Assembly (NCBI GenBank): GCA_016218585.1
Contig: JACRDK010000006.1
Location: forward strand, 1,823 to 65,822
DNA from: Candidatus Doudnabacteria bacterium
GTDB lineage: Bacteria > Patescibacteriota > Doudnabacteria > UBA920
Length of the DNA stretch: 64,000 bases
Reading direction: 5' to 3'
Shown here: positions 1 to 64,000 of the stretch, piece by piece
How the letters are laid out: each line of letters begins with the position of its first letter
How positions within the stretch are numbered: the first letter of the stretch is position 1
Notes under the pieces: model-generated
Seen by the model: the letters and a program-made list of their open reading frames with translations, nothing else
Told to the model about the DNA's origin: nothing
The model's database searches: none
Translations under genes and position numbers: made by a program

Positions 1-1
1 A

Positions 2-610
2 GCAAGCACAGAAATTCAAATTATAAGCTTGGGTAAAGTTTTTTATATCAAGTTGCCGGACATTGCGATCTTAAAAGAAATCTTGCCGGACCCCAGCGTG
101 TCTTGGATTAAGTTGGATTTAGATTCCATTGAAAAATATATTACTGAACAAATGCCGGCAGGAACCGCCAGTTCCACAAATTCACTTTCGTCTAACCTTG
201 AACTGCGAAACAAAGTGGTAAAAATTTGGCGCGACGCAAAAATTTTAAATCCTGGTTCAAAAGCGGTAAGGGAAGTTATAGACCAGACTCCGGTTTTTCG
301 CTTAGAGCCCAGTGTAGATTCGGAAAAACTTACGGAAGCGGTAATAAATTCTATTAATACAATTCAAAGCTACCAGGGTTCCGCCGATTTAAAACTTACA
401 GATGACCAAAAAAAAGCCATTGCTGCATTGGTTGAAAAATTTAAAGTAAAGAGCCTTAAACTTTGGGTGGGGCAAAAAGACTATAAACTTTACAAAATTC
501 AGGTTCAAATTGCGGCGCCGTCGATTAAAGACGCAGTTCAACTAACGCCGCGGACTACATTCCGGCGCTTAGCTCTGCCAGAAATAAAAGCCGCGATGCC
601 AAACGAATAG
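2..610 (+). CDS. hypothetical protein, 5' partial (reading frame open to the window start)
   Basis: Frame-2 ORF with no stop from position 2. No recognisable domain. Its 3' end abuts the pilin-like repeat ORF in the -1 frame. Confidence 0.4.
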   Translation, partial: ASTEIQIISLGKVFYIKLPDIAILKEILPDPSVSWIKLDLDSIEKYITEQMPAGTASSTNSLSSNLELRNKVVKIWRDAKILNPGSKAVREVIDQTPVFRLEPSVDSEKLTEAVINSINTIQSYQGSADLKLTDDQKKAIAALVEKFKVKSLKLWVGQKDYKLYKIQVQIAAPSIKDAVQLTPRTTFRRLALPEIKAAMPNE

Positions 611-624
611 CTGACATTAGGCAA

Positions 625-1434
625 TTGGCAACGGCTTTGGAATTGTATGCCTATGACAATAATGGCTATCCGGAAGGGCAAAATGGAATTCCTTTAAATT
701 TATCGCCAACCTACATTGGTGAAATGCCTGTTGCGCCTACTCCGGCGGACGGAAAATGTACCGACTACTATAACTCTTACTGGTACACGCCAACCGGCAA
801 GCCAACAGTGCGTGGAAACAAAAATGTTTACCCAAATTATGAAATAACCTTCTGCTTAGGAGGGATCACGGGAGGTTATGGGGCCGGCATTGCCAAACTC
901 ACAATGAACGGCATAGAAGCTTCGATTGAATGTCCGTCGACAAAAGAAAATTGCGAAAAATCAACTGAAGCCGAGAGCCAGCAAACCCTTGAAGAGATTA
1001 AACAAATGGACTTTGGGGCGGAAATTTCCTACGAAGCCACCTTTAAAGATTACGGCGTAAACAAAGAATTAACCGCGCCGCAAAATTCACTGGATATTTT
1101 AGAACTAATCACAGGCGCGCTTGGCCAAGCCAAGAGCCAATCCGCGGATGCTAAAAGATTGGCTGACATGAGACAACTAGCCGCCGCCTTAGAATTATAT
1201 TTTATCGACTACAATGCTTATCCGGACAACCTTTCAAAAATGGCCCCTATGTATATAGGCGTTATACCAACCGCTCCGGTCCCTGCCGGAGGGGCCTGCA
1301 GCGAACAGGACAATTCCTATGCTTACACATCTGCAAATCATCAGAATTACCAATTAACCTTTTGCCTAGGGTCGGCTACAGGCGGTTACGCCGCGGGAAA
1401 ACATACGCTCACCGAAGCAGGAATAAGCAACTAA
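625..1434 (+). CDS. pilin-like (pseudopilin C-terminal domain) tandem-repeat protein; start unclear, possibly frameshifted continuation of upstream ORF
   Basis: Motif DAKR(I/L)AD(I/M)RQLA(T/A)ALELY..YP occurs three times in this frame: at 586-660 (upstream of the only candidate start, a TTG at 625), at residue ~1, and at residue ~170. The frame is open back to 529 without an ATG. No hydrophobic prepilin helix is present. Confidence 0.45.
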   Translation: MATALELYAYDNNGYPEGQNGIPLNLSPTYIGEMPVAPTPADGKCTDYYNSYWYTPTGKPTVRGNKNVYPNYEITFCLGGITGGYGAGIAKLTMNGIEASIECPSTKENCEKSTEAESQQTLEEIKQMDFGAEISYEATFKDYGVNKELTAPQNSLDILELITGALGQAKSQSADAKRLADMRQLAAALELYFIDYNAYPDNLSKMAPMYIGVIPTAPVPAGGACSEQDNSYAYTSANHQNYQLTFCLGSATGGYAAGKHTLTEAGISN

Positions 1435-2555
1435 TGTTAAATAATCAATATAGAACCTGGATAGAAATATCCCAAAAAGCAATAACACATAACTATAAAA
1501 CTTTTCGTTCGCTTGTAAATCCAAAAGTTAAATACTTAGCCGTAGTAAAGTCTAACGCCTACGGCCATGAGCTTATTGGCTTTGCAAAAGCCCAAAGCAA
1601 GTTGGGCGCAGACTTTTTGGGGGTGGATTCAATTACCGAGGCCAAAAGTTTAAGAGAGTCGGGCATTAAAAAACCAATCTTGGTTTTGGGTTATACATTG
1701 CCTATTCATTTTGGTTTGGCGGAAAAATATAAAATTTCCTTAACTATATCAAGCGCTCAAGGACTTACGGCTTTAATTAAAAGCGGAAAAAAAGTAAAAA
1801 TTCATTTAAAGCTCGATACCGGCATGCATCGCCAAGGATTTTTTGTGAACGATTTGGAAAAAGTTTGCGAGCTGCTGAATCAACATTCAAAAATTTTAGT
1901 GGAAGGGGTTTATACTCATTTTGCAAGCGCAAAAAAACCGGACTCGCATAACGAAACAGAAAAACAAATTCTCCAATTCAAACAAGCTGTTTCAATTATT
2001 AGAGCGGCCGGGTTTTCTCCAATCACTCATGCCGCGGCAACGGCCGGAACTTTAAATTATCCGGAGGCTCATTTTGACATGGTCCGCATTGGCATTGGCA
2101 TGTATGGCTTATGGCCTTCGCCCGAGACCCAAAAAGTAATGGAGAAAAAATATCCGCTTTTGCCTGCGTTGACCTGGAAAAGTATTATTTCTGAAGCCAA
2201 ATGGGTTGAAAAAGGGGAGAAAGTAGGCTATGATTACACGGAAACACTGCAAATGAAATCTTTGCTTGCCGTAGTGCCAATTGGCTATTGGCATGGCTAT
2301 TGGCGCGCCTTTTCAGGCAAGGCTAGCGTTTTAGCAGGTGGCAAACGCTGCAAAGTTGTAGGCAGGATTGCTATGGATATGATAGTGATTGATATAACAG
2401 GAGTTCCCAAAGTCAAAGCAGGGGATGAAGTCGTGCTAATTGGCAAGCAAGGCAAAGAAGAAATATCCGCCGGAGAATTAGCTCAATTGGCAGGAACAAC
2501 GCACTACGAAGTTGTAACCAGGCTGAACCCGTTAATTAAAAAAGTGTATTTATAG
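1434..2555 (+). CDS. alr: alanine racemase
   Basis: VVKSNAYGHE (PLP-lysine region) and overall Alr length/architecture. Start taken at the ATG overlapping the upstream stop (TAATG). Confidence 0.85.
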   Translation: MLNNQYRTWIEISQKAITHNYKTFRSLVNPKVKYLAVVKSNAYGHELIGFAKAQSKLGADFLGVDSITEAKSLRESGIKKPILVLGYTLPIHFGLAEKYKISLTISSAQGLTALIKSGKKVKIHLKLDTGMHRQGFFVNDLEKVCELLNQHSKILVEGVYTHFASAKKPDSHNETEKQILQFKQAVSIIRAAGFSPITHAAATAGTLNYPEAHFDMVRIGIGMYGLWPSPETQKVMEKKYPLLPALTWKSIISEAKWVEKGEKVGYDYTETLQMKSLLAVVPIGYWHGYWRAFSGKASVLAGGKRCKVVGRIAMDMIVIDITGVPKVKAGDEVVLIGKQGKEEISAGELAQLAGTTHYEVVTRLNPLIKKVYL

Positions 2556-2703
2556 TTCACTATATTACTATATTGTATGATAGTGGCAGAAGATAGCAAA
2601 TTGGTTATTTTTGCTGAAGCCCTCGACAAGTCGGGATTATTTGCTAGGCTGCCCGCAGACGTAGTTAAATTGATAGACAAAGAATCGGCCCGTTAAATAT
2701 TTT

Positions 2704-2779
2704 GCCGGCTTAGCTCATCTGGTAGAGCAGCGGTATCGTAAACCGCAGGTGGTCGGTTCAAGTCCGACAGCCGGCTCCA
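2704..2779 (+). tRNA. tRNA-Thr (anticodon CGT)
   Basis: Cloverleaf GCCGGCT...AGCCGGC+T+CCA. Anticodon loop ATCGTAA. T-loop GGTTCAAGTCC. Confidence 0.8.
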
Positions 2780-2796
2780 TATTTAACTGGCTGAAC

Positions 2797-2814
2797 AAAC
2801 CACAGGTGGTTTTA
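2797..2814 (+). terminator. hairpin aaaccacAGGtggtttt after tRNA-Thr
   Basis: Short GC/AT stem followed by T-run. Confidence 0.35.
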
Positions 2815-2852
2815 TAAATCACTAAGCTAGGGTTATATCTGCAAAAAAATAT

Positions 2853-3461
2853 ATGAATTTCTTTCCTAAATCAGCAAAAAAAGTTTTTCAAGGAATAATT
2901 TTTGACGTATATCAGTGGCCGCAAAAAATGTTTGACGGTTCAGTTGCAACTTTTGAGCGAGTTATTAGGCAGGGAACAGTGGTAATAATTCCAACTGTAG
3001 GAAACAAAGTTGTAATGGTTAGGCAAAAGCAGCCCGGCACAGACTGGTATTACGATCTCCCTAGCGGCAGAATGGATAAAAAAGGGGAAAGCCCAAAAAA
3101 CGCCGCCTTGCGTGAACTTTTGGAAGAAACCGGCCTTAAACCAAAAACTATTAAACTTTGGAAGACTTACAGCCCGAGCGGCAAAGTTGTCCAAAAGGTT
3201 TACTTCTTTGTTGCCCAAGATTGCCAGAAGGTTGCTGAGCAAAAGCTTGATCCAGGGGAAAAAATTACAGTTGAATACAAAACTTTTGACGAGTTTTTAA
3301 AGCTTACCGATAATGAGAAGTGTTTTTTGGGGCCATTAATGATAGATGCGCTGCTTGCCAGAATCCACAGGCAAAACTACAAATATTTGAAGGACTCTTT
3401 CTTTAAATCTTGGAAAACAGCCCCAAAGTTCCCAAAAAACGGGCCAAAGAGTAATTGGTAG
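2853..3461 (+). CDS. NUDIX hydrolase
   Basis: Nudix box GESPKNAALRELLEETGL. Confidence 0.8.
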   Translation: MNFFPKSAKKVFQGIIFDVYQWPQKMFDGSVATFERVIRQGTVVIIPTVGNKVVMVRQKQPGTDWYYDLPSGRMDKKGESPKNAALRELLEETGLKPKTIKLWKTYSPSGKVVQKVYFFVAQDCQKVAEQKLDPGEKITVEYKTFDEFLKLTDNEKCFLGPLMIDALLARIHRQNYKYLKDSFFKSWKTAPKFPKNGPKSNW

Positions 3462-3533
3462 CAATTTGTCAAGAGCCCTTCCTTTGGCGACCCTTGACTA
3501 AAAGCCCTATTTTATATATTCTAAACGCGCTAA

Positions 3534-3794
3534 ATGCAAAATTTTCCTGAAGTGCCGGAGAAAAAACCGGAAAAAAGCAAACAACAAAAAGCAGGCATGT
3601 TGCTGGTTGAAGCCGGCACCGAATTTGCCGTTATGATAGGCCTGCCTTTAATCGGTTTTATCTTTTTAGGCAAATGGCTTGATACTAAGTATCAACACCG
3701 TTTTTTTGTTGTTATAGGGATATTTTTGGCAATCGCCTTAAGTTCCTACATGATTTATAAAAAAATTCAACAAATTAAAGATTTATTGAAATAA
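3534..3794 (+). CDS. AtpZ/AtpI-like small membrane protein at head of atp operon
   Basis: 86 aa, two predicted TM helices, position immediately upstream of atpB. Confidence 0.45.
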   Translation: MQNFPEVPEKKPEKSKQQKAGMLLVEAGTEFAVMIGLPLIGFIFLGKWLDTKYQHRFFVVIGIFLAIALSSYMIYKKIQQIKDLLK

Positions 3795-4657
3795 TGTTAT
3801 TTTTACCCCCACTTAAAGCAGAAATACTATTCCAGATCGCAGGATTTCCCATTACTAACGCAATGGTAAATTCAATTTTGGCAACTGTATTGTTGGCAAT
3901 TTTTGCTTTCTTTTTAAACAAAGGGGTTAAAAAATACTACCCCAAAGGAAAAGCTCCTAAGGGTGTTTTGAATTTTTTTGAAGCAATTTTGGAATTTTTG
4001 CTCGGATATATTGATGGAGTTACCAAAGACAGAAAAAAAAGCTTAAAGTTCCTGCCGATTGTCGGCGGCTTGTTCCTGTTTATTTTAATCTCCAACTGGA
4101 TGGGACTACTTCCGGGCACGGGATCAATTGGTTTTTGGCATGGCGAAGAATTAGTGCCGTTGCTGCGGCCGGCTAATACCGATTTAAATATGACTTTGTC
4201 TATGGCCGTATTTGCGGTAATTTTGTCACACGTTTTTGGAGTGTTTACAATAGGCTTCTTTAAGTACGCCAACAAGTTTATAAAGCTTGGCGATTTGTAT
4301 CACGCTGTAGCCAGTTTGAACCCAATGAAAATGATGGTTGCCTTTATAGAATTTTTCGTTGGTTTAATTGAAATCTTCTCCGAGGGCGCGAAGATGGTTT
4401 CTTTGTCCTTGAGACTTTTCGGTAATATTTTTGCCGGTGAAGTTTTGCTCACGGTTATTGGTTCCTTAATTTCAGGCTATGGCGCATTTTTTATTCCTTT
4501 GCCGTTTATGGCTCTAGAATTAATAGTGGGAGTTGTTCAAGCTACCGTTTTTTCCATGCTTACTTTGGTTTATTTAACCATAGCCACAACCCCTGTTACA
4601 GACCACGCCGAAACGCATCATGTTGAAGCGGCGGAAGATCAAACTCCAACGGTATAA
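3794..4657 (+). CDS. atpB: F0F1 ATP synthase subunit a
   Basis: Conserved LRLFGNIFAGE...motif and polytopic membrane profile. Confidence 0.9.
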   Translation: MLFLPPLKAEILFQIAGFPITNAMVNSILATVLLAIFAFFLNKGVKKYYPKGKAPKGVLNFFEAILEFLLGYIDGVTKDRKKSLKFLPIVGGLFLFILISNWMGLLPGTGSIGFWHGEELVPLLRPANTDLNMTLSMAVFAVILSHVFGVFTIGFFKYANKFIKLGDLYHAVASLNPMKMMVAFIEFFVGLIEIFSEGAKMVSLSLRLFGNIFAGEVLLTVIGSLISGYGAFFIPLPFMALELIVGVVQATVFSMLTLVYLTIATTPVTDHAETHHVEAAEDQTPTV

Positions 4658-4823
4658 ATGCGAATCTACAAATGCCTATTGAACTAAATCAGTAGCCATC
4701 CGTAGATCCGGATTTAATTTACAAATCTTGATCGGAAAATAATTCATCATTCACTTCCAGGCGACGTTAAACAAATTTCAAAAAAATTGTCGACCAAAAA
4801 GTGAACAAGAAAGGGTTTATACT

Positions 4824-5042
4824 ATGGAAGCAGAAGCAATAACAGTATTGGCGAAAGCCGCAACTATCGCAATCGGCGGTATTGCCCCAGCCATTGCAAT
4901 TGGTAAAACTGCCAGCAAAGCTATGGAATCCATTGGCCGCAATCCGGAAAGCGCCGACAAATTGTTCGTCCCGCTGCTCTTGGGTATGGCTTTTGCCGAA
5001 GCTATCGCTATTTACGCGTTAGTCGTCACTTTCACACTTTAG
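4824..5042 (+). CDS. atpE: F0F1 ATP synthase subunit c
   Basis: 72-aa two-helix proteolipid, GxGxGxG-like AIGGIAPAIAIG and conserved acidic residue in helix 2. Confidence 0.9.
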   Translation: MEAEAITVLAKAATIAIGGIAPAIAIGKTASKAMESIGRNPESADKLFVPLLLGMAFAEAIAIYALVVTFTL

Positions 5043-5084
5043 TTTTAGATAAGTGGGTGGGATTCGTCCTGCCCATCAATTTAC

Positions 5085-5200
5085 AACTTAACTCGATCCG
5101 AATGTTTCGAATTATATCCGAATGCCCCGAATGGGAGCATTAGGATAACCTGCCTACCGGCAGGCAGGTTCGATGGCATTCGTAGATTAGAATCGTATTT
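5085..5200. repeat. CCGAAT/ATTCGG-word repeat element containing the 20-bp palindrome CCTGCCTACCGGCAGGCAGG (5149-5168)
   Basis: Related copies at 30244-30295 and 62985-63050. Palindrome copies at 27713-27732, 28731-28750, 53061-53080. Confidence 0.55.
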
Positions 5201-5202
5201 TT

Positions 5203-5757
5203 ATGAACTTACTTGATATTATTATTCCAATTGCCCACGCAGCGGAAGAACCGGCTGTTAAAGAAGGCGGCGTTGCCGTTTTAGGCATTAATTTAAAACT
5301 TTTCATAGCCCAACTAGTAAACTTTGCGGTAGTTTTGGGAATTTTGTGGAAATTTGTTTTCACCCCGGTTGCTAAACAGCTTCAGGCCAGAACAGAAAAA
5401 ATTGAAAAAGCAATGGCCGATGCCACCACCACCGAAAAAGAAAAACAGGAATTTGCGGTTTGGAAACAACAAGAAATTGCTAAAGTAAAAACAGAAGCCG
5501 GCAGCATTATTAGCAGCGCTCAAGCGGATGCCGGAAAAGTTAAGGAAGATTTGCTTAAACAGGCTAAAGAAGAACAGCAAAAGTTAATTGAACAGGGTAA
5601 GAAACAGATTGAACAGGAAAAAGCCCAAGCCTTACAGGCGGCAAAATCTGAATTGGCAGACATTATTACCACAGCAACAGAGAAGATACTTAGGGAAAAG
5701 TTAACTGGCGATAAGGACCAAAAACTTATCAAGGATTCTCTTAAAGATATTAAATAA
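5203..5757 (+). CDS. atpF: F0F1 ATP synthase subunit b
   Basis: N-terminal TM helix plus long charged coiled-coil, operon position. Confidence 0.8.
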   Translation: MNLLDIIIPIAHAAEEPAVKEGGVAVLGINLKLFIAQLVNFAVVLGILWKFVFTPVAKQLQARTEKIEKAMADATTTEKEKQEFAVWKQQEIAKVKTEAGSIISSAQADAGKVKEDLLKQAKEEQQKLIEQGKKQIEQEKAQALQAAKSELADIITTATEKILREKLTGDKDQKLIKDSLKDIK

Positions 5758-5764
5758 GTTTGTA

Positions 5765-5895
5765 AAATTAACCTAATTTCTAATTATTCTAAGTGCCCTA
5801 AACAAATTCCAAGCTCCAAACCTCAAACTTTAGGCATTAAACATTAAGAATTATTTAGAATAATTAGGTCAATTAGACTAATTAGAATAATTTAT
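5765..5895. repeat. ~130-bp inverted-repeat (MITE-like) element, copy 1
   Basis: Arms aaattaacctaattNNtaattattYtaagtgcYctaaaYaaa / ttatttagRataattaggtcaattagaMtaattaRaataattta are conserved with 10973-11104; the middle has diverged. Confidence 0.55.
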
Positions 5896-5896
5896 T

Positions 5897-6289
5897 ATGA
5901 AGTTCTCCTCCCAACAATACGCCCAAGCTCTTTACGACGCGGTTCACGAAACGAGCTCAAAAGACCACGATGTGGTTTTAGACAATTTTGTGAAGATTCT
6001 TGCCCAAGCCGGGGATTTAAATAAATATCCGGAGATTGAAAAAGAATATCACTTGCTGGAAATGAAAGAAAAGGGGATTAGCAGCGCGGAAGTTACGGTA
6101 GCTAAAGACATAGAAATTAACTCAGCGCTGATTGGCCAACTAAATGAGATTATCGGCAACAAAGTTGAAGTGAAAAAGAAAGTGGATGAAGGAATTGTTG
6201 GCGGAGTTGTGGTAAGAGTCGACGACACGCTAATAGACGCAAGCATAAAAACTCAGCTAGAAAGTTTAAATTCCGAATTAAAATCATAA
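5897..6289 (+). CDS. atpH: F0F1 ATP synthase subunit delta (short, 130 aa)
   Basis: Operon position between b and alpha. C-terminal VVGGVVVRVDDTLIDASI matches the delta C-terminal region. Confidence 0.7.
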   Translation: MKFSSQQYAQALYDAVHETSSKDHDVVLDNFVKILAQAGDLNKYPEIEKEYHLLEMKEKGISSAEVTVAKDIEINSALIGQLNEIIGNKVEVKKKVDEGIVGGVVVRVDDTLIDASIKTQLESLNSELKS

Positions 6290-6293
6290 ATTT

Positions 6294-6551
6294 ATGACTT
6301 CACCAGAAAAGGGTTCGTCTCCAGAATTTTCAGAACTTATTCCGGGTACACCTGTAAGAATAAAGGGTACTAGTGAACACCATATAAACCACGAATTTTT
6401 GCTTAATGGGATTACGGGTGTAGTTGTTGAGGTAAAGAATGACAAAGTTTTTGTCGCTTACAGAATACCAGGTGATTCAATACGAAGAGATAAAGCGCAA
6501 GAAACAATTCAACCTTTTGATCGCAGCGAAATTGAAGAAATTATTTCATAA
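6294..6551 (+). CDS. hypothetical protein inserted between atpH and atpA
   Basis: 85-aa ORF, tightly packed (5 nt after atpH stop). No recognised domain. Confidence 0.45.
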   Translation: MTSPEKGSSPEFSELIPGTPVRIKGTSEHHINHEFLLNGITGVVVEVKNDKVFVAYRIPGDSIRRDKAQETIQPFDRSEIEEIIS

Positions 6552-6689
6552 ATCTTATATCTTAAATCCTAAACGACAATCATTAATTATTAAAATATAG
6601 TTGTCGTCCTGAGCGAAGCGAAGGATCCCTTAATAAAGAGATTCCTCACTGCGTTCGGAATGACGCCGAGGATATTAATAAAAAATTTT

Positions 6690-8186
6690 ATGGCTCAAAA
6701 TATTGTAGAACAATTGAAAACTAAAATAACCGCCTTTCAACCGGGTGCGAAGGTTGAAAAAGTTGGCACGGTTTTGGAAGTTGGCGACGGCGTAGCTCGC
6801 GTTAGCGGCCTTACTCAGGTTGCCAGCATGGAAATGTTGGATTTTGGCAACGAAACTTTTGGCGTGGCGCTGAACTTAGAAGAAAACTTAATCGGTAGCA
6901 TTATTTTAGGCGACTATTTGCAAATTAAGGTTGGCGACACTGTTCGCGCCACCGGCAAAATTCTTTCTGTTCCGGTTGGTGAAAACTTAATTGGCAGAAC
7001 TGTCGGCGCATTGGGAAACCCGAAAGACGGCAAAGGCGCCATTGAAGCCAAGGCTTTTTATCCTGTAGAAAAAATTGCTCCCGGAGTTATTACCCGCCAA
7101 GGCGTAAGAGAGCCGGTGCAAACCGGAATTAAAGCCATTGACGCTCTTATCCCTATTGGCAGAGGCCAGCGTGAGCTTATAATTGGCGACAGACAGACCG
7201 GAAAGACCGCGGTAGCCATAGATGCCATCATCAACCAAAAAGGCCAGAATATGACCTGTATTTACGTTGCTATTGGGCAAAAAGAAAGCAAGGTTGCAAA
7301 AATTGTGGCCGAATTGGAAAAAAATGGCGCAATGGAATACACGATAGTTGTTTCCGCTTCCGCTTCTGAGCCGGCAGCATTGTCTTACATTGCTCCTTAC
7401 GCGGCAACCGCTATGGGCGAATATTTTATGGATCAGGGAAAAGACGTTTTGGTTGTATACGATGATTTGTCCAAACAAGCCGTAGCTTACCGTGAAATTT
7501 CTTTGCTCCTCCGCAGACCGCCGGGAAGAGAAGCTTATCCCGGAGATGTGTTCTATCTCCACTCACGCTTGCTGGAACGCGCTGCTAAATTGAATCCTGA
7601 TTTTGGGGGTGGTTCATTAACTGCTTTGCCAATTATTGAAACTCAAGCCGGAGATATTTCCGCTTACATTCCGACCAATGTTATTTCCATTACCGACGGG
7701 CAGATCTTTTTAGAAACAGATTTGTTTTATAAAGGCGTGCGCCCGGCTTTAAATGTTGGGTTCTCCGTGTCCCGCGTAGGAAGCGCGGCCCAAACCAAGG
7801 CAATGAAAAAAGTTGCCGGTAAATTAAAATTATCCTTGGCGCAATTCCGTGAATTGGAAGCCTTTGCCCAATTTGGATCTGACTTGGATGAAAACACAAA
7901 GCGTACTTTAGACTTAGGACGCAGAATGACAGAAATTTTAAAGCAGCCGCAATACCAGCCTTATTCCTTGGAAAAACAAGTTACTATTATGTATGCGGTT
8001 AACAACGGCTTATTCAATGAAGTTCCAGTAGAAAAAATGCCGGAGACTGAAAAAGCTTTTCACAAATATATGGAAGTTCAGGGCAAAGATGTCTTAAAAG
8101 CCATCCGTGAGACCAAAGAGCTTACCGAAGACACCGAGAACAAGCTGAAAGAAGCAATCAGCAACTTTTTGCAAACAGTAAAGTAA
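6690..8186 (+). CDS. atpA: F0F1 ATP synthase subunit alpha
   Basis: Walker A GDRQTGKT and alpha signature. Start set at the internal ATG (MAQNIVEQ), 30 nt downstream of the ORF-track start. Confidence 0.9.
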
Positions 8187-8266
8187 ATGACAAGATTGAC
8201 CAACAATGCCCTGCATAAAATCATGTCAATAATTTAAATCTTATTTAATCTTGTTCAATAGCCATT

Positions 8267-9142
8267 ATGCCCGGAATAAAAGAATTAAAAAACCGAATAA
8301 AAAGCATTGGTAGCACCCGTAAAATTACCCGTGCGATGCAAATGGTTTCCGCTGCCAAAATGCGCAAAGCCCAAAATGCAGCTCTAAACAGCCGCGTCTA
8401 TTCTGATTTAGCCTGGGAATTAATCCACAATTTGGCGCAAAAAACCCATTTAGAAAACCCTCTCCTGCAAGTTTTTCCAGAGGCAACAAAAACCGGGATA
8501 ATTGTTATTTCTACCAACAAAGGTTACGTAGGAAGTTTTAATACAAACCTGGCTAATAAGATAAAAGAAACGGAAGGCGTAGTAGAAAATGTAAATGCCG
8601 AACTGTTTGTGATGGGTAAAAAAATTAAAGAATACGCTGTCCGCTTAAACAAGAATTTGGCGGCAGATTTTCCAAAAAGCGACTCACTGGCCACGGTTGA
8701 AAGCATTTATCCGCTGGCAAAATTGGTAAGCGATCTTTACAAGACAGGGGAGTATAAATTTATTTCTATTGTCTTCAATAAATTTATTTCCACCATAAAC
8801 CAGAAGCCGGTAGCCAGACAATTATTGCCTTTTGCCGAAAGCTACATAAAAGATTCCCATTTTGTTGCCCCAAAAAATCCTCCCACGGAATATTTGTTTG
8901 AACCGGACCCTCATTTAGTTTTAGACAACCTTTTACCGAGAATTATTGAAAGCCAAATTTACCAGGCAATTCTGGAATCCGATGCCTCTGAACATTCCGC
9001 CCGTATGGTTACGATGAAAAACGCAACTGAAGCCGCTGAAGACTTAATTAGCGATTACACATTAACTTATAATCAGTTAAGACAGAATAAAATAACAACT
9101 GAGCTGGCGGAAATTACCGCCGGTAAAATTGCACTGGAGTAA
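8267..9142 (+). CDS. atpG: F0F1 ATP synthase subunit gamma
   Basis: N-terminal IKSIGSTRKITRAMQMVSAAKMRKAQ and C-terminal TAEL..I..G conserved helices. Confidence 0.85.
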   Translation: MPGIKELKNRIKSIGSTRKITRAMQMVSAAKMRKAQNAALNSRVYSDLAWELIHNLAQKTHLENPLLQVFPEATKTGIIVISTNKGYVGSFNTNLANKIKETEGVVENVNAELFVMGKKIKEYAVRLNKNLAADFPKSDSLATVESIYPLAKLVSDLYKTGEYKFISIVFNKFISTINQKPVARQLLPFAESYIKDSHFVAPKNPPTEYLFEPDPHLVLDNLLPRIIESQIYQAILESDASEHSARMVTMKNATEAAEDLISDYTLTYNQLRQNKITTELAEITAGKIALE

Positions 9143-9145
9143 GCT

Positions 9146-9487
9146 ATGAACGAATTTGAAGGCAGTGAAAACCCATTTAAGGATTTAGAAGAAAAAACCA
9201 AGCCTCATTACATCGAGGAAATGAGAAACTTCATACTTGTAGCTTACTTTGGAGAAGAAGTCTATAATAAATTTCTTGATTTAAATAAAGACTACGATGA
9301 AAGTGATGATCTCCTCAAAGAAGTAGGCAAGATGGAAAAGGACTTGGGGAATTTAGATTCAGAGGAACAACTTATTTCTTACGCAGAAGATCGTGGAATA
9401 CTTATTAGCGCGGAAGATTTAGCAATCATACAAAGCAGGGCATTAGATAATTTAAGCTTCGATTCATCATCGGAAGAAGAAAATTAA
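9146..9487 (+). CDS. hypothetical acidic protein inserted between atpG and atpD
   Basis: 113 aa, highly acidic. C-terminal half (LDSEEQLISYAEDRGILISAEDL) is weakly reminiscent of Nif11-type helical domains; low confidence. Confidence 0.45.
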   Translation: MNEFEGSENPFKDLEEKTKPHYIEEMRNFILVAYFGEEVYNKFLDLNKDYDESDDLLKEVGKMEKDLGNLDSEEQLISYAEDRGILISAEDLAIIQSRALDNLSFDSSSEEEN

Positions 9488-9556
9488 TAATTTATACCAT
9501 TCCTATAATGCTTAAGCAAGTCGAAGAATCCTTTGCTTGGGGATCGATATGGGTAA

Positions 9557-10966
<1,410 letters not shown>

Positions 10967-10972
10967 TCTTGC

Positions 10973-11104
10973 AAATTAACCTAATTATTAATTATTTTAA
11001 GTGCTCTAAATAAATACTAATCCCCAATTTATAAATATTTGACATTCAGTATTGGGTATTATTTAGGATAATTAGGTCAATTAGAATAATTAAAATAATT
11101 TACA
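10973..11104. repeat. ~130-bp inverted-repeat (MITE-like) element, copy 2
   Basis: Homologous arms to 5765-5895. Confidence 0.55.
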
Positions 11105-11127
11105 ATTTTATTTAGCAAACAAACAAC

Positions 11128-11580
11128 ATGAATAACATATCCTTTAAATTAGTAACCCCCGAACGCACTGTTCTAGACCAGGAACTGGTGAGTTTAACTT
11201 GTCCGACAACTTTAGGACAAATTACCATCCTGCCTGGGCACGCCAGCCTTGTGGCAACCCTTATTCCCGGGGAACTCCATGCCAGAACCGGCAAAGATGA
11301 CTTCTATATTTTTGTCTCCGGCGGATTTGTTCAAGTTAATCCAAACAGCGAGGTTATTGTTTTAGCAGACTCTGCCGAACATCATCACGAAATTGACCTG
11401 AAGCGCGCTGAAGAAGCCCGCGCCAGAGCGCAAAAAGCCCTTACTGAACAAAAACTTTCCGACGAAGAATATGCAAAAGTTGCCGCGGCGCTGGAAAGAA
11501 GCACTGGAAGATTAAATATAAAGCGCAAACACTCTCATAGAAAAAATCCTCTCGCCGGCGAAGCGGTGTTTAAAGAATAA
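11128..11580 (+). CDS. atpC: F0F1 ATP synthase subunit epsilon
   Basis: Beta-sandwich plus helical C-terminus, operon position. Confidence 0.85.
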   Translation: MNNISFKLVTPERTVLDQELVSLTCPTTLGQITILPGHASLVATLIPGELHARTGKDDFYIFVSGGFVQVNPNSEVIVLADSAEHHHEIDLKRAEEARARAQKALTEQKLSDEEYAKVAAALERSTGRLNIKRKHSHRKNPLAGEAVFKE

Positions 11581-11596
11581 TTCAAATAATTTTTGT

Positions 11597-12307
11597 ATGA
11601 GATACTACTTTCTTGCGCATACAAAATTAGAAAAGTTTGGAGAAAAAATATTTTTCACGCTTGTGGAAAACTTTTCCCAAACTTTTTTTGTTGGCGGGGC
11701 AGTTCGCGACCTTCTGCTAAAGAAAAGCGTAACGGATATTGATATTGCAACTGAAGCAAGCCCGGATGAGGTCCTAAAATTGCTGGATGCCGCCGGCATT
11801 TTACACGACGACAGTTATAAAAATTTTGGTGTAATAGTTGCTAAGCAGGGGAGTCTAAAAGTAGAAATCGCAACCTTACGGAAAGACCTGAAGACTGCGG
11901 GACGCTATCCAAAAACCAAGTTTGTTAAGAGTGCCAAAATAGACAGTCAAAGAAGAGACTTTACTATAAATGCCTTATATTTAAGCCTAAAAACTAATGA
12001 AATTTTAGACTTTCACAACGGTCTGATAGATTTAAAGAGTAGGGTTTTAAGATTTATTGGCAAACCTGAAAAACGCATAGCAGAAGACCCATTAAGAATT
12101 ATTAGGGCATTAAGATTCTCTTTGGTTTTAAATTTTAAATTAGAAAAAAAATCTTTTTTTGCCTTAAAAAAATATTTTTACTCAGTTAAAAATTTAACTT
12201 TGACAAGAATTAACAAAGAGCTTGAAAAAATCTCTGACAAAAAAATAAAATTACTTTTGAAAAGCGTGCTTGACAACAAAAAAGTTCTTGACAAACATTT
12301 TAAATAG
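11597..12307 (+). CDS. tRNA nucleotidyltransferase/poly(A) polymerase family protein (head domain only, 236 aa)
   Basis: GGAVRDLLL...DIDIAT nucleotidyltransferase motif, RRDFTINAL motif. Lacks body/tail/HD regions. Confidence 0.7.
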   Translation: MRYYFLAHTKLEKFGEKIFFTLVENFSQTFFVGGAVRDLLLKKSVTDIDIATEASPDEVLKLLDAAGILHDDSYKNFGVIVAKQGSLKVEIATLRKDLKTAGRYPKTKFVKSAKIDSQRRDFTINALYLSLKTNEILDFHNGLIDLKSRVLRFIGKPEKRIAEDPLRIIRALRFSLVLNFKLEKKSFFALKKYFYSVKNLTLTRINKELEKISDKKIKLLLKSVLDNKKVLDKHFK

Positions 12308-12474
12308 CGGTAGAATAAATTTATAGTTAGTAAAAGACAAAACGGAAACGAAAATCCTTGGGGGAAAAAACAGAAAATATTTTTTAGCACTACTCTCTTG
12401 GGAATAAATCCCAAAGGTAGAAAATTAAGAAGAGTTGACCAAAACTAGTTGGCTCTTCAGGGAGACTAGCCCAA

Positions 12475-12552
12475 ATGGCTACAAAGAAAAAAGCGAAGAA
12501 AAAAGTCGCCAAAAAGAAGACCACAAAAAAGTCTTCTAAGAAGCGCGCTTAA
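12475..12552 (+). CDS. 25-aa lysine-rich micro-ORF (MATKKKAKKKVAKKKTTKKSSKKRA)
   Basis: GGGAG SD-like 10 nt upstream, followed by a terminator hairpin; below the ORF-track size cut-off. Confidence 0.3.
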   Translation: MATKKKAKKKVAKKKTTKKSSKKRA

Positions 12553-12577
12553 TCTTCCAAGCTCTAAAAAGAGCAGC

Positions 12578-12616
12578 AAAAATCATCCTCAAAACTAGGA
12601 TGATTTTTGTTTTTAG
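12578..12616 (+). terminator. rho-independent terminator (aatcatcct/aggatgatt + T-run)
   Basis: 9-bp stem, 7-nt loop, T-run. Confidence 0.5.
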
Positions 12617-12635
12617 AATGCCCAAGCAGTATCTT

Positions 12636-12664
12636 GCCAAATTTCAAAATATTAAGTATACTAT
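12636..12664 (+). promoter_or_regulatory. sigma70-like promoter for tRNA cluster (TTGCCA-17-TACTAT)
   Basis: -35 TTGCCA at 12636-12641, 17-nt spacer, -10-like hexamer ending ~15 nt before tRNA-fMet. Confidence 0.4.
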
Positions 12665-12679
12665 ATGGAGTTTGCATAT

Positions 12680-12755
12680 CGCGGGATAGAGCAATTGGCA
12701 GCTCGCAAGGCTCATAACCTTGAGGTTCCCGGTTCGAGTCCGGGTCCCGCAACCA
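12680..12755 (+). tRNA. initiator tRNA-fMet (CAT)
   Basis: C1·A72 mismatch, anticodon loop CTCATAA. Near-identical acceptor/T-arm to E. coli tRNAfMet (…TCCCGCAACCA). Confidence 0.8.
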
Positions 12756-12818
12756 AGCTAGCACTGGAGAGTATCAAGTTTTAACTTGGTGAAAAACCAT
12801 AAAATCGTGACAGATTTT

Positions 12819-12845
12819 AGCCTTCTGTCCGAAGGCTTTTTGTTA
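12819..12845 (+). terminator. terminator agccttcTGTCCgaaggct + T-run
   Basis: 7-bp stem, T5. Confidence 0.5.
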
Positions 12846-12853
12846 AAAAATGA

Positions 12854-12930
12854 GCCGGAGTAGCTCAGTTAGTTAGAGCGTGGGACTCATAAGCCCAAGG
12901 TCAGAGGTGCAATTCCTCTCTCCGGCACCA
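12854..12930 (+). tRNA. tRNA-Met elongator or tRNA-Ile2 (anticodon CAT)
   Basis: G1-C72 paired acceptor GCCGGAG/CTCCGGC, loop CTCATAA. Identity Met vs Ile2(lysidine) not decidable from sequence. Confidence 0.75.
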
Positions 12931-13011
12931 GTGGCAAGTTACAAGTTTATCAAGAATATAAAGTTCCTAGTACTTGATAAACCTTATAACTTTTTACCTT
13001 ACAACTTATAC

Positions 13012-13084
13012 GGGACCGTAGCTCAATTGGTTACCCGCCCGAACGTACCGTTCGGTACGGGCGGGGAGCACTCGCCTGTCACGC
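13012..13084 (+). pseudogene. truncated 5' copy of tRNA-Asp (acceptor through anticodon loop) with a 32-nt GC hairpin insertion in the D-loop
   Basis: 13012-13033 and 13066-13084 are identical to 13334-13374 of the intact tRNA-Asp. Inserted cccgcccgaacgtaccgttcggtacgggcggg at 13034-13065. No T-arm follows. Confidence 0.7.
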
Positions 13085-13097
13085 TTAAAGTTAAATT

Positions 13098-13356
13098 ATG
13101 TATACTGTATACATATTAAAAGATGGCTTAGGAAATCTATATAAAGGTTTTACTAATGACTTAGAAAGGAGATTTAAGGAACACAGGCAAGGTAGAACTA
13201 AAACAACTAAAAAAAATGGAGAGTCTCGAAATAATTTATACTGAGAATTTAAATTCGAGAATTGAGGCAAGAAAAAGAGAAAAGTATTTAAAATCAGCCG
13301 CAGGAAGAAGATTCCTGAAATCAATAGGTATATGGGACCGTAGCTCAATTGGTTAG
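13098..13356 (+). pseudogene. small GIY-YIG (COG2827/YhbQ-like) nuclease gene interrupted by a frameshift in an A8 run
   Basis: N-terminal part MYTVYILKDGLGNLYKGFTNDLERRFKEHRQG matches the GIY-YIG motif. After a +1 shift at A8 (13209-13216) the frame continues ...LEIIYTENLNSRIEARKREKYLKSAAGRRFLKS, ending inside tRNA-Asp. Confidence 0.6.
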
Positions 13357-13410
13357 AGCACTCGCCTGTCACGCGAGAGGTTACGGGTTCGAGCCCCGCC
13401 GGTCCCGCCA
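13334..13410 (+). tRNA. tRNA-Asp (GTC)
   Basis: GGGACCG...CGGTCCC+G+CCA, anticodon loop CTGTCAC, T-loop GGTTCGAGCCC. Confidence 0.85.
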
Positions 13411-13412
13411 TT

Positions 13413-13441
13413 AAAAACCACCAATTATATTGGTGGTTTTT
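13413..13441 (+). terminator. terminator aaaaaccaccaatTATattggtggttttt
   Basis: 13-bp stem flanked by A- and T-runs (bidirectional). Confidence 0.55.
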
Positions 13442-13515
13442 AATTATACCCAATGAGGCTCGAATAAAAGGCAAAAAGTGTTATAATTTAAAAGTAATAT
13501 TAACAAAATAAAAAC

Positions 13516-13899
13516 ATGATTTATGTAATAGAATTTATAATAGCCTTCATCGGCGGGTTTATTGTGGGGCTAATCAACAAGAACCTTGTTAAGGGGGTTA
13601 TTAACGGCTCAATGATATTACCGAAGCATAGACACTCACTTTATAGCGCCGGTGATTATGAAAAGCTGGGAGGTTTTCGATCCAAATTTCTTGGAATTTT
13701 TATGCTTTTAGCGTCAATTGCCATAGTGGGCATTTTGCTTTATGATCTCATACTTCTAAAACCCTTTATTGATAACTTTGGCGATCCTGCTTTTTATTTA
13801 AAGTTGTTAGGTTTTATAGTTGGTATATATTACGGAGTTAAAATTATTTCAGGCACAATAAGACAGCAAATGGACATCAAGGACGAGGGTTTAAAATAA
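13516..13899 (+). CDS. hypothetical membrane protein
   Basis: 127 aa with several hydrophobic helices. Confidence 0.45.
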   Translation: MIYVIEFIIAFIGGFIVGLINKNLVKGVINGSMILPKHRHSLYSAGDYEKLGGFRSKFLGIFMLLASIAIVGILLYDLILLKPFIDNFGDPAFYLKLLGFIVGIYYGVKIISGTIRQQMDIKDEGLK

Positions 13900-13991
13900 A
13901 TATCCTAATATAATTTTTGAATAAATTTTGGCACCTCAAACCATTCTGGATGTTTATAGTGATATAATGAGGTTAAATAACTAAAACTACT

Positions 13992-14426
13992 ATGACATTA
14001 AACAAAAAAATAAGTCTTGGGGTAATAATTCTGCTTTTAATTGTTGCCGGAATTTCTGTTTATTTTAAATATCAAAAGAAAGACGCTGCGCCGGAGCAAA
14101 CAATAAAGTCTTCATATAAGCCCAACAAAATAGATGTGGTGGACAAAACAAACCTCCCGGCAGGAGAAAAAGACCAAGTAACAAAAGCGGTTGACGACTT
14201 TATGAATCAATACAAGCTGCCGCATAGCGAAACACAGAATGCTTATGTCCTACAAATAGAAAAACGTTTAAATGACGCCTTAGAAGTTAAAACTGATCCG
14301 GATAAAGCAAAGAGCGACACCAATACAACAATATATTTAAGAAAGACTAACAATCAATGGGAAGTAGATAAAACTGCTGGGCCGTGGTGCACACTGGAAG
14401 AATTTGAGCAAAATAATTGCAATTAA
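13992..14426 (+). CDS. hypothetical protein with N-terminal signal/anchor
   Basis: N-terminal hydrophobic segment then polar domain. Confidence 0.45.
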   Translation: MTLNKKISLGVIILLLIVAGISVYFKYQKKDAAPEQTIKSSYKPNKIDVVDKTNLPAGEKDQVTKAVDDFMNQYKLPHSETQNAYVLQIEKRLNDALEVKTDPDKAKSDTNTTIYLRKTNNQWEVDKTAGPWCTLEEFEQNNCN

Positions 14427-14490
14427 ATACTTAAAAATGTTCAAGGCCGGACAACGAGGAGTTGTCCGGCCTAAAGTAGCAACGCAGATG

Positions 14491-14871
14491 CTAACCAACA
14501 TACCTGGGCTTACGGTCCGCAACCTTAAAACAGGCAGACCATTCCGACGCGCCTTTCCGCTCATGGAAACCGCCGCCATCCAGCTCGGCATCGCCCAACA
14601 CCAGTAGAATCTGCCGCACGTGAAGGTTATACAAATCCATTGCCCGATAAAGCTCTTTGGTCTTTGGATTGATTGGTTTCGGAGATTTTAGCATCCTTTG
14701 GCCTTTCTGATCCAAAGTTCCTTCAAAAAATGTCTGGACAAACGGAGTGCCAGGACCGTTTACCTGTTGGTATACTATCCTAATTTTACTCACGTGTCCG
14801 AGAAGCTTCCTAAGCCTGTTCTTCTTGAGCCTTTTTTTCTTCTCTTCTGCCGTTTCCGTTTTCACCTTCAT
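14491..14871 (-). CDS. hypothetical basic protein (GC-rich islet)
   Basis: Start at MKVKTET preceded by strong SD AAAGGGAGGAG and extended -10 TGGTATAAT. Local GC clearly above the window average. Confidence 0.45.
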   Translation of the reverse strand: MKVKTETAEEKKKRLKKNRLRKLLGHVSKIRIVYQQVNGPGTPFVQTFFEGTLDQKGQRMLKSPKPINPKTKELYRAMDLYNLHVRQILLVLGDAELDGGGFHERKGASEWSACFKVADRKPRYVG

Positions 14872-14898
14872 ACTCCTCCCTTTCTTTTCCAGGCACTG

Positions 14899-14907
14899 AT
14901 TATACCA
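14899..14907 (-). promoter_or_regulatory. extended -10 element TGGTATAAT upstream of 14871 gene
   Basis: Reverse complement of attatacca, ~20 nt upstream of SD/start. Confidence 0.35.
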
Positions 14908-14923
14908 AATATTTTGCAAATTT

Positions 14924-14950
14924 AAAAGACCCTTATTATTAGGGTCTTTT
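14924..14950. terminator. bidirectional terminator aaaagacccTTATTATTagggtctttt
   Basis: 9-bp stem flanked by A4/T4. Confidence 0.55.
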
Positions 14951-14976
14951 AAATTAGAAACCGCAATTATTCTTAA

Positions 14977-15168
14977 TTACCCATGAAAATCCGGAGGTAC
15001 CGGGTGATTAACAATTCGCCCTGTTGCTGGAGGCTCATTGTCCGAGGGCTCCACAAGAGACCTTTCGGCAGCAGCATTAGCCAAATCAGGGTTTCGGTCC
15101 GCAAAGGCTTCAAAATCTTTGCCTGTAAGGTTGTGATTTATCCCTTCCTCAACATTGTTTCTTGACAT
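14977..15168 (-). CDS. hypothetical acidic 63-aa protein (GC-rich islet)
   Basis: ORF ending just before the terminator at 14924-14950. No domain recognised. Confidence 0.3.
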   Translation of the reverse strand: MSRNNVEEGINHNLTGKDFEAFADRNPDLANAAAERSLVEPSDNEPPATGRIVNHPVPPDFHG

Positions 15169-15215
15169 GGTTATTTATGTTTAACTTAATGATACTTTTA
15201 TGATAAACTATATTT

Positions 15216-16238
15216 ATGAATTCAACAATATTATATCTCATTTTAGGTGTATTTTTAGCCGGGTTTGGGGTTTTGGTTTACATTATTATCGGTCTTAAAA
15301 AACAAGCTGAAAAACCAAGCGACGACCAGTCATTAAAGATAATGATGGAGTGGATGAAGGAAATTAAGCAGGGAACAGATACAACCCGCGAAGGCGTGCA
15401 AAAAAGCATTAACGAAACAAACAAGGCAATTAATGAGAGGCTAGATAACGCCGGCCGGGTCATTGCCCAATTAACCAAAGAACTTGGCGGCATTTCTCAG
15501 GTAGGGCCGGATATTCGCCGTTTAACCGAGACCTTAGCCAGCCCAAAGTTGCGCGGCAACTTTGGTGAAGAAATGCTGGAAAATATGTTGTCCCAGGCGC
15601 TGCCTAAAAGCGGTTTTGAAATTCAGCATAAATTTAAAAACGGAGAGGTTGTAGATGCCATTATTTACGTTGGCGAAAAAATTCTGCCCATAGACAGCAA
15701 ATTCAGCATGGAAAACTTTAGGCTATACAAGGAAGCCACCACCGAAGAAGCAGCTGAAGCGCTTAAAAAAACATTTTTAAAAGATGTAAAAAAGCGCATT
15801 GACGAAATCCACAAGAAATACATCTTACCTCAAGAAAATACTTTTGATTTTGCCTTAATGTACATTCCTTCGGAAGGAGTCTTTAGCGAAGTTTTGGACG
15901 ACAGCAATACCTTAACCTACGGCCGCGATAAAAAGGTTTATTTTGTTAGCCCCAACACCCTTTACCACCATTTGCAAATTATTTTACTGTCTTTGCGCGG
16001 ACAAAAAGTGAACCAGGCCGCCCAACAAATATTGGCAATGATTTCCGGAATTAAACAGGAGTCGGATAAATTTGGCCGCAACCTGGAAGTATTAGGCAAC
16101 CATATTAAAAATGCGGGCAACACTATGGGCACGGTAACTAATGACTTTGCCAAATTAAAAACCAGCATTACCAATGCCTCGTCTTTAAAATTAGAAGATG
16201 CTAAAGAGCCGGCAATAGTACAAAAGCTTTTAGACTAA
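15216..16238 (+). CDS. rmuC: DNA recombination protein RmuC
   Basis: N-terminal TM plus coiled coil. C-terminal nuclease-like region with conserved PIDSKF...YILP...MYIPSEG pattern. Confidence 0.75.
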   Translation: MNSTILYLILGVFLAGFGVLVYIIIGLKKQAEKPSDDQSLKIMMEWMKEIKQGTDTTREGVQKSINETNKAINERLDNAGRVIAQLTKELGGISQVGPDIRRLTETLASPKLRGNFGEEMLENMLSQALPKSGFEIQHKFKNGEVVDAIIYVGEKILPIDSKFSMENFRLYKEATTEEAAEALKKTFLKDVKKRIDEIHKKYILPQENTFDFALMYIPSEGVFSEVLDDSNTLTYGRDKKVYFVSPNTLYHHLQIILLSLRGQKVNQAAQQILAMISGIKQESDKFGRNLEVLGNHIKNAGNTMGTVTNDFAKLKTSITNASSLKLEDAKEPAIVQKLLD

Positions 16239-16263
16239 ATCTACAAAACTTCGAAAATACGAA

Positions 16264-16700
16264 TCTACAAATGACTACAAATTTTCACCAACCAAACGTA
16301 GTTCAAAATAATAAAGTTTTATATAAAGACTTAAGCTATAAAATCGGGGGCATATTTTTTGAAGTTCATAAGGAGTTAGGTTCATTTGCACGTGAAAAAC
16401 AATATTGTGATTTATTTGAACAAAAATTAAAGGAGCAAGCTGTTAAATACAAACGCGAACTAAGACTTGGCGATTCTGGAAATATTGTTGATTTTGAAAT
16501 TGACGATAAAATTATTATTGATTTAAAGCTGTCCCGTTTCTAACATCAGAACATTATAACCAGGTGAAAAGATATCTTTATCAAACCGGTTTTTCATTGG
16601 GCTTATTAGTAAATTTTAGAGACAAACGTATTAACGCTAAACGGATTTTAAATATTAACAATTTACGTAATTCTGCAGAGCATTTGTAGTCATTTGTAGA
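16264..16700. mobile_element. cassette bounded by perfect 19-bp inverted repeats (TCTACAAATGACTACAAAT / ATTTGTAGTCATTTGTAGA) enclosing a GxxExxY-family gene
   Basis: The IRs are exact reverse complements. The gene ATG lies in the left IR and the stop (in the corrected frame) in the right IR. Confidence 0.5.
16271..16689 (+). pseudogene. GxxExxY / PD-(D/E)XK (PDDEXK_3) family protein, -1 frameshift in an A-run near 16530
   Basis: IGGIFFEVHKELG...DFEIDDKIIIDLK, then after a shift AVPFLTSEHYNQVKRYLYQTGFSLGLLVNF, matching the family consensus (ELKAV..L...H.AQ...YL...G...GLLINF). Confidence 0.6.
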
Positions 16701-16729
16701 ATTAGTAAAATTTGAGGTTTTGTAGTTTT

Positions 16730-17239
16730 ATGTCTATCCGAAACGCAGATCAAAGAGTAGGAGTATTTGTAGATGTGCAAAATTTATATTACTCGGCGCG
16801 GAATATTTATTCTGCCAGAGTTAAATTTAATGAGGTTTTAGACGCGGCTGTTGCCGGACGAAAACTTATTCGCGCCATTGCTTATGTAGTTGAAGCCAAC
16901 ATGCCGGAAGAAGAAAGTTTTTTTGAAGCTTTGGAAAAAGCCGGTTTTGAAGTTAAACGAAAAGAGCTTCAAACTTTTGCCGGAGGGCATCAAAAAGGGG
17001 ATTGGGACGTAGGCATTGCTATGGATATAGTGAAATTAATGAATAAATTAGACGTGGTGGTGCTTTGCAGCGGCGACGGCGACTATGCGCCATTGCTGGA
17101 ATATATGCAGATGTCAGGCCAGTTTACCGAGACTGTGGCCTTCGGCAAAAGCTGCAGCGGCAAAATAAAAGAGCTGACCGATTATTTTATTGACTTGGAC
17201 GAAAACCCAAGAAAATATTTAATGCCAATAAAAAAGTAA
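16730..17239 (+). CDS. NYN-domain (LabA-like) protein
   Basis: RVGVFVDVQNLYY...GDWDVGIAMD...VVLCSGDGDYAPL signature. ATG at 16730 preferred over TTG at 16712. Confidence 0.75.
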   Translation: MSIRNADQRVGVFVDVQNLYYSARNIYSARVKFNEVLDAAVAGRKLIRAIAYVVEANMPEEESFFEALEKAGFEVKRKELQTFAGGHQKGDWDVGIAMDIVKLMNKLDVVVLCSGDGDYAPLLEYMQMSGQFTETVAFGKSCSGKIKELTDYFIDLDENPRKYLMPIKK

Positions 17240-17322
17240 AGATTGAATTAATATTAAAACAACCAACTGGAAAAGTTTTATACACGAGCCTCTTAATATT
17301 AATTATTTAAGCAAACAAAAAT

Positions 17323-17796
17323 ATGAAATCGGGATTTTACAGGCCAGACTCCGAGCAAGCCAAGCGCTTCATTGAGCAGACGGACAAGGCAGCGAAGAGC
17401 GCCGAATCTGAAACACCAGAACTTAAGAAAACACCTGTCGGGGATTTTGGTGTCAATATAGGAACTCAGGAGGGCACAAAAAATCCCAGGCAACAAGAAT
17501 CCAAGCCCCGGAGAAAAAATTATCCTGCTGAAAGAAAGCCAGCGATTCAAATAAACATACAAGAAATAGACAAAGCTTGCTCCTATATTGCGGAACAAAT
17601 CTTAACGGAAAAGGACAAAATAATTACTCTCAGTTCTTTGTATGACATTGTCGCGCGAACGTTTCCAGAACTGGATATAAAAAACGAAACTGTTAAAAGA
17701 CTCTTAAAAACAAGGCTTCCAAGATTTGGTGTTAGCAGAAAAGAAAAAGATGAGCTTATAAAACAACCTTACTATGAAAACAGTAATAGACACTAA
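17323..17796 (+). CDS. hypothetical protein overlapping the PIN gene (candidate partner/antitoxin)
   Basis: 157 aa, overlaps downstream PIN ORF by 23 nt. Confidence 0.45.
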   Translation: MKSGFYRPDSEQAKRFIEQTDKAAKSAESETPELKKTPVGDFGVNIGTQEGTKNPRQQESKPRRKNYPAERKPAIQINIQEIDKACSYIAEQILTEKDKIITLSSLYDIVARTFPELDIKNETVKRLLKTRLPRFGVSRKEKDELIKQPYYENSNRH

Positions 17797-18226
17797 CGTC
17801 CTTATAAATGGATTTAAAGATGAGTATTCCTACGAAAAAAGAATAATTGACGCGGTTATAGGGGGAGAAATTAAAGCTTTTGCCAACCGCCAAACTTTGC
17901 GCGAGAATAAATTAATATCCTCCCAACTGATTGATAATGATGACTACCACGGAGAATTGGAAAAATTATTCTCTAAAATTAATTGGGTTGTTAACAAACG
18001 GCAAATTAATGTTGTGCGAGACCCGGAAGACAATAAAATTCTGGAAAGCGCCGTTGAAGCAAATGCTGAATATTTAATTACAAGCGACAATGATTTACTA
18101 ATGTTGGAAAAATTTCAAGGCATTCAAATTGTCACCCCTCAGCAATTTTGGAATGTTTACCAAGACCACGACAATGACTTATGGAAACAGTGGACGAATT
18201 TTATTACTAAAGACAGAACCAAATAA
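17774..18226 (+). CDS. PIN-domain protein (PIN_3/TIGR00305-like putative toxin)
   Basis: VIDTNVLI...DPEDNKILESAVEANAEYLITSDNDLL. Confidence 0.7.
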   Translation: MKTVIDTNVLINGFKDEYSYEKRIIDAVIGGEIKAFANRQTLRENKLISSQLIDNDDYHGELEKLFSKINWVVNKRQINVVRDPEDNKILESAVEANAEYLITSDNDLLMLEKFQGIQIVTPQQFWNVYQDHDNDLWKQWTNFITKDRTK

Positions 18227-18233
18227 TTTTACA

Positions 18234-21233
18234 ATGAGCAAGCTTCTGGAAAATCTAAATAAAGAGCAATTAGACGCGGTCAAGCACGGGCAAGGACCGC
18301 TTTTAATTGTAGCCGGAGCCGGAACCGGAAAAACCACGGTAATTACCAAACGCATTGCTTATTTAATTGAAGCGTGTTTTGCAAAACCGGACGAAATTTT
18401 AGCTTTAACTTTTACGGAAAAAGCCGCCGGGGAAATGCAGGAGAGGGTAGATTTGCTGCTTCCTTTGGGCTATCACGATATGTGGATTTCCACATTTCAC
18501 AGCTTCTGTGAAAGAATTTTGCAACAACACGGGCTAGATTTAGGCTTACCGGGAGACTTTAAACTTTTAAACGACACCAAGGCTTGGGTTTTAGTTCATA
18601 ACAACCTGGATAAATTCAATTTGAATTATTACAAACCCTTGGGCAATCCTAAAAAATTTATTTCCGCCCTGCTTAAACATTTTTCCCGCTGCAAAGATGA
18701 GCTTATAACTCCGGCTGCGTATTTGGAATATGCGGAGAGTTTAAAATTGGAGACCGACAATGCTGAAGGACTCTCCGGAAAGTCGGAAAGTCGGAAAGTC
18801 GGAAAACCAAAAAAATCCAAAACTCAAAACTCCGAGGCTCCGACTTCTGATTCTCCGATTCCCGACCCTTCCGAAATTCTCCGCATCCAGGAAATTGCCA
18901 ACGCCTACCACGTATATCAAAAATTGTTGCTCGACAATAATTATTTAGACTTTGGCGATCTGATAAATTATGCCCTGGAGCTTTTGCAAAAGCGCCCAAA
19001 AATCCTTGCTTTGTACCAAAAAAAGTTTAAATACTTAATGGTAGACGAATTTCAAGATACCAACTATGCCCAGTACCAATTGGTTAAAATTTTAGCCGGG
19101 CAGGCGGCCAATTTAACCGTGGTCGGGGACGACGACCAGTCAATTTACAAATTTCGCGGCGCCTCTGTTTCCAACATTTTAAAATTTCAGGAAGATTTTA
19201 GTTCAGCCAAACAAATTACCTTAGTCGAAAACTACCGCAGCACCCAGGAAATTTTAGACTTATCTTACGACTTTATTCAAGCCAACAATCCGGACCGCCT
19301 GGAGGTTAAATTAAAAATCGACAAAAAGCTCAAAAGCCAAGCCAAAGGTAAAAGCGTAATTGAGGTTTTGGAGGGCAAAGATTTAAGTGAGGAACTAAAT
19401 TCAATTGCAAAAAAAATTCTGGAAGTAAAGCAAGAGGTTCCTGCATCTACCTGGAATGACTTTGCTATTTTGTTAAGAAGCAATTCGGCTGCTGACGAGC
19501 TGTTGCCGATTTTGGCGCAATACAGCATTCCCCATACCTTTGTCGCCAACACCGGGCTGTATAAAAAACCGCTCATAGCGGACTTAATTGCATATTTTTC
19601 CTGCCTTGATAACTTTCACGATTCATTTGCGCTTTATCGGGTTTTGGGATTTAGCGAATTTAAGCTGCCACCGGAAGATTTAGCCAAGTTGCTTACCAAT
19701 TCAGCCAAAAAAACTTTAACGCTTTATGAAATTTTAGAAACCGCTGCGGCTTTCCCGGAAATTGGCTCGGGCAGCCAAAAGGTTATTCAAAAAATACTGG
19801 AAACTTTGCGCGCTCACGCAAAAATGGCTCAGGAAAAAAGCGCCAACGAAGTTTTCGTGGAAATAATTAAAGACTTAAAAATTGAACAGCTGCTGGAAGC
19901 GGACACCCTGGAAAATGCCGAAAACCGGGAATTACTAGAACAGTTTTACAAAAAAACCGAGACCTTTGTTCAGGAAAATTCAGACAAAAGCCTGCACTAT
20001 TTCCTATATTTGCTAAATATGGAAATTGAGGCGGGGGACGAAGGGCAAATTAAATTTGACCCTAATATGGGGCCGGAGAGCTTAAAAGTTCTAACTGTCC
20101 ACTCGGCAAAAGGCTTGGAATTTGAATATGTGTTTTTGCCTAATATGGTTGACCAACGTTTTCCCACCAGGGCCAGAGGCGACCAAATAGAAATTCCGCC
20201 AAAGCTAATTCAGGATATTTTGCCGGAAGGCGACTTTCACTTGCAGGAAGAGCGCCGCTTGTTTTACGTCGCGCTCACTCGCGCGAAAACCAGGCTATAT
20301 TTGTCGTGGGGCAAAGATTACGGCGGCGCCAAAACAAAAAAACCTTCCCTGTTCCTCCAAGAAACCAAATTAGTACCGGGGCTTATCACCAGCCAGGCAA
20401 CCGGAAAAGTTTTTTTCTCCAACTCAACGAAAAAAGACGTGGTCTTTAAAGTCTTGCCGGACAAATTCTCTTTTTCCGCCATCAAGGCCTTTGAAAATTG
20501 CCCGTTGCAATATAAATATCAATATTATTTAAAAATTCCGAGCCCCGGCAGCCCGTATTTTAGCTTTGGGCAGACTATGCACAAAGCATTTGAACTATAC
20601 TTAAAAGATTATCGCGGAAAATTAAACCAAAGCCAGCAGGATTTATTTTCTAAAAGCAAAACCGGCCAGGAATTGCCTCCTTTTAAGCTTTTAGAAGATC
20701 TATACGAAAAAAATTGGGTTGACGAATGGTACAAAAGCAAAAAACAAAAAGAAGATTACCGCAAAAGAGGCCGTGAGCTTCTAAAAACCTTCTATGGTTT
20801 TAGTTCGTTAAACCTGCCTAAGCCAAAATACTTAGAACAGTCTTTTTATTTGCCGCTCGGCCCTTATAAATTTACGGGAAAAATTGACCGCGCGGACGAA
20901 CTGCCGGAAGGGGGAATTGTTATTTTGGATTATAAGACCAGCGAAAAAATTCCCGACAAAAACGCCAAGGGCGATCTTGACCAGCTGTATATTTATCAAT
21001 GGGCAGCGGAAGAATTTTTAGGCGAAAAAGTGGGAAAAATGGCTTATTGGTATTTGCAGGATAATAAATTTTTGGAAGAAAACGTCGCCAGTAAGGATGA
21101 AATTGAAAAGCTCAAAGCCGGACTGTTGGAGATTATTGAAAAAATCGTTCATACTACCAAGTATGACCTGTTTAAAGAGCTGCACCAAAAAACCAAAGAA
21201 CATAACTGCCAATATGAAATGCTGGAAAGCTAA
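18234..21233 (+). CDS. UvrD/PcrA/AddA-family DNA helicase with C-terminal RecB-family PD-(D/E)XK nuclease domain
   Basis: Motif I AGAGTGKTTV, UvrD motifs (VDEFQDT, TVHSAKGLEFE, YVALTRAK). C-terminal GIVILDYKTS and QLYIYQW nuclease motifs. Start at the ATG MSKLLENLNKEQL. Confidence 0.85.
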   Translation: MSKLLENLNKEQLDAVKHGQGPLLIVAGAGTGKTTVITKRIAYLIEACFAKPDEILALTFTEKAAGEMQERVDLLLPLGYHDMWISTFHSFCERILQQHGLDLGLPGDFKLLNDTKAWVLVHNNLDKFNLNYYKPLGNPKKFISALLKHFSRCKDELITPAAYLEYAESLKLETDNAEGLSGKSESRKVGKPKKSKTQNSEAPTSDSPIPDPSEILRIQEIANAYHVYQKLLLDNNYLDFGDLINYALELLQKRPKILALYQKKFKYLMVDEFQDTNYAQYQLVKILAGQAANLTVVGDDDQSIYKFRGASVSNILKFQEDFSSAKQITLVENYRSTQEILDLSYDFIQANNPDRLEVKLKIDKKLKSQAKGKSVIEVLEGKDLSEELNSIAKKILEVKQEVPASTWNDFAILLRSNSAADELLPILAQYSIPHTFVANTGLYKKPLIADLIAYFSCLDNFHDSFALYRVLGFSEFKLPPEDLAKLLTNSAKKTLTLYEILETAAAFPEIGSGSQKVIQKILETLRAHAKMAQEKSANEVFVEIIKDLKIEQLLEADTLENAENRELLEQFYKKTETFVQENSDKSLHYFLYLLNMEIEAGDEGQIKFDPNMGPESLKVLTVHSAKGLEFEYVFLPNMVDQRFPTRARGDQIEIPPKLIQDILPEGDFHLQEERRLFYVALTRAKTRLYLSWGKDYGGAKTKKPSLFLQETKLVPGLITSQATGKVFFSNSTKKDVVFKVLPDKFSFSAIKAFENCPLQYKYQYYLKIPSPGSPYFSFGQTMHKAFELYLKDYRGKLNQSQQDLFSKSKTGQELPPFKLLEDLYEKNWVDEWYKSKKQKEDYRKRGRELLKTFYGFSSLNLPKPKYLEQSFYLPLGPYKFTGKIDRADELPEGGIVILDYKTSEKIPDKNAKGDLDQLYIYQWAAEEFLGEKVGKMAYWYLQDNKFLEENVASKDEIEKLKAGLLEIIEKIVHTTKYDLFKELHQKTKEHNCQYEMLES

Positions 21234-21260
21234 TATAAAATAACGTGAGTCTAGAAACCT

Positions 21261-21361
21261 CTGTCATCCCGGAATCCCGATTTATCGGGATATCCGGGAT
21301 CCAGAACTTGGCTTAAATACTGGATCCCGGGTCTCAGATGCATTCGCCCGGGATGACACAG
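21261..21361 (+). other. GC-rich multi-hairpin structured element (candidate ncRNA or REP-like element)
   Basis: Outer stem ctgtcatcccgg/ccgggatgacacag encloses hairpins atcccgaTTTATcgggat and ccgggatccag-15nt-ctggatcccgg. Confidence 0.35.
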
Positions 21362-21378
21362 TAAGGGTTTTTGGGTTC

Positions 21379-21801
21379 ATGTTTAGAATAACTTTCCCAA
21401 ACAGCGAAAAATGTGGTATAATTTTTATGTCAAATAAGCCAAAACAACATTTATTTTTAATTGGTTTCAGCACATTGCTAACGGCTTTCTCGCTGGCATC
21501 TATTATTAATTTTACCGATCCGCAAACCGCTTCGTTTTTAACATTCTCTTTTTTTTATATTAGTTTGTTTTTAATGTCGCTTGGTTTATTTACCCTAATT
21601 GGACTGCTAATAAGGCAGCAAATTAACCCCGGGCATTACATAGCAAATTTGAGCAACAGTTTCCGGCAAGCGCTTCTGCTGTCTCTGCTTATTACCATTT
21701 CCATGGTTTTGCTTTCAAAACAATTGCTCTTTTGGTGGATTGAATTAACATTAATATTATTTTTTTCATTTATTGAGGCCTTGCTCAATTTAAAAATCTA
21801 A
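21379..21801 (+). CDS. hypothetical integral membrane protein
   Basis: 140 aa, 4 hydrophobic helices. Confidence 0.5.
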   Translation: MFRITFPNSEKCGIIFMSNKPKQHLFLIGFSTLLTAFSLASIINFTDPQTASFLTFSFFYISLFLMSLGLFTLIGLLIRQQINPGHYIANLSNSFRQALLLSLLITISMVLLSKQLLFWWIELTLILFFSFIEALLNLKI

Positions 21802-21811
21802 AACAAAAAAA

Positions 21812-23299
21812 ATGGACTTAAATTTAACCCCAAAAAGCCCCGGTTTGCCCGGCCAAAACCCCGCCCCTTCTGACCCAACGCAAGCAAAAGAAAACGAACA
21901 GCAGGAAGGCGAGGAATATTTATTTTTTAATGTGATGCCAAAAAATAAAAGCAAGGAAAATATTGTGGAACCATCGGTAAAAATTGCGGAGCAGGTAAAA
22001 GAGCCAAACAAGTCAGGGGAGTTTTTTAAAAAATACCGCCTATACATAATTGGCGTCGTCGCGCTTTTAATATTGGCTCCATTAGTTTATTTTTTAATTG
22101 GTAAATTTGGCGGGGGAAGCGGGGAGAGCGACATTAAAATAAATACGCCTCCTCCAAAAATTAAAAATACAAGCACATCGACCCCCTTAAACTCCGAAAA
22201 CACAACAACCCCTCAGGAATGGCGCGATAAATATTTTACCGGCTGCCAAGACGAGAAAATTTGCGGCGACGCAGCAGACCCGGACCACGACGGTTTAACC
22301 AACATTCAGGAAAACAGCCTGACCACCGACCCAAATAACCCGGATTCAGACCAGGATGGACTGTCTGACGGCGATGAAGTAAATGTTTTTGGCAGCAGCC
22401 CTTCAAACAGCCATACGGGGAGAGACAGAAACTACAACGATGCTGATTACATTAAAGGAGCTTTTGACTTTTCCTCGGACAAAAGTTTGAGCCGCGAACA
22501 AATTGCTGCTCTTTCGGCAAAAATGACCCAGTTCGGCTTGCACACAACTACCATAACCACTTTGGGGGACATTCTTTTAAAGACCTATAATTTTAATGGA
22601 CAGGGGGATTCAAGCGGCAATGCAACAACCACTCCCGCAAGCGGAACAGCAACATCAACCATTAGCGGTTTTGATATGTCGGTGGAAGCAAAACAGGACA
22701 GAGACACCCAACGGTCAAGCACAATAAAAAATATTGAAAGCGCACTTGTAAAGTACTACACGGACAATAAAGCTTACCCGGCCTCCGCAAACTTTTCCGA
22801 TATGTTTCAAAAAGTTAAGCCCTACTTAAAAGTTGCCACCAATGCGCTAGACCCAATTAACCAAGACCCTTTTATTTACGGTTATGCGTCATCCAATAAC
22901 GGAGCGGACTTTACTTTGTCATTTTTCAGCGAAGTTGCCAACCAAATTATAAAAAAGCATGGGGCTGATGCACAAAAAGATTCGGCCGTCGAACAATCCG
23001 GAATTTATGACGACCAAAGGCAGAATGACTTAGAGAGCATTAGAACGGCATTGTTGCTTTACTCAAATAAAAATGTAGCGGGAACCCAGGATTATGTTTT
23101 TCCCAGCGTAGAAAAATATAAAACCGCGTTGGTGCCTGAATTTATTTCCGCTATTCCAAAAGACCCAAAAACCGGACAGGATTACGAATATAAGGTTTCG
23201 GACACATTTAACACCTTTACATTAAAAGCAGCCCTAGACAACGCCCCGAGCGGAACAAGCGGCTACTTGTGTAACCAGGAAGATTGCCGCAATTATTAA
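21812..23299 (+). CDS. membrane-anchored surface protein with thrombospondin-type-3-like Ca-binding repeats and two pilin-like C-terminal domains
   Basis: TM helix near residue 76-96. DPDHDGLTN...DPNNPDSDQDGLSDGDE repeats. Two copies of pilin-like motif (TIKNIESALVKYYTDNKAYP, LESIRTALLLYSNKNVAG). Confidence 0.55.
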   Translation: MDLNLTPKSPGLPGQNPAPSDPTQAKENEQQEGEEYLFFNVMPKNKSKENIVEPSVKIAEQVKEPNKSGEFFKKYRLYIIGVVALLILAPLVYFLIGKFGGGSGESDIKINTPPPKIKNTSTSTPLNSENTTTPQEWRDKYFTGCQDEKICGDAADPDHDGLTNIQENSLTTDPNNPDSDQDGLSDGDEVNVFGSSPSNSHTGRDRNYNDADYIKGAFDFSSDKSLSREQIAALSAKMTQFGLHTTTITTLGDILLKTYNFNGQGDSSGNATTTPASGTATSTISGFDMSVEAKQDRDTQRSSTIKNIESALVKYYTDNKAYPASANFSDMFQKVKPYLKVATNALDPINQDPFIYGYASSNNGADFTLSFFSEVANQIIKKHGADAQKDSAVEQSGIYDDQRQNDLESIRTALLLYSNKNVAGTQDYVFPSVEKYKTALVPEFISAIPKDPKTGQDYEYKVSDTFNTFTLKAALDNAPSGTSGYLCNQEDCRNY

Positions 23300-23410
23300 G
23301 CACCCAATTTTTACTAAATACTAATTTTATACCAATATACCAATCCTGTGCTTCTGTGCCCATTAGTATATTAGTAGAGATTGGTATTTAGTAAAGAGAG
23401 CTAATTATTT

Positions 23411-23836
23411 ATGAATTTTTTTAAACAATTTTTTTCTTTTAAGTCAAAAAATACTTTTACCACGCAACCGCTAATTATCGCTGCTAAGGTTATTGCCATA
23501 GAAAAACATCCCAACGCCGACCGCCTAAGAATAATCAAGCTGGATGGCGGAGGCAAAGAAATATATCCGGTAGTTTGCGGGGCATTTAATTTTAGCGAAG
23601 GCGCCATGGTAATCTTGGCCTTGCCCGGAGCGACAATTGCCCAAAATATTCATTCTGAAACTCATGAACCGTTCACTTTAGAAAAAGCAAAGATTCGCGG
23701 GACAACCAGCGAGGGCATGGTTTGCGCGGCCTTTGAACTAGGCCTTTCAAGCGAACCGGGACAGGGAATTGCCCTGCTTAAAGACAATGTAGAGCCAGGC
23801 AGCCAATTTACCCCTGAGATGATTAAAGCCTTGTAA
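23411..23836 (+). CDS. stand-alone tRNA-binding domain protein (Trbp111/CsaA/PheT-N-terminal-like)
   Basis: AKVIAIEKHPNADRLRIIKLDGGG...YPVVCGA..F..G..V..A.PGA motif of the EMAP/Myf tRNA-binding fold. Confidence 0.7.
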   Translation: MNFFKQFFSFKSKNTFTTQPLIIAAKVIAIEKHPNADRLRIIKLDGGGKEIYPVVCGAFNFSEGAMVILALPGATIAQNIHSETHEPFTLEKAKIRGTTSEGMVCAAFELGLSSEPGQGIALLKDNVEPGSQFTPEMIKAL

Positions 23837-23849
23837 AAAAGGCTTTTTT
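23825..23849 (+). terminator. terminator aaagccttGTAAAAAaggctttttt
   Basis: Overlaps stop codon of 23411 gene. Confidence 0.5.
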
Positions 23850-23894
23850 AGAATAAAATTACATCACTAATTAAGTTAATTTAAGCTGACAGAT

Positions 23895-25037
23895 ATGAAA
23901 GAACAAATTGTTATAAATACGGATGAAGAAAAACGTTTAAGGGGAGAGTTGGAAAAAAGAACCGACTTTGAAGCCCAAAGAATTAGGCGCTACTTGAGCA
24001 TGCCAGACCTCTCTCGCACCCCCGAAAGCCCAATTGCGGAAATTGTTAAAAGGATTTTAAACAGCCCGTATTTTAAAGATTTAGACACAATTCAAATTCC
24101 GGAAATAGTCCCGGCCGATATTAGCTTTGATTTATTTGACTTTGCCCCGGACCATCCGGCTAGAAGCAAGTCTGATACCTACTACGTTGATGACAAAAAC
24201 ATTCTCCGCACCCACACCACGGTTATGTGGTATTACTACTTGCAAAACGAGGAAGTAAAAAAACGCATAGCCAACAACGAAGCTGTCGGAAGTTTTTGTT
24301 TTGGCAAAGTTTATCGCAAAGATGAAATCGACAGAAAGCATATGAACGTTTTTCACCAGATTGACGGTTGGTATTTAGCGCCAAAATCTTTAAAGACCAT
24401 TACCCAGACCGACCTGGAAGAATCTTTAGGCAACATTGCCAAAGCCGTTTTCGGAGAAAACGTAAAGTACCGCTTAAACAAAGATACTTTCCCGTACACG
24501 GACCCTTCCTTAGAAATGGAAGTAGACATTAACGGCAGCTGGGTTGAAGTTGTCGGATGCGGCGTGGTGAAGGGAAGCGTGCTGGAAAAATTAGGAGTTG
24601 ATTCCAAAAATTATACCGGCTGGGCATTTGGTTTTGGCTTGGAGCGCTTGGCAATAACCAGTATGGAACTTCCGGATATCCGCCTGCTCTGGTCAGACGA
24701 CGAGCGCGTAAAAAAACAACTGGTCTTAGGACAAAAATTTGTGGAAGTTAGCAAGTATCCTCCAATTACCCGAGACATTTCTTTTATTGTAGACAATTCA
24801 TTCGTGCCAAATAATTATTTCGATTTAATTAGAGAAATTGGCGGTGACTTAATTGAACAAGTTGAGCTGCTGGATAAATATGAAAATAAAGAAAAGTTTG
24901 GCGAAGGAAAAGTAAGCTACACTTACCGGGTAGTCTACCGCAGCACCGACAGAACCCTAAAAACAGAGGAAGTAGACCCCCTGCAAAGCAAGCTCTATGA
25001 AGAAACAAAAAGCATTTATAATGCTCAATTAAGATAG
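23895..25037 (+). CDS. pheS: phenylalanine-tRNA ligase, mitochondrial-type monomeric form (PheS catalytic core + C-terminal FDX-ACB anticodon-binding domain)
   Basis: Class II motifs (FDLFDFAPDHPARSKSDTYY, LRTHTT, FCFGKVYRKDEID, GWAFGFGLERLA). C-terminal SKYPPITRDISFIV...FDLIREIGGDLIEQVELLDKY...YRVVYRSTDRTLKTEEV matches the FDX-ACB domain and is strikingly similar to human FARS2. Confidence 0.8.
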   Translation: MKEQIVINTDEEKRLRGELEKRTDFEAQRIRRYLSMPDLSRTPESPIAEIVKRILNSPYFKDLDTIQIPEIVPADISFDLFDFAPDHPARSKSDTYYVDDKNILRTHTTVMWYYYLQNEEVKKRIANNEAVGSFCFGKVYRKDEIDRKHMNVFHQIDGWYLAPKSLKTITQTDLEESLGNIAKAVFGENVKYRLNKDTFPYTDPSLEMEVDINGSWVEVVGCGVVKGSVLEKLGVDSKNYTGWAFGFGLERLAITSMELPDIRLLWSDDERVKKQLVLGQKFVEVSKYPPITRDISFIVDNSFVPNNYFDLIREIGGDLIEQVELLDKYENKEKFGEGKVSYTYRVVYRSTDRTLKTEEVDPLQSKLYEETKSIYNAQLR

Positions 25038-25059
25038 TAAATTGTTGATAACTTTTTAT

Positions 25060-25094
25060 AACAAAAATCCCTTTTAATTAAAAGGGATTTTGTT
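25060..25094. terminator. bidirectional terminator (perfect 15-bp stem aacaaaaatccctttt/aaaagggattttgtt)
   Basis: Long perfect hairpin with A/T-rich flanks. Confidence 0.55.
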
Positions 25095-25123
25095 ATTAGA
25101 GCACTAGTAAAAATTGCTGAAAT

Positions 25124-25429
25124 ATGATAAAATATAAGCATATGTCATTAGCAGAATTTGAGCGAAAATACGATCCAATTGACCGGCTCTCACAGCTTCT
25201 TCTAGACAGTAAAAAGGCCCCTGAAGGACTGATTGGGAGCCCTGATTCTGATTTAGAAGCAGCGGCGGCCGTAAAAGACATTACTCACAGGGCACTGGAA
25301 CTGGTAGGAGAAATACAAAAAAATTTTCCCACTGACTATAAAGACAAAATTTTATCTTTACTAGAAGCTAACGAACACAATACACCTAAAATTTTATCCT
25401 CAATTATTAAGAACGAATTAAATAAATGA
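25124..25429 (+). CDS. hypothetical protein
   Basis: 101-aa ORF overlapping gyrB start by 4 nt (ATGA). Confidence 0.4.
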   Translation: MIKYKHMSLAEFERKYDPIDRLSQLLLDSKKAPEGLIGSPDSDLEAAAAVKDITHRALELVGEIQKNFPTDYKDKILSLLEANEHNTPKILSSIIKNELNK

Positions 25430-27474
25430 CCAAAGAAGAGAAGAACAAAAAATCCAATAGCTATACAGCTGAAAATATTACTGTACTTGAAGGCCTTGAG
25501 CCTGTCCGTAAGCGCCCGGGAATGTACATTGGGTCAACTTCCGTAACCGGACTGCACCACTTAGTATGGGAAATAGTAGACAACTCGGTAGACGAAGCCA
25601 TGGCTGGGCACGCGGACAAAGTTTGGGTGCTTATGCAAAAAGACGGCGGAGTAAGCGTTCTGGATAACGGGCGCGGAATTCCGGTTGATGTTCACAAAAC
25701 CACCAAAAAATCCGGTTTGGAAACCGTACTAACCGTGCTGCATGCCGGAGGAAAATTTGGCGGGGAAGCATCCGGCTATAAAGTATCCGGCGGTCTTCAT
25801 GGCGTGGGTGCCAGCGTGGTTAACGCGCTTTCCACAAAATTAGTAGCCCAGGTTTACAAGGACGGAAAAATTTACGAACAAAGCTATAAAATTGGAAAGC
25901 CCCAGGGACAAATAAAAGTAGTCGGCAAACTAGACAAAGACGAACCAATTCAGCACGGCACCAGAATTACTTTTTATCCGGACGACACGATTTTTGAAAC
26001 CGTTAAATTTAATTTTAAAACCATTCTGGAACATTTGCGCAGCCAGGCTTATTTAACCAAGGGCTTGCATTTTGTAATTACCGACGAAGCAGAAGGCCTA
26101 ACCTATCAATATTTCTTTGAAGGCGGAATTTTAAGCTACCTTAAACAGTTTAACCGCAACAAAAAAACCAAATCACAGGCAGTTTATATTGCCAAACAGG
26201 TTGGGGACGTTGCTTTGGAAGTCGCCATCCAGTACACCGACGACTTTGAGGAACGCATTTTATCTTACGCTAACAATGTTTACACTCCCGAGGGCGGTAT
26301 GCACGTAACCGGTTTCCGTACCGCGTTAACCAGAGTTATTAATTCTTACGCGACTAAAAATAATTACGTAAAGGAAAGCGAAAAACTAACAGGTGAAGAT
26401 ATGCGCGAAGGACTTTCGGCAATTATTTCCGTTAAGCTTCCTAACCCGCAATTTGAAGGACAGACCAAGGCCAAGCTAGGCAACCCGGAAGTAAGAACCG
26501 CAGCCGAAGCCGTAGTTGGCGAGGCTTTAGAAATTTATTTGGAAGAACATCCGCAGGAAGCCGGAAAAATTATTGAAAAAGTTATTTTGGCCGCCAAAGC
26601 CAGAATGGCAGCCAGAGCAGCCAGAGATTCCGTAATCCGCAAAGGCGTATTGGAAGGTTTGGCGCTGCCCGGAAAATTAGCCGACTGTTCCGAATCAGAT
26701 CCGGCGAAATGCGAAATGTATATTGTTGAGGGAGAAAGCGCCGGCGGTACCGCCAAACAAGGGCGCGACCGACGTTTCCAGGCCATTCTTTCTATGCGCG
26801 GTAAAATTTTAAACGTGGAAAGAGCCAGAATGGACAGAATGCTGGCTAACCAAGAAATTAAAAATATTATTATTGCTCTCGGCGCAGGCATTGGCGAAAT
26901 GTTCGACGTAGCTAAATTGCGTTATCACCGCATTGTAATTATGACCGATGCCGACGTAGACGGTTCTCACATCCGCACTCTTTTGCTCACTTTGTTTTAC
27001 CGCTACTTCCCGGATATTATAAAAAACGGCTACGTTTATATTGCCCAGCCGCCGCTATTTAAAGTTCAAGTTGGCCGGGATGCCAAATACGCTTTCTCTG
27101 ACGACCAGCGCGACGAAGTCTTAAAAGAATTGGTTAAGGCGGCAAAAGAAAAGAAGGCCGCCAACAAAAAAGCCAAAGGTGAAACCGAAAGCCCGGACAA
27201 CCAGGCCGAGGTTTCTACTGTGGAGGAAACAACCGGCGGAAATATAGACGGCATTAAATATAGCATCCAGCGCTACAAAGGTTTGGGTGAAATGAATGCC
27301 GAGCAGCTTTGGGAAACAACTATGGATCCGGCCGCCAGAGTTATGCTTCAGGTAAATATTAAAGACGCGGAAAAAGTTTCGGAAATTTTTGAAATTTTAA
27401 TGGGCGATGAAGTAGCCCCGCGCAAACGCTTTATTACCACCCACGCTAAAGCTGTCAAGAATTTAGACATCTAA
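25426..27474 (+). CDS. gyrB: DNA gyrase subunit B
   Basis: GHKL ATPase motifs (LEGLEPVRKRPGMYIGS, GLHGVGASVVNALS), Toprim EGESAGG, C-terminal domain. Confidence 0.9.
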   Translation: MTKEEKNKKSNSYTAENITVLEGLEPVRKRPGMYIGSTSVTGLHHLVWEIVDNSVDEAMAGHADKVWVLMQKDGGVSVLDNGRGIPVDVHKTTKKSGLETVLTVLHAGGKFGGEASGYKVSGGLHGVGASVVNALSTKLVAQVYKDGKIYEQSYKIGKPQGQIKVVGKLDKDEPIQHGTRITFYPDDTIFETVKFNFKTILEHLRSQAYLTKGLHFVITDEAEGLTYQYFFEGGILSYLKQFNRNKKTKSQAVYIAKQVGDVALEVAIQYTDDFEERILSYANNVYTPEGGMHVTGFRTALTRVINSYATKNNYVKESEKLTGEDMREGLSAIISVKLPNPQFEGQTKAKLGNPEVRTAAEAVVGEALEIYLEEHPQEAGKIIEKVILAAKARMAARAARDSVIRKGVLEGLALPGKLADCSESDPAKCEMYIVEGESAGGTAKQGRDRRFQAILSMRGKILNVERARMDRMLANQEIKNIIIALGAGIGEMFDVAKLRYHRIVIMTDADVDGSHIRTLLLTLFYRYFPDIIKNGYVYIAQPPLFKVQVGRDAKYAFSDDQRDEVLKELVKAAKEKKAANKKAKGETESPDNQAEVSTVEETTGGNIDGIKYSIQRYKGLGEMNAEQLWETTMDPAARVMLQVNIKDAEKVSEIFEILMGDEVAPRKRFITTHAKAVKNLDI

Positions 27475-27712
27475 ATTCTTGACCCTAAGCTTGCCGGACG
27501 AGTAAAAAACTTGAATATATAATTGGGAGAATTAAGAATACTGAATTAAGAATAAAGGATACTGATAACAGATAGGGAAGTGCCAATAAATCTGTATAAA
27601 GATTGACACGGACTAAATTTTCCATTAACATATACGCAGTCTAATAAATCTTACGAAGTACCAAATAGATAAGAATGTACGAAGCGTCTATCTGTTTTAT
27701 TTCGTAAATCCG

Positions 27713-27732
27713 CCTGCCTACCGGCAGGTAGG
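27713..27732. repeat. 20-bp palindrome variant CCTGCCTACCGGCAGGTAGG
   Basis: Member of the 4-copy palindrome family, embedded in TACGAAG/CTTCGTA word repeats upstream of greA. Confidence 0.55.
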
Positions 27733-27760
27733 TAATAATTCGTACTTCGTAAATAAACCT

Positions 27761-28222
27761 ATGTCAAAAAAATATTTGCTCACAGCCGAGGGTCTACAAA
27801 AACTTCAGGAAGAATTAAAAGTTCTTATTAACGATAAAAGAAAAGAAGTTATTGAGCGCATCCGCGAAGCGGCTGCTCATGGCGACTTAAGCGAAAATGC
27901 TGACTACGCGCAGGCCCGCGAAGAACAAAGCTTTATAGAAGGCCGCATTCAGGAAATTGAAGACATTATAAAAAATGCCGAAATCATTACCACCAACAGC
28001 CATGGCAACACTGTCACCATCGGCTCTACTGTTACCGTTAAAGTTGGCGGTTTAGAAAAAAAATACTCTATTGTCGGCAGCAACGAAGCCAACCCAAAAG
28101 AAGGTAAAATTTCCAACGAATCATTGGTTGGCAAGGCAGTCTTAGGGAAAAAAGCCGGTGAAAAATTTAAAGTCTCCACTCCGGCAGGGGAAATTGACTA
28201 CGAAATAGTCTCATTGGAGTAA
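27761..28222 (+). CDS. greA: transcription elongation factor GreA
   Basis: N-terminal coiled coil with LSENADYAQAREEQ and C-terminal FKBP-like domain. Confidence 0.85.
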   Translation: MSKKYLLTAEGLQKLQEELKVLINDKRKEVIERIREAAAHGDLSENADYAQAREEQSFIEGRIQEIEDIIKNAEIITTNSHGNTVTIGSTVTVKVGGLEKKYSIVGSNEANPKEGKISNESLVGKAVLGKKAGEKFKVSTPAGEIDYEIVSLE

Positions 28223-28226
28223 ATAT

Positions 28227-28598
28227 ATGAGCCAGGAAATGTGGCCAACTCTTCCACCAGAAGAGCTGAAAAAGCAAATGCAAAGCAACCTTGAAGCTGC
28301 CCGTCGTAACAAGGATCTCAGGGATGCTTTTGAATACAGCCCGGAACCTGAAAGAACAAAGCAAAAAACTTTAGCCACAGAACTGATACACGCTTTAACA
28401 GTAGCAGACGACGAATCCCTTGATTCTTTGCTAAACCCATTAGGGGAGACAACGACATCATTGGTTAGATCCTTGGTAGAAAAAAACAAAGATAACTTAG
28501 CAACAAAATATCTTCAAGAAATTGGCGAATTTAATAAGGTAACAAATGTTAAAAAGCGCCAGCAGATCCTGGAAAAGATAGTCAAACTTGCATTTTAA
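28227..28598 (+). CDS. hypothetical protein
   Basis: 123-aa ORF immediately after greA. Confidence 0.45.
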   Translation: MSQEMWPTLPPEELKKQMQSNLEAARRNKDLRDAFEYSPEPERTKQKTLATELIHALTVADDESLDSLLNPLGETTTSLVRSLVEKNKDNLATKYLQEIGEFNKVTNVKKRQQILEKIVKLAF

Positions 28599-28730
28599 AC
28601 ATACAATCATCAAAAACCGCTCTTTTTTGCTTAAAGGGGCGGTTTTTGTTATAATTATCTACAGAAATATATACAAATACTACAGAAACCTACAGACTAA
28701 AATAGTCTATTTTCTGTAGGCATCTGTAGA

Positions 28731-28750
28731 CCTACCTGCCGGCAGGCAGG
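28731..28750. repeat. 20-bp palindrome variant CCTACCTGCCGGCAGGCAGG
   Basis: Embedded in CTACAGA/TCTGTAG word repeats upstream of lysS. Confidence 0.55.
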
Positions 28751-28779
28751 TTAGTATTAATTCGTAATTCAGTAGAAAT

Positions 28780-30264
28780 ATGTCGGAACGTTTAGAAGAT
28801 ATAATTGCGGCAAGAAAGCAAAAATTAGAAATTATTAAGCAAGCGGGGATAGATCCATACCCGTCTTTTAACTCGCGCACCCACACCAATCACGAAGCCT
28901 TAGACAAGTTTGATGAGCTGGGGGAACAGAGCATAACTTTAGTTGGGCGCATCCGGTCTTTCCGCGACATGGGAAAACTAATTTTCTGCCACATTGAAGA
29001 TGGCACAGCGCGTATTCAGGTTTTATTTAAATCGGACAATGTTGGCGCTGAAGAATTTAAATTTTTGTTAAAAAACTTTGACTCCGGCGATTTTATTGAA
29101 GTTACTGGCACTATATTTAAAACTAAGACCGAAGAAAAAACCCTGCAGGCTACAAGCTATAAACTTTTAGCCAAAAGCCTGCGCCCCCTGCCTTCCGAAC
29201 ACTATGGGCTGGAAGATGAAGAAATAAAATTGCGCAAACGCTATTTGGATATTTTAATGAATCCGGAAGTTAAAGATATATTTATTAAAAAGAACAAGTT
29301 TTGGTCCGCAATGCGTTCGTTCTTAGTGCAAAAGGGCTTCCTGGAGCTGGAAATGCCTGTTTTAGAGGCAGTGCCGGGCGGAGCCGAAGCCGAACCATTC
29401 ATTACTCATCATAACGCGTTAGACCGCGATTTTTATCTTAGGATTAGTTTGGAACTACCCTTAAAAAAAATGCTGGTTGCCGGTTATGAAAAAGTTTTTG
29501 AAATTGGCCGCATTTTCCGCAACGAAGGAATCTCGCCGGAACATTTGCAGGACTACACGCAAATGGAATTTTACTGGGCCTATGGCGATTTTGAAAAATT
29601 GATGGATATGGTTCAGGAAATGTACCAGCACATAATTCAAGAAACTTTTGGTACTTTAGAAATTACTTACCAAGGGACAAAAATAAACTGGGGCGGCAAT
29701 TGGCCGCGCGTGGATTATTTTGAAATCTTTAAAAAGCATACAGGCATAGATTTAAACACAGCAACCGAACAAGAACTAAAGGCTTACGCTGACAAAAAGC
29801 ATATTAAGTATGAAGAGTTTGCGGGCAAAGGCCGCGTGACTGATTTAATTTTTAAAAAGACTATCCGCATTCTGCCGGAAGTTGCCACTCAGCCAAGCTT
29901 TTTAATTAATCAGCCGATTGAGTTAGAGCCGTTGGCAAAACGCGACCCAAAAAATCCTAAAATGGTTCAACGTATGCAAATATTAGCGTGCGGCTCTGAG
30001 CTGGGCAAAGGTTTTGGGGAATTAAATGATCCGGTTGACCAACGCTCCCGCTTTGACGAGCAAATGAAACTTAGGCAAGCAGGGGATGGGGAAGCCCAAA
30101 TGCTCGACGAAGACTACGTGGAAGCAATGGAATACGGCATGCCTCCGGCAGCCGGTTTTGGAATTTCTGAACGCTTGTTTGCAGTTTTAATGGACCGCTC
30201 AATCCGCGAAACCGTCATCTTCCCGCCAATGAAAGAAAAAAACCGATCCGAATCTTCGAATTAA
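28780..30264 (+). CDS. lysS: lysine-tRNA ligase (class II)
   Basis: OB-fold N-terminus, class II motifs (FRNEGIS, GxGxGxERL-like GFGISERL). Confidence 0.9.
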   Translation: MSERLEDIIAARKQKLEIIKQAGIDPYPSFNSRTHTNHEALDKFDELGEQSITLVGRIRSFRDMGKLIFCHIEDGTARIQVLFKSDNVGAEEFKFLLKNFDSGDFIEVTGTIFKTKTEEKTLQATSYKLLAKSLRPLPSEHYGLEDEEIKLRKRYLDILMNPEVKDIFIKKNKFWSAMRSFLVQKGFLELEMPVLEAVPGGAEAEPFITHHNALDRDFYLRISLELPLKKMLVAGYEKVFEIGRIFRNEGISPEHLQDYTQMEFYWAYGDFEKLMDMVQEMYQHIIQETFGTLEITYQGTKINWGGNWPRVDYFEIFKKHTGIDLNTATEQELKAYADKKHIKYEEFAGKGRVTDLIFKKTIRILPEVATQPSFLINQPIELEPLAKRDPKNPKMVQRMQILACGSELGKGFGELNDPVDQRSRFDEQMKLRQAGDGEAQMLDEDYVEAMEYGMPPAAGFGISERLFAVLMDRSIRETVIFPPMKEKNRSESSN

Positions 30265-30295
30265 ACCCGAATGATCCTAATGCCAAATTCAAAAA
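30244..30295. repeat. CCGAAT-word repeat copy (partial)
   Basis: gatccgaatcttcgaattaaacccgaatgatcctaatgcc is homologous to 5091-5145. Overlaps and encodes the last 7 codons of lysS. Confidence 0.5.
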
Positions 30296-30351
30296 CTCTT
30301 TTTTTCTTACAATCTTAAATCTCATATCATAAATCTAAAATCTACTATTAT

Positions 30352-31680
30352 ATGTTGGACATAAAATTTGTTCGCGATAACCAAGAAATTGTAAAGAAAG
30401 CCATTGCCGATAAGCGCGTTGATTTAAATCTCGACGAGTTGTTGGATTTAGATTCCAAAAGGCGCGACCTGCTCACTGAACTGGAAAGCCTGCAGGCAAC
30501 CAAGAATGCCGTTTCCAAAAGCATTCCTCAGTTATCCGAAGAAGAAAAAAAGGTGAAATTTTTGGAGATGAAAGAAGTGGATGAGAAATCCAAAGTCTTA
30601 AAAGACGAGCTAAAACCAATTTTGGAAAATTACGACAGGCTTATTGCTTTAACGCCAAACATTCCAAGCCCCGAGACCCCAATCGGCAAAGATTCTTCCG
30701 GCAACATTCCTTGGCGTTATTGGAACAGCACGCTCGGAGTTGTTGACCCTACCAAAGAGCCGGAAAAAGTTGCGGAGATTCCCGCTAAGTTTAATTTTAC
30801 AATAAAAGACCATATTGCTTTAGGCAAAGATTTAGATTTAATAGATACTGAGACCGGGGTTAAAACTTCCGGCTTCCGCGGATATTATTTAAAAAATGAA
30901 GCCGTGTTAATGCAGTACGGCCTAATTTGGCTTGCATTGAAAAAAATGCAGGAAAAAGGCTTTACGCTCATGGTACCGCCGGTGCTGGTGCGCGAGTTTG
31001 CCTTGTTTGGCAGCGGACACTTTCCGGCCGGCCGCGATGAAATATATAAAATTGCCAACACCGATGAAAAAGACCAAATATATTTAGCCGGCACATCCGA
31101 ACCTTCTTTGCTCGCGTATTATGAAGGAAAAACGTTAACCGAAAAAGATCTGCCAATTAAAGTTTGCGGCGTTTCTTCCTGCTATCGCAGCGAAGTAGGC
31201 TCTTACGGCAAAGACACCCGGGGCATTTATCGCATCCACGAATTTATGAAAGTGGAACAGGTGGTTATGTGTAAAGCGGAAACCGCCGAGAGCGACCAGT
31301 GGTTGGAAACAATGAGAGAAATTGCCGAAGGCATGCTGCAAGACTTAAAACTGCCATACCGCGTACTAAATATCTGTACCGGGGATATGGGAGCCGGCAA
31401 GTATAAAATGTACGACATTGAAACCTGGATGCCTTCTAGGAACGACTTTGGCGAAACCCACTCGGATTCAAACCTTACCGACTGGCAGGCAAGAAGGCTG
31501 AATATAAAGTACAAAGACAAACAGGGCAAGACCAAATATGTTTATACCCTAAACAACACTGTCATTGCTTCCCCCCGCATCTTAATTGCCATTTTAGAAA
31601 ATTACCAGCAAGCCGACGGCAGCATTCTGGTCCCGGAAGTTTTAAAACCATACATTGGCAAAGACGTAATTAAGAAATGA
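30352..31680 (+). CDS. serS: serine-tRNA ligase
   Basis: N-terminal coiled-coil arm, class II motifs (FRGYYLK, GSGHFP, motif 3 GTSEPS...). Confidence 0.9.
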   Translation: MLDIKFVRDNQEIVKKAIADKRVDLNLDELLDLDSKRRDLLTELESLQATKNAVSKSIPQLSEEEKKVKFLEMKEVDEKSKVLKDELKPILENYDRLIALTPNIPSPETPIGKDSSGNIPWRYWNSTLGVVDPTKEPEKVAEIPAKFNFTIKDHIALGKDLDLIDTETGVKTSGFRGYYLKNEAVLMQYGLIWLALKKMQEKGFTLMVPPVLVREFALFGSGHFPAGRDEIYKIANTDEKDQIYLAGTSEPSLLAYYEGKTLTEKDLPIKVCGVSSCYRSEVGSYGKDTRGIYRIHEFMKVEQVVMCKAETAESDQWLETMREIAEGMLQDLKLPYRVLNICTGDMGAGKYKMYDIETWMPSRNDFGETHSDSNLTDWQARRLNIKYKDKQGKTKYVYTLNNTVIASPRILIAILENYQQADGSILVPEVLKPYIGKDVIKK

Positions 31681-31724
31681 GATACTGACAGGGAATCCGT
31701 AGGTATCTGTAAATCTGAATTTAT

Positions 31725-32708
31725 ATGTTCGGCAAAAACAAAAAGAAACTAGATCCCCGTGTTCGTTTTCAAAATCGCGGTTTTCAGAAACAGCTGGACT
31801 CGCAAAGAAACTATAAACGGACAAAAAAAACGCTCCCTCAAACTGATTGGGGTGTTTTTTTGTCAAAAATTGGCTTAGGTTCCTGGCCGGCAAGACTAGG
31901 CAGCCTGGCTCTTTTTCTATTTATAATTTACATTGTTTTTATTCCAAACCTGTTTTTTATTAAAAATGTAACTATTAACGGCCTTGATGAAAGCAAAACT
32001 GCGGATGTAAAAACAGTTGCCGAATCTTTTCTAAAAAAGAGCCTGCCCTGGCCGCAAAAAAATATTTTATTGCTATCTAAAAACAAACTCACCAAATATT
32101 TATTGGAAAACAACCAAAGCGTTCTTAAAGTGGATAAAATTACCAAAGATTTTCCCAATACTTTGGTAATTAACATAACTCCGAGGCTGGATACTTTTAC
32201 AATTATTGCCCAAAGCGGAGTATATGCCGCAGCCAATGATGGCTTAATAAAAAAACAGCTGGCTCCTGAATATACAGCCAGCACAACCTTGCCAAACGGT
32301 CTAATCTTAATTAAGCTAACAACAAGTGAAACTTTGTTTGCGGGCAAGCACGCCTTCCCCGCAGAAACCGCTAATTTTTTACTGACTATAAACAACCAGG
32401 TTCCAAATATAGTTAAGAGCCCGCTGGAACACTTTGAGTTGGCCGACCAGCCAAATACCGACCTGACAGTTTTTACGCAAAGCGGGCTAAAACTTTTATT
32501 TGACTTAAAATCTGACCCGCAAGTAGTTGCGGAAAGGTTACAACTTCTGCTTAGCCAGTTTAGCGACGCGGATTTAAAAAGCCTGGATTATGTTGATATG
32601 CGCTTTGACAGCAGGGGATATATATGTAAAAAAGGGGCGGCCTGTGTTAAAAATACCATTTTGCCGGTGAATAATGCCACCGACACAACCGACAGTATAA
32701 TTAACTAA
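31725..32708 (+). CDS. FtsQ/DivIB-like cell division protein (POTRA)
   Basis: Basic N-terminus, single TM, POTRA-like IKNVTINGL segment. Weak assignment. Confidence 0.45.
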   Translation: MFGKNKKKLDPRVRFQNRGFQKQLDSQRNYKRTKKTLPQTDWGVFLSKIGLGSWPARLGSLALFLFIIYIVFIPNLFFIKNVTINGLDESKTADVKTVAESFLKKSLPWPQKNILLLSKNKLTKYLLENNQSVLKVDKITKDFPNTLVINITPRLDTFTIIAQSGVYAAANDGLIKKQLAPEYTASTTLPNGLILIKLTTSETLFAGKHAFPAETANFLLTINNQVPNIVKSPLEHFELADQPNTDLTVFTQSGLKLLFDLKSDPQVVAERLQLLLSQFSDADLKSLDYVDMRFDSRGYICKKGAACVKNTILPVNNATDTTDSIIN

Positions 32709-32721
32709 CTTTAAACAATTT

Positions 32722-33405
32722 ATGAAAAGCAAACTTTTTGTCATTTCAGTCGGAGGTTCGTTGATTAACCCTGGAGAAGTTGACACTGCTTTTTTGAACA
32801 ACTTAAAAAAATTAATTATCAACCAAACTGCAAAAGGCAACCGCTTTATTTTAATTTGCGGCGGCGGCAAGTTATCCAGAAAATACGCAGATGCTTTAAA
32901 AACAACTTCTACCCCTTCCGCTGACGATTTGGACTGGCTTGGCATACAAGCAACCTGGCTAAACGCAAAATTAGTCCAGCTTATGTTTGGCAAACTGGCT
33001 CATAAAACCATAATTTCCGACCCCAATAAAAAAGTAAACTTTAAAGAGAAAATTCTTGTTGCCGGCGGCTGGACACCCGGAAGAAGCACGGACGACGATG
33101 CGGTGCGCCTGGCAAAAATTTATGGCAGCCAAACCGTAATAAACCTGAGCAATATAGATTTTGCTTATGACAAAGATCCAAACAAATTCAAAGACGCAAA
33201 AAAAATTACCTTAATTTCCTGGGCGGAGTTTAAAAAAATTGTCGGCAACAAATGGGACCCGGGCAAAAATGCGCCTTTTGACCCAACAGCAACCGCGCTG
33301 GCCTCCAAACTTAAACTACAGGTAATTATTGCCAACGGGAAAAACCTAACTAACCTGGAAAACATTTTGCAAAATAAACCATTCCTCGGCACAACCATTC
33401 ATTAA
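32722..33405 (+). CDS. pyrH: amino-acid-kinase family protein, UMP kinase-like
   Basis: VISVGGSL...ICGGG...VAGGWTPGRSTDDDAV pattern of the carbamate/UMP kinase fold. Confidence 0.55.
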   Translation: MKSKLFVISVGGSLINPGEVDTAFLNNLKKLIINQTAKGNRFILICGGGKLSRKYADALKTTSTPSADDLDWLGIQATWLNAKLVQLMFGKLAHKTIISDPNKKVNFKEKILVAGGWTPGRSTDDDAVRLAKIYGSQTVINLSNIDFAYDKDPNKFKDAKKITLISWAEFKKIVGNKWDPGKNAPFDPTATALASKLKLQVIIANGKNLTNLENILQNKPFLGTTIH

Positions 33406-33432
33406 ATTAAATTGGCCAAAAATAAATAAAAT

Positions 33433-33459
33433 AAAAATTCCGGTTCCCCGGAATTTTTT
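33433..33459. terminator. bidirectional terminator aaaattccggTTCCccggaattttttt
   Basis: 8-bp stem with A/T runs, between convergent genes. Confidence 0.5.
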
Positions 33460-33520
33460 TATTTGCAGTGATTTGTGTTTTCAATCTGCGACATTTGATT
33501 TTTATCTGCGCATCAGCGAT

Positions 33521-35107
33521 CTAATTCACTTTATACTCCGTAATATAAATCATTGTCCCGGGGTAAGGCCTTACATCCTGGTACCCCTTTTCATCTATTT
33601 TAACCCAGTTGGCAGGCGTTTCTGGTTTATTAGAGCCAAAAGCATACGTCCAAACAAGCCAAACTGTGTCTTCCCGGTTTACCGCGGCCTTAAAGTCCGG
33701 GACTAAATCCGCATCGGTAAGCAAAGCCACTCCTTCTACGTGTGAAAGCTGATTAGCATGAACGCGTCCGCCGGTAAAAAGCAATGGCCTTGTGGGGATT
33801 GGGTCCAAAACAGTGCCGTAATATTTATAATTAAAAAATTCATAGGATGTCCCAACAAAAACATGATGCTTTGGCTCAACATTGGTTGCCAAGAATCTGG
33901 CAGCCGCAGCCATCCCGGGCTTGCCAGCCACATCTAACTGTTTCCAGTAGTGGGCATAGGCGGTTAGGTTTAAAATACAATAGACCAAAAATAAAGAAAC
34001 AGATAACCATTTAACTTTAATTTCCTTTAGCCAAACCGCTAAGGCCACGGAGTAGAACAAACTGCCGAACAAAAAATATCTGTCCAAATAAACCGAAGAA
34101 TCACTGCCTTTTAGTTTAGCTAAAACGGCAAACAATATTGCTCCGCCAAAAGGCGCGGCAATGGCCAAAACAGCAAGCCATTTAGCAAAACTTTCTGTCT
34201 TCCTGATAAAACGATAAAGCATAAACAAGCTAAACAAAGTAACTAAAACCAGCAAAATTTGGGTATTACTTTTGTTTATATCTCTTTCAAATCCCAAAAG
34301 CATATCCCAAAAAGTTGAAGGAATGCTCCACACATTCATTTTGGAGATCCAATAACCGTCTTGCACCTGGCGATACTGGAACAAAAATGTTTTTAACCAG
34401 GGAAGAAAAGAAATAACAATTAAGACATAAGATGTAAGAATTGGAACAAATTTTTTCCATCCGCCCTGATGATGCAAGTACAAATACAACAAACCGTAAA
34501 AACCCAAAGCCGCAGCCGTAAAAAACAAATAGTAGTGAGTGTAAATAATAATTATTGTTGAGACAGTAAAACCAACATAGCCCCACAGCATTTTTCTTTT
34601 GGCGCTAATTAGTTCCGGAGTGTTTGGCATATTCTGTTTTTCCAGCTCAACCACTGACTTGTGCTGAGTTAAAGCTTTCACCAAAAAATATGCAGCCATT
34701 AAAGCAAAGAAGGCGCCAAAAGTATACATTCTGGCTTCGGTTACGTACTGCAGCTGAAAAGGGTTAATAGCAATGAAGGCGGCTGCCCAAAGGGCGGCTT
34801 TTTCGCTTTTAAATGCTTCTTTGGTAAATAACCAGCCGGCCCAAATTGCCGCGGTGCCAAAAAATATGGAAAAGCCACGCAATGAGAGCATCGATTCGCC
34901 AAAAATATAATGCCATAGCCGCAAAGCCACATAATACATTGGCGGGTGGACATCTAGGCCTAAGCGATAAAACATTTCTCCCCAAGGGTAGCGGATCATC
35001 AGCGCGCTAAAAGCTTCGTCGTGCCAAAGAGAAATATCTAAATTATGATAAAACCGCAAAAGCACTCCGGCAATTAAAATTATTGTAAGTGGAATATATT
35101 TTTTCAT
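33521..35107 (-). CDS. GT-C family 39 membrane glycosyltransferase (ArnT/PMT-like)
   Basis: N-terminal RFYHNLDISLWHDEAF (DE motif in first loop), ~12 TM helices. Confidence 0.7.
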   Translation of the reverse strand: MKKYIPLTIILIAGVLLRFYHNLDISLWHDEAFSALMIRYPWGEMFYRLGLDVHPPMYYVALRLWHYIFGESMLSLRGFSIFFGTAAIWAGWLFTKEAFKSEKAALWAAAFIAINPFQLQYVTEARMYTFGAFFALMAAYFLVKALTQHKSVVELEKQNMPNTPELISAKRKMLWGYVGFTVSTIIIIYTHYYLFFTAAALGFYGLLYLYLHHQGGWKKFVPILTSYVLIVISFLPWLKTFLFQYRQVQDGYWISKMNVWSIPSTFWDMLLGFERDINKSNTQILLVLVTLFSLFMLYRFIRKTESFAKWLAVLAIAAPFGGAILFAVLAKLKGSDSSVYLDRYFLFGSLFYSVALAVWLKEIKVKWLSVSLFLVYCILNLTAYAHYWKQLDVAGKPGMAAAARFLATNVEPKHHVFVGTSYEFFNYKYYGTVLDPIPTRPLLFTGGRVHANQLSHVEGVALLTDADLVPDFKAAVNREDTVWLVWTYAFGSNKPETPANWVKIDEKGYQDVRPYPGTMIYITEYKVN

Positions 35108-35112
35108 ATTTT

Positions 35113-37206
35113 TTAATTTACTGTGCCTGCTGGAACAGGCGCGTAATAATATTTATTATTAATTTTGCAATATGCTGCTTCAGATTTTATGCCAGTCTGG
35201 CCATTATTTTTAATACAATCATCGTATCCGCTAACTGACTTTTTCGGCGCAGCCGCTTCTGCTGCAACACAGCTCCCGGGCACATCACCGCAGTCCGATG
35301 TACAAGCGCCATCATTACTGCAAGAGCTCGGCACACAAAGCGTTTGGCAGGATTGCGGACAATTGGAGAACGTATAATTTTCACAGCTGGTCTGTGTTTT
35401 GCCTTGAATATTTTTTGTTTCTTTAATTTTATAAACCGCCAAGATGCTCTGTTTGAATTGATTTCTAAATTCCGCTGCCAGGCTAAATTCCGGATGGTAT
35501 GCTTTAAATTTCTTGGTGTCAAACATTGAACTTTGGGTAAAAACCACTTCGTCGCCTGATTTTAAATTTTGCAGTTTCCAGGAATCTTCCGGATCTACCT
35601 GAATGTAGGGGACATTGCACGGGCTGTTAAAATTGCCGTGCGGGTCGGAAGTGAAATAATCGGTGGTTTGCACGGAAAATTTATCCAAAACAAGATAAGT
35701 GGAATTTTTTGTGGACTCGCCGTTTTTTGCAACAGATTGGTTGCAGCGGTCTACCAAATATTTACTCACTTGAGTGAGATCGGAACGGAAATAATAAAAG
35801 TTTTCCGGCGAATTGGCGGCATATACAAAATATGCCAAATAAGCCTGGCTGCTTAAAGCCACAATAAAACAAACCACTACTAATTTTAAACCGGCGTTAA
35901 TTAATCTCATTCTTGGGGGAACGAGCGCGTGGTCTTTCATCCATTGCGGATCTTTATAATGGCTTAAAACCCGGCCCCAAAGTTTTTGATGGGCCTTCCA
36001 AACCAAACTCCCAAATTCATACAAAACAAACGCGGAAATAATGAACACCGCCGGAATAACGCCAATCGCCCTAAGTCCGTGGGGGATTCCTTCCGCTGTT
36101 GTAACCACAGGCAAAAGCATTCCCCAAAACCAAACTGCCAGCAAAAAATATGGCCAGTATTTTTCTTTTTTATTTGGAGCAAAAAAATACCAGGCTCCGA
36201 GAAGCGTAATTAAAATTAAACCGATTGCAAAAAATGGGCTATATAACTGGGACAAAAATGGCTGTCCGGAAATATTGGAGCGCCAGTTTAAATCGCCCTG
36301 GGTAAAGAAGCCCATTATTTGAACTCTGGCAACTTCAACAACTACCGGCAAAACAACGCCAAGCGGCGGCTTGCCTTGCAACTGTTCACCATTAAAAGAA
36401 TATAATTCCGGATTAAACACGCTCACTTGCCCGGCGCGGCCAATAAAAGAGCCGGGGTGGTCGTAAAAATATTTGCCGATTGGAAAAATAACAATCAAGA
36501 AAGCTACAAGAAATCCTAAAGAAGGCAAGAAGTACTTTTTAATTTGATACCATAATAATTTTTGCCTAAACGCGCCCAGCATTGGCCAAACAACTACGGC
36601 AAACAAAGCAGGGGCCATAATGCGGAAGGCAATATAAGTATAAAAACCCAAAGCAAAACTGGCGCCGGTTAAAACCGCAAATATAATGCGTTTTTTATTT
36701 GTTACTGCCTGGTAAGTTTTAATTAAAAAATAAAATGTCAGGGAAGCAAACAGCGGAATGCAGACCGCGCGGAAAGCGGTGCGCGAAAGCACAATATGCC
36801 AGGTTGAAACCGCCATTAAAAAAGTAGCGAGCAAGGCAATATTTACTGCCCGGTTCTGCCCGTCCTTGTCATCTTCCGCAACTTTAAATGTAAAAATTCT
36901 TCTGGCAACTAAAAAACACATTAACACAGACAGAACGCCAATTAGCGCGGAAACAATATGATGTTGCCACGGACCTTTGCCAAAAATTTCCACGCTGCCC
37001 CAAAGCATATAAAAAAACAGAGCTTCCCGGCCGTTGCCGCGTTCATAAAACGGCTGCAGATGGCCGCTCTGCATTAAATTTATATCCAAACCATTTGCTG
37101 CCTCATCCGGGAACAACCCTCCCGGCATATGGGTTATCTGAAAATATCTAAAAAATACTGCCAGAATGATTATCCCGGCGAGCAAAAACTTTTGTTTGGG
37201 TGTCAT
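35113..37206 (-). CDS. GT-C family 39-like membrane glycosyltransferase with Cys-rich C-terminal domain
   Basis: N-terminal FRYFQITHMPGGLFPDEAANG, polytopic. C-terminal cysteine-rich extracellular tail. Confidence 0.65.
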   Translation of the reverse strand: MTPKQKFLLAGIIILAVFFRYFQITHMPGGLFPDEAANGLDINLMQSGHLQPFYERGNGREALFFYMLWGSVEIFGKGPWQHHIVSALIGVLSVLMCFLVARRIFTFKVAEDDKDGQNRAVNIALLATFLMAVSTWHIVLSRTAFRAVCIPLFASLTFYFLIKTYQAVTNKKRIIFAVLTGASFALGFYTYIAFRIMAPALFAVVVWPMLGAFRQKLLWYQIKKYFLPSLGFLVAFLIVIFPIGKYFYDHPGSFIGRAGQVSVFNPELYSFNGEQLQGKPPLGVVLPVVVEVARVQIMGFFTQGDLNWRSNISGQPFLSQLYSPFFAIGLILITLLGAWYFFAPNKKEKYWPYFLLAVWFWGMLLPVVTTAEGIPHGLRAIGVIPAVFIISAFVLYEFGSLVWKAHQKLWGRVLSHYKDPQWMKDHALVPPRMRLINAGLKLVVVCFIVALSSQAYLAYFVYAANSPENFYYFRSDLTQVSKYLVDRCNQSVAKNGESTKNSTYLVLDKFSVQTTDYFTSDPHGNFNSPCNVPYIQVDPEDSWKLQNLKSGDEVVFTQSSMFDTKKFKAYHPEFSLAAEFRNQFKQSILAVYKIKETKNIQGKTQTSCENYTFSNCPQSCQTLCVPSSCSNDGACTSDCGDVPGSCVAAEAAAPKKSVSGYDDCIKNNGQTGIKSEAAYCKINNKYYYAPVPAGTVN

Positions 37207-37244
37207 ATTGTTTATTTGTAACTTTTCACAACCCTGAGTTTCTC

Positions 37245-37300
37245 CATGTAGTTGCTCGATTTATCGAGCGGGTAAGCCTGATAAATCAGGCAACTACACC
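37245..37300. other. structured element related to 21261-21361 (YCGATTTATCGR hairpin family)
   Basis: Outer stem tgtagttgc/gcaactaca encloses ctcgaTTTATcgag and cctgATAAATcagg hairpins. Confidence 0.3.
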
Positions 37301-37418
37301 CAGCCTTGTGAACTGTTACTTTAATTTATCTGGCTAAATAATAAGAATTTTGGTATAATAAACAAGCAAACCTCTTAAATAAGCGAAATTACCTCAAAAA
37401 AATAACACACTCCCTATT

Positions 37419-37775
37419 ATGGAATCGGTTTGGAGACAAAAAATTAAACTTTATTTTACAAACATTTGGTTTCTTTGGGTGCTTTGTCTGATTTTTAATA
37501 TTATAACATTTTTATTCATATTAATCAAAATCAGCCCTGGCGAACAAACTTTAGCTTTGCGTTATAACGTGCTGGCAGGGGTTGAGTGGTATGGTAAAGG
37601 GAAAAATTTGTATTTTATTCCGGGGGTAGGGCTCGTAATTACCGGGGTTAATTTTACTTTGTTCCGGGCATTAAAAAATAACGAGAACTTTTTAATTTCT
37701 TTAACAGTATTTGCCAGTTTAAGCGTGCAGGTGGTTTTATTTATCTCCGCCTTATTTTTAGCAAAAGTAAATTAG
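37419..37775 (+). CDS. hypothetical membrane protein
   Basis: 118 aa, 3 TM helices. Confidence 0.4.
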   Translation: MESVWRQKIKLYFTNIWFLWVLCLIFNIITFLFILIKISPGEQTLALRYNVLAGVEWYGKGKNLYFIPGVGLVITGVNFTLFRALKNNENFLISLTVFASLSVQVVLFISALFLAKVN

Positions 37776-37845
37776 CACTACGGAAAACTACAGAATCATC
37801 AGCAAAGGCTTCTGTAGATTCGTATTATTTTGTAGTTCTGTAGCT

Positions 37846-39516
37846 ATGTTTAGACAACGCACAACAACAGAAAGAATTTGGGAAATTTTGCCGGGATTGC
37901 AATTCTGGGTAGTTTTTTTTGGCGCCATTTTGCTTTCCGCGCTAAGGCCTGTTTGGGCGGCATTGTTTATAATTTGTTTTGATTTGTATTGGGTTTTAAA
38001 AGCGGTTAATGTGGCAACTCACTTAATTTCCGCGTACAACAAATTCCGCTTGTTCGTAACCATTGACTGGTTAAGCAACACAACTAAGCTAACCGACTTC
38101 AAATCATACCAAAAATTTTTATTGGAAGAGCTGGCTAAAGCCAAAAGGCCGACAGCGAAAAGGTTTTATCGCCAGGAAGCGGAAAGAATTGGCCATTTAA
38201 TTTCTATGGGCCAAACCGGAAAAAATATGGGCGACTTTTACCATATTGTACTAATCCCATTTACTGATGAAAGTTTTGAAATTTTAGATTCAACTTTCAG
38301 CGCACTGGCTGCCTGCAATTACCCGAAAGATAAAATGATGGTGGTAATGGCTAGCGAAGAAAGAGCGGGGGAGCCTGCCCAGGAAGTTGGCCGGCAAATT
38401 AAAGCCAAGTACGAAAAAATATTCAACCGATTTTTCATTACCAAGCACCCCGACGGGCTGCCGGGTGAAATAAAAGGCAAAAGCGCCAACGCCAGCTTTG
38501 CCATGCAAAGCATGCTGCCGGAACTGGAAAAACTGGGCCTTAAAACCGAACAAATCCTGGTTTCAAATTTTGATTCAGACACCATTGTCCACCCGCAATA
38601 TTTTTCCCGGGTAATGTACGAATTTTTAACCGCGCTCAAACCTTATCAATCCAGCTACCAGCCAATTGCCGTATACAACAACAATATTTGGGACAGTCCG
38701 GCGCTAATCCGCGTGGTTTCGGTGTCTAATTCTTTCTGGCAGTTTACCGAAAGCAGCCGTCCCGACCGTTTGCGCAGTTTTTCTTCCCACACTATGACCT
38801 TAAAGGCTTTGGTGGAAATTGGATTCTGGAAAAAAGATATTGTAAATGAAGACGGCTACGTATATTGGCAATGTTACTTGCATTACAAAGGGGATTATCA
38901 GGTTGTGCCGTTATTCATCCCAATTTCTTTGGACACCTGTCTGGCAAACACTACCTGGCAGACTTTAATTAACCAATACAAACAAAAGCGCCGCTGGGCT
39001 TATAATGTAGAGTACTATCCGCACCTAATTCCGGCGCTAATTAAAAACGAAGCTCCTTTTTGGGACAGAATGTACAAACTCTACCAATACGTGGAAGGAA
39101 ATTTTAACTGGGCCACTGCCAGCATTTTAATTTCTTCCCTTGGATGGCTGCCGTTATTTTTAGGAGGCGACGCTTTTAAAAACAGCGTAATTGGCTATAC
39201 CTTGCCGACCGTGACTAAAACTTTAATGACCATTGCCACCTTCTTCCTGATTTTCAGCGTATATATTAATTTAATTTTATTGCCGCCACGACCAAAAAAA
39301 TACAGCATCTGGCGTTCGGCCATGATGTATTTGCAATGGTTTTTAGTGCCATTAACTTCCGTTGTTTTTGGCAGCCTGCCGGCGGTAGAAGCCCAAACCC
39401 GCCTAATGTTTGGCGCCTACCTGGAATTTTGGGTTACGCCAAAAGCCAGAAAAGGGGAGAATACCGGATTGGCTATGAAAGAAATGCAAAATAACCAAAC
39501 TTCCAACTTAAATTAA
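37846..39516 (+). CDS. membrane-embedded glycosyltransferase, GT2-like (putative)
   Basis: Central NFDSDT (DxD) and multiple TM helices flanking a cytoplasmic domain. Family assignment is tentative. Confidence 0.45.
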   Translation: MFRQRTTTERIWEILPGLQFWVVFFGAILLSALRPVWAALFIICFDLYWVLKAVNVATHLISAYNKFRLFVTIDWLSNTTKLTDFKSYQKFLLEELAKAKRPTAKRFYRQEAERIGHLISMGQTGKNMGDFYHIVLIPFTDESFEILDSTFSALAACNYPKDKMMVVMASEERAGEPAQEVGRQIKAKYEKIFNRFFITKHPDGLPGEIKGKSANASFAMQSMLPELEKLGLKTEQILVSNFDSDTIVHPQYFSRVMYEFLTALKPYQSSYQPIAVYNNNIWDSPALIRVVSVSNSFWQFTESSRPDRLRSFSSHTMTLKALVEIGFWKKDIVNEDGYVYWQCYLHYKGDYQVVPLFIPISLDTCLANTTWQTLINQYKQKRRWAYNVEYYPHLIPALIKNEAPFWDRMYKLYQYVEGNFNWATASILISSLGWLPLFLGGDAFKNSVIGYTLPTVTKTLMTIATFFLIFSVYINLILLPPRPKKYSIWRSAMMYLQWFLVPLTSVVFGSLPAVEAQTRLMFGAYLEFWVTPKARKGENTGLAMKEMQNNQTSNLN

Positions 39517-39520
39517 TTTA

Positions 39521-40603
39521 ATGCCTTATCTAATTTATTTTTTAATTGCCTTAGCCGCATCATTTGTTTTTACGCCTTTGGTAATGCGCGCGGCTTTTAA
39601 ATTAAAAATTATTGACGTTCCCGGAACGCACCCAAAAAAAATCCACGAGCAGCCAACAGCTCTTCTTGGCGGCGTTGCGGTTTTTTTGTCGTTCCTTTCG
39701 GCTTTGTTGCTTTACCTATATTTCGGCAAGCCGGATTTAAATGTTGTCCCAATGAAATTTTTCCTGGGAATTATTTTTGGCGGACTAATTTTAGTTTTAG
39801 GCGGGGCGATTGACGACAAATACAACCTGCCGCCAAAAGTTCTCTGGTTGTTTCCGGCACTGGCATCGCTAGTGGTAATTTGGTCGGGGATTGGCGTTGG
39901 CATAAAATTTATTTCCAACCCGTTTGGCACAGCCATAAGCTTAGATTATATTTTTCTCGGCTTGCCTCTGTCTGCAATTTTTGTCTGGGTCTGGATGATG
40001 GGAATGATTTTTACCACAAAACTTCTGGACGGACTAGACGGGCTTTGCGCGGGCATTGCTTTAATCGGCGGACTAACTATGTTTGCTTTATCTTTAGGAG
40101 AAAAAATTAATCAGCCGATTACCGCGAGCATTTCAATTATTTTTGCCGGGGCACTGCTCGGATATTTGTTTTTTGCTTTTAACCCGGCTTCCATTTTTTT
40201 GGGGGAAAGCGGCAGCACCTTTTTAGGATTTATTTTAGGTGTACTGGCTATAATTTCCGGCGCAAAAATTGCCACAGCTCTACTGGTTATGGGCATTCCA
40301 ATTCTAGACGTTGCCTGGGTGATTGTAAAAAGGCTGTGGTACCACCGAAGCCCGTTTTCCGGCGACCGCCAGCACCTGCACTTTAAACTGCTGGATATTG
40401 GCCTAACCCAGCGCCAGGCCGTCTTGGTTTTATATGCAATTTCCGCGGTTTTTGGCGGGGTAGCGGTATTTTTACAGAGTATGGGAAAACTCGTCGCCTT
40501 AGTCATTTTAACGTGTTTAATGGTAGGTTTAGCCCTAACCACAGTGGTTTTATACAAACGCCAACACCCCCACATTCCCGATTTGTTTGATAAGGCAAAA
40601 TAA
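39521..40603 (+). CDS. glycosyltransferase family 4, undecaprenyl-phosphate sugar-1-phosphate transferase (WecA/MraY-like)
   Basis: GGAIDDKYNL (DDxxD) motif, 10-11 TM helices. Confidence 0.75.
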   Translation: MPYLIYFLIALAASFVFTPLVMRAAFKLKIIDVPGTHPKKIHEQPTALLGGVAVFLSFLSALLLYLYFGKPDLNVVPMKFFLGIIFGGLILVLGGAIDDKYNLPPKVLWLFPALASLVVIWSGIGVGIKFISNPFGTAISLDYIFLGLPLSAIFVWVWMMGMIFTTKLLDGLDGLCAGIALIGGLTMFALSLGEKINQPITASISIIFAGALLGYLFFAFNPASIFLGESGSTFLGFILGVLAIISGAKIATALLVMGIPILDVAWVIVKRLWYHRSPFSGDRQHLHFKLLDIGLTQRQAVLVLYAISAVFGGVAVFLQSMGKLVALVILTCLMVGLALTTVVLYKRQHPHIPDLFDKAK

Positions 40604-40646
40604 AAAAGAACCGCCGGCACAGAGGCTGGCGGTCCAAGTTTGGTTC

Positions 40647-40889
40647 CTATTCCGAAACCTCCTTGATGAAACGCTGGTTAGCGAAGTACTCGCGTTCCAT
40701 TTCGAGGAAGCGACAGTTTTGCCCGGCGAAATACCCGTTCCAGAACGTATCGGTTCGATACTCCCTTACACGGATTCCCCGAAGACCCAAACTGTAGCCG
40801 TCCCTGAACTGGCGACGGATTCTCGCTTTTGCAGCGGTTTCTTTCGTTTCGGTAGAGCTCTTTGAGCCCTGATTCTTTGAATATCTCAT
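40647..40889 (-). CDS. hypothetical protein (GC-rich islet)
   Basis: Start MRYSKNQ preceded by AGGAGA SD. GC content above surroundings. Confidence 0.4.
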   Translation of the reverse strand: MRYSKNQGSKSSTETKETAAKARIRRQFRDGYSLGLRGIRVREYRTDTFWNGYFAGQNCRFLEMEREYFANQRFIKEVSE

Positions 40890-41123
40890 GGTTCTCTCCT
40901 GACAGCGGGCTACCTTGGTAGCCGTCGTCAAAAAAAATACCGATCACGAAAGAACCAACCTACAATACCATACTATATGTAAATTGTCAATATACCAAGA
41001 TAAAAGCTTAAAGCTTCCGCCGTTTGCCTATATTTTTTGCTAATTGACGAAATCCAATAAAAGTGATAGAATATTTGGGTATCTTTTCTAATAACTATTT
41101 ACTAGTCACTAATCACTATACTT

Positions 41124-41429
41124 ATGTTCGCAATCATCGAGACCGGCGGAAAGCAGTACTTGGTTTCCAAAGGAGACAAAATTCAGGTAGAAAAACTGGA
41201 CACCGAAGCCGGCAAAACCATTAAATTCGACAAAGTCTTATTTACTTCCGACGGCAAGTCCGCGGAAATCGGCAAACCGTATGTTACCGGAGCCGTGGTA
41301 GAAGGCAAGGTAATTAGCCAGGGACGCGGCAAAAAAATCCACGTTTTAAAATACCGCGCTAAGAGCAAATACCGCCGTAAAATAGGTGCCCGCCAAGCTT
41401 ACACTGAAATTGAAATAGTCAAAGCATAG
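41124..41429 (+). CDS. rplU: 50S ribosomal protein L21
   Basis: MFAIIETGGKQY...KIHVLKYRAKSKYRRKIGARQ. Confidence 0.9.
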   Translation: MFAIIETGGKQYLVSKGDKIQVEKLDTEAGKTIKFDKVLFTSDGKSAEIGKPYVTGAVVEGKVISQGRGKKIHVLKYRAKSKYRRKIGARQAYTEIEIVKA

Positions 41430-41467
41430 ATCGCGGATACGCGGACGGGACAGATTACGCAGATTTT

Positions 41468-41504
41468 AAAAAGACCCACCCTTTGAATAAAGGGTGGGTC
41501 TTTT
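41468..41504. terminator. bidirectional terminator aaaagacccacccttTGAATAaagggtgggtctttt
   Basis: 15-bp stem with A/T runs, between convergent rplU and recR. Confidence 0.6.
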
Positions 41505-41542
41505 GTATCAGTGTTATCAGCGGTAATCTGCGTATCTGTGGT

Positions 41543-42154
41543 CTAATATTCTCTTCTTCCTTCCATTGCTCTCATTAGAGTAATGTCGTCGGCGTATTCC
41601 AGGTCGCCGCCCATAGGCAAGCCTCGGGCAATGCGCGTAATTTTAACTTCCGGATTTGCCGCTTTAATAACTTTGGAAAGATGCATTGCCGTTGTTTCTC
41701 CTTCAAGCGACGGATTAGTTGCAATAATCACTTCCTTAATTCCTAATTCTTCATTCTTAATTCTTGCAAGGAGCGAATCTATTTCCAAATTCTCCGGCCC
41801 CAAGCCTTCCAAAGGGTTTAGCACTCCGCCTAACACATGAAATATTCCGTTATATTGCCCGCTCTTGTCTATGGCCTGAGCATCCAAAGGCTCTTCCACT
41901 ACGCAAACTAAAGAATGGTCCCGCCTGACATCGGCACAGGTAGAACAAGGGTCTGTCTCGCCCATATTGTGGCAAATTGAACAAAAAGTTATGCCTTCTT
42001 TAATTTGGGCAATACTCTGGGAGAGGCTATTTATATCTATGCTGTCCTGTTTAAGCAAATAAAAAGCCAGGCGTTGGGCGGTTTTTGGCCCCACGCCGGG
42101 AAGCTTGCCAAGCTCATTTATTAATTTTTGTAGAGATGATGGTAGTTTGGTCAT
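41543..42154 (-). CDS. recR: recombination protein RecR
   Basis: HhH LPGVGPKTAQRLAF, C4 zinc finger CSICHN...CSTC, Toprim. Start taken at the ATG (MTKLPSSL). Confidence 0.85.
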   Translation of the reverse strand: MTKLPSSLQKLINELGKLPGVGPKTAQRLAFYLLKQDSIDINSLSQSIAQIKEGITFCSICHNMGETDPCSTCADVRRDHSLVCVVEEPLDAQAIDKSGQYNGIFHVLGGVLNPLEGLGPENLEIDSLLARIKNEELGIKEVIIATNPSLEGETTAMHLSKVIKAANPEVKITRIARGLPMGGDLEYADDITLMRAMEGRREY

Positions 42155-42161
42155 AAATAAG

Positions 42162-42188
42162 TTATCAAGTTTATCAAGTCTATCAAGT
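42162..42188. repeat. three tandem 9-bp repeats ttatcaagt/ttatcaagt/ctatcaagt
   Basis: Located between dnaB stop and recR start. Confidence 0.5.
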
Positions 42189-42245
42189 TTAAAGTTAATG
42201 GGCCCATACTTGATGAACTTTATAACTTTATAAACTTGCAACTCT

Positions 42246-43634
42246 TTATACTGGTTCTTCCGCCGGAGCCATACTTTCCATTACGGTTTGCGGAGAAACG
42301 TCAAAAGTTTTGTCCAAATTCCTAAAGCTGGTCTTTTCACCGTCAAAGTACAAATCAACTTCGCCTACGGGACCATTTCTATGTTTCTTAATATGAATTT
42401 CCGCAATATGCGGGCGGCGGGACTCCTTGCCTTTATACATATCTTCACGATAAATAAACATAACCACGTCGGCATCTTGTTCAATGGAACCGGATTCACG
42501 CAAGTCGGAAAGCTGCGGCACTTTGTCCGGACGATTTTCCACGCCGCGGGACAGCTGGGACAAAGCCAGAACGGGCACATTAATTTCACGGGCCAAAAGT
42601 TTTAAGGCGCGGGAAATTTCCGAAACTTCCTGCACGCGATTCTCTGTGCTGCGCCCTTCCATTAACTGCAAGTAATCCACAACTATTAAACCAACGTCGT
42701 GTTCAGATTTCAAGCGGCGAGCTTTGGTGCGGACTTCCATAATGTTGCTGCCGGCGGCGTCATCTATAAAAATAGGGGACTCGGACAGTTCACCCATTGC
42801 CTGGCCAATTTTTTCAAAGTCTTCGTCATTCAAATGCCCGGTGCGAATTTTGGTTAAACTAACATCGCTCTGGGAAGAAAGCAAACGGTCCACCAATTGG
42901 TCTTTGCTCATTTCCAAAGAGAATATTCCTACCGGGGTTTTAGTATTTACCGCCACGTGGCGCATAATGTCCAAAGCCAAAGAAGTTTTACCCATAGAAG
43001 GACGGGCAGCCAGCACAATAAGGTCAGATCTTTGCAAGCCGCCAAGCAGCCTATCAAGATCTACATAGCCGGTCGGCACGCCGCGAAGCTTGCCCTTTTC
43101 TCTATGAAGCTCATCTATTCTCTCAAAGGTAGAATGTAAAATATTTCCAATGGAAATAAAATTCTGCTTCAAGTGCTTTTGGGAGATGTTAAAAAGTTTT
43201 TGTTCGGCAGCGTCTAAAATATCTTCCATATCGCCCTCTTCGTTAAATGCCAAATTACTCATTTCGCCCGCGGCATTTATAAGTTTTCTTAGCGCGCCTT
43301 TTTTGCGGACAATAAAAGCATAGTGCGTAATATGCGCGGAAGAGGGGACGGCGTTAACCAGTTCGGTTAAATAACTGGATCCGCCAACCTTGTCCATTAA
43401 CTTTCTCTCTTCCAACCAGTTGGTTACGGTGAGAATATCAATGGAAATATTTTTTTCGGAAAGCGCTAAAGCGGCTTCAAAAATTATTTTGTGGCGGTCA
43501 TCATAAAAGTCATCGGCAGAAACGACATCTCCGATTTTTATAAGCGCGTCTTTGTCTAACATTAAACAGCCCAAAACAGACATTTCGGCTTCCATGTTTT
43601 GCGGAGGCATCCGCTGAATACTTGAGTTTTCCAT
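42246..43634 (-). CDS. dnaB: replicative DNA helicase DnaB
   Basis: N-terminal domain, Walker A ARPSMGKTSLAL, RecA-fold C-terminus. Confidence 0.9.
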   Translation of the reverse strand: MENSSIQRMPPQNMEAEMSVLGCLMLDKDALIKIGDVVSADDFYDDRHKIIFEAALALSEKNISIDILTVTNWLEERKLMDKVGGSSYLTELVNAVPSSAHITHYAFIVRKKGALRKLINAAGEMSNLAFNEEGDMEDILDAAEQKLFNISQKHLKQNFISIGNILHSTFERIDELHREKGKLRGVPTGYVDLDRLLGGLQRSDLIVLAARPSMGKTSLALDIMRHVAVNTKTPVGIFSLEMSKDQLVDRLLSSQSDVSLTKIRTGHLNDEDFEKIGQAMGELSESPIFIDDAAGSNIMEVRTKARRLKSEHDVGLIVVDYLQLMEGRSTENRVQEVSEISRALKLLAREINVPVLALSQLSRGVENRPDKVPQLSDLRESGSIEQDADVVMFIYREDMYKGKESRRPHIAEIHIKKHRNGPVGEVDLYFDGEKTSFRNLDKTFDVSPQTVMESMAPAEEPV

Positions 43635-43794
43635 AAATTATTTACAATCCTTTTAAGCTATTATAGCGGTTTTTGTCGGGTCTTAAAAGAGCAAAAAAGC
43701 CCACATTTTGGGCTTTTTTGCGTAATTAGTGCAAATGATGGGGAAAGCAAGGGGACAAACAGTTTACCTTGTTATCATAAGGAGGTGTTCTAAA

Positions 43795-45222
43795 CTAAAT
43801 ACTGATTTTTTTGCGAATTTTCTGCCCTTCGGCAGTGTCTTTAACCTCAAATCCCAGAGCTTCTATTTCTTTTCTTAATTCATCAGATTTAGCAAAATCT
43901 TTTGCTTCGCGCGCAGCCTGGCGGGCTTTTACCAAATTTGCCGCTGCTTCAGGCAATTCAATATTTTCCAAAATGCTTGGCGGGTTAATTAAACCTAGCC
44001 CTAATACTTCATCAAACTTTTTTGCTATTTCATCTTGAGTTCGTAAATTTGCAGCCAAATGGCCAAAAGATTCCCACAGCGCAGCCACAAAAGCAGGAAT
44101 ATTCATATCATCATCCAAAGCTTGTTTTGCCATAGCCAAATATTCTTTCAAAATATCCGCTTGTTCGGGTTGGTTTTCGCCAATAATTTTATGAGATGCA
44201 AGGGTATTAAATAATTTCTCCACGGCCTTGTAAGCGCCCAAAAAACTCTCCCAGGTAAAATTTTGCCTCATGCGATAGCTGCTCTGAGTAAACAAATAAC
44301 GCAAAGCCTCTCCGGGCAAAGGAACTTTTTCCGCCATATCAGAAAGCTGCAGGAACTTGCCGTCGCGCTTGGCCATTTTTTTGTCATCCACCATTAAATG
44401 TTCGCAGTGGCACCAGTGTTTAACAAAATTTCCTTTTCCCAGCAGGGCCTGGCTTTGGGCAATTTCATTTGTATGATGCGGAAAAATTAAGTCCACGCCG
44501 CCGGTATGGATATCGGTTACTTCGCCTGAAAAAGCCACGCGGTTTATTACCGAGCATTCAATATGCCAGCCGGGTCGGCCTTTGCCTAAAAGGGGATGGT
44601 CCCAAAAAATTTGCGCGTCACTTTCGGAATTATGCGCTTTCCACAAGGCGAAGTCGGACAGGTTATCTTTTTCATATTCGTCTACGGCCACGCGCGCGCC
44701 AACTTTTTTCCCTTCCAAAAACTTTTCTCCGACAAGTTCGCCGTAATCGTTAAAATCTTTTTGATATTTTTCAATGCTAAAATAAACGCTTCCATCTTCA
44801 GCTTTGTAAGCGTAGCCTTTATTTATTAACTCAACAATAAATTCCTGAATCTGAGGGATTACATCGGTCACCCGGACAAAAGTAATGTCTTCCACCGAGA
44901 CTTTTACTTTATGCAAGTCTTTTAAAAACTCATCGTAATAAAATTTCGTAAATTCGCGAAGATTTTCCACATTGGCCTGAGCGCCGTATTTTTCTACCGT
45001 GCCTTTTATAGTTTTATCATCAATGTCGGTAATATTCATAACCCATTTTGGGTTAAACCCTTCGTGCTTAAGCGAACGAAAAAGCAAATCTGCCACTATA
45101 TATGAGCGCAAGTTTCCAATATGGGCATAATTGTATACTGTTGGCCCGCAGGTATACACATTTAAATGGTCTTTTTTTGGAACTTCTTCAAGTTGTTTGG
45201 AAAGGGTATTATATAATTTCAT
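43795..45222 (-). CDS. cysS: cysteine-tRNA ligase
   Basis: HIGN, zinc-binding Cys pattern, KMAKR (KMSKS variant). Confidence 0.9.
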   Translation of the reverse strand: MKLYNTLSKQLEEVPKKDHLNVYTCGPTVYNYAHIGNLRSYIVADLLFRSLKHEGFNPKWVMNITDIDDKTIKGTVEKYGAQANVENLREFTKFYYDEFLKDLHKVKVSVEDITFVRVTDVIPQIQEFIVELINKGYAYKAEDGSVYFSIEKYQKDFNDYGELVGEKFLEGKKVGARVAVDEYEKDNLSDFALWKAHNSESDAQIFWDHPLLGKGRPGWHIECSVINRVAFSGEVTDIHTGGVDLIFPHHTNEIAQSQALLGKGNFVKHWCHCEHLMVDDKKMAKRDGKFLQLSDMAEKVPLPGEALRYLFTQSSYRMRQNFTWESFLGAYKAVEKLFNTLASHKIIGENQPEQADILKEYLAMAKQALDDDMNIPAFVAALWESFGHLAANLRTQDEIAKKFDEVLGLGLINPPSILENIELPEAAANLVKARQAAREAKDFAKSDELRKEIEALGFEVKDTAEGQKIRKKISI

Positions 45223-45268
45223 ATAACTAATTTTAGCATGAAAAAGAACAAACGGTCGAACATATACT

Positions 45269-45304
45269 CATTCCGCTCATTCACGGCCGTGAATGAGCGG
45301 AATG
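45269..45304. repeat. perfect 36-bp palindrome cattccgctcattcacgg|ccgtgaatgagcggaatg
   Basis: Shares 22-bp core ctcattcacggccgtgaatgag with 45860-45893. Abuts the stop codon of the PaaX-like gene. Confidence 0.6.
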
Positions 45305-45826
45305 TTATAAATTAAACATCTTTCTAAGGTCTTTATCGTTATCCATCTCTTCAACCTTTATAATTCTTATAAAATTAATTAGCTTTGTCTCAGTTAAATA
45401 TTGTATTGCATCCCTGTTTAAGGGGTAAGGACTAATGAAAACACTAGCCTGAAGCTTTTTAAAATTGTTTTTCTTAAGCATCCAACGAAAATGATCCCGT
45501 AAATGATGGAAGCTTTCCGGGATGTCAAAAATAATGACCCTCCACTTCCCATCCCAATTTTTTGCAACATCTAGCCCTGCTTTTTGCAGCAATTTTTCCA
45601 ATTGCCCCTTGTTGGTAATTTTTAAAAACTTCTGGTCATTTTTTTTAATAATTTTTAAATACCCCGAACGGTTCATTTTCCACAGCGCATTAGTGTATTT
45701 GTCCCTGGTAAAACCTCTAAGGTTTTTCCTCTTTGCGAAATCATACAAACTTTCCAACGGCAAAAACGGAGTGTCAAGATCCAGACACTCGAGAACCAAA
45801 TGAACAAAAGGCCCATAACGATTCAT
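45305..45826 (-). CDS. PaaX-family-like transcriptional regulator (short form)
   Basis: WDGKWRVIIFDIPESFHHLRDHFRWMLKKNNFKKLQASVFISPY matches the PaaX C-terminal signature (WDG.W...F..PE...R...R..L...GF..L...VW..P). Confidence 0.55.
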   Translation of the reverse strand: MNRYGPFVHLVLECLDLDTPFLPLESLYDFAKRKNLRGFTRDKYTNALWKMNRSGYLKIIKKNDQKFLKITNKGQLEKLLQKAGLDVAKNWDGKWRVIIFDIPESFHHLRDHFRWMLKKNNFKKLQASVFISPYPLNRDAIQYLTETKLINFIRIIKVEEMDNDKDLRKMFNL

Positions 45827-45859
45827 ATAAATTGACTGTCGCTTTTATTTAAAAATTAA

Positions 45860-45893
45860 ATTCACCTCATTCACGGCCGTGAATGAGGTGAAT
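45860..45893. repeat. perfect 34-bp palindrome attcacctcattcacgg|ccgtgaatgaggtgaat
   Basis: Second copy of the cattcacggccgtgaatg core, between the CPA2 gene stop and the PaaX-like gene. Confidence 0.6.
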
Positions 45894-45894
45894 G

Positions 45895-47607
45895 TTAGCT
45901 ATTTGAAATCATTCCTAAATGATGTTCGCGGAGTTTTTTTAACCCGGTTGATAATTCCCGGCCTTCTAAAATTTTTGCTAAGTGCAAGCCGCCCATAAAA
46001 TGCGGTGAGATTACGTAGTCTATGCCATGCTCGTACAAAATTTTTGTTTCCGCTTCATCCTGGGCAATAAAAATTAACTTCGGGTGATTGCGCTTGCCGG
46101 CTGTGGCGGCTTTGATGGAATGAATCAGCGACAGGTTATCGTTAAAATCCGGGACAGTGGAAATAATTAATTTAGCAAACGGCAAATTAACTTGCTCTTG
46201 AATAAAGCCGTCGGTAATATCGCCGCAAACAGCCAAGTGTCCCAGTTCAATATAATGTTCAACCACCTCCGGATTAAAGTCTACTATAACAAACGGAGTT
46301 TTATGTTTTTTTAATGCGTCAATTAAATGATGCCCAAGCCTATGCGCGCCCACCAGGATAATATGGTTTTTAAGGACCGCAGTGCTAACATGCTTTTCGG
46401 CCGAGCCTTTGCGGAAATCAAAATATTTAAAAACAAATTTTAGCTTTTCAAAAATTTGCGTAGCGTACATTATCATATACGAGGAAAGGCCAATTGTGAC
46501 AATGGCAATTAAAGTCATTAAAGCCACGTCCTGTTTTTGCAAATGCCCCAGCTGATAGCCGGAAGTTACTAAAATTAAACTGAATTCAGAAACCTGGGCC
46601 ACAGTTACGCCAGCCAAAAATCCGGTGCGGGGCTTATAACCGGCCAATCCGAGCAAGACCATAACAATTAACGGGTTGCCAATTAGAACAAACAACGACA
46701 GCCAAATTGCCGGACCGGTTAAGGCTGATAAATTATCGAGCATTAAGCCCGAACCAAGCACGATAAAAAATAAAATTATAAAAAAGTCGCGAATGGGTTT
46801 TATTTTGCCGCTAATTTCATAATGAACGCCGCTTCTGGCCAAAGACAGTCCGGCTAAAAACCCGCCAATCTCCAAACTGAAACCGACAATTGGCAGAGAC
46901 ACAAAGCTGGCAAGGCCTAAAGCCCAAGCCAAAGAGAAAACCAGCATTAGTTCGTCGTTATTGCCAATGTGCTGCAAAATTTTGGGGAAAACTTTGGCTG
47001 ACAGCCACCAGACAACCAACACTAAAATTAAGCCTCTAACCAAAGCCATAATTACGGTCTGCCATAACGGCAAGTTGGAATAAAAGCCCGAACTGCTGGA
47101 ACCCATGCTGGACAGAGCAATTAAAATTAAAATCGCAACAAAATCCTGAGTCAAAAAAATTCCAATAACCAGCTTGCCATACAAACTTTGCATATCTTTC
47201 TTCTCGCCCAAAAGTTTAACCACAATAATCGTAGAAGAAAAAGTCAGCGCCGGAGCAAGATACAAAGAGGGGATGGTGCCAAGGCCGAGCAGGCGCAAAA
47301 TTAAATAGCCAATTCCGGTAGTAAAAACAATTTGCCCCAACGCAACAAACAGCACGGTTTTGCCCAGGCGCCGGAGCTGCGCCACGTCCAGTTGCAGGCC
47401 GACCATAAACAAAAGCAGGGTAATACCTATTTCCGCCAAAGCCGAAAACACATCGCCTTGCTGCAGGCGATAATATCCCAAAGGCCCGACAACAACGCCG
47501 GTTAAAATGTAAGCAATTATGCTGGGTTGTTTAAGCAGGCTCACCAAAAAAGACACCAAGCCTGCCAAAATCAAAACCGTGGTTAGTTCAAAAAATAAAT
47601 TATTCAC
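45895..47607 (-). CDS. monovalent cation:proton antiporter-2 (CPA2, KefB-like) with C-terminal RCK/TrkA-N domain
   Basis: ~12 TM helices, then Rossmann ILVGAHRLGHHLIDALK and a second RCK segment. Confidence 0.8.
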   Translation of the reverse strand: MNNLFFELTTVLILAGLVSFLVSLLKQPSIIAYILTGVVVGPLGYYRLQQGDVFSALAEIGITLLLFMVGLQLDVAQLRRLGKTVLFVALGQIVFTTGIGYLILRLLGLGTIPSLYLAPALTFSSTIIVVKLLGEKKDMQSLYGKLVIGIFLTQDFVAILILIALSSMGSSSSGFYSNLPLWQTVIMALVRGLILVLVVWWLSAKVFPKILQHIGNNDELMLVFSLAWALGLASFVSLPIVGFSLEIGGFLAGLSLARSGVHYEISGKIKPIRDFFIILFFIVLGSGLMLDNLSALTGPAIWLSLFVLIGNPLIVMVLLGLAGYKPRTGFLAGVTVAQVSEFSLILVTSGYQLGHLQKQDVALMTLIAIVTIGLSSYMIMYATQIFEKLKFVFKYFDFRKGSAEKHVSTAVLKNHIILVGAHRLGHHLIDALKKHKTPFVIVDFNPEVVEHYIELGHLAVCGDITDGFIQEQVNLPFAKLIISTVPDFNDNLSLIHSIKAATAGKRNHPKLIFIAQDEAETKILYEHGIDYVISPHFMGGLHLAKILEGRELSTGLKKLREHHLGMISNS

Positions 47608-47742
47608 CCTCTATAATTTAATTAATTTCTGATTTGTATTTCAAAAGAAAAACTTTTATTTATTATACCATAACTTTTTGCCAAATCCCAATGTATTGAT
47701 AAAAACTCGGGATTACGGTAAAATTAAATTACTTTCAACCTT

Positions 47743-48321
47743 ATGGAACTAAATACCATATTTTTTATAGGTCCGCAGGGAAGCGGCAAAGGAACCCAAG
47801 CCAGAAGACTGGCCGAACGTTTAAAATTCTTTTACTGGGAAATGGGCGGAATTTTAAGGGAAATTGCCAAAACCGATACCCCATTGGGCAATAAAGTTAA
47901 AGCCCTGATTGATTCCGGCACTCTGCTTTCCGACCAGGATTTATACGAAGTTGTAAAAGCAAGGCTAAAACAACTGCCAAAAAGCCAGGGTGTAATTTTT
48001 GACGGAATTCCGCGCCGCCTGGGCCAGGCAGAATTTTTATTTAACTACTTGGTAGGCCAGGGCAGAAAAAACTTCTCGACTTTGTTTGTAAATTTGCCTA
48101 AGCAGGAATCTGTAAACCGGTTAATGCTCAGGGCGGAAAAAGAAAAACGCGCGGACGATACATTGGAAAAAATTGAATTCCGCCTCAAACAATATGAAGC
48201 CGATACTGTGCCGGTCTTAGATTATTTAAAAGACAGAACCAGTTTTTTTGAAATTGACGGAACGCCCGACATTGATACTGTGAGCCAAAATATAAATAAG
48301 GCATTAGGACTAAATGACTAA
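47743..48321 (+). CDS. adk: adenylate kinase
   Basis: P-loop GPQGSGKGTQ, FDGIPRRL, 192 aa. Confidence 0.8.
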   Translation: MELNTIFFIGPQGSGKGTQARRLAERLKFFYWEMGGILREIAKTDTPLGNKVKALIDSGTLLSDQDLYEVVKARLKQLPKSQGVIFDGIPRRLGQAEFLFNYLVGQGRKNFSTLFVNLPKQESVNRLMLRAEKEKRADDTLEKIEFRLKQYEADTVPVLDYLKDRTSFFEIDGTPDIDTVSQNINKALGLND

Positions 48322-48922
48322 ACAACCACTTAACATAATTCTCTTGGGCGATCCGGCCAGCGGCAAAGCAACGCACGGGGCTTTTATTGCGAAAAAATAC
48401 AAAATGTACGACCTTGATATGGGGCGCGAACTGCGCTCCATTTCTAAAAATCCGGTTTTGCGCAAAAAATACCGCCTGGACGAAACTTTGGAAAAAGGAA
48501 AACTCACGCCGACAAAAATTGTCAGGCAAATTTTGCAGGACAGCATTGCCGCAGTGCCAAAAAGCCAGGGGCTATTATTGAATGGCACGCCAAAAATGAT
48601 TGGCGAAGCCAAACTGGTTACCAAGTGGCTCAAACAACAAAAGCGCGAGAGAACAATTTTTATTTATTTGTCCATTCCGCTCAAGGAAACTATTTTGCGC
48701 ATGACCGGCCGCAAAGAATACTTTAAAGGCAAGTTCTCCAAGCGCCCTGACGACAACAATAAAGCTTTAAAAAACCGCATTGCTTATTACCAAAAAAACA
48801 TTGCCGAGGTAGTTACCTATTTTAGAAAGCTTTATCCTTATACAAAAATTTCTACCATCGGCACCGTAAGCGAAGCCAAAAACCGCTTGCTGACAATATT
48901 AAAAAAGTACGAGAACATTTAA
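48314..48922 (+). CDS. adenylate kinase-like paralog (divergent)
   Basis: P-loop GDPASGKATH, LLNGTPK (equivalent of DGFPR), similar length. Overlaps adk by 8 nt. Confidence 0.6.
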   Translation: MTKQPLNIILLGDPASGKATHGAFIAKKYKMYDLDMGRELRSISKNPVLRKKYRLDETLEKGKLTPTKIVRQILQDSIAAVPKSQGLLLNGTPKMIGEAKLVTKWLKQQKRERTIFIYLSIPLKETILRMTGRKEYFKGKFSKRPDDNNKALKNRIAYYQKNIAEVVTYFRKLYPYTKISTIGTVSEAKNRLLTILKKYENI

Positions 48923-48924
48923 TT

Positions 48925-49686
48925 ATGAAACGCGGGTTAATTAAAACTGAAAATGAAATAAACACCATAGCCGAAGGCGGCAAGCTTCTTCGCGATATTT
49001 TGGCGCAAACAGCGGCTTTGGTTAAACCCGGAATCTCCACGGCTTATTTAAATGACTTTGCGGAAAAAAAGATTTACGAAATTGGGGGGCGTCCGAGTTT
49101 TAAAAACTACGGCCCTAAAAAAAACCCTTTTCCCGCCGGGCTATGCACTTCAGTTAACGACGTTGTGGTGCACGGAATTCCAAACGAAGAAACTATTTTA
49201 AAAGTCGGCGATATTGTCGGGTTAGACATTGGAATGGAATACAAAGAACTTTATACCGATCATGCCATAACCGTGGCGGTTGGCGAAGTTACGCCGCAGG
49301 CAAAAAAATTAATGGAAGTAACCCAAAAATGTTTAAACTTGGCCATTAAAGAAGCGGCTCCGGGAAAGAAGACAGGGGACATTGGCTATATAATACAAAA
49401 AACCGCCGAAGACGCCGGGTTTAGCGTTATTCGCGATTTGGTAGGACACGGCGTGGGTTATGATGTGCACGAGGAACCGGCTGTTCCATGCTATGGCAAA
49501 AAAAATACCGGCGATGTTTTAAAACCGGGAATGGTCATTGCCATTGAACCAATGCTTACTTCGGGAGAATACTTTTTAACCTCAGACCCGGACGGATGGA
49601 CCCTGCGCACCGCCGACGGCAGTTTAGCAGCCCACTTTGAACACACAGTAGCTATTACGGACAAGGGGTCTAGAATACTTACTTAG
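48925..49686 (+). CDS. map: methionine aminopeptidase type I
   Basis: Pita-bread fold metal ligands pattern (D..D...H..E..E), HGIPN, 253 aa. Confidence 0.85.
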   Translation: MKRGLIKTENEINTIAEGGKLLRDILAQTAALVKPGISTAYLNDFAEKKIYEIGGRPSFKNYGPKKNPFPAGLCTSVNDVVVHGIPNEETILKVGDIVGLDIGMEYKELYTDHAITVAVGEVTPQAKKLMEVTQKCLNLAIKEAAPGKKTGDIGYIIQKTAEDAGFSVIRDLVGHGVGYDVHEEPAVPCYGKKNTGDVLKPGMVIAIEPMLTSGEYFLTSDPDGWTLRTADGSLAAHFEHTVAITDKGSRILT

Positions 49687-49721
49687 GGTGTAGTTAGTAG
49701 ATTGTAGTTGGTAGTAAATAT

Positions 49722-49749
49722 AAAAACAGCGGTTGACCCCGCTGTTTTT
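49722..49749 (+). terminator. terminator aaaaacagcggTTGACCccgctgttttta
   Basis: 9-bp GC stem + T-run after map. Confidence 0.55.
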
Positions 49750-49781
49750 ATATGCAAATATTTCTATGAAAGGAGGACACT

Positions 49782-49970
49782 TTGAAGACTGTTGCGCTAC
49801 TGGATAAGTGTCCCAAATGCGGCGGCAACAACACTTGTACGATGTATGTCTCTACCCGAGAAACCATTGAGTGCAAGCACCCGGAAAACCCAGAATGGGT
49901 TGGTCTAAGAAAAGACCTAACCGCGCAGTCCAGAATCGTCTGCAAAGGCAAACCGAGACAAACCGGTTAG
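49782..49970 (+). CDS. small Cys-containing (zinc-ribbon-like) protein, TTG start
   Basis: Strong SD AAGGAGG 6 nt upstream of TTG. CPKCGG...ECKH...C pattern. GC-rich relative to context. Confidence 0.4.
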   Translation: MKTVALLDKCPKCGGNNTCTMYVSTRETIECKHPENPEWVGLRKDLTAQSRIVCKGKPRQTG

Positions 49971-49994
49971 CATCAAGCGCGTGGATACCAAAAT

Positions 49995-50025
49995 ATGCCG
50001 GGGAGCGATAATCACCCCGGCATTT
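49995..50025. terminator. terminator atgccggggAGCGATAATCAccccggcat + T-rich
   Basis: 9-bp GC-rich stem, between convergent small ORF and thrS. Confidence 0.5.
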
Positions 50026-50079
50026 AGAAATAAATCTTTTAATCCGCGTTATCTGTTTTTATCCGCGCATCCGCGATTA

Positions 50080-51900
50080 TTATTTCTTTTTTTCAATCTC
50101 TAATTTTAATTTTTCCGCAAATTTCTTTAGCGCCATTGTGCCCAAATCTTTTCCTTCCCGGCTTCTAATAGCAATCTTTTTAGCTTTAACTTCTTTCTCG
50201 CCCAAAATAATTTGGTACGGAATTTTTTGCATGCTGGCCTCGCGGATTTTTTTACCAACACTTTCATCGCGGTCGTCCAGTTCTATTCTTAACTCTTCAT
50301 TCAAAATTCCTAATTCTTTTTGTACTTTTTTGGCATAAGCATTCTGTTTTTTGCTAATTGGCAAAATTGCCACTTGAACAGGGGAGAGCCACAACGGAAA
50401 GGCTCCGGCATAGTGTTCAATCAGCAATCCAATAAACCGCTCCATAGAACCATAAATTACGCGATGTACGACCACAGGAGTTTTTCGAGAACCATCAGCG
50501 GCAATGTATTCCAAACCGAAACGCTTAGGCTGCTGGAAATCTAATTGTATTGTTCCAGTCTGCCACTCGCGGCCCAAAGCATCTTTCATTAAAATATCAA
50601 TCTTCGGTCCGTAAAATGCCCCATCTCCTTCTTCTATAAAATATTTCACCCCAGATTTTTCCAAAATTCTTTTAAGCGCACTTTCAGCCTTATTCCAAGT
50701 TTCAATGTCCCCTAAAAACCCTTCTGGCCTAGTTCCTAAACGGAAATGATATTCCATTTTAAAAATTCCATAAAACAGTTTGGCAATTTTAAATATCTCA
50801 CCAAACTCGTCTTCAATCATCTCCTCGGTAATAAAGTTATGTGAATCATCTTGCCTAAAAGATCTAACTCGCAACAGCCCATTAAGTGTTCCAGCCAGCT
50901 CATAGCGATGTAAAATATCTGTATCAGAAAATCTTAATGGCAAATCTTTATAAGATCGTAGTTTTGAGCCAAAAACCAGCATAGCGTTTGGGCAATTCAT
51001 GGCTTTTACCCCATAAACATCATTTTCCCCCATATCAGCAATAAACATATTCTCTTTGTAGTGATCCCAATGCCCTGAAGTTTCCCAAAGCTCTTTTTTG
51101 TTAACTAGGGGCGCGGAAATTTCCAGGTAACCGCGCTTCCTGTGCTCTTTGCGCCAGAATTCAAGTAAACCATTAAATACCACCATACCTTTAGGCAACC
51201 AATATGGCTCACCAGGAGCCGTTGGGTGGAACATAAACAAATCTAACTTTGGCCCCAAGATTTTGTGGTCTCTTTTCTCTGCTTCTTCTAGCTGGTGAAG
51301 ATACTCAGCCATTTCTTCTTTTGTTTCAAACGCCAAACCGTAGATGCGCTGCATTTGCGGATTTTTTTGGTCGCCGCGCCAGTACGCTCCTGAAGTTTTG
51401 CTTAATTTAAAAGCATCTGTTTTTATTTGTGAAGTATTTTCCACATGTCCGCCACGGCACAAATCTATAAACTTTCCTGTTTTATAAAGCGAGACCTTGT
51501 CTATGCCGGAAGATGTCGATTTGTCTAATTCCTGATTCTTAATTCCTGATTCCTGATTCAATACGGCATCTGCTTTGGTTGTGCCAAACTTTTCTATGTC
51601 TTCAATCAACTGAATTTTAAACGGCTGGTTTTGCCCTTTAAAAAATTCCTTTGCTTCGGCAGTGCTTTGCTCAATTCTTTCAAAATCAAGCTTAGACTGG
51701 ACTAGCGCGCGCATTCTTTTTTCCAGTTTAGATAAATCATCTGGGGTTAGAGAACGGGGGAGCAGGAAATCATAAAAAAATCCGTTGTCTATAACCGGGC
51801 CAACGCCAAGCTGAGCCTTTGGAAACATTTCCACAACCGCGGAAGCGAGTATGTGGGCTAACGAATGGCGGATATTGTGCAGTTTTTCTTGTTTGTCCAT
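50080..51900 (-). CDS. thrS: threonine-tRNA ligase
   Basis: Editing-domain HSLAHIL, class II motifs, anticodon-binding C-terminus. Confidence 0.9.
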   Translation of the reverse strand: MDKQEKLHNIRHSLAHILASAVVEMFPKAQLGVGPVIDNGFFYDFLLPRSLTPDDLSKLEKRMRALVQSKLDFERIEQSTAEAKEFFKGQNQPFKIQLIEDIEKFGTTKADAVLNQESGIKNQELDKSTSSGIDKVSLYKTGKFIDLCRGGHVENTSQIKTDAFKLSKTSGAYWRGDQKNPQMQRIYGLAFETKEEMAEYLHQLEEAEKRDHKILGPKLDLFMFHPTAPGEPYWLPKGMVVFNGLLEFWRKEHRKRGYLEISAPLVNKKELWETSGHWDHYKENMFIADMGENDVYGVKAMNCPNAMLVFGSKLRSYKDLPLRFSDTDILHRYELAGTLNGLLRVRSFRQDDSHNFITEEMIEDEFGEIFKIAKLFYGIFKMEYHFRLGTRPEGFLGDIETWNKAESALKRILEKSGVKYFIEEGDGAFYGPKIDILMKDALGREWQTGTIQLDFQQPKRFGLEYIAADGSRKTPVVVHRVIYGSMERFIGLLIEHYAGAFPLWLSPVQVAILPISKKQNAYAKKVQKELGILNEELRIELDDRDESVGKKIREASMQKIPYQIILGEKEVKAKKIAIRSREGKDLGTMALKKFAEKLKLEIEKKK

Positions 51901-52472
51901 AAAGTTTACTAATACGCGATACTAATATACAAATTTACAAATATTAACGAAGTTAACTAATACTATCCAAAAAAAAATTTAAATAACATTAGTTATAGTT
52001 CGTTGCATTCGTACAAATCAGTATATTGGTATCATTAATTATTTGTTAATAACAAAACCCCGAGATCCACTTATTATAAATAATAATAAGTAAATCCCGG
52101 GGCCTTGGTTTTTCCCAAGACGTTTCCGTCCCAGTTTTTCCCGCTCTTTGTTACAAAGAACGGGAACTTTTAACCTAAAACAGTCTCTAGAACCAGTTTT
52201 AGATTTATTGATTCAATTGTTTCAAGCTCACTAACTTGGTAAGGCTAGATCATCGCTTGAAGAACTAAATTGATTATAATATAACTGCTTTATCTTGGCA
52301 ATACCACTTTTCCACAATATTTTTGGCTTATTTAAGATAACTTTTAAAAATTACTCTCGCTATCTTTGACAATTAAGCCCCTTCGGTGCTATTTTTACCG
52401 CGATAGGCCAACAGGAGGGCAAATGTCTTTTTGCTTTCCAAGCGGCACCAAAAGTGTACAAAAGGAACTGAG

Positions 52473-52709
52473 ATGAAATCGATAAAGGTCTGCGGTTGCG
52501 TCGCGCTGATCATTGGCCTGCTAGTGCAAGCCATGATCTATAGCGAAAGTTTGATGAATTGGAAACTGGACGCCTTTAAGGGTCCCAGTTTCATCGTCAT
52601 CTTGGCCGGGGCTTTAATGGTAGCCGTTCCCTCAGTATTTCAGCGGTTTTCTGAGAGGAAGCGGCAACAAGAAGCTTCGTTGTCTCACGGCACGTTCGGC
52701 GACATCTGA
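52473..52709 (+). CDS. small two-TM membrane protein (GC-rich islet)
   Basis: AAGGAA SD, MKSIKVCGCVALIIGLLVQ... Two hydrophobic helices. Local GC well above window average. Confidence 0.45.
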   Translation: MKSIKVCGCVALIIGLLVQAMIYSESLMNWKLDAFKGPSFIVILAGALMVAVPSVFQRFSERKRQQEASLSHGTFGDI

Positions 52710-52731
52710 CGAGCTAGCCCAAGGAGGTGGC

Positions 52732-52848
52732 ATGTCAAAGATTCAAATACTTTTAAGTGCTCTCCTCTTGGGGGCAGCTGCGATCGTTTTCTACTTATGC
52801 AACACTTCCGGCCGCAAAGGCCGTATTTGGGGCAAACCAAACAACTAG
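52732..52848 (+). CDS. 38-aa single-TM peptide (GC-rich islet)
   Basis: Strong SD AAGGAGG 6 nt upstream. MSKIQILLSALLLGAAAIVFYLC... Followed by a strong terminator. Confidence 0.4.
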   Translation: MSKIQILLSALLLGAAAIVFYLCNTSGRKGRIWGKPNN

Positions 52849-52857
52849 ACAGCATAC

Positions 52858-52900
52858 GCCGCGGACCAAGCATTCTCTCGGTCCGCGGCGCAACCATTTT
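52858..52900 (+). terminator. terminator cgccgcggacc-11nt-ggtccgcggcg + T-run
   Basis: 11-bp GC stem followed by caaccattttta. Confidence 0.6.
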
Positions 52901-53060
52901 TATTAAATTTATTTGTTTATAACTCTCACATTTGTGAATTTTATGAACAACTGTTTATGTAAAAAATAATCCTCGAGAGATTCTTCATCCTCTGATGCGC
53001 TTACCCGGACTCAGAATGACGCCGTGCATTCATCCGCGCAATCTGTGTTTATCTGTGATC

Positions 53061-53080
53061 CCTGCCTACCGGCAGGCAGG
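53061..53080. repeat. 20-bp palindrome CCTGCCTACCGGCAGGCAGG (copy 4)
   Basis: Identical to 5149-5168. Lies 5 nt beyond the dnaE stop codon. Confidence 0.55.
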
Positions 53081-53085
53081 CGCGA

Positions 53086-56000
53086 TTAACTAACATCTAT
53101 CATCACTATTTCCGGAACATTGTGCAGCTCTTCCATTAAATCATTGCTCATACCCACCAGGGTTTGGGTTTTTATTTTTTTGGAGCGGGCGCCGGTGCCA
53201 ACGGACAAATAAACCTGCACATTGCCCGGATGTTTTTCCAAAATATTTTTAATGCTATTTAACGCGGCCATATTTACCAGGCTATCCATGTGTAAAATTA
53301 ACTGCTTATTTTTTTCCATCTCATTTAATGCCATTCCATAAAGTTCGTCGTTAGGCAATTCTTTAATTTCATCGGCAATTAATTTAAACTCTTCATCTTT
53401 ATCCGATAGCCGTCCCGAGACCTGGACTATTTTATCATCCGCCAAAAACGGTAATGCTTTTTCCATAACTTTAGGAAAAACCAGCACCTCTACGCTGCCG
53501 GTAACATCGGACAGGGTAAAAAATGCCATTGGGTCGTGTTTTTTGGTAAGCGTGCGCTTAAGCCGGGAAATTATGCCTCCCATAACCACGTTAGCGCCCA
53601 ACTCATCCAAACTCAAACTCTTTACATTGCGCATATTGCCCAAAACTTTTCTATAAACATCCAGCGGATGAGCGGAAACATACATTCCCAAAAGCTCCTT
53701 CTCCCACAATAGCATTTCTTCTTTAGTAGCCGCGGCCGCGGGTTTTAACTTCAGCTTTCCGGCTGTGTATGCGCCGCCAAACAGAGACCCTTGCTCGCTG
53801 TTTACATCTTTATAATATTGGCGAATAAAATTTAAAACTTCTTCCGTGTTGTTGAGCAACTGACCTCTTTCGCCAAAGGCATCCAGCGCTCCAACCTTGC
53901 ACAAAGCTTCCCAGGATTTTTTATTCAAATTTTTTGTGTAAGTCCGAATTAGCAAGTCGTCTAAATCTTTAAACTTCCCGCCTGCTGCGCGCTGCTCTAT
54001 TATTTTGGCTATAACATCATTGCCTAAATTTTTAATGGCGTTCAAACCAAAACGAATATTTTTCTCATCTACCACGGTAAAATCTCCCAGAGATTCATTT
54101 ACATCCGGCGGCAGCACAGCAATGCCAAGAGCTTTACAGTCTTCCACTGCTTCGTAAATTTTGTCTTCATCGCCGGATTCAGCGGTCATTAAAGCCGCCA
54201 TAAACTCCACCGGATAATTTGCCTTCATATAGGCCGTCTGGTAAGACACCACGGAATAACTGGCCGAGTGCGCTTTGTTAAAACCATAGGCGGCAAACGG
54301 CTCAATCCAGGCCCAAATATCTTCGGCTTTTTTATGGCTCCACTTGGAAGTTTCCTGGCATCCCTGAATAAATTTAATTTTCTGCTTAGCCATTTCTTCC
54401 GGAATCTTTTTTCCAACGGCTTTTCTAAACTTGTCTACTTCTTCCCAGGAATAGCCGGCCAAGTCGTGCGCAATGGAAAGCAAATCATCCTGATATACCA
54501 AAATTCCGTAAGTACGGCGCAAAATCTTTTCAAACGCCGGATCAAAATAGGTAATCAGCCCGGGGTTATGTTTGCGGCGAATATATTCTTCAATAAATTG
54601 CATCGGACCGGGGCGATACAAGGCTATCATAGCCATAATATCAAAAATGCTCGACGGCTGAAGTTCTTTTAAGTGTCTGGTCATTCCCGAGGAACCCAAT
54701 TGAAACACCCCAAAAGTTAAACCTTCGGATAACAGCTTAAAAGTTTTAGGGTCGGGATGGGGGAGATTATAAATATCAATATTAATATTGTGTCTGGCTT
54801 GCACCAAATTTACCGCGGTTTCCAAAATGGAAAGGTTGCGAATTCCAAGCAAGTCCAGCTTAACCACGCCAATAGCGTGTGAAGACGCGTTCACGTCGAG
54901 CGCGTACATGTCGTACTGGGTAATAATTCTTTCCCCGTCCGGTTCTTTTTGCAGCGGAGTGTAATCGGTAAGGTCCGTCGGGGTTATAACAATTCCGGCC
55001 GCGTGCACCGAAGCATGTCGGGCGCAGCCTTCTAGTTTTCTGGCAATAGTTAATACGCGTTTGGTTTCCGGATCGTGGTCATAAATTTCTTTTAATTCCG
55101 CATTCATATCCAGGGCCTTGTCCAAAGTCATATGAAAACCCTGTTTGCCTATGGGAATCATTTTTGCAATTTGGTCGCACTTGGAATAGGGGACGGCCAG
55201 AGCGCGGCCAACATCGCGCACCGCAGCGCGGGCCATCATAGTTCCAAAAGTAATAATTTGCGCGACTTTTTCCTTGCCATATTTTTGCGTAATATAAGCA
55301 ATGGCTTCGTCGCGGCGGTTATCGGCAATGTCCAAGTCAATATCCGGCGGGGTTGGGCGATGCATTGTTAAAAAACGTTCGAACGGCAATTCATAATACA
55401 GCGGATCAACATTGGTAATTCCTAAAATTCTTCCCACAATGCTTCCGGCAGCGGAGCCTCTGGTGTTGGTAATGGCGCCAATGCTGTGCGCGCCCTGAAC
55501 CACGTCGGCCACCATTAAAAAGTAAGTGTCAAAACCTTTTTTACAAATAATATTTAACTCGTAATCTATGCGCTCTTTAATCGCGTCCGACAATTGGCCA
55601 TTTTCGCCATAAAGCGGCAGAGCTTTTTCATAAGTTACCTGGCGAAGATACTGCTCTGTGGTCAAGCCTTCCGGAATTTCCACCTGAGGGAAGTAGCGCT
55701 GGTCAATGGCAATTTCCGTATTGCACATATCCGCAATCTTTTGCGTATTAGAAATTGCTTCCGGGACATCGTAAAATAATTCTTCCATTTTTTCCGGAGA
55801 CTTTAGGGACAGATCATAAGCGCGCATATCTAAACGATCTTCGTCGTTAACGGTTCTGCCCGTGCCAATACAAACCATAACATCCTGCGCCTCGGCGTCT
55901 TCCGGATAAATATAGTGGCAGTCCGCGGTAGCCACCAGGCCCAAACCGTTTGCTTTAGCTAAAGCAATAAGTTTGTTATTTAATTCCGTTTCTTTAGGGT

Positions 56001-56544
56001 CGGCGTTGCGGCTGTTTCTTTGAATTTCAATAAACAGGCGTTCGGCTGTAAAAATATTTAAATATTTTTGCAAAACTTTTTGTGCCTCTGTTTCAGACTT
56101 GTTCATAACTGCCCGCGCAATTTCTCCGCGCATGCAGCCCGATAAACAAATTAAACCCTCGCTATGTTCCGCCAAATAGTCAGTATCAATTCTGGGCTTA
56201 TAATAAAAACCTTCCAAATGCCCGGTGGTAGTTAGCTTAATTAAATTTTTGTAACCAACTTCATTTTGCGCCAGCAGGGTTAAATGAAAATAGTCGGCAT
56301 CGGCGCGGCCGTCTTTGTCGGTCATTTTATTTGGGGAAATATATGCCTCAAGCCCAATAATCGGCTTAATCTTTTCCGCCCGGCATTTGTTGTAAAAGTC
56401 TATTACCCCATACATAACACCATGGTCGGTTATGGCTAAGGAATCCATACCTAACTCTTTGGTCCGCTCTACCAGCGGATCAATTTTAGACAAACCATCT
56501 AACAGGGAATAATGGCTATGGCAATGGAGGTGGGTAAATGGCAT
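53086..56544 (-). CDS. dnaE: DNA polymerase III alpha subunit
   Basis: N-terminal PHP domain (HLHCHSHYSLLDG), polymerase core, OB fold. 1152 aa. Confidence 0.9.
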   Translation of the reverse strand: MPFTHLHCHSHYSLLDGLSKIDPLVERTKELGMDSLAITDHGVMYGVIDFYNKCRAEKIKPIIGLEAYISPNKMTDKDGRADADYFHLTLLAQNEVGYKNLIKLTTTGHLEGFYYKPRIDTDYLAEHSEGLICLSGCMRGEIARAVMNKSETEAQKVLQKYLNIFTAERLFIEIQRNSRNADPKETELNNKLIALAKANGLGLVATADCHYIYPEDAEAQDVMVCIGTGRTVNDEDRLDMRAYDLSLKSPEKMEELFYDVPEAISNTQKIADMCNTEIAIDQRYFPQVEIPEGLTTEQYLRQVTYEKALPLYGENGQLSDAIKERIDYELNIICKKGFDTYFLMVADVVQGAHSIGAITNTRGSAAGSIVGRILGITNVDPLYYELPFERFLTMHRPTPPDIDLDIADNRRDEAIAYITQKYGKEKVAQIITFGTMMARAAVRDVGRALAVPYSKCDQIAKMIPIGKQGFHMTLDKALDMNAELKEIYDHDPETKRVLTIARKLEGCARHASVHAAGIVITPTDLTDYTPLQKEPDGERIITQYDMYALDVNASSHAIGVVKLDLLGIRNLSILETAVNLVQARHNINIDIYNLPHPDPKTFKLLSEGLTFGVFQLGSSGMTRHLKELQPSSIFDIMAMIALYRPGPMQFIEEYIRRKHNPGLITYFDPAFEKILRRTYGILVYQDDLLSIAHDLAGYSWEEVDKFRKAVGKKIPEEMAKQKIKFIQGCQETSKWSHKKAEDIWAWIEPFAAYGFNKAHSASYSVVSYQTAYMKANYPVEFMAALMTAESGDEDKIYEAVEDCKALGIAVLPPDVNESLGDFTVVDEKNIRFGLNAIKNLGNDVIAKIIEQRAAGGKFKDLDDLLIRTYTKNLNKKSWEALCKVGALDAFGERGQLLNNTEEVLNFIRQYYKDVNSEQGSLFGGAYTAGKLKLKPAAAATKEEMLLWEKELLGMYVSAHPLDVYRKVLGNMRNVKSLSLDELGANVVMGGIISRLKRTLTKKHDPMAFFTLSDVTGSVEVLVFPKVMEKALPFLADDKIVQVSGRLSDKDEEFKLIADEIKELPNDELYGMALNEMEKNKQLILHMDSLVNMAALNSIKNILEKHPGNVQVYLSVGTGARSKKIKTQTLVGMSNDLMEELHNVPEIVMIDVS

Positions 56545-56752
56545 AAGATATTTTGAGCTTTATTTGGCATCTTCATTCGGTTAGATGAATAGTTTAAAAC
56601 CAACAAGGGCCTGGCTAACTCATCGGCCTTATCATCAGTTTTTTTGAAGATGGCTTTTAATTGGTTTTTTGGGTTTCCGTAGCGAATCTAATCTGTATTT
56701 CCGCGGGAAGCTTCTTAATATTACCAAAAAGCGGCAGATTTTGCTATAATCA

Positions 56753-57640
56753 ATGTGTAAAAAAACCAAACAAAATATGTCCATTCTTAAAGACAAAATT
56801 GAAATTGGAATAGAAGAAGCCGAGCTAGGGGTAGAGCAGTCCTTAAGCCAAATGCCGCCGCTTCTTAAATGGTATTTTATTATAGGAATAATCGCTATAA
56901 TTCCGGCATATTTTATCGCCAAAAATATTTCTTTTAAAATTTGGCAAAAAAATTATGCAGTTTATGCGGTCACGGCAAAACCCAGCTTTACTAACCCTAA
57001 AGACCTGTCTGTTTCCGACATTAGCGTAACCTCTCAGGGGCCAAATACTTTTGCCGCTCTAGTTAAGATTACTAATCCTAACTTAGATTTGTCTGCGCAA
57101 AATATTAATTATCGTTTTAATTTTTATAACTCTTCAAAGACCCTAATTTATTCCAGCCCAACAAACAATTTTTTCATTCTGCCAAACCAAAGCAAATATT
57201 TAACAGCAACCAAATTTACCAGCAGCGACGCCATTGCTTACGCGGAGGTAAAAATAGACCCTAACATTGCCTGGCAAAAGCGCCTGCAAATTCCGCAGGT
57301 AAAATTGCTTACCTCGGTTCCATCCACCTATCAGCAAAATTCACCTGCAGCATTTGTGGTAGAAGGGGACTTTACCAACCAAAGCCCTTATTTGCTGGGA
57401 CAGGTTAAACTTACTTTCGTCCTTTATAACACGGCAAACAAAATTATCGGAGTTAGCGAACGAACTGAATTTACCGTAAGCCCATTCGAGCGCCGCGGCT
57501 ACAAACAGCTCTGGCCAAATATGGCGGCTCCGCAGCTTTCTAAAGTAGAAATTATTGCCGACACTAACACTTTAGATTCCGGCAACCTAAAAATTCTTGA
57601 GTCTTCCTCAAGTTCCGCCTCAGACTTGGGCCGGCCCTAA
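56753..57640 (+). CDS. hypothetical membrane-anchored protein
   Basis: TM helix near residue 40-60, then polar domain. Confidence 0.45.
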   Translation: MCKKTKQNMSILKDKIEIGIEEAELGVEQSLSQMPPLLKWYFIIGIIAIIPAYFIAKNISFKIWQKNYAVYAVTAKPSFTNPKDLSVSDISVTSQGPNTFAALVKITNPNLDLSAQNINYRFNFYNSSKTLIYSSPTNNFFILPNQSKYLTATKFTSSDAIAYAEVKIDPNIAWQKRLQIPQVKLLTSVPSTYQQNSPAAFVVEGDFTNQSPYLLGQVKLTFVLYNTANKIIGVSERTEFTVSPFERRGYKQLWPNMAAPQLSKVEIIADTNTLDSGNLKILESSSSSASDLGRP

Positions 57641-57693
57641 GCTGCAAAACTTTTCACCATACCAACAGATTATAGTTCTGACCGAAGAGACCA

Positions 57694-58794
57694 ATGCTAA
57701 ATTTTTTCAATCGTTTTAAGTATTTTGATATTCCGTTGCTCACCGCGACTTTGCTTTTAGCGCTCGCGGGTATTTCCATTCTTTACAGCACCACGCTTTC
57801 CGAAGACAGCAATACGCTGTTTTACAAACAGCTAATTTTTTTGGGAATTGGGTTTGGCGGATTTTTATTTTTAAGCTTTTTTAACTACCGCACCCTGGCC
57901 AAAGCAAACCGGGTTATTTACGTTGTAATGGTTGGGCTGCTGTTGTATTTGGAAATTTTCGGTTCCATCGTCCGCGGAGGCAGGCGCTGGATAGACTTAG
58001 GCTTTTTTACTTTTCAACCGGCGGAATTCGTAAAGCTGGTAGTTATTTTAGGCTTGGCTAGAATGCTCTACTTAAAAAGGGGGCAAATTAATTCCTTTAC
58101 AACGCTGGTTTGGTCCCTGGCTTACGCGCTTGTTCCGGCCGGGCTGGTTATTTTAGAACCTGACCTGGGTTCTGCAATTATTATTTTAAGCTTGTGGCTG
58201 GGAATTATTATGCTCAGCCCAATCAAAAAGAAATTTTTAGTTTACCTATTTATTAGTTTTGTTATTATATCCGGGCTCACCTGGAAATTTTTCCTTAAAG
58301 AATTCCAGCGAGACAGAATTATGGTTTTTATTAACCCGGAATTGGATCCTAGGGGAAAAGGGTATAACGTTAAGCAGGCCACCATTGCCGTAGGAAGCGG
58401 AGAATTTAGCGGCCGCGGCTTAGGCAAGGGGGTGCAAAGCCAGCATAAATTTTTACCGGAACGCCAAACAGACTTTATTTTTGCCGCCAGCAGCGAAGAA
58501 ATCGGCTTCTTAGGCTCTATGAGTTTGCTAGGCCTGTTTTTCTTTTTACTTATGCGTCTTTATATGATTATGAAAAAAGCCAAGGACGACCTGGGTATGT
58601 ATATTGCCGGAGGAATTTTATTTTTCTTCTTCTTTCACGTAATAATTAATGTCGGGATGAACATCGGCCTTTTGCCGGTAACCGGCATTCCCTTGCCCTT
58701 TGTCAGCGCCGGCGGAAGTTCTCTTATTGTAAGCCTTTCGGCCTTAGGCGTAGCGCAAAATATCGCCATCCAATCTAAAGCTTTGCGGTTTTAA
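57694..58794 (+). CDS. SEDS-family peptidoglycan glycosyltransferase (FtsW/RodA)
   Basis: Polytopic membrane protein with conserved GLLPVTGIPLPFVSAGGSS near C-terminus. Confidence 0.8.
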   Translation: MLNFFNRFKYFDIPLLTATLLLALAGISILYSTTLSEDSNTLFYKQLIFLGIGFGGFLFLSFFNYRTLAKANRVIYVVMVGLLLYLEIFGSIVRGGRRWIDLGFFTFQPAEFVKLVVILGLARMLYLKRGQINSFTTLVWSLAYALVPAGLVILEPDLGSAIIILSLWLGIIMLSPIKKKFLVYLFISFVIISGLTWKFFLKEFQRDRIMVFINPELDPRGKGYNVKQATIAVGSGEFSGRGLGKGVQSQHKFLPERQTDFIFAASSEEIGFLGSMSLLGLFFFLLMRLYMIMKKAKDDLGMYIAGGILFFFFFHVIINVGMNIGLLPVTGIPLPFVSAGGSSLIVSLSALGVAQNIAIQSKALRF

Positions 58795-58817
58795 CTTCTA
58801 TCTGATAAAATACTTAT

Positions 58818-59225
58818 ATGAAAAATAATATGTCTGCCGGTGGAGGACCAGCCTTTAACGGAAAAAATTACGACTTCAAAAAAATTATCGAGTGGCTCGG
58901 GATTATTTTAAAGTGCCCGATTTGTAATGCTAAATATAACTTGGAAAAGACCCAGGTTATAGAAAGCGAGCAGAGCGAAGTTTTTAATGAAGCCCGAATA
59001 CTCATTCATTCCGATTGCGCCAAGTGTAAAAGCTCGGTTATGTTTAATGTTGAGATTAAGGGTCCGGAAGTATTTAGCGTTGGAATGGTTACGGATTTAA
59101 CCGGCAAAGACAGCAGCAAATTTAAAAAACTGGGGCCAATACATGTTAATGAAATTATCGGCATACACCAAGCCCTAAAAACCTTCAAAGGCGATTTCAT
59201 CTCCGCCCTTACAGTTAAGAAATAA
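58818..59225 (+). CDS. hypothetical zinc-ribbon protein
   Basis: CPICN...CAKCKS pattern. Confidence 0.4.
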   Translation: MKNNMSAGGGPAFNGKNYDFKKIIEWLGIILKCPICNAKYNLEKTQVIESEQSEVFNEARILIHSDCAKCKSSVMFNVEIKGPEVFSVGMVTDLTGKDSSKFKKLGPIHVNEIIGIHQALKTFKGDFISALTVKK

Positions 59226-59235
59226 TCTCTCTATT

Positions 59236-59263
59236 AAACCCCTTGCCAAAGCAAGGGGTTTTT
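59236..59263. terminator. terminator aaaccccttgcCAAAgcaaggggttttt
   Basis: 10-bp stem with flanking A/T runs. Confidence 0.55.
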
Positions 59264-59345
59264 GTTATAATGTTTGGGCATAAATTTTTAAGGTTTGTGA
59301 GTATCCTAAATAAGGAGATGGGCAAACCAATAGAGAGACCAGAAA

Positions 59346-60017
59346 ATGGAGAAAATCCAACTCAAAGCCAGTTTAAGAGACATTAAAACCACTAAGCCTG
59401 CCAAACTCAGGAAAGAAGGCTTGCTGCCGGCAGTTTTGTACGGCAATAAGGTGCAGAATGTTTCCTTAAGCGTAAATGCCAGAGAATTCGACAAAATTTT
59501 AAAGAAAGCCGGTGAAAGCACGGTTATTGATCTTCAGACTGAAGACGGCAAAAACCACCCGGTTTTAATTCACGATATCCAAAACCATTACTTAACTTCA
59601 GTCCCGACTCACGTCGACTTTTATGAAGTAAGCATGACCACCAAATTAAAAGCCAATGTGGCTATTGAATTTACCGGTGAATCCCAGGCTGTTAAGGCTT
59701 TGGGCGGGGTATTGGTAAGAGTCTTGAATGAAGTTGAAGTTGAATGTTTGCCGGCAGACCTTCCTCACAATATTGAAGTTAATGTTGAAGTATTAAAAAC
59801 CTTGCAGGATACAGTTCATGTTAAAGACTTGAAAGTTCCTGCTAACGTGAAAATTTTAACCCCGGCCGATGAATTGGTTATTAAAGTTCAGCCGCCACGC
59901 GACGTGGAAGCTGAATTAGCCGCTCCGGTTGTTGAAGATGTTAGCAAAGTAGAAGGCGCCGCCGAAGAAAAACCGGCTGCTCCAGCTGCAGACGCTAAAG
60001 CTGAAGAAAAAAAGTAG
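59346..60017 (+). CDS. rplY: 50S ribosomal protein L25 / general stress protein Ctc
   Basis: L25 N-terminal beta-barrel (LRKEGLLPAVLYG) and Ctc-type C-terminal extension. Confidence 0.85.
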   Translation: MEKIQLKASLRDIKTTKPAKLRKEGLLPAVLYGNKVQNVSLSVNAREFDKILKKAGESTVIDLQTEDGKNHPVLIHDIQNHYLTSVPTHVDFYEVSMTTKLKANVAIEFTGESQAVKALGGVLVRVLNEVEVECLPADLPHNIEVNVEVLKTLQDTVHVKDLKVPANVKILTPADELVIKVQPPRDVEAELAAPVVEDVSKVEGAAEEKPAAPAADAKAEEKK

Positions 60018-60093
60018 TTTAAACTTTTAATCCGCCTCAACCTTATAAACAGGTGAGGCGGATTTTTTAAATGTTTGATATAATTATCTCACC

Positions 60094-60981
60094 ATGAAAA
60101 GCAAAAAAATAGCATTAATCTCTGCGGCCTGCATAATCCTGCTATTCGGCGTAGTGTGGCAGCATTTCAACAGCCACAAGTTTGTTGTTGAAACCTTAGC
60201 GCAAAAGCCAACCGAACCGGGGATAGTCCATACTTTCTACGCCGCAGCCGTTGAAACAAAACCACAAATTAAGCCGCCGCAGGAAAAAGTATTGCGCCTG
60301 CCAATTTTAATGTATCATCATGTAGGCGACCTGCCGGATAAAGCAGATGGCACCAGGCAAGATTTAACCGTTCCAACAGCGGAATTTGAACAACAGGTAA
60401 AATGGCTGTCCGAAAATGGCTACAAAAGCATTCATTTGGCGGACTTAGACAATTACGCCAAAGGCAAATTTATTATGCCGAAAAAGCCGGTTATTTTTAC
60501 TTTTGACGATGGGTACTTAGACGTTTTTACAAATGCCGTGCCGATTTTAAAAAAATATAACTTTACCGGCAGTTTTGCAATAATTACCCAGTTTCCCGGC
60601 ACGCAAGAAGGCAACAATGTTTATGCCTCCTGGGATGTTATTAGAGATGCTTACCGGCAGGGAAATGAGATTGTTTCCCATACCCAAAACCATTTTGACG
60701 GCAGCAACCCAAAATTTAACAGCGAGTTTATCCAACAAAATCTGTGCGGATCAAAAACAGATTTAAAACAGAACCTGGGAATAAATACCAATATTCTTAT
60801 TTACCCTTACGGCCATTACACTCCTGACTATATTAATCAGGCAAAAATTTGCGGTTTTAATATGAGCCTTACGGTACACGAAGGCTCGAGGATAAATTTA
60901 GAAGACCTGATGGAAATTCCGCGCGTTAGAATCCATGGCAGGCAAAACTTTGAAAGATTCAAACAATTAGTCTCCGAATAA
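60094..60981 (+). CDS. polysaccharide deacetylase (NodB homology domain)
   Basis: LMYHHV, TFDDGY, H-containing motifs of the CE4 family. Confidence 0.8.
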   Translation: MKSKKIALISAACIILLFGVVWQHFNSHKFVVETLAQKPTEPGIVHTFYAAAVETKPQIKPPQEKVLRLPILMYHHVGDLPDKADGTRQDLTVPTAEFEQQVKWLSENGYKSIHLADLDNYAKGKFIMPKKPVIFTFDDGYLDVFTNAVPILKKYNFTGSFAIITQFPGTQEGNNVYASWDVIRDAYRQGNEIVSHTQNHFDGSNPKFNSEFIQQNLCGSKTDLKQNLGINTNILIYPYGHYTPDYINQAKICGFNMSLTVHEGSRINLEDLMEIPRVRIHGRQNFERFKQLVSE

Positions 60982-61023
60982 AACACCACTCTATTACACT
61001 GGAGTAATAGAGTGGTGTTTTTT
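60980..61023. terminator. bidirectional terminator (caccactctattac/gtaatagagtggtg)
   Basis: 14-bp stem + T6, between convergent genes. Confidence 0.6.
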
Positions 61024-61888
61024 AAAGGGTTATTTCAACAAAGCGCCAAAGGCTTCGAAAATCTTTGTAAAATTTTACATTTGCTTTGGGCAGATGTTTT
61101 TTTATTTCTTTATCCAGCTCAACTTTTTGCCTCGGATCAAACTCCAAATAAATCAAGCGCGGCTGTTTTATAGATTGTTTGATTTGCAATAACAAACGTT
61201 TAATTTCATATAGCCCATTATCTTTTGTAAACAAAGCATGTTTGGGTTCAAACTTTAAACCAATAGTAGCTGCGGATGTATTATTTTTCCATTGACTCCA
61301 ACCATACGGCAAATTAGCAATAATTATATCCGGGGTATTCTTTATATTTTTAAGCAAATCGGATCTAACAAAATTTATTTTGACATGATGGGCTTTGGCA
61401 TTCTGTTTGGCTACAATAAGAGCCTTGCTCGAAATGTCAGATGCAGTAATTTGAAATTTAAAATTTAAAATTTGTAATTTTTTGGCCAGTGCTATAGCTA
61501 TGCATCCGCTGCCGGTGCCAATGTCCAAAATATTTATTGTTTTCCCCTTAATTCTTAATTCCTGATTCTTAATTCTAGTTATAATTTCTTCCGTCTCCGG
61601 GCGGGGGACCAGCACGTTTTTATTCACTTTAAACCGCAAACCGTAAAAATCCTTATATCCCAAAATATAAGCTATAGGCTCGCCCTTTTCCCGGCGCCGC
61701 ACCATCTGTGTTAATTTGCTTGCCTGAATCCGTGTTAATTTTTGCTCCCCATTCATAAACAAAAACTCCCTGGTTTTCTTTAGAACCTCAGAGAGTAAAA
61801 GGTCAATCTCAACCTTCTGATATTTAATTAGGGCTTCTTTGACTGTCAATTTTGTCAATTTTACTAAATCCTGGTCAATTTTGTTCAA
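61022..61888 (-). CDS. prmC: release-factor glutamine N5-methyltransferase PrmC (HemK)
   Basis: SAM motif ILDIGTGSGCIA and NLPY (NPPY variant). Overlaps prfA by 4 nt. Confidence 0.8.
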   Translation of the reverse strand: MNKIDQDLVKLTKLTVKEALIKYQKVEIDLLLSEVLKKTREFLFMNGEQKLTRIQASKLTQMVRRREKGEPIAYILGYKDFYGLRFKVNKNVLVPRPETEEIITRIKNQELRIKGKTINILDIGTGSGCIAIALAKKLQILNFKFQITASDISSKALIVAKQNAKAHHVKINFVRSDLLKNIKNTPDIIIANLPYGWSQWKNNTSAATIGLKFEPKHALFTKDNGLYEIKRLLLQIKQSIKQPRLIYLEFDPRQKVELDKEIKKHLPKANVKFYKDFRSLWRFVEITL

Positions 61889-62955
61889 TGCTTCAGCGCT
61901 TCTTTTTTTGCTTCTAAGTCAGCGCGCTGCAGGGCTTCGGTAATGGGTCCAAACTTTCCTTCCATAATCAAATTAATTTGGTTGAAGTTCTGGTTAATGC
62001 GATGGTCGGTTACGCGGTCTTGCGGGAAGTTATAGGTACGGATTTTTTCGGAGCGGTCGCCGGTGCCTATTTGGCTTTTGGTTAAATCGCGCACTTTTTT
62101 ATTTTCTATTTCTTCATAATGCGCGGCAACGCGGGCGCGAATAACTTCCAAGGCTTTTTCTTTGTTCTGCGCAAAACTGCGTTCGTCCTGACACTGGGCG
62201 GTTATGCCGGTGGGAATATGCACAATGCGAATAGCGGAGTAAGTGGTGTTAACCGATTGTCCGCCGTGTCCGGAGGAGGTGGTGGCTTCCATTTTTAAAT
62301 CTTTGTCGGCAATGGCGTAATCTTTTTCTTCTAAAATTGGCAGCACAGCCACGGTAATGGTGGATGTGTGAACGCGGCCGCTTTTTTCCGTTTCCGGCAC
62401 GCGCTGGACGCGATGAACGCCGCTTTCATATTTAAACACCTGATACGGGTGTTTTTCCGCACTTGCCCGGCCGTGTATTTCAAAAACCACTTCCTTAAAA
62501 CCGCCGGCCTCACTGCGGGAAGAGGAAACAATGTTTGGTTTAAAACCCAGCTCTTCGGCAAACTTACCTAAGGCACGGAACATTTCTGAAGCAAACAGGG
62601 TAGATTCGTCCCCGCCGGCCCCGGCGCGAATTTCCACAATTACGTCTTTGTCGTCATTAGCGTCTTTAGGCAGCAGAGCCTCCTCGATTTCAGATTTTAA
62701 ATTTAAGATTTCGGATTCAAGGCGCTTGGCTTCATCTAAAGCCATAGATTTAATTTCCGGGTCGGCGTCATTCAATAAATTCTTATTTTCTTCCAGCTCC
62801 TTAATTCTTAATTCATAATTCTTAATTCTGTCTGCAATAGGGGACAGCTCGGCATGGCGGCGGCCCAATTTGGCAATATCAACACTGCCACCGGCAGACA
62901 TCTCTTCGGTGATTTTATTATATTCTTCTAAAATTTTGGCAAATGCTGGTTCCAT
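61885..62955 (-). CDS. prfA: peptide chain release factor 1
   Basis: GGQ motif (SGHGGQSVNTT), PxT-type recognition loop (PETEKSGRVHTSTITVAV). Confidence 0.9.
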   Translation of the reverse strand: MEPAFAKILEEYNKITEEMSAGGSVDIAKLGRRHAELSPIADRIKNYELRIKELEENKNLLNDADPEIKSMALDEAKRLESEILNLKSEIEEALLPKDANDDKDVIVEIRAGAGGDESTLFASEMFRALGKFAEELGFKPNIVSSSRSEAGGFKEVVFEIHGRASAEKHPYQVFKYESGVHRVQRVPETEKSGRVHTSTITVAVLPILEEKDYAIADKDLKMEATTSSGHGGQSVNTTYSAIRIVHIPTGITAQCQDERSFAQNKEKALEVIRARVAAHYEEIENKKVRDLTKSQIGTGDRSEKIRTYNFPQDRVTDHRINQNFNQINLIMEGKFGPITEALQRADLEAKKEALKH

Positions 62956-62984
62956 AAAAATTAATCCTAAACTACAAATTATTT

Positions 62985-63050
62985 TCCGAATGATCCGAAA
63001 TTTCGCGGCATTCGGATTGCATCATTTGTTGAATTCGGATTATACACTGT
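62985..63050. repeat. CCGAAT/ATTCGG-word repeat copy
   Basis: tccgaatgatccgaaatttcgcggcattcggatt...gaattcggatt is related to 5085-5200. Confidence 0.5.
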
Positions 63051-63116
63051 TAATTCTAACATAAAACCACCCCAAACAAAACGTCAGGATGGCTTTATTA
63101 AAAGTTCTTTTAGCAG

Positions 63117-63380
63117 TTATTTCTTCGGGGAGCGGGCTTTTCTTGGCTTCTTTTCTTTAACTACAGCCTTAATCTTTACCGCGGTCTCTTTGCGCTTTTT
63201 GAATTTATCTACGTTACCAGCTGCATCGAGAAGCTTTTGCTTACCGGTATAAAACGGGTGGCAAGAGCTGCAAATTTCAGTGTGCAGGGAAGGGGCGGTA
63301 GAACCTGTGGTAAAAGTATTGCCGCAGGCGCAAGTAACTGTAATTCCAACGTTATATTGTGGGTGGATGTTAGATTTCAT
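63117..63380 (-). CDS. rpmE: 50S ribosomal protein L31 (with lysine-rich C-terminal tail)
   Basis: MKSNIHPQY...C.CG...C..CHPFYTG. Confidence 0.85.
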
Positions 63381-63499
63381 TGTTATACTAAGTTAATTTC
63401 GTTATTTCTTAATGCCTTAATTTCCATCAATCATTGCTGATATTATTGAAATTAAATGAAACTAAGAAACTTATGCAACTCCAGATATTCTATCAACAC

Positions 63500-63528
63500 T
63501 TGCCAAAAAAGTCAAGGCCTGTTATAAT
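63500..63528 (+). promoter_or_regulatory. sigma70-like promoter TTGCCA-17-TATAAT upstream of rpsB
   Basis: Consensus-like hexamers with 17-nt spacer. ~100-nt structured leader follows. Confidence 0.5.
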
Positions 63529-63630
63529 ATCGCTAATAATTAATAAACATATTCCGCACTCATTTCCTGTCCCAATAGGCCTGCGGGCTAAATATCGGGA
63601 TCGGCGGAATAGAAGGAAAGGATTAATAGA

Positions 63631-64000
63631 ATGAAAGAAATAACTCTTTTAGAGTTGTTAAAGAGCGGCGCGCACTTTGGGCACACCACTTCAAGATGGA
63701 ACCCAAAAATGAAGCCGTTTATTTTTACCACCAGGAATAACATCCACATTTTGGACCTGGAAAAGACCAAGAAAGCCATTGTTAAAGCGGCTAAATTTGC
63801 CCAAGAACTATCCAGCCGCGGCGGCACAATTTTGTTTGTTGCCACCAAACGCCAGAGCAAAGACATTGTAAAGCAAGCTGCGGTTTCCTGCGGCATGCCA
63901 TATGTTAACGTGCGCTGGCTCGGCGGTACCTTTACCAATTTCAAAACCATCCAAAGAACAATCCGCAAACTGGAGAAATTGGAAAATATGAAGATGTCGG
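63631..64000 (+). CDS. rpsB: 30S ribosomal protein S2 (3' partial, runs off window)
   Basis: MKEITLLELLKSGAHFGHTTSRWNPKM..., SD AGGAAAGGA upstream. No stop before window end. Confidence 0.85.
   Translation, partial: MKEITLLELLKSGAHFGHTTSRWNPKMKPFIFTTRNNIHILDLEKTKKAIVKAAKFAQELSSRGGTILFVATKRQSKDIVKQAAVSCGMPYVNVRWLGGTFTNFKTIQRTIRKLEKLENMKMS

Follow-up and report, generated by a model that had tools for sequence, protein, structure and literature searches.

What is a repeated, palindromic stretch of about 130 bp doing in two intergenic spacers of an essential operon? In the 64-kb stretch of DNA analysed here (the window in what follows), such an element lies between atpF and atpH and again between atpD and atpC of the F-type ATP synthase operon. 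The DNA belongs to a Candidatus Doudnabacteria MAG (Patescibacteria/CPR), and its AtpG is 100% identical to an NCBI protein under that name. A sequence-only reading had described it as a MITE-like element whose arms would form long RNA hairpins in the atp transcript and could act there as processing or attenuation sites. The question is whether the two spacers are ordinary, regulatory or invaded.

Two copies of a palindromic element in the atp operon

A repeat search and a MAFFT alignment returned the element as an ungapped two-copy direct repeat of 130 nt with 79% identity, and Pfam matches of the flanking genes bear out the placement of both copies in intergenic spacers of the atp operon (Table 1). 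Copy A fills the atpF-atpH spacer, starting 7 nt past the atpF stop codon and ending 2 nt before the ATG of atpH; copy B starts 6 nt past the atpD stop codon and ends 25 nt before the ATG of atpC. Neither copy contains an ORF of at least 50 aa, so both are non-coding, with terminal inverted repeats.

As had been proposed, the arms are conserved and the centre has diverged: the two copies agree at 34 of 38 positions in the left arm and 35 of 38 in the right arm, and at 34 of 54 in the centre. The arms are also mutually complementary within each copy, although imperfectly (the best inverted pair spans 24 nt with 88% complementarity in copy A, and 27 nt with 81% in copy B), and each copy has several alternative pairing registers because its arms are periodic. 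CTAATT cores are found at 5773 and 5780 in the left arm of copy A, and AATTAG cores at 5862, 5871 and 5880 in its right arm, i.e. with a 9-nt spacing; in copy B cores are found at 11070 and 11079. Both right arms share the 18-mer ATAATTAGGTCAATTAGA, which is located at 5860-5877 in copy A.

The arm patterns occur at these two places only in the 64-kb window, with 0-0.13 matches expected by chance, and pattern and profile searches found no further copies of the element in the window. TTAATTC heptamer repeats at 41722, 61534 and 62773 are unrelated and fall within coding regions. The 113-aa ORF between atpG and atpD was considered as a degenerate cassette and rejected (it has no Pfam match and there are no recognisable arms in its flanks).

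Table 1. Genes of the atp operon and parts of the two element copies, in window coordinates
Feature	Position	Strand	Basis or remark
atpI-like	3534-3794		Pfam-confirmed F-type ATP synthase operon
atpB	3794-4657		Pfam-confirmed F-type ATP synthase operon
atpE	4824-5042		Pfam-confirmed F-type ATP synthase operon
atpF (F0 b subunit), upstream of copy A	5203-5757	+	PF00430, E 1.6e-21
Copy A, whole miniature palindromic element	5765-5894	.	Direct repeat and family HMM
Copy A, left arm	5765-5802	.	AAATTAACCTAATTTCTAATTATTCTAAGTGCCCTAAA, CTAATT / CTAAGT units
Copy A, central region, diverged	5803-5856	.	Alignment to copy B
Copy A, right arm	5857-5894	.	AGAATAATTAGGTCAATTAGACTAATTAGAATAATTTA
atpH (delta/OSCP, 130 aa), downstream of copy A	5897-6289	+	PF00213, E 3.4e-22
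85-aa ORF without family	between atpH and atpA		
atpA	6660-8186		Pfam-confirmed F-type ATP synthase operon
atpG	8267-9142		Pfam-confirmed F-type ATP synthase operon
113-aa ORF without family	9146-9487		Between atpG and atpD
atpD (beta), upstream of copy B	9602-10966	+	PF00006 / PF02874
Copy B, whole miniature palindromic element	10973-11102	.	Direct repeat and family HMM
Copy B, left arm	10973-11010	.	Alignment, inverted-pair search
Copy B, central region	11011-11064	.	Own short internal complement TAATCCCCAAT / ATTGGGTATTA
Copy B, right arm	11065-11102	.	Holds the family 18-mer at 11068-11085
atpC (epsilon), downstream of copy B	11128-11580	+	PF02823 / PF00401

A family of elements across Patescibacteria

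The 18-mer common to both right arms is found at at least 120 loci in genome contigs (one genome per GTDB species). Among the matches listed, nearly all come from Patescibacteria and represent about 20 candidate phyla, with labels including Saccharibacteria, Zambryski-, Yanofsky-, Magasanik-, Kuenen-, Nealson-, Falkow-, Staskawicz-, Portnoy-, Harrison-, Doudna-, Berkel-, Shapiro-, Curtiss-, Roizman- and Daviesbacteria, WWE3, Paceibacteria and Minisyncoccales. Individual MAGs hold at least eight such loci apiece. Contigs labelled Gammaproteobacteria, Melioribacteraceae, Bacteroidales and WOR-3 (L015, L045, L057, L032, L069, L139) are outliers that may reflect either mis-binning or transfer between phyla. 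A phage vector was considered and rejected: the viral contigs of IMG/VR gave one match to the 18-mer, apparently by chance.

We built a family HMM (consensus of 130 nt) from 48 miniature elements of other genomes, with the window excluded. It matches copy A at 5766-5893 (model positions 2-129 of 130; E 1e-20 on the plus strand and 5e-21 on the minus strand) and copy B at 10973-11101 over its full length (E 2e-15 and 7e-17, respectively), and has no match elsewhere in the window at E<=10. The boundaries given by the sequence-only reading agree with these full-length matches, and the view of the element as an interspersed repeat is supported by its end-to-end membership in the family and by the loci in other genomes.

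Members of the family have terminal inverted arms of about 35-60 nt that are made of 9-nt CTAATTNNN units (an example of a left arm is AATTATTCTAATTAACCTAATTGACCTAAATAA), inside which lie conserved inner arms, AAATCCCAATG ... CATTGGGATTT; the centre is variable and usually self-complementary, and the right arm repeats the left one in inverse orientation. Of 266 spacings between neighbouring arm cores, 204 are 9 nt and 31 are 7 nt, and the arms draw on a small 'vocabulary' of units shared across phyla. The arms of the two window copies are more degenerate in unit order and spacing than those of typical members.

In total 76 elements were delimited, 60 of which are miniature (77-212 nt) and nine of which are 440-570 nt long. 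Sixty of the 69 elements with both neighbours called lie between co-directional genes; this count, like other context counts and the hairpin z-scores of the family, is biased to canonical members, because the set was seeded by one exact 18-mer and then filtered for complementary arms. The elements are typically 0-25 nt from the upstream stop codon and the downstream start codon, and both window copies share the family setting of a short spacer between co-directional genes.

Element centres reach 85-93% identity within one genome, versus a between-genome median of 51%, which points to recent copying within genomes. At the 76 delimited elements and the two window copies no target-site duplication is visible (a cryptic AATT or AA/TT duplication is possible), no transposase or recombinase was found associated with the family, and the cassettes contain no transposase domain. 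We infer mobility from distribution, presence or absence, and near-identical intragenomic copies only.

The family does not coincide with RNA families in Rfam: the window has only tRNAs at the gathering threshold, the region 5600-11300 has no match at E<=5, and the delimited elements of three loci (L024, L075 and L013) have none at E<=1. A match to sraL near the L075 element (778-935) scores 21.9 bits where the gathering score is 39, and was rejected as probably due to chance. No rRNA signature motifs were found in the fetched loci (at least 120), and literature searches, which were not exhaustive of journals, found no description of the element family.

Full-length cassettes carry a four-helix-bundle gene

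The full-length members (about 440-570 nt) have a gene for a four-helix-bundle protein of 120-127 aa between the same arms as the miniatures. For example, an element between mreB and mreC (locus L013) contains a 125-aa ORF at 3949-4326, which is recognised by PF05635 ('23S rRNA intervening sequence protein') at 2.4e-12 and by TIGR02436 ('four helix bundle protein') at 2.8e-19. This cargo gene was found by tblastn in 16 of the loci seeded by the 18-mer, mostly adjoining the 18-mer, and the same kind of search found no four-helix-bundle gene in the 64-kb window. The inner left arm ends with the start codon of the cargo gene (...AAATCCCA-ATG), and the right arm follows within a few tens of nucleotides past the stop codon. 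Wherever flanking genes were called for a delimited large element, the cargo gene runs in their direction.

As a guard against circularity, homologues of the cargo were also searched for by protein only, independently of the DNA motifs. At least 7,979 clusters match, and the best 120 of them are all at least 73% identical (for comparison, identity falls to about 60% for a housekeeping protein such as the ATP synthase gamma subunit). The same arms flank the gene in four out of four loci picked by protein similarity alone, and these four are co-directional within operons (type IV secretion, ArsA pairs, an aminotransferase cluster). Two PF05635 paralogues from other subfamilies (L131, 2150-2509; L142, 1786-2130) are bordered by inverted arms of their own that differ from these, which hints that each PF05635 subfamily may have its cognate arms. 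The cargo protein, a four-helix bundle without a known catalytic domain, may bind the arms cognate to it.

Both terminal and inner arms are still present in the miniature elements, as are the first few bases of the ORF. From the shared arms and inner arms we infer that the miniatures are probably internal-deletion derivatives of the full-length cassettes.

The atp operons of relatives lack the element

We retrieved the atp operons of four relatives (L001, L002, L143 and L145) via their AtpG proteins. In the window the atpF-atpH spacer is 139 nt and the atpD-atpC spacer is 161 nt. The corresponding spacers are 110 and 307 nt in L001 (AtpG identity of 86%), the latter with an unrelated 79-aa hydrophobic ORF inside; 66 and 26 nt in L002 (73%); 32 and 25 nt in L145 (73%); and 82 and 2 nt in L143 (66%). 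The element profile has no match in the four atp loci at E<=0.1. The two window spacers are thus not ordinary conserved ones: the element is missing from all four of the relatives' operons, whose spacers are short or unrelated. Conservation of the spacers across relatives had been named beforehand as the observation that would speak for ordinary spacers, and it is not seen, since the four relatives have no match to the element. On this comparison of spacers, both copies are lineage-specific insertions.

The atpF-atpH spacers of L001 (z -3.4) and L143 (z -3.1) contain hairpins that appear unrelated, and the spacers of L002 and L145 are unstructured or short at the same junctions, so that a hairpin at the atpF-atpH junction is not conserved. 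A permissive insertion site fits this pattern better than a conserved structural requirement. The L001 hairpin shows scattered ATTAG similarity to copy A in an alignment, and the family HMM matches it only at E of about 5. The empty site of L002 is too diverged for defining the insertion junction, and no pair of filled and empty sites from the same species was found.

Folding of the copies and a possible role in the transcript

The expectation of long RNA hairpins holds only in part: complementary arms are present, but the folding is weak and only marginally better than that of shuffled sequences. For RNA of the operon strand, the minimum free energy is -21.1 kcal/mol for copy A (z about -2.2) and -21.8 kcal/mol for copy B (z about -1.2). 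Folded as DNA, the window copies have z-scores of -0.9 to -3.3, varying by copy and strand. They are the weakest folders of the family elements scored, with z of -2.1 and -1.1 in that comparison, and a strong canonical member is the L024 element at 2514-2626; the family hairpins have a median z of -5.9, a figure that is biased upward as the set was picked for complementary arms.

Sense and antisense folding were compared for 50 operon-embedded copies, and the split of 23 versus 27 (Wilcoxon p=0.36) shows no bias. Under selection on the RNA, G-U pairing would favour the transcribed strand; with no such asymmetry the palindrome looks like a property of the DNA, and the equal folding of the two strands argues against selection on transcript structure. 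No promoter- or terminator-like sites were found in either copy on the operon (plus) strand, and the regional counts of such sites do not exceed those of shuffles. The predicted stems stop 14 nt (atpH) and 26 nt (atpC) before the start codons, so the initiation regions of both genes stay open. A Shine-Dalgarno motif is absent upstream of atpH, and such motifs are scarce in this genome (12 out of 57 genes, even with loose patterns). The processing or attenuation role suggested for the copies therefore finds no support in the sequence, considering the weak folding, the lack of strand bias and the lack of terminator- or promoter-like sites on the plus strand.

If the palindromes were nevertheless functional RNAs, they would be operon-internal processing or stabiliser sites, either cut by RNase III or acting as REP-like barriers to 3' exonucleases, and the atp mRNA would be split at the F0/F1 boundary (atpF|atpH) and before atpC, tuning subunit stoichiometry. 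We consider this unlikely for the atp copies, given that sense and antisense folding is symmetric, that the window copies themselves fold weakly and that the spacers of L002 and L145 have no comparable hairpin. It does draw on several observations: both copies are in co-transcribed spacers of a single operon, the canonical members form very stable hairpins, the architecture equals that of the RNase III-processed 23S IVS elements, and L001 and L143 have hairpins, though apparently unrelated ones, at the same junction. Element-bearing patescibacterial genomes also encode RNase III, and its gene, rnc, is directly downstream of the 18-mer in L010 and of the element in L045 (no rnc lies in the 64-kb window).

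The symmetric behaviour of the two strands would also suit a role at the level of DNA, with the 9-nt units as iterated sites for the four-helix-bundle protein, a nucleoid protein or a regulatory protein, and a regulatory or roadblock effect. The strict 9-nt periodicity of the cores and the small unit vocabulary common to many phyla are in line with such binding arrays, as are the different periodic arms found with other PF05635 subfamilies, suggesting cognate pairs of protein and arms. As an account of the atp copies it is nonetheless improbable: the window has no four-helix-bundle gene, unit order and spacing are degenerate in its copies, and the elements are missing from the relatives' orthologous sites, so that no conserved regulatory need is evident.

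Two further readings deserve next to no credence. The short periodic units with variable triplets might recall a guide-RNA-type array (TIGR-Tas or CRISPR-like), and TIGR systems do occur in Patescibacteria, but a TIGR unit has 36 nt, two spacers of 8-12 nt, and edge/loop repeats or box C/D motifs, and the array lies beside a Nop-domain Tas gene (PMC12045711), whereas the units found here recur every 9 nt and vary at 3 positions, the arms are inverted copies and the neighbours are atp genes; a TIGR-Tas array was rejected on this anatomy. Ordinary AT-rich operon spacers, alike by chance or local duplication and with no wider family, would agree with the AT-rich, low-complexity sequence and with there being two copies only in the window, but this is refuted by the loci of the 18-mer in other genomes, the family HMM and the relatives' operons, and the arm patterns are hardly expected by chance.

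Origin of the atp copies

In our judgement the atp copies are probably old, partly decayed miniatures, most likely tolerated as selfish DNA, of a family of palindromic insertion cassettes that extends across Patescibacteria. Copies of the element would have entered two short, permissive spacers between genes of the operon, both insertions presumably after the split from the relatives that lack it, and the copies would then have diverged to their present identity, with their hairpins weakened. They would be co-transcribed with the operon, leaving the AU-rich starts of atpH and atpC, which lack Shine-Dalgarno motifs, unpaired, and most likely have little or no regulatory role. If they were active, the transcribed arms could, by the best-founded analogy, that with the 23S rRNA intervening sequences, form a double-stranded stem whose cutting by RNase III would segment the atp mRNA. 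Neutrality is here an argument from absence, and a function might also explain why the elements sit so tightly in essential operons of many lineages.

What drives the family can be suggested only tentatively. Possibly the PF05635 protein and its cognate 9-nt-periodic arms, bound as DNA or as RNA, drive or control the spread of the cassette and its miniatures across Patescibacteria and occasionally other phyla; the family would then be an undescribed mobile or regulatory class and the atp copies its relics.

If the atp copies are decayed selfish insertions, an essential operon would owe two odd, long spacers to them and not to conserved regulatory RNAs, and functional annotation of both spacers should be tempered. 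Beyond this operon, the same arms recur at at least 120 loci in about 20 candidate phyla of the streamlined, gene-dense Patescibacteria, nearly always inside operons, and go together with a single small protein that is very conserved. The new aspect appears to be an IVS-type four-helix-bundle cassette that, together with its miniatures, invades operons across Patescibacteria. It links the 23S rRNA IVS protein family (PF05635, related to the Avd protein of diversity-generating retroelements, DGRs) to a cassette with recognisable ends and to miniatures, which gives a handle on two questions, the mobility of IVS-type elements and the function of the IVS protein. Should the reading of cognate protein and arms be true, the classical rRNA IVSs would be a special case of a larger, operon-invading family, and the decades-old question of the IVS protein would become testable. 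The family profile is also useful for the annotation of Patescibacteria MAGs (spacer versus gene calls, contig breaks at repeats).

Similarity to known systems

Like REP/BIME, ERIC, RUP and BOX repeats, the elements are intergenic palindromic repeats in operons, and repeats of this kind can stabilise mRNA. A REP is a GC-rich palindrome of 20-40 nt that goes with a Y1 RAYT gene. The elements described here, however, are about 130 nt, AT-rich, built of 9-mers and tied to a PF05635 gene, and no RAYT gene was seen in their flanks.

The accessory variability determinant (Avd) of DGRs, a small, basic, nucleic-acid-binding four-helix bundle, shares its Pfam family or clan with the cargo protein; a paralogue in L131 weakly matches PF22296 (bAvd). 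Unlike in DGRs, the cassettes stand alone between inverted repeats, with no reverse transcriptase, template or variable repeat adjoining.

The family resembles MITEs, including the Correia/NEMIS elements of Neisseria, in that its short members (77-212 nt) are interspersed, lack an ORF and have terminal inverted repeats as well as a larger partner with the same ends, that genome-specific subfamilies exist, and that the elements are inserted and co-transcribed in operons. De Gregorio et al. reportedly found that Correia hairpins in mRNAs are substrates of RNase III. The family differs from MITEs in that no target-site duplication is visible and the partner encodes a four-helix-bundle protein, not a transposase, for which reasons strict MITE membership is not established; compared with Correia elements, its sequence is unrelated and it is spread over many candidate phyla. 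The label 'MITE-like' is right in spirit, not strictly: size, lack of an ORF, inverted repeats and the larger partner bear it out, and target-site duplication and a transposase partner do not.

The closest likeness in architecture is to the intervening sequences (IVSs) of 23S rRNA, such as those of Leptospira and Coxiella, which carry a PF05635 / S23p ORF, and the ORF-less ones of Salmonella. In Coxiella the IVS measures 428 nt and carries an ORF of PF05635 type; its inverted repeats pair into a 28-bp stem, RNase III cuts it out, and it is regarded as a horizontal acquisition (PMC4990558). PF05635 ORFs are also on record from rRNA insertions in CPR bacteria (PMC11270868). The family shares with the 23S IVSs terminal inverted repeats that form a long stem, a full-length form of about 430-570 nt with a PF05635 four-helix-bundle ORF of roughly 120 aa between the repeats, short ORF-less versions, a sporadic distribution that looks horizontal, and co-transcription with the host gene. 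The family differs in its location, in spacers of protein operons (atp, mreBC, type IV secretion and others) and not in helices 9, 25 and 45 of 23S rRNA, in its arms of 9-nt periodic units, in having at least eight loci in a single MAG, and in its phylum-wide spread. Set beside the IVSs, the two copies in the atp operon correspond to the ORF-less form of an IVS-type architecture, with weakened stems.

Insertions in the atp operon

Insertions seem to recur at the atpF-atpH junction, which is the F0/F1 boundary. Unrelated hairpin-forming inserts occupy it in two other Doudnabacteria, L001 (the closest relative) and L143; the ends of the L143 insert (GTGTCATCC...GGATGACAC) resemble another palindromic repeat found around elements of the MAG BP7.bin63 (loci L034, L112 and L115). 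The adjacent AtpH is just 129-131 aa long in all the Doudnabacteria compared here, and it matches the OSCP model solely over positions 62-172, the model's C-terminal two-thirds.

The atpG-atpD spacer of the window is a further lineage-specific insertion: this spacer spans only 59-133 nt in the relatives L001, L002 and L145, and in L143 it holds a different ORF of 79 aa. The window ORF encodes a very acidic protein with no Pfam match, and no inverted arms are recognisable at the insertion. A family-less ORF between atpH and atpA is common to the window and L001 (86% AtpG identity) and is missing in L002, L145 and L143. In the atpD-atpC spacer L001 carries, in place of the palindromic element, a strongly hydrophobic ORF, also with no Pfam match.

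Shine-Dalgarno motifs are almost absent from this genome (a loose 4-mer match lies upstream of just 12 of all 57 long window ORFs), and the sequence upstream of the start codons is AU-rich.

Coordinates of the features
Feature	Locus	Positions	Size or score
Hairpin-forming atpF-atpH insert	L001	7636-7745	z -3.4
Hairpin-forming atpF-atpH insert	L143	3779-3860	z -3.1
atpG-atpD spacer	window	9143-9601	459 nt
ORF in this spacer	window	9146-9487	113 aa
atpH-atpA ORF	window	6294-6551	85 aa
Its counterpart	L001	8143-8397	84 aa
atpD-atpC ORF	L001	12425-12664	79 aa
PF05635 paralogue	L131	2060-2560 (gene and arms)	
PF05635 paralogue	L142	1700-2170 (gene and arms)	
rnc	L010	5155-5797	
rnc	L045	3902-4616	
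GC-rich palindrome	window	5148-5184, 27712-27748, 28730-28766, 53060-53096	
GC-rich palindrome	L008	about 6480-6500	
Flanking palindromes	window	45269-45308, 45855-45894	~34 nt
Flanked gene (minus strand)	window	45305-45826	

Genomic contexts of the elements in other genomes

PF05635 paralogues of other subfamilies lie within type IV secretion operons (L131 and L142). Since their own flanking inverted arms are made from different short units (TAGGGTTTAGCG..., GCTAATAGCAAAT...), each subfamily is suggested to be paired with specific arms.

Five of about 120 8-kb loci seeded with the right-arm 18-mer (L010, L045, L071, L074 and L086) encode a homologue of RNase III (rnc), where by a rough estimate chance alone would give about one such locus; immediately upstream of rnc lies the 18-mer in L010 and an element in L045.

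Genuine elements or cassettes (elements enclosing a PF05635 gene) are also present on contigs with labels from outside the Patescibacteria: Gammaproteobacteria (L015, L045, L057, L081, L120), Melioribacteraceae (L032, L056, L110), Bacteroidales (L069) and WOR-3 (L139-L141). Either these contigs are mis-binned or mislabelled, or the elements have been transferred between phyla.

Other palindromic repeats

Two copies of a near-perfect palindrome (ATTC(C/A)(G/C)CTCATTCACGGCCGTGAATGAG..GAAT) flank a window gene on both sides. Besides the 9-mer-arm elements, the window holds a second repeat family: four copies of the GC-rich palindrome (A/C)CCTGCCTACCGGCAGGCAGG(T), all in intergenic spacers, one of them that between atpE and atpF. 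The same palindrome is nested within a 9-mer-arm element in L008, from a MAG unrelated to the window, and may therefore also be widespread across Patescibacteria; possible identities are a REP-like repeat and a terminator hairpin.

Follow-up and report, generated by a model that had tools for sequence, protein, structure and literature searches.

Phage T4 encodes free-standing GIY-YIG homing endonucleases, the Seg proteins, among which SegB is located in the T4 tRNA gene cluster (PMC2330249). The locus described here, found in a 64-kb stretch of DNA from a Candidatus Doudnabacteria bacterium (hereafter, the window), resembles the Seg systems in that a GIY-YIG gene sits among or beside tRNA genes and is present or absent between related genomes. 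The Seg genes are thought to spread via break-induced gene conversion with flanking tRNA sequence, a route that may also operate here. However, whereas Seg proteins exceed 200 aa and contain a DNA-binding domain, the protein of this locus is a core of ~80 aa that is nearer to Slx1 and UPF0213; both a Pfam profile search and the AF2 model of the window protein reveal the catalytic core alone, with no DNA-binding module able to read a long target. Measured against the hallmarks of homing endonucleases, the locus thus displays presence/absence polymorphism at orthologous sites and lacks a module for a long target. Moreover, duplication of the target tRNA, overlap between the ORF and a tRNA, and a palindromic insertion are all absent in T4 and all present here, and the host is a cellular Patescibacteria genome instead of a phage.

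A second group to be considered is formed by the stand-alone GIY-YIG proteins of UPF0213/COG2827 (1YWL, 1ZG2), which belong to the Slx1 cluster of the GIY-YIG superfamily (PMC1564403). Size, single-domain architecture, and the best sequence and fold matches relate the window protein to this group, whereas tRNA fusion, tRNA duplication and hairpins are not among its described features, and neither a function nor a genomic behaviour has been described for it. On the side of the hairpin, the REP/RAYT and IS200/IS605 systems provide examples of imperfect DNA hairpins recognized by a dedicated nuclease (PMC3733652). Like these, the hairpins of the present loci are short, GC-rich, imperfect palindromes with a conserved irregularity, occur in either orientation, and have one gene adjacent to some of the copies. 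However, REP/RAYT and IS200/IS605 depend on an HUH Y1 transposase, while the gene that accompanies the present hairpins is of the GIY-YIG type and no HUH gene was found recurring nearby. In addition, hairpin copy number appears low here (one in the 64-kb window), and the copies concentrate in redundant tRNA fragments.

Rickettsia palindromic elements (RPEs) and yeast mitochondrial GC clusters are miniature palindromes that are tolerated in-frame in protein-coding genes and also in RNA genes, and insertions of the yeast GC-cluster/RPE type are GC-rich in an AT-rich genome. To our knowledge, no mobilizing enzyme has been recognized for either of them. The hairpin described here belongs to a different sequence family and is linked to a candidate nuclease. 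Integrative elements that target tRNA genes are kilobases in length, rely on tyrosine or serine recombinases and duplicate the tRNA 3' part. The present cassette is similar in that a tRNA gene is interrupted and a functional tRNA is maintained with sequence provided by the element, but it duplicates the 5' part or the whole tRNA, carries no recombinase, and amounts to an insert of ~0.3 kb. Finally, group I introns of Patescibacteria share with the cassette both the phylum and the tRNA genes as home, with tRNA-Asp among their hosts. Nevertheless, Rfam detected no ribozyme or intron at the window locus, the interrupted tRNA copy lacks the T-arm and the 3' acceptor strand and, hence, cannot be spliced into a tRNA, and the hairpin is bi-orientational; moreover, the paper on insertions in Patescibacteria tRNA genes makes no mention of GIY-YIG genes or hairpins. 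The segment studied here is one copy of a widespread Patescibacteria cassette for which no published description was found, neither of the nuclease–tRNA architecture nor of the hairpin sequence.

The features of the locus are listed in Table 1. The intact tRNA-Asp, called by ARAGORN and matching the Rfam tRNA model with 66.8 bits, agrees with the gene proposed by an earlier reading of the DNA (the sequence-only reading), which had also placed a copy of the tRNA 5' half about 250 bp upstream, identical save for a 32-nt hairpin in the D-loop. This second claim is equally confirmed: the half-copy matches the intact gene at 41/41 nt, with 249 nt from its end to the intact tRNA and a start-to-start distance of 322 nt. 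Beyond nt 41, the likeness to tRNA-Asp weakens, the second part of the fragment being 86% identical over 28 nt. The segment formed by the first 22 nt is also conserved at the homologous loci L001 and L051. No tRNA-Asp 3' fragment was detected downstream within the window, Rfam returned no match for the half tRNA or the hairpin, and a promoter scan of the spacer upstream of the fragment gave no consensus promoter.

Table 1. Features of the tRNA-Asp locus in the window (positions counted from the first letter of the window).
Feature	Position	Strand	Remark
Spacer between tRNA-Met(CAT) copy 2 and tRNA-Asp fragment	12931..13011	+	within the 403 nt absent from the empty-site relative
Leftover tRNA-Asp 5' fragment, nt 1-22 (acceptor 5' strand, D-stem, D-loop)	13012..13033	+	22/22 identical to 13334-13355
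GC-rich palindromic mini-insertion, 32 nt, in the D-loop (TA^G)	13034..13065	.	unique in the window
Rest of the tRNA-Asp fragment	13066..13093	+	nt 23-41 exact (19/19, 13066-13084), then degenerate to ~nt 50 (~13093)
Predicted minimal GIY-YIG (UPF0213/Slx1-like) nuclease gene	13098..13356	+	85 aa after removing one A
A8 homopolymer with 1-nt insertion splitting the ORF	13209..13216	+	from alignment with L001 and L051
Intact tRNA-Asp(GTC)	13334..13410	+	first 23 nt overlap the ORF 3' end
Perfect 16-nt inverted repeat, terminator-like, ending the tRNA transcription unit	13410..13444	.	from repeat search

Between the two tRNA copies, two ORF pieces (13098-13244 and 13216-13356) fuse into a protein of 85 aa when one A of the A8 run is deleted. 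The joined ORF matches PF01541 with 49.3 bits (cut-off 22.6; E = 6e-13), and its closest solved relatives in a phmmer search are the UPF0213 proteins 1YWL (E = 4e-5) and 1ZG2 (E = 9e-5), at ~30% identity, whereby the COG2827-type GIY-YIG domain that had been recognized in the spacer is corroborated; no NCBIfam model exists for the ORF. At exactly the A8 site, L001 and L051 are one base shorter, and their ORF of 85 aa is intact, which bears out the proposed +1 shift. The corrected frame, which has no stop of its own, does run into the intact tRNA, as had been noted, and ends at the TAG of 13354-13356, i.e., at tRNA nt 21-23. The protein contains a single Pfam domain (its homologues range from 77 to 115 aa) and is 85% identical to the intact homologue P0001. 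The AF2 model (pLDDT 92) exhibits the order strand-strand-helix-strand-helix-helix, and Foldseek ranks 1ZG2 (UPF0213) first, followed by Slx1 (6SEH, 7CQ3; TMq 0.62-0.67), ahead of I-TevI and UvrC N-terminal domains. Both the sequence matches and the model point to a predicted member of the GIY-YIG superfamily of the minimal, UPF0213/Slx1-like type. Residues Y5, Y15, G17, R25, H29 and E61 are invariant across 48 homologues and all present in the window ORF, and by analogy they would be catalytic-type residues. With dN/dS of ~0.07 relative to L001 and L051, the ORF is under purifying selection.

Among ~100 members, the window ORF is the sole one split into two frames; because the split is confined to this copy, a programmed frameshift was rejected as a family trait. 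The extra A might mean that the gene was inactivated very recently, that the base was misread during sequencing, or that polymerase slippage compensates for the defect to a small degree. Homopolymers such as A8 are prone to errors and the DNA stems from a metagenome-assembled genome (MAG), so it might be argued that the half tRNA arose from a chimeric repeat collapse and the frameshift from a homopolymer error. However, the anatomy of the locus was found again in more than 80 independent assemblies, in which duplication, hairpin and ORF recur across different projects and assemblers. Thus, an artefact is extremely improbable as an explanation of the locus, while the single extra A alone could be an error.

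The family is large, with 362 matching protein clusters and, in species-representative genomes, at least 446 genomic loci that encode a relative, almost all of these loci in Patescibacteria. In 86 of 104 ORF hits, a same-strand tRNA lies within 60 nt of the ORF 3' end, and these tRNAs represent 10 isotypes (Asp 19, Ala 19, Val 14, Thr 14, Phe 5, Ile 4, Arg 4, Lys 3, Met 3 and His 1), whereas no ORF was found at tRNA genes for Gly, Leu, Ser or Glu among the 104 hits. At the loci examined, the ORF usually runs into an intact tRNA and a second, disrupted tRNA copy bears GC-rich palindromic insertions. The upstream copy begins at nt 1-4 and stops at nt 15-50 in 57 of 76 loci, and the ATG is located 0-30 nt past it in most cases. 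In L050, hairpins occupy the tRNA copy adjacent to the ORF and the next copy is intact, and in L231 the ORF lies downstream of an intact tRNA; therefore, the layout is not rigid. Several cassette copies can be found per genome, e.g., L015 and L039 on one contig, or L022, L025 and L054 from one MAG, and tRNA isotypes are interspersed on the ORF tree. The possibility that the ORF stop and the hairpin always mark one and the same insertion junction (TA^G) was rejected, since many loci have the stop at nt 8-10 and the hairpin at nt 20-22; the stop is simply whichever TAG of the tRNA is in frame. Viral contigs contained no ORF relatives and, thus, no transfer vector is evident.

An empty-site comparison bears on mobility. 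In L227, from a related Doudnabacteria genome, and in L228, tRNA-Met2 is followed 1 nt further on by tRNA-Asp with no element between them, so that an empty site exists; the universal occupation which the sequence-only reading had named as an argument against mobility is thereby contradicted. The tRNA-Asp of this empty site in L227 is identical to that of the window at 76/77 positions, and L227 lacks 403 nt of the window, among them the spacer 12931-13011. Occupation of the neighbouring tRNA-Met1 and tRNA-Met2 sites by a second GIY-YIG subfamily varies among L051, L231 and L235, tRNA-Met1 being empty in the window and occupied in L051. These sites, together with the 10 tRNA isotypes and the multiple copies per genome, favour the proposal of the sequence-only reading that a mobile or homing element directed at tRNA genes left its footprint here after regenerating its target.

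Its other proposal, a decaying integration site, found no support. tRNA genes are classic integration sites, and in L051 a large serine recombinase abuts the tRNA-Asp 3' end; both points would speak for an integrase-mediated island or prophage in tRNA-Asp that had decayed to an att-like repeat. Nevertheless, the repeat corresponds to the 5' part of the tRNA and not to its 3' part; the "island" measures ~250 nt and always contains the same GIY-YIG ORF; no integrase lies beside the window copy, whose 403-nt insert holds the GIY-YIG ORF only; and the recombinase of L051 lies on the far side of the tRNA, with no counterpart in the window. The layout is also repeated at hundreds of tRNAs, and an integrase scar has a negligible chance of being the right explanation.

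The tRNA copies themselves also carry traces of exchange. In L235 (GCCGGGG versus GGCGGGA), L079, L083, L018 and L061, the upstream fragment and the ORF-linked tRNA have different acceptor stems, which suggests that the cassette of some loci arrives with a complete tRNA of its own. Cassettes seem to substitute imported tRNA alleles for resident ones, a process by which tRNA genes could be replaced horizontally and which may act as an addiction mechanism. Moreover, when the window is compared with L001, both tRNA copies show the same difference at position 28 (T versus C); this common change indicates concerted evolution, with recombination between the copies. L051 additionally contains hairpin and tRNA debris devoid of an ORF (~2000-2060 and 2178-2255).

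Taken as a whole, we consider the segment 12931-13410 to be a selfish cassette of nuclease gene and tRNA that uses recombination at tRNA genes to spread, a reading to which we assign a probability of roughly 60%. The cassette consists of a gene of ~80 aa of the Slx1/UPF0213 type lodged in a tRNA gene, in the order promoter-proximal 5' fragment, ORF, and complete, functional tRNA. Its spread would proceed via recombination stimulated by the putative nuclease, i.e., a homing-like gene conversion, in which the tRNA fragment and the intact tRNA could act as built-in homology arms. These arms would enable the cassette to enter the cognate tRNA gene in genomes with other flanks, and the D-arm shared by tRNAs may allow an occasional switch to another tRNA. 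Host viability would be kept by the intact copy. The upstream, promoter-proximal fragment suggests that the ORF is placed between the promoter and the tRNA, a position in which the nuclease gene would be transcribed and hard to delete. The hairpin, in turn, probably abolishes the site in the D-arm and divides the 41-nt direct repeat into blocks of 22 and 19 nt, an interruption that would make precise excision harder. However, the intact tRNA at an occupied locus keeps the D-arm of the disrupted copy unaltered and, therefore, immunity of the type "insertion destroys target" cannot explain the survival of the functional copy. If the selfish cassette is real, part of UPF0213/COG2827, a very common "hypothetical" bacterial nuclease, would acquire a biological role associated with tRNA genes, and a second class of tRNA-gene parasite would exist beside group I introns in the reduced genomes of Patescibacteria.

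The strong purifying selection, the conservation of the catalytic-type residues in 48/48 aligned homologues, and the fact that UPF0213 comprises widespread single-domain proteins of unknown function (PMC1564403) would likewise suit a host-beneficial or domesticated small nuclease that is co-transcribed with tRNAs and serves, e.g., in repair or maintenance of tRNA genes, the tRNA pieces and hairpins being incidental recombination scars. In the same direction, the tRNA-Met/Met/Asp position is occupied in the divergent lineages L004, L006, L008 and L011, and occupation of the tRNA-Asp site in many distant lineages would also fit long vertical retention. Nonetheless, a beneficial gene is hard to reconcile with presence/absence polymorphism at orthologous sites in close relatives, multiple copies per genome at different tRNAs, foreign-type tRNA alleles linked to the ORF, the frameshifted window copy, and the ORF-less debris in L051, and we regard it as improbable.

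The 32-mer inserted in the window, CCCGCCCGAACGTACCGTTCGGTACGGGCGGG, interrupts the D-loop between ...GGTTA and GAGC. The 64-kb window contains a single occurrence, 0 chance matches being expected, and for the window a dispersed repeat was accordingly rejected. Its predicted fold (-12 kcal/mol, z = -2.8) comprises a GC stem of 7-8 bp, a 4-nt GAAC bulge, an inner stem and a 4-nt loop, and 31/32 positions are identical in L001 and L051 despite saturated synonymous sites in the ORF. Across the hairpin family, 94.5% of cells are paired and 17 changed on both sides versus 6.2 in shuffles (0/500 reached this value), and the GAAC bulge is conserved; an alternative inner helix (GAACGAC/GTCGTTC) obtained no covariation support. 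Members occur in both orientations and in many contexts. Within tRNAs, the precise insertion points are nt 9, nt 13-15 and nt 20-22, with TA^G flanks at tRNA sites and only a weak bias elsewhere. At GIY-YIG/tRNA loci, palindromic insertions colonize almost every redundant tRNA copy, and the hairpin itself belongs to a distinct and widespread family of such GC-rich palindromic mini-insertions.

The position of the hairpins relative to the nuclease gene raises the question of whether the latter moves them. A hairpin lies no more than 120 nt upstream of the ORF in 70 of 84 loci, most of the others having one in the downstream duplicate, and 94 of the 127 hairpins of GIY-YIG loci fall within this distance, with the single hairpin of the window also adjoining its ORF. 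In L079, L010 and L083, the ORF-tRNA unit has the same hairpin on either side, located in each half of the resident tRNA. In an unbiased hairpin search, GIY-YIG was the only protein family recurring nearby; the conserved bulge, the covarying stem and both orientations suggest recognition at the DNA level, and the predicted fold most resembles that of Slx1, which is a structure-selective nuclease (PMC6902002). All this would be consistent with a system centred on the hairpin, in which the GIY-YIG protein mobilizes palindromic hairpins as an autonomous/non-autonomous pair comparable to RAYT/REP, the hairpin-bounded ORF-plus-tRNA being the autonomous element that enters hairpin sites in the tRNA D-loop and replaces the resident tRNA. 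On the other hand, in ~85-90% of the hairpin loci from the unbiased search the contig lacks a GIY-YIG gene, and most of these hairpins are not near a tRNA either, so that the link between hairpin and nuclease could be indirect, while type-B GIY-YIG loci carry quite different mini-hairpins of 14-16 nt. Furthermore, we know of no transposition chemistry among GIY-YIG enzymes. Mobilization of the hairpins by the nuclease is thus unlikely as the explanation of the locus, albeit worth pursuing as a testable hypothesis on the movement of miniature palindromic insertions.

A broader formulation, which we put forward tentatively, holds that GIY-YIG genes and bulged GC hairpins may constitute a new class of mobile element, in which a Slx1-like, structure-specific nuclease moves miniature palindromes and the autonomous form is a hairpin-bounded "nuclease + tRNA" cassette. 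Were this the case, hairpin insertion would knock out the resident tRNA and the copy of the cassette would substitute for it, rendering the host dependent on the cassette, i.e., an addiction module built on an essential tRNA. For miniature palindromic insertions such as RPEs and GC clusters, a first candidate enzyme would thereby be available.

The loci are also of practical relevance for annotation, since they account for pseudo-tRNA fragments and for missed or duplicated tRNAs in Patescibacteria MAGs, and odd N- or C-terminal extensions of small ORFs correspond to translated hairpin or tRNA sequence. The search also yielded 23 hairpin matches in viral contigs, which were uninformative, and metagenome contigs mostly contain one hairpin copy. 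Hairpin length is a multiple of 3 in 55 of 103 cases, and ~45% of the hairpins lie inside long ORFs.

The intact tRNA-Asp(GTC) gene, detected by ARAGORN and Rfam, is preceded by a copy of its own 5' half, in which the first 22 nt and the following 19 nt are preserved without mismatch and are separated by the 32-mer CCCGCCCGAACGTACCGTTCGGTACGGGCGGG, so that both the half-copy and the hairpin insertion described in the sequence-only reading are borne out. The 32-mer is found once in the 64-kb window and, folded as single-stranded DNA, reaches -12 kcal/mol (z = -2.8). Between the tRNA copies lie two overlapping ORFs that fuse into an 85-aa protein when one A is removed from an A8 run; the joined protein matches the GIY-YIG domain profile PF01541 (E = 6e-13), and the corrected frame, as that reading had also proposed, runs into the intact tRNA, where it ends at a TAG within the D-loop. 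The protein comprises only the catalytic core, with Y5, Y15, G17, R25, H29 and E61 invariant among 48 homologues, and its AF2 model (pLDDT 92) most resembles UPF0213 proteins and the Slx1 nuclease domain, and is less similar to I-TevI and UvrC. This agrees with the Slx1-cluster assignment published for stand-alone prokaryotic GIY-YIG domains (PMC1564403). Slx1 is structure-selective (PMC6902002), and the window-type enzyme may recognise structures in DNA instead of a long sequence. The intact tRNA-Asp itself carries a non-Watson-Crick A49-C65 pair at the base of the T-stem, flagged by Rfam and kept in the related loci L001, L051 and L227.

Coordinates of features in the window and in the compared loci
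Sequence	Feature	Position
Window	25-aa lysine-rich ORF (MATKKKAKKKVAKKKTTKKSSKKRA)	12475-12552
Window	tRNA-Met1 region, without insert	12553-12760
Window	Terminator-like hairpin	12577-12609
Window	Promoter-like site for tRNA-Met1	12634-12662
Window	tRNA-Asp fragment, first 22 nt	13012-13033
Window	tRNA-Asp fragment, following 19 nt	13066-13084
Window	First ORF	13098-13244
Window	A8 run	13209-13216
Window	Second ORF	13216-13356
Window	Intact tRNA-Asp(GTC)	13334-13410
Window	TAG stop of corrected ORF	13354-13356
Window	GC-rich stretch	14440-14650
Window	Perfect hairpin in GC-rich stretch	14444-14472
L001	ORF-less tRNA-Met2 fragment	1-66
L051	Divergent GIY-YIG gene at tRNA-Met1	1480-1870
L051	ORF-less tRNA-Met2 fragments	1990-2070, 2178-2255
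L051	Large serine recombinase, minus strand	2755-4326
L052	Tandemly duplicated tRNA-Arg unit	958-1615
L080	tRNA-Thr(TGT) copy with three hairpins	2800-2965
L095	Long ORF with hairpin inside	6425-8467
L125	Long ORF with hairpin inside	3715-6276
L153	Long ORF with hairpin inside	855-2900
L235, L236	23S_rRNA_IVP domain gene	1639-1983

The closest homologue of the nuclease, P0001 (85 aa), is intact and 85% identical to it, and the P0001 loci (L001 and L002) and the genome locus L051 display the same succession of tRNA-Asp fragment, hairpin, ORF and tRNA-Asp, with the hairpin at the same position and identical at 31 of 32 nt. An artefact is an unlikely account of a layout that recurs in this way. 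Alignment with L001 and L051 shows exactly one additional base in the A-run of the window, which places the frame break where it had first been read. Only the window ORF, among ~100 family members, is split into two frames; this rules out the frameshift as a family feature and indicates that it is recent, an error, or rescued by slippage. The corrected ORF shares 80% nucleotide identity with L001/L051 (dN 0.10, dS 1.29, dN/dS ~0.07) and, therefore, purifying selection acted on the nuclease gene through nearly all of this divergence. Although synonymous sites of the ORF are saturated, the tRNA fragment and hairpin together show just 2 differences in 71 positions, so the hairpin is either constrained or homogenised. 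One of these differences, at tRNA position 28 (T vs C), is changed in fragment and intact tRNA alike and, thus, both copies evolve in concert.

A relative of the window nuclease is encoded at 446 loci recovered by pattern and tblastn searches in one genome per species, and the best 80 of these 446 belong almost entirely to Patescibacteria. Among the ORF hits from the scan and from later-collected loci, 86 of 104 have a same-strand tRNA within 60 nt of their 3' end, while the others lie mostly at contig ends, at N gaps or beside hairpin-disrupted tRNAs. The ORF usually lacks a stop codon of its own and terminates at tRNA U8-A9-G10, at the TAG in GGTTAGAGC, or deeper in the tRNA; nuclease gene and functional tRNA are thereby fused at the tRNA 5' end. 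A further copy of that tRNA lies upstream at 57 of 76 loci, where it begins at nt 1-4 and ends at nt 15-50, and in most loci the ATG follows it after 0-30 nt. Ten isotypes are occupied (Asp, Ala, Val, Thr, Phe, Ile, Arg, Lys, Met and His), and every tRNA gene for Gly, Leu, Ser and Glu in the examined loci is free. In the ORF tree, isotypes are interspersed, with small same-isotype clades, and several genomes bear more than one copy at different tRNAs. At locus L052, the whole unit, comprising tRNA-Arg fragment, hairpin and GIY-YIG ORF, is present twice in tandem ahead of the intact tRNA-Arg.

Orthologous sites were compared along a syntenic segment (ATP synthase, CCA enzyme, tRNA-Met1, tRNA-Met2, tRNA-Asp, RmuC) in relatives whose CCA enzyme is 63-67% identical. 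The window's own CCA-adding enzyme, which is encoded nearby, matches a protein of a Candidatus Doudnabacteria MAG at 100% identity. This is the empty-site comparison called for in the sequence-only reading, and it reveals both gain and loss. In L227/L228, tRNA-Asp, identical to that of the window at 76 of 77 positions, lies 1 nt after tRNA-Met2, versus 403 nt in the window. Conversely, the tRNA-Met1 of L051, identical at 76/76 positions to that of the window, which has no insert, is occupied by a 92-aa GIY-YIG gene (PF01541, E = 1.6e-14), accompanied by a tRNA-Met 5' fragment of its own and by a mini-hairpin of 15 nt (TCCGCCTTAGGCGGA). The second GIY-YIG subfamily is ~40% identical to the window protein. 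The layouts of L050 and L231 indicate that the arrangement is plastic. A domesticated host function, to which the purifying selection on the ORF might point, is unlikely beside such occupied/empty polymorphism.

Occupancy of orthologous tRNA sites
Locus	tRNA-Met1	tRNA-Met2	tRNA-Asp
Window	free	free	occupied (frameshifted ORF)
L227/L228	free	free	free
L233	free	free	free
L235	free	occupied by second GIY-YIG subfamily	free
L231	second-subfamily ORF between intact tRNA-Met1 and its hairpin-bearing 3' fragment	free	free
L051	occupied by second subfamily	hairpin-bearing fragments	occupied by window-type element

In L051 and L001, tRNA-Met2 fragments that lack an ORF and bear further small GC hairpins flank the intact tRNA-Met2 on both sides; these fragments look like scars of lost cassettes. 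In L051, a large serine recombinase of 523 aa, with Resolvase, Recombinase and Zn-ribbon domains, adjoins the 3' end of tRNA-Asp, where synteny with the window stops; it probably represents a separate integrated element using the same tRNA. L235 and L236 contain a 23S_rRNA_IVP (intervening-sequence protein) gene within the ATP synthase operon, missing at that position in the lineage of the window.

Some insertions, at least, came with a whole tRNA of their own, leaving the resident gene divided. In L235, the upstream fragment has a resident-type acceptor (GCCGGGG; GCCGGAG in the window and L227), and the intact tRNA-Met2 linked to the ORF carries GGCGGGA/TCCCGCT. In L079, one resident tRNA-Val is represented by two halves, a 5' fragment upstream (GGGTCCA) and a 3' fragment downstream (TGGACCC), and between them lie the ORF and another tRNA-Val whose acceptor differs; L083, L018 and L061 are similar. 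In the window, fragment and intact tRNA are identical, which fits either within-lineage duplication or later homogenisation.

The window 32-mer belongs to a family of miniature palindromic insertions, which are very strongly concentrated in redundant tRNA copies beside these nuclease genes. A CCCGCCCG...CGGGCGGG hairpin occurs within 120 nt upstream of the ORF at 70 of 84 GIY-YIG loci, and most of the others have a diverged hairpin or one in a second tRNA copy just downstream. Precise insertions mostly follow tRNA nt 20-22, with others after nt 9 and nt 13-15. Hairpins are sometimes doubled or nested, and a number of them sit in the anticodon loop or T-stem. The exact reverse complement of the 32-mer in four loci (L004, L026, L065 and L141) implies that the element is orientation-independent. 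Covariation among 30 distinct 36-mers supports a hairpin in which a GAAC bulge of 4 nt separates a 7-bp GC stem from an inner stem, also of 7 bp, that is capped by a 4-nt loop, with both-side changes in 17 cells versus 6.2 in shuffles (0/500 as high); a competing inner helix received no covariation support. The downstream tRNA-Thr copy of L080 carries three different GC hairpins, in the D-loop, between anticodon nt 35/36 and in the T-stem, position 35/36 having also been reported as an unusual group I intron site in Patescibacteria (PMC13011429).

An unbiased search of metagenome contigs found the hairpin at no fewer than 120 loci (at least 120). Among the matches listed, only ~14 have a GIY-YIG gene, within ~100 nt of the hairpin except at L117, where it is distant, and the others are singletons in varied contexts, ~45% inside long ORFs, one encoding a UvrD-like helicase. 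Hairpin length, among these same matches, is a multiple of three in 55 of 103 and exceeds a multiple of three by one in just 7, which suggests tolerated in-frame insertions. Rickettsia palindromic elements are likewise insertions tolerated in-frame. GIY-YIG is the sole protein family recurring near the listed hairpins, and the main rival explanation holds that the nuclease mobilises hairpins, the hairpin-bounded ORF-tRNA unit being an autonomous element; with so few of the listed hairpins beside such a gene, we regard this as rather improbable.

We favour a selfish, recombination-driven cassette, with a probability of about 0.6. The nuclease would stimulate recombination at tRNA genes, with the tRNA fragment and the intact tRNA as homology arms, so that a copy of the unit could enter the cognate tRNA in a different genome. 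The intact tRNA copy would keep the cell alive and would link the nuclease gene to a transcript that the cell cannot do without. The hairpin would disable the D-arm of the redundant copy, which is the same as that of the intact tRNA-Asp, and, by splitting the direct repeat, hinder precise excision. These particulars (homology arms, tRNA tie and hairpin role) are put forward tentatively.

A selfish nuclease gene at tRNA genes is an already known kind of system, the closest described being the T4 Seg class, notably SegB in a tRNA cluster (PMC2330249). However, the protein here belongs to a different, minimal lineage, and the T4 system lacks the target duplication, ORF-tRNA fusion and palindromic insertions. 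REP/RAYT and IS200/IS605 follow a similar logic, in which a hairpin is served by a dedicated nuclease, although their enzymes are HUH rather than GIY-YIG. Integrative elements regenerate tRNA 3' ends through recombinases, and an integrase scar is an unlikely reading of a locus in which the 5' half of a tRNA is duplicated. A recent survey of Patescibacteria tRNA introns mentions neither GIY-YIG cassettes nor the hairpins, and full-text literature searches for the cassette architecture or hairpin sequence found no description. There is a real possibility that the hairpin-nuclease combination is new.

Elsewhere in the window, a local GC-rich stretch (0.53-0.60 vs ~0.35 in its surroundings) contains a perfect hairpin; it has no Rfam match, and its ORFs on both strands are unconvincing. 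Upstream, the lysine-rich ORF is followed by the terminator-like hairpin and the promoter-like site of tRNA-Met1, and a similar tiny basic ORF is kept at the same position in L051.

Follow-up and report, generated by a model that had tools for sequence, protein, structure and literature searches.

A GxxExxY nuclease gene between mirrored word-array arms in a Doudnabacteria contig: a probable mobile palindromic cassette

Between the RmuC and NYN-domain genes of the window, by which we mean the whole 64-kb stretch of DNA analyzed here, lies a short gene for a GxxExxY/PD-(D/E)XK nuclease, enclosed by two arms of ~45 nt each. The arms are made of 8-nt words (CTACAAAT/TACGAAT) and occupy the entire spacer from the RmuC stop to the NYN start. 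This is the only cargo-bearing copy in the 64-kb window. The cassette and its neighbors are laid out as follows:

15216-16238 (+), RmuC, the upstream host gene (from the ORF list; PF02646 on an identical product)
16238-16263 (+), left outer arm with the words AATCTACAAAAC and TACGAAT, identified from word clusters and pairing with 16701-16730
16264-16282 (+), left inner arm with two CTACAAAT words 10 nt apart, holding the ATG (16271) and codons 2-4 (MTTN)
16271-16689 (+), GxxExxY/PD-(D/E)XK gene of 139 codons, with a 1-nt deletion between 16521 and 16522
16682-16700 (+), right inner arm, the exact reverse complement of 16264-16282, holding the TAG stop (16687-16689)
16701-16729 (+), right outer arm with the words ATTAGTA and TTTTGTAG, running up to the ATG of the NYN gene
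16730-17239 (+), NYN-domain gene, the downstream host (PF01936, E = 1.7e-30)

The initial annotation of this locus had described perfect 19-bp terminal inverted repeats with the start and stop codons of the gene inside them, and both points hold. The repeats at 16264-16282 (TCTACAAATGACTACAAAT) and 16682-16700 (ATTTGTAGTCATTTGTAGA) are complementary at 19 of 19 positions (100%), with the ATG (16271-16273) in the left arm and the corrected-frame TAG (16687-16689) in the right. Both arms are unique in the window: even with up to three mismatches allowed, the 19-mer has just two matches in the 64 kb against 0.03 expected, which rules out a chance origin. It was also ruled out as a stand-alone, cassette-specific terminal repeat, because it is the inner portion of word-array arms that are found in gene-less hairpins as well. 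An outer inverted repeat was observed at 16236-16255 and 16711-16730 (85% complementary), and the TAA stop of RmuC (16236-16238) abuts the left arm.

The family assignment made at the outset, PDDEXK_3/GxxExxY, was borne out by an HMM search with the frame-corrected 139-aa protein, which passes the cut-offs of both PF13366 (71.2 bits; cut-off 22) and TIGR04256 (69.1 bits; cut-off 35). The uncorrected ORF ends at a TAA (16541-16543), and the second frame continues to the TAG at 16687-16689. A 1-nt deletion had been placed in an A-run, with the peptide read as IIIDLK/AVPF; the deletion itself is real, and its site and peptide had to be revised. Alignment with five intact relatives puts the missing base in the catalytic GAA (Glu) codon (window ATTG-ATTTAAAGC versus ATTGAATTTAAAGC), so the ancestral peptide is IIIEFKAVPF. 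The deletion removes the catalytic E of the ExK motif; D74, E84, and K86 were invariant across 86 sequences, and the window deletion falls inside the E84 codon. With one base lost in the catalytic Glu codon, the window copy is most likely inactive, its arms still being intact, and can be regarded as a member of the family by descent that has probably lost its activity. The Logan assembly SRR12113407 agrees with the window at all of 2122 nt, the frameshift among them; it was assembled independently and may come from the same reads as the window MAG.

We considered whether the frameshift could be programmed, as a -1 slip on T_TTA_AAG (16521-16527) would bring back the downstream frame and yield a full-length protein. 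However, all five relatives have GAATTTAAAGC in frame, the heptamer is a by-product of the deletion, and the slip would swap the invariant EFK for DLK. This reading was rejected on the alignment to the in-frame relatives, and we assign it next to no probability.

An intact ortholog (P0001, 86% identical) occupies the same RmuC-NYN slot in another MAG and has near-identical arms. Its AlphaFold model has a mean pLDDT of 86.5, with the arm-encoded residues 1-13 and 134-139 disordered. The best Foldseek matches of this model were Cas4, lambda-exonuclease-like proteins, a tRNA-splicing endonuclease, and Hjc; these PD-(D/E)XK fold matches are weak (E of at least 2e-3, TM ~0.46) and uninformative on the substrate. 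A PDB sequence search with the nuclease gave no match at E < 0.01, the PADLOC defense models gave none beyond one partial 14-bit hit, and PHROGs returned nothing informative. No recognized transposase was found in the cassette, whose sole ORF is the PD-(D/E)XK domain (PF13366) and not HUH-Y1. Rfam found nothing in the window at gathering score but four tRNAs elsewhere, and no rRNA, while a permissive Rfam scan of 16150-16800 gave one chance-level match only.

Loci with NYN proteins 91-99% identical to that of the window share a block of RmuC, NYN, PIN, and UvrD-like helicase genes, and the slots within this block are variably occupied. The RmuC-NYN slot is filled in relatives L002 and L134. 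It is empty in L216/L217, L218, L220, and L214, where a gap of 12-24 nt (for example TAAattagcaaaaattttATG) stands in place of the 491 nt in the window; the empty-site sequence is TAAATTAGCAAAAATTTTATG. GxxExxY genes were instead found between PIN and the helicase in L214 and between NYN and PIN in L218. These filled and empty slots indicate that arms and gene are gained or lost together, and the comparison shows that the cassette arrived in the 12-24-nt RmuC-NYN spacer whole, with both arms and the gene, oriented like the operon. The initial annotation had named one outcome that would speak against a selfish cassette, namely an inverted repeat found once and lacking presence/absence polymorphism. 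We found the opposite, with the same arms and gene in other genomes and loci and empty RmuC/NYN sites in close relatives. In the relative with the most similar NYN (99%; L214/L215, 1800-2500), the RmuC-NYN slot without a GxxExxY cassette is taken up by a ~120-nt duplication of the NYN 5' end and a hydrophobic 162-aa ORF with no annotated Pfam domain.

Among three filled alleles, cassette dS was 0.35-0.65, with a dN/dS of ~0.1, while dS exceeded 1.8 for RmuC and was 1.2-1.5 for NYN. The synonymous divergence of the cassette is 3-6 times below that of the flanking genes, and the low dN/dS indicates that the protein is under purifying selection in the relatives. From these values, the cassettes appear to share a later common ancestor than their host genes, and the lower GC content of the cassette (30% versus 40%) could explain part of the dS gap. 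No recombination or co-conversion gradient was seen in the flanks at 90-nt resolution; the extra similarity ends at the cassette borders. The filled and empty RmuC/NYN junctions are too diverged to define a target-site duplication.

The arms are shared beyond this slot. A cassette in a purine operon (L005), flanked by a HAD hydrolase gene and purE and encoding P0002 (71% identical), also has near-identical arms. The same locus carries, at 1451-1956, a second and more divergent cassette with TACGAAA-type arms, fused in frame to the end of purN and annotated as a 344-aa Formyl_trans_N + PDDEXK_3 protein. Across six cassettes with proteins 71-90% identical, the inner arms had mean pairwise identities of 96% (left) and 93% (right), above all three codon positions of the ORF (78%, 89%, and 56% for positions 1, 2, and 3). 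On these alignments, the arms come out as the most conserved part of the element. The arms enclose a gene of ~125-140 codons, whose first few codons, and last codons with the stop, are encoded by the innermost words, and the N-termini of distant homologs (MNLQMTT, MLQIATNK, and MNTNLQIPTN) are translations of the same DNA words. Since the N-termini spell the arm words and the arm-encoded residues are disordered, the conserved feature is the DNA and not the peptide.

Words of 7-8 nt, spaced 8-10 nt apart, make up the arms, with 3-5 mirror-image copies of an 8-nt word per arm and a word core of TAC[A/G]AAT. A strict 10-nt periodicity was not found; the autocorrelation peak is instead broad, at lags of 8-10. 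The word variants observed across cassettes include CTACAAAT, which is the variant of the window, CTACAGAA, TACGAAT, TACGGAT, TACGAAA, and TACTGAT, and the left and right arms match within each cassette.

Related words elsewhere in the window had been pointed out in the initial annotation, and they are present: CGAATCTACAAATG occurs exactly at 4661-4674 and with two mismatches on the minus strand at 5177-5190 and 37809-37822. Six clusters of at least three words were counted in the window versus 0.8 expected. Gene-less word hairpins were identified at:

4661-4712 (+), CTACAAAT ... ATCCGTAG, just 3' of the atpB stop (DNA fold -9.3 kcal/mol, z = -3.4)
28659-28730 (+), three CTACAGA words followed by two TCTGTAG words with a short loop (DNA fold z = -5.6)
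37778-37845 (+), CTACGGAA and CTACAGAA followed by TTCTGTAG, TTTTGTAG, and TTCTGTAG, abutting the ATG of the ORF at 37846 (DNA fold z = -2.5)

The ATP-synthase c-subunit gene (4825-5042) lies between the hairpin at 4661-4712 and the inverted word at 5177-5190, before atpF.

A scan of species-representative genomes for CTACAAATNNCTACAAAT returned 120 word-pair loci, mostly chance matches. Hairpins of ~90-100 nt with a 13-36-nt loop and the word pair innermost were found at 22 of the 120 and were absent from the other 98; at two of the 120, the word pair lies at a GxxExxY gene. All but one of the 22 hairpin loci (21/22) belong to MAGs named as CPR (Saccharibacteria, Parcubacteria, Kaiser-, Zambryski-, Falkow-, and Doudnabacteria) or only as "bacterium", and four gene-less hairpins lie within one 8-kb stretch. 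Gene-less hairpins of the same words are thus common in CPR genomes. Hairpins of other words (CAATTAAC, CTAAACTC, TTATAACC, and TAATTAG) were also observed in CPR loci, at L142 193-257, L205 140-272, L206 3222-3308 and 4833-4913, L208 175-249, and L213 2079-2177. With words this different, word-array palindromes extend more broadly than the TACGAAT type.

Eighty loci from a metagenome scan were reduced to 63 distinct cassettes, and their arms were scored against the 99th percentile of shuffled controls. Matched word-array arms, that is, flanking inverted repeats above this threshold, were found in 45 of the 63, and several of those failing the test have a mis-called start codon. Neighboring genes were on the same strand as the cassette gene in 59 of 59 cases upstream and 52 of 55 downstream, with median gaps from the cassette gene of 29 nt upstream and 43.5 nt downstream. 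The cassette class is widespread in CPR/Patescibacteria, and its design is general in this sample. Some cassettes hold the same position in many genomes, several of them directly 5' of a gene whose product starts MPELPEV, and this retention suggests low mobility.

The nuclease family itself comprises 1785 clusters of 50% identity at E <= 1e-3. Of its best 150 representatives, one third (50) are at least 200 aa long, with the domain N-terminal in 29, internal in 13, C-terminal in 1, and in tandem in 7. This bears on CPR annotation, in which that third of the best 150 is called fusion proteins and intergenic word hairpins are at present unannotated. Four non-CPR plasmid copies gave mixed results, showing that the arm design is not universal in the family: the Bernardetia copy (L224) has inverted arrays of the word CACAGAGA, the Treponema copy is marginal, the Fusobacteria plasmid (L222, 1450-1960) has a 26-nt direct rather than inverted repeat (AGATTTAATCCGTGTACCTAT) flanking its GxxExxY gene, and the Prevotella plasmid copy has no flanking repeat.

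The element class also bears a second cargo family and can lie in frame in host genes. At L182, a gene for the 23S-rRNA-IVS protein (PF05635, E = 9e-24) lies between mirrored arrays of a different word. Pfam placed the nuclease domain within enolase, GatB (at two different positions), RecG, FolD, and GT4 glycosyltransferases, and in-frame copies were located in enolase, GatB, and RecG at L226, L227, and L228. In the enolase and GatB DNA, the reading frame runs through word-array arms on either side of the domain, and the host sequence restarts past the second arm. The enolase gene of L226 (1501-3360) contains, in frame and with the same word variant, both a gene-less hairpin (~aa 168-222) and a full GxxExxY cassette (~aa 270-458).

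Taken together, these observations make it probable that 16236-16730 is one copy of a compact mobile palindromic cassette, of a design akin to rRNA intervening sequences (IVS) and Rickettsia palindromic elements. The initial annotation had proposed a compact, selfish, MITE-like cassette carrying a nuclease. A mobile cassette is upheld by arms that travel with the gene, by empty sites, and by gene-less derivatives; the longer word-array arms, of which the 19-nt repeat is the inner part, the second cargo family, and the in-frame copies in host genes had not been foreseen. For such a cassette, expression of the nuclease would depend on read-through transcription from the host, the arms may act at the DNA level, either as mirrored protein-binding arrays or as an extrudable hairpin, and the nuclease would contribute to copying the cassette into new or empty sites. 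The gene-less hairpins would then be non-autonomous derivatives of the cassette. A PD-(D/E)XK hydrolase is not known to have strand-transfer activity by itself or transposase activity, and a hydrolase of ~125 aa is unlikely to be a complete transposase. As unrelated cargo (PF05635 at L182) occurs in the same kind of arms, the hairpin itself may be the mobile unit, driven by another factor, and the nuclease may just accompany or assist it. A wider proposal is offered tentatively, as a possibility that we lean against: GxxExxY proteins could be the mobilizing or homing enzymes of an unrecognized class of autonomous palindromic elements, with the gene-less CPR hairpins as its non-autonomous members, insertion that is co-directional between genes and in frame within essential genes, and a design held in common with ORF-bearing rRNA IVS.

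Several other readings account for part of these data. The element could work at the RNA level like an rRNA IVS, through a stem in the operon transcript that is cut by RNase III or hides start codons; insertion would be harmless, expression would be controlled, and the nuclease would have no role in mobility. In the RNA fold, the left spacer pairs end to end with the right spacer (-111 kcal/mol, z = -3.8), burying the cassette ATG and the NYN AUG, and a role in the transcript would suit the strict co-orientation with host genes. The design is also that of the Coxiella 23S IVS (PMC4990558), the PF05635 gene at L182 has that architecture, and Correia elements are cut at their terminal inverted repeats by RNase III (PMC10969869). 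Yet a wobble-asymmetry test for selection on an RNA stem was negative. The non-Watson-Crick positions of the arms comprised 90 G-U in sense, 89 G-U in antisense, and 258 others, so sense G-U is not favored, transversion-type mismatches dominate, and the arms carry no RNA wobble signature. An RNA stem also does not need the 8-10-nt internal word periodicity, excising the in-frame intragenic copies from the mRNA would destroy the host protein, and arrival at new sites is left unexplained. We consider an RNA-level element unlikely on this evidence.

A free-standing homing endonuclease gene, which cuts the cassette-less RmuC/NYN allele and is copied in by repair with the arms being incidental, would fit a site filled in some close relatives and empty in others, as well as a cassette dS 3-6 times below that of the flanking genes. 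PD-(D/E)XK homing endonucleases are known, I-Ssp6803I being one. We judge this account quite improbable, given that the flanks lack a co-conversion gradient at 90-nt resolution, conservation within the cassette is highest in the arms, gene-less copies occur, and related proteins lie at many unrelated sites. The gene could also be an ordinary, immobile host gene of a DNA-repair neighborhood (RmuC, NYN, PIN, and the UvrD/AddA-like helicase), with regulatory or terminator palindromes; its neighbors are nucleic-acid enzymes, and the position of the cassette is long conserved in some lineages. The presence/absence data already contradict this, with empty sites and variable slots in the same block, and copies sit in purine operons and inside enolase and GatB, with no match to a defense-system model. 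We hold it to be very improbable.

A mobile palindromic cassette of this kind has points in common with several known systems. The 23S IVS of Coxiella is 428-444 nt long with a 28-bp terminal stem and an S23p ORF in its loop, has tandem GACAGAT heptamers before the ATG, and is cut by RNase III (PMC4990558). The cassette resembles the ORF-bearing 23S IVS of Coxiella and Leptospira (S23p/four-helix-bundle protein, PF05635; ~430-500 nt) in several ways: its terminal inverted repeats form a long stem whose loop contains a small ORF, tandem words of 7-8 nt precede the ATG, short copies lacking the ORF exist as well, and it is distributed sporadically (PMC4990558). Unlike them, it is located between RmuC and NYN and not within rRNA, it carries a PD-(D/E)XK nuclease as cargo, and its arms show no sign of selection for RNA pairing. 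Rickettsia palindromic elements are in-frame, translated insertions into housekeeping genes (PMC10969869), as are the relatives of the cassette in enolase, GatB, RecG, and FolD. Those elements are ~150 bp long and carry no enzyme gene, whereas the cassette is a cargo-bearing form from a different host lineage, and its window copy is intergenic.

As with MITEs that have an autonomous parent, and with REP/REPIN and RAYT, gene-less inverted-repeat copies occur beside a gene-bearing copy bracketed by the same repeats. The window cassette has the terminal inverted repeats and the presence/absence polymorphism at orthologous sites of MITE-like elements, but it differs from MITEs and REPINs in encoding a ~125-aa PD-(D/E)XK hydrolase in place of a DDE or HUH-Y1 enzyme, and in having word-array arms rather than a single terminal inverted repeat. 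Free-standing and intein-borne homing endonuclease genes resemble it as selfish nuclease genes whose presence at a fixed site varies, which are more recent than the DNA around them, and which in some cases are embedded in frame in host proteins. In contrast to these, it has no splicing domain or co-conversion tract, and it has conserved palindromic arms and gene-less derivatives. We found the arrangement described nowhere in the full-text literature searched on GxxExxY, PF13366, TIGR04256, and CPR/Patescibacteria palindromic elements or MITEs. No function is known for either of two large families, GxxExxY/PDDEXK_3 and the 23S-rRNA-IVS protein, and the spread of IVS has been an open question since their description in ~1990. 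If true, the wider proposal would assign a function to PF13366 and PF05635, both large orphan families. With filled and empty alleles, conserved words in the arms, derivatives lacking the gene, and copies lying in frame within essential genes, the locus and its relatives make mobility testable by biochemistry and population genomics.

Other palindromes were also observed in the window. Four copies of the 20-nt GC-rich palindrome CCTGCCTACCGGCAGG(C/T)AGG were counted versus 0 expected (5149-5168, 27713-27732, 28731-28750, and 53061-53080), three of them adjoining CTACA-word clusters; it looks like a second REP-like repeat family. Finally, two copies of a GC-rich palindrome with the core CTCATTCACGGCCGTGAATGAG (45269-45304 and 45860-45893) bracket a 173-aa minus-strand ORF (45305-45826) with a PaaX_M/Cas2-like domain.

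Follow-up and report, generated by a model that had tools for sequence, protein, structure and literature searches.

A putative single-chain, editing-free phenylalanyl-tRNA synthetase in Doudnabacteria and related Parcubacteria

Judging from its sequence, a 380-aa protein encoded on a contig of a Candidatus Doudnabacteria MAG is probably a housekeeping phenylalanyl-tRNA synthetase (PheRS) that consists of a single chain, has no editing domain and has replaced the (alpha-beta)2 enzyme in a Parcubacteria clade. The take-over would embrace a large part of Parcubacteria, including Doudnabacteria. The gene lies in a stretch of 64,000 nucleotides, which we call the window, and is preceded by a gene for a 141-aa tRNA-binding protein. 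NCBI labels both products "hypothetical". An earlier note, made from the letters of the window alone, had interpreted the pair as a PheS core fused to an FDX-ACB domain and accompanied by a tRNA-binding protein. Both ORFs are present at the coordinates which that note gave, and the interpretation is supported by the analysis described here.

The enzyme gene occupies positions 23895-25037 of the plus strand, with its stop codon at 25035-25037. Pfam places the class-II PheS catalytic core (PF01409, E 1e-52) at residues 48-275 (24036-24719) and an FDX-ACB, or B8, domain (PF03147, E 2e-23) at the C-terminal residues 286-380 (24750-25034); the N-terminal PheS domain is not matched in this protein. 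The core is homologous to that of canonical PheS. Residues 46-275 align with residues 108-326 of E. coli PheS (33% identity), and about 45 residues precede the alignment. These belong to a short helical segment (residues 1-47, 23895-24035) that replaces the coiled coil of about 100 aa found in bacterial PheS. Two short helices are predicted there in an AlphaFold2 model, which has helices at 10-20, 25-35 and 46-55 in the N-terminal part of the enzyme. The long bacterial coiled coil is absent, as had been noticed earlier. At the other end, a tblastn search with E. coli PheT finds B8 (PheT residues 699-794) in this ORF, and the model predicts a beta-alpha-beta-beta-alpha-beta fold that packs like the domain in closed-state human mitochondrial PheRS. 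Pfam, tblastn and predicted fold all show FDX-ACB in the C-terminal region; lack of this fold had been part of what the earlier note named as a refutation. The protein cannot be assigned to canonical bacterial PheS: it scores 155.5 with TIGR00468, missing the cut-off of 237.45, lacks the coiled-coil domain and has no adjacent pheT in the window.

Among PDB sequences, human mitochondrial PheRS is the top match of the enzyme with 195 bits (E 1e-56), as against 119 bits for the best bacterial PheS alpha. The claim that similarity to FARS2 extends over the core and FDX-ACB is correct, and the match includes the DIRLLWSDDERVKKQ / DIRLFWCEDERFLKQ stretch. The AlphaFold2 model (pLDDT 87, pTM 0.78) aligns with 3cmq/5mgh over 388 columns (TM 0.73, E 1e-33); with bacterial PheS chains the match is confined to the core. 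Like mitochondrial PheRS (human FARS2, yeast MSF1; PheRS-M, TIGR00469), the enzyme combines a PheS core and a C-terminal FDX-ACB in one chain without an editing domain; the two are about 30% identical over their full length and have motifs 2 and 3, Phe-pocket residues and a DIRL(F/L)W linker in common. There are also differences. An insertion between motifs 2 and 3 of FARS2 is absent from the enzyme and splits the alignment into two stretches, three pocket positions hold Tyr, Asp and Thr, and one subclade has a B2-type partner or fusion that mitochondrial enzymes lack. Moreover, the enzyme is bacterial and cytoplasmic, belongs to a separate clade and, with 233.5 bits, misses the pheS_mito (TIGR00469) cut-off of 258.35.

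Could the gene be a eukaryotic, organelle-type sequence that arrived by contamination or by recent transfer? The top match to FARS2 might suggest this, as might the closest 50% representative (P0241, 61% identical), which with 264.3 just passes the pheS_mito cut-off. However, the enzyme gene sits in a conserved bacterial housekeeping synteny of UvrD, gyrB, greA, lysS and serS in hundreds of Patescibacteria genomes, on contigs of up to 949 kb (ERZ25039512 contig_17402 at 949 kb, JAXOUH010030583.1 at 811 kb), and the identity of the enzyme follows the divergence of GyrB. We also built a neighbour-joining tree with bootstrap from the single-chain PheRS superfamily and canonical PheS. The CPR clade is monophyletic in this tree (100%) and stands outside the mitochondrial/viral clade (84%), and all single-chain forms are monophyletic against canonical PheS (100%). 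The organelle explanation, which the earlier note had named as a possible refutation, is effectively refuted by synteny and phylogeny and retains next to no probability. The enzyme family stands in the tree as a bacterial branch of its own within the single-chain PheRS superfamily and is not nested in eukaryotes.

The neighbouring branch of the tree deserves more attention. Within the superfamily, a 70% bootstrap places the enzyme family next to SrmL (NF051887), which is prokaryotic, has the same two-domain architecture and is the top NCBIfam match of the enzyme. This would fit an accessory PheS paralogue, comparable to the SrmL "mystery ligase", that works beside a normal PheS/PheT with another amino acid or acceptor. 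Relatives in larger genomes (Oligoflexia P0244, and P0246) do occur in non-housekeeping contexts, and three pocket positions that are non-canonical could signal altered specificity. Yet the enzyme scores 248.5 with the SrmL profile, where the cut-off is 300 and true members reach 359-415. In SrmL proteins (P0366, P0357, P0370, P0387) the Phe-pocket motifs have been replaced, giving HPYTxNG, PHQxD[ILV]W and GLA[SLM]G together with loss of DHPxR/DT; none of these changes is present in the enzyme, which has FPYTDPS, FHQIDG and GWAFGFG instead. Membership in SrmL was rejected on these grounds.

The catalytic motifs retained by the enzyme are GKVYRKD and FHQIDG of motif 2, the pocket strand FPYTDPS and GWAFGFGLERL of motif 3. 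Residues F248, F250, T251, A294, Q208 and E210 of the E. coli enzyme correspond to F199, Y201, T202, A244, Q155 and D157. F199, T202, A244, Q155, H107 and the motif-2 Arg are as in canonical PheRS, and the three changes, Y201 (second Phe to Tyr), D157 (Glu to Asp) and T109 (Ser to Thr), are conservative. Across 120 family members the pocket strand FPYT.PSLE is invariant, with Asp at its variable position in 100; the motifs FHQIDG, GWAFGFGLER and LRTHTT are shared without change by 117-118 members each, and GKVYRKD by 115.

At least 303 GTDB species of Parcubacteria/Doudnabacteria carry the enzyme gene; their genomes belong to Doudna-, Nomura-, Zambryski-, Giovannoni- and Yanofskybacteria and other Paceibacteria. 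Its usual neighbour is gyrB, which adjoins it in 64 loci. The alpha-only arrangement had been called unusual, and this holds for bacteria in general, but in this large clade it is the norm. Related single-chain forms also occur on huge-phage or giant-virus contigs. The enzymes of the carriers are on average 73% identical to that of the window, compared with 64% for GyrB of the same loci; in a second comparison the mean is 79%, compared with 73% for LysRS and 70% for SerRS. Identity thus exceeds that of GyrB, LysRS and SerRS, as one would see in a core gene that is inherited vertically and under strong constraint.

Such conservation, together with a synteny that is held across the radiation, is difficult to reconcile with an accessory paralogue, and so is its presence in minimal genomes of roughly 0.5-1 Mb. 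The related loci (1.4 Mb) contain exactly one PheS-like gene each. Genome-wide counts are available for four carrier MAGs: JACPLQ, JACQPC, JACOZW and JACQLN, where we see the enzyme gene (L033, L041, L064 and L062, respectively), have a PheRS-alpha count of 1 in SI Table 2 of He et al. 2021, as do further Doudnabacteria and Parcubacteria MAGs, and JACOZW is 100% complete (He et al. 2021); the single-copy argument presupposes that the published annotation-based marker call detects the single-chain form. The KEGG step tables of the same study mirror module-level calls only and are silent on K01890. Considering all of this, we find the paralogue explanation unlikely and return to a housekeeping PheRS.

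The companion gene lies immediately upstream, at 23411-23836 of the plus strand. Its product is a free-standing OB-fold protein, and its PF01588 (tRNA_bind) core covers residues 23-131 (23477-23803) with 60.5 bits against a gathering score of 27 (E 1.7e-16). All three domains looked for with profile HMMs (PF01409, PF03147 and PF01588) are therefore found in the two proteins. Positions 46-151 of NCBIfam pheT_bact match the small protein with 104 bits, its best PDB match is B2 of E. coli-type PheT (55 bits), and E. coli PheT finds it by tblastn through B2 (PheT residues 45-130). It is indeed a stand-alone tRNA-binding protein of the PheT N-terminal type, as had been supposed. The runners-up in PDB are the YtpR-like 3bu2 (52 bits) and proteins of Trbp111/CsaA types (about 26 bits). 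Membership in YtpR, TapR or Trbp111-CsaA was considered and rejected, as all the curated NCBIfam cut-offs are missed (YtpR 79 against 100, TapR 45.5 against 120, PRK10089 23.5 against 150). Trbp111, CsaA/YgjH, YtpR, TapR, the MetRS C-terminal domain and Arc1p/EMAPII all have the PF01588 fold and follow a common logic, in which a tRNA-binding module serves a synthetase in trans or as a fusion; the protein described here differs from them in being nearest to PheT B2 and in being paired specifically with a PheRS.

How closely are the two genes tied? In 23 loci, the enzyme gene directly follows a B2 gene. The 58-nt spacer of the window (23837-23894) is matched by spacers of 10-221 nt in 21 related loci and of 664 nt in one, and in L008 there is a single ORF without a spacer. 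B2 is fused to the N-terminus of the enzyme in P0020, P0026 and P0036, the natural fusion being about 505 aa long, and the P0026 fusion occupies the identical syntenic slot. Nevertheless, 60 of the 80 GTDB loci have no B2 partner closer than 10 kb, and B2 is therefore not a requirement of the whole family. The suggestion that the 141-aa protein is a partner of the enzyme stands for a Doudnabacteria-like subclade, to which the B2 partner is confined and where it is sometimes fused in place; it does not extend to the family at large. No T-box or other Rfam leader was detected at the two genes in an Rfam scan, promoter or terminator signals at the 58-nt spacer were not above those of shuffled sequence, and no tRNA-Phe gene lies near the enzyme gene in 53 loci. 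The infC-rpmI-rplT cluster, which commonly sits ahead of pheST, is absent from the window and from every related locus.

No pheT had been noticed nearby, and we confirm this for the window: none of its long ORFs is PheT, and tblastn with E. coli PheT returns only B2 in the 141-aa ORF and B8 in the 380-aa ORF. Compared with canonical PheS/PheT, the system has homologues of B2 and B8, with B8 in cis and B2 in an upstream protein rather than in a downstream pheT, and it has no alpha coiled coil, B1, B3/B4 editing domain, B5 or B6/7. Extended to 87 loci (1.4 Mb), and with E. coli PheS as a second query, the search brought up B2 and B8 only and no PheT core domain, a weak negative, because only about two hits would be expected if each genome had a randomly placed pheT.

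One may ask, then, whether the enzyme is the catalytic subunit of a heteromeric PheRS with a beta-like partner that escaped notice through its divergence or its distance in the genome. A B2-less beta accompanied by a B2 protein of its own chain can be imagined, given that many CPR PheRS beta subunits are without B2 (Mukai et al. 2017). But the anticodon-binding domain of beta (B8) is already in cis on the enzyme, fusions of the B2 protein are to the enzyme and not to a beta subunit, and PheT core fragments are absent from the 1.4 Mb of related loci. The enzyme also lacks the alpha N-terminal coiled coil, which in (alpha-beta)2 enzymes touches both tRNA and beta. The published B2-less example, moreover, presumably comes from a Microgenomates lineage, going by its accession series, outside the Parcubacteria single-chain clade. 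A hidden beta subunit seems to us very improbable.

If a single-chain PheRS is the correct reading, the system may work as follows. The PheS core would activate Phe and pass it to tRNA-Phe. The cis FDX-ACB would recognise the anticodon, GAA, for which it presumably moves from a closed to an open state in analogy with human mitochondrial PheRS. With no beta subunit there would be no B3/B4 editing site, and discrimination between Phe and Tyr would therefore be left to the active site alone. In the Doudnabacteria-like subclade, a PheT B2-type OB-fold would have been retained as a small upstream-encoded protein, a remnant of the lost second subunit; its predicted role is most likely to assist the enzyme in tRNA binding and so to increase the affinity for tRNA. 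We infer that the enzyme is specific for Phe and acts as a monomer. A genome-wide loss of canonical pheS and pheT is probable, with indirect support from the single PheS-type gene counted in the four related MAGs and from conservation at the level of housekeeping genes.

According to reference works, cytoplasmic PheRS is an (alpha-beta)2 heterotetramer throughout the three domains of life, and the single-chain form is a peculiarity of organelles. AARS Online lists the latter as "PheRS-M", with FARS2 as the example. A literature search, whose SrmL/TapR results were swamped by plant gene names, found no publication in which SrmL or a single-chain PheRS from bacteria is described. The "hypothetical" label at NCBI results from the fact that the enzyme family misses every curated PheRS cut-off. 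For the same reason marker sets such as TIGR00468 and TIGR00472 are expected to read as missing and to depress estimates of genome completeness. The enzyme is a compact scaffold that could serve in engineering, measuring 380 aa by itself and about 505 aa in its natural fusion with B2.

A more speculative suggestion can be made, and we make it with considerable doubt. Parcubacteria may be the first cellular lineage with a wholly single-chain, editing-free cytoplasmic PheRS, and this bacterial branch, taken with the forms on huge-phage or giant-virus contigs, would then indicate that the "mitochondrial" architecture arose long ago in prokaryotes or viruses and passed from there to eukaryotes. 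Mitochondrial PheRS would then not have been built in eukaryotes from the (alpha-beta)2 enzyme of an alphaproteobacterium. Two other mitochondrial proteins, the RNA polymerase and the replicative helicase, have phage ancestry and would offer a parallel. The family also provides a prokaryotic comparator for the origin of mitochondrial PheRS. If our reading is true, an entire bacterial radiation lives without B3/B4 proofreading; the editing of Tyr and m-Tyr would then be dispensable for a cell, be it free-living or an episymbiont.

The 380-aa protein is encoded at 23895-25037 (+), 58 nt from the 141-aa ORF at 23411-23836 (+) and in the same orientation. According to Pfam, it consists of a PheS-type class-II core (PF01409, aa 48-275, E 1e-52) and an FDX-ACB domain (PF03147, aa 286-380, E 2e-23), while the 141-aa protein matches tRNA_bind (PF01588). 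Among PDB sequences the top match of the larger protein is human mitochondrial PheRS (FARS2), which spans both domains with 195 bits (E 1e-56), as against 119 bits for the best bacterial PheS alpha and about 33 bits for PheT C-termini. Its AlphaFold2 model (pLDDT 87.1, pTM 0.78) superposes on human mtPheRS 3cmq over 388 columns (TM 0.73, E ~1e-33) and agrees better with this closed apo form than with the open, tRNA-bound one (3tup, TM 0.58); bacterial PheS chains cover the core alone. No PheT was found among the ten longest other ORFs of the window (ATP synthase alpha, a LysRS-type enzyme, SerRS, ThrRS, DnaE, glycosyltransferases and an antiporter were among the longest). With E. coli PheT as tblastn query, two stretches of the whole window matched and no others: the 141-aa ORF aligns to B2 (aa 45-130) and the 3' end of the 380-aa ORF to B8 (aa 699-794), while B1, B3/B4, B5 and B6/7 gave no match. 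The earlier note, which had described a mitochondrial-type fusion of PheS core and FDX-ACB, an upstream gene for a tRNA-binding domain only and no pheT nearby, is right in all testable particulars.

Is this protein a working PheRS, or is it an accessory paralogue of the type that NCBIfam calls 'PheS-related mystery ligase SrmL'? The latter is rather improbable in our view. SrmL is indeed its first NCBIfam match, yet the score (248.5 bits) lies under the cut-off of 300, as do those for pheS_mito (233.5, cut-off 258.35) and canonical pheS (155.5, cut-off 237.45). Two relatives from outside the CPR family, P0244 and P0246, are surrounded by two-component, transporter and glycosidase genes, and for that reason may be additional copies carried by larger genomes; the context of a third, P0249, is compact and housekeeping. 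The Phe pocket speaks differently. E. coli PheS F248, F250, T251, A294, Q208 and E210 correspond to F199, Y201, T202, A244, Q155 and D157, and DHPARS, LRTHTT, GKVYRKD, FHQIDG, FPYTDPS and GWAFGFGLERL follow canonical or mitochondrial patterns with conservative changes only. Of 120 homologues, 115 keep GKVYRKD unchanged and 98 DHPARS, and for each of FHQIDG, LRTHTT and GWAFGFGLER the number is 117-118. Genuine SrmL members (P0366, P0357, P0370 and P0387) share the architecture of PheS core plus FDX-ACB, but their pocket is rewired to HPYTxNG, PHQxD[ILV]W and GLA[SLM]G without DHPxR/DT; in P0366 (415 bits) and P0357 (359 bits) the same positions read HPYTLNG, PHQVDIW and GLASGFG. Since these residues line the Phe pocket, their replacement points to an amino-acid substrate other than Phe for SrmL members.

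Conservation and copy number also weigh against a paralogue. The gene adjoins gyrB in 64 fetched loci. Compared there with its counterpart in the window, PheRS averages 73% identity and GyrB 64%; GyrB drops to 52-58% in the most distant lineages, where PheRS keeps 66-75%. It is likewise better conserved than LysRS (79% vs 73%) and SerRS (79% vs 70%). CPR genomes of this kind are about 0.5-1 Mb in size, with little redundancy. All 87 fetched loci contain a single PheS-like gene, and no PheT core domain occurs in these gene surroundings. Exactly one 'PheRS alpha subunit' gene is listed by He et al. 2021 (PMC7906910, SI Table 2) for each of four MAGs that carry the gene: Nomurabacteria_41_10 (JACPLQ, L033), Doudnabacteria_47_31 (JACQPC, L041), Yanofskybacteria_42_10 (JACOZW, L064, 100% complete) and Parcubacteria_45_229 (JACQLN, L062). 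The table also gives a score of 1 for other Doudnabacteria and Parcubacteria MAGs; the underlying 43-gene marker set has no beta-subunit entry. Active site, conservation, copy number and genome size are four lines that favour a real housekeeping PheRS.

What, then, does the 141-aa protein do? Its nearest relative is the bacterial PheT B2 domain (55 bits; NCBIfam pheT_bact positions 46-151, 104 bits), followed by YtpR-like proteins, with Trbp111/CsaA types far lower. In 23 loci a homologue immediately precedes the PheRS gene; the spacer between them measures 10-221 nt, apart from one of 664 nt. Among 80 GTDB loci, 20 have this neighbour, mostly those nearest to the window, and the other 60 lack a B2 gene within 10 kb. 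In three homologues of 504-506 aa (P0020, P0026, P0036), B2 is joined to the enzyme N-terminus by a short linker, and the fused gene for P0026 occupies the identical syntenic slot to the two-gene arrangement. Such a fusion in place ties the two proteins together functionally. B2 has diverged more than the enzyme (63% vs 79%). Most probably it would serve as an accessory module for tRNA binding, in trans or in cis, by analogy with Trbp111-type domains, which aid tRNA binding by other synthetases. According to Mukai et al., B2 is missing from the PheRS beta subunit of many CPR bacteria, and other CPR synthetases have B2-like domains attached. Overlapping the B2 stop codon is a short hairpin rich in A+T (AAAGCCTT / AAGGCTTT) with a T run after it (23823-23850); it was not called by a terminator scan.

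When a genome collection was scanned, relatives of the enzyme turned up in at least 303 GTDB species genomes, of which the best 80 (64-89% identity) belong to Doudna-, Nomura-, Zambryski-, Giovannoni- and Yanofskybacteria and other Parcubacteria/Paceibacteria. The order RmuC, NYN, PIN, UvrD/PDDEXK, two unknown genes, B2, PheRS, gyrB, greA, lysS, serS is kept on an 811-kb and a 949-kb contig. Synthetase genes are numerous in the window: those for a class-IIb LysRS-type enzyme and SerRS (28780-30264 and 30352-31680) come just 3' of gyrB-greA, a position held in syntenic loci, and ThrRS (50080-51900, -) lies further downstream. A gene for a 495-aa protein (21812-23299, +), whose sole domain match is a weak one to a bacterial TSP3-repeat, adjoins the B2 gene on its 5' side in all syntenic loci (43-60% identity). 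A tRNA-Met/tRNA-Met/tRNA-Asp cluster is found at 12680-13410, 10 kb 5' of the PheRS gene. In many distant Parcubacteria this cluster is directly 5' of that gene (e.g. L039 8831-9974, L068 5722-9656, L074 8391-9400, L087 9700-9931), which suggests an old order of tRNA cluster, PheRS and gyrB, with the RmuC-to-UvrD-to-B2 block inserted in the Doudnabacteria-like lineage.

An exhaustive search over 1.84 billion representatives gave only 237 homologues at E <= 1e-30. In a bootstrapped NJ tree (231 catalytic-core columns, five canonical PheS outgroups), all single-chain proteins bearing FDX-ACB separate from canonical PheS (100%). The earlier note had proposed such a phylogeny with organelle contamination as one outcome; instead, the CPR family forms its own clade (100%), and contamination is therefore ruled out as the source. 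The family joins a few other bacterial sequences (P0243/P0249; P0244 from an Oligoflexia MAG; P0246) at 92%, and this group joins SrmL at 70%. By its sequence, the window gene is placed as a separate bacterial branch of the single-chain superfamily. Mitochondrial forms group with short forms from very large virus-like contigs (84%). Short single-chain PheRS genes (348-360 aa, PheS core plus FDX-ACB) are seen in L089 (7001-8047; ENA ERZ19027398 scaffold_19, 340,874 bp), L090 (7001-8083; JGI Ga0137716_10000049, 252,530 bp) and L098 (6001-7041; LR745206.1, uncultured phage, 634,780 bp). Their neighbours, nearly all unannotated small ORFs besides PhageMetallopep, PcfJ, SNF2 helicase, thymidine kinase and ankyrin repeats, suggest huge phages or giant viruses. 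The L089 protein P0401 is represented at 90% identity by P0258, which exceeds the pheS_mito cut-off and, like P0346, clusters with eukaryotic mitochondrial sequences; the LR745206 copy joins SrmL (90%). Ruminococcus phage NatCom_28775 (PV036440.1, L097), deposited as a 'complete' genome, has a canonical-looking 350-aa PheS at 505-1557 and, from 1572 onward, a long ORF at the expected place of pheT; both are annotated hypothetical.

The enzyme of this locus combines two domains, a core whose PheRS-type active site is intact and an anticodon-binding domain in cis; a B2 protein is linked to it, and the locus contains no editing domain. By homology to human mtPheRS, the enzyme would be monomeric, form Phe-AMP in its core, and rotate its FDX-ACB domain to bind tRNA-Phe and read G34-A35-A36. 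Tyr would be excluded by pocket selectivity rather than by B3/B4 hydrolysis, with a possible contribution from Y201, D157 and T109, which are specific to the family.

Sequences of the family are public. JGI labels homologues 'PheRS alpha chain' and 'beta chain', but at NCBI both window proteins (the 380-aa one identical to HY918_01390 and the 141-aa one to HY918_01385 of a Candidatus Doudnabacteria MAG) are called 'hypothetical', an annotation gap that arises, for the enzyme, because it scores under the curated cut-offs for pheS, pheS_mito and SrmL. As a consequence, marker sets using TIGR00468/TIGR00472 would score genomes of this kind as being without PheRS. Literature searches turned up no account of a single-chain PheRS in bacteria; AARS Online lists PheRS-A, PheRS-B and PheRS-M, the last exemplified only by FARS2/3CMQ. 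The single-chain architecture itself is already known. What is new is the separate phylogenetic position, the B2 partner or fusion, and the reliance of a large bacterial clade on such an enzyme as, apparently, its only PheRS in the cytoplasm.
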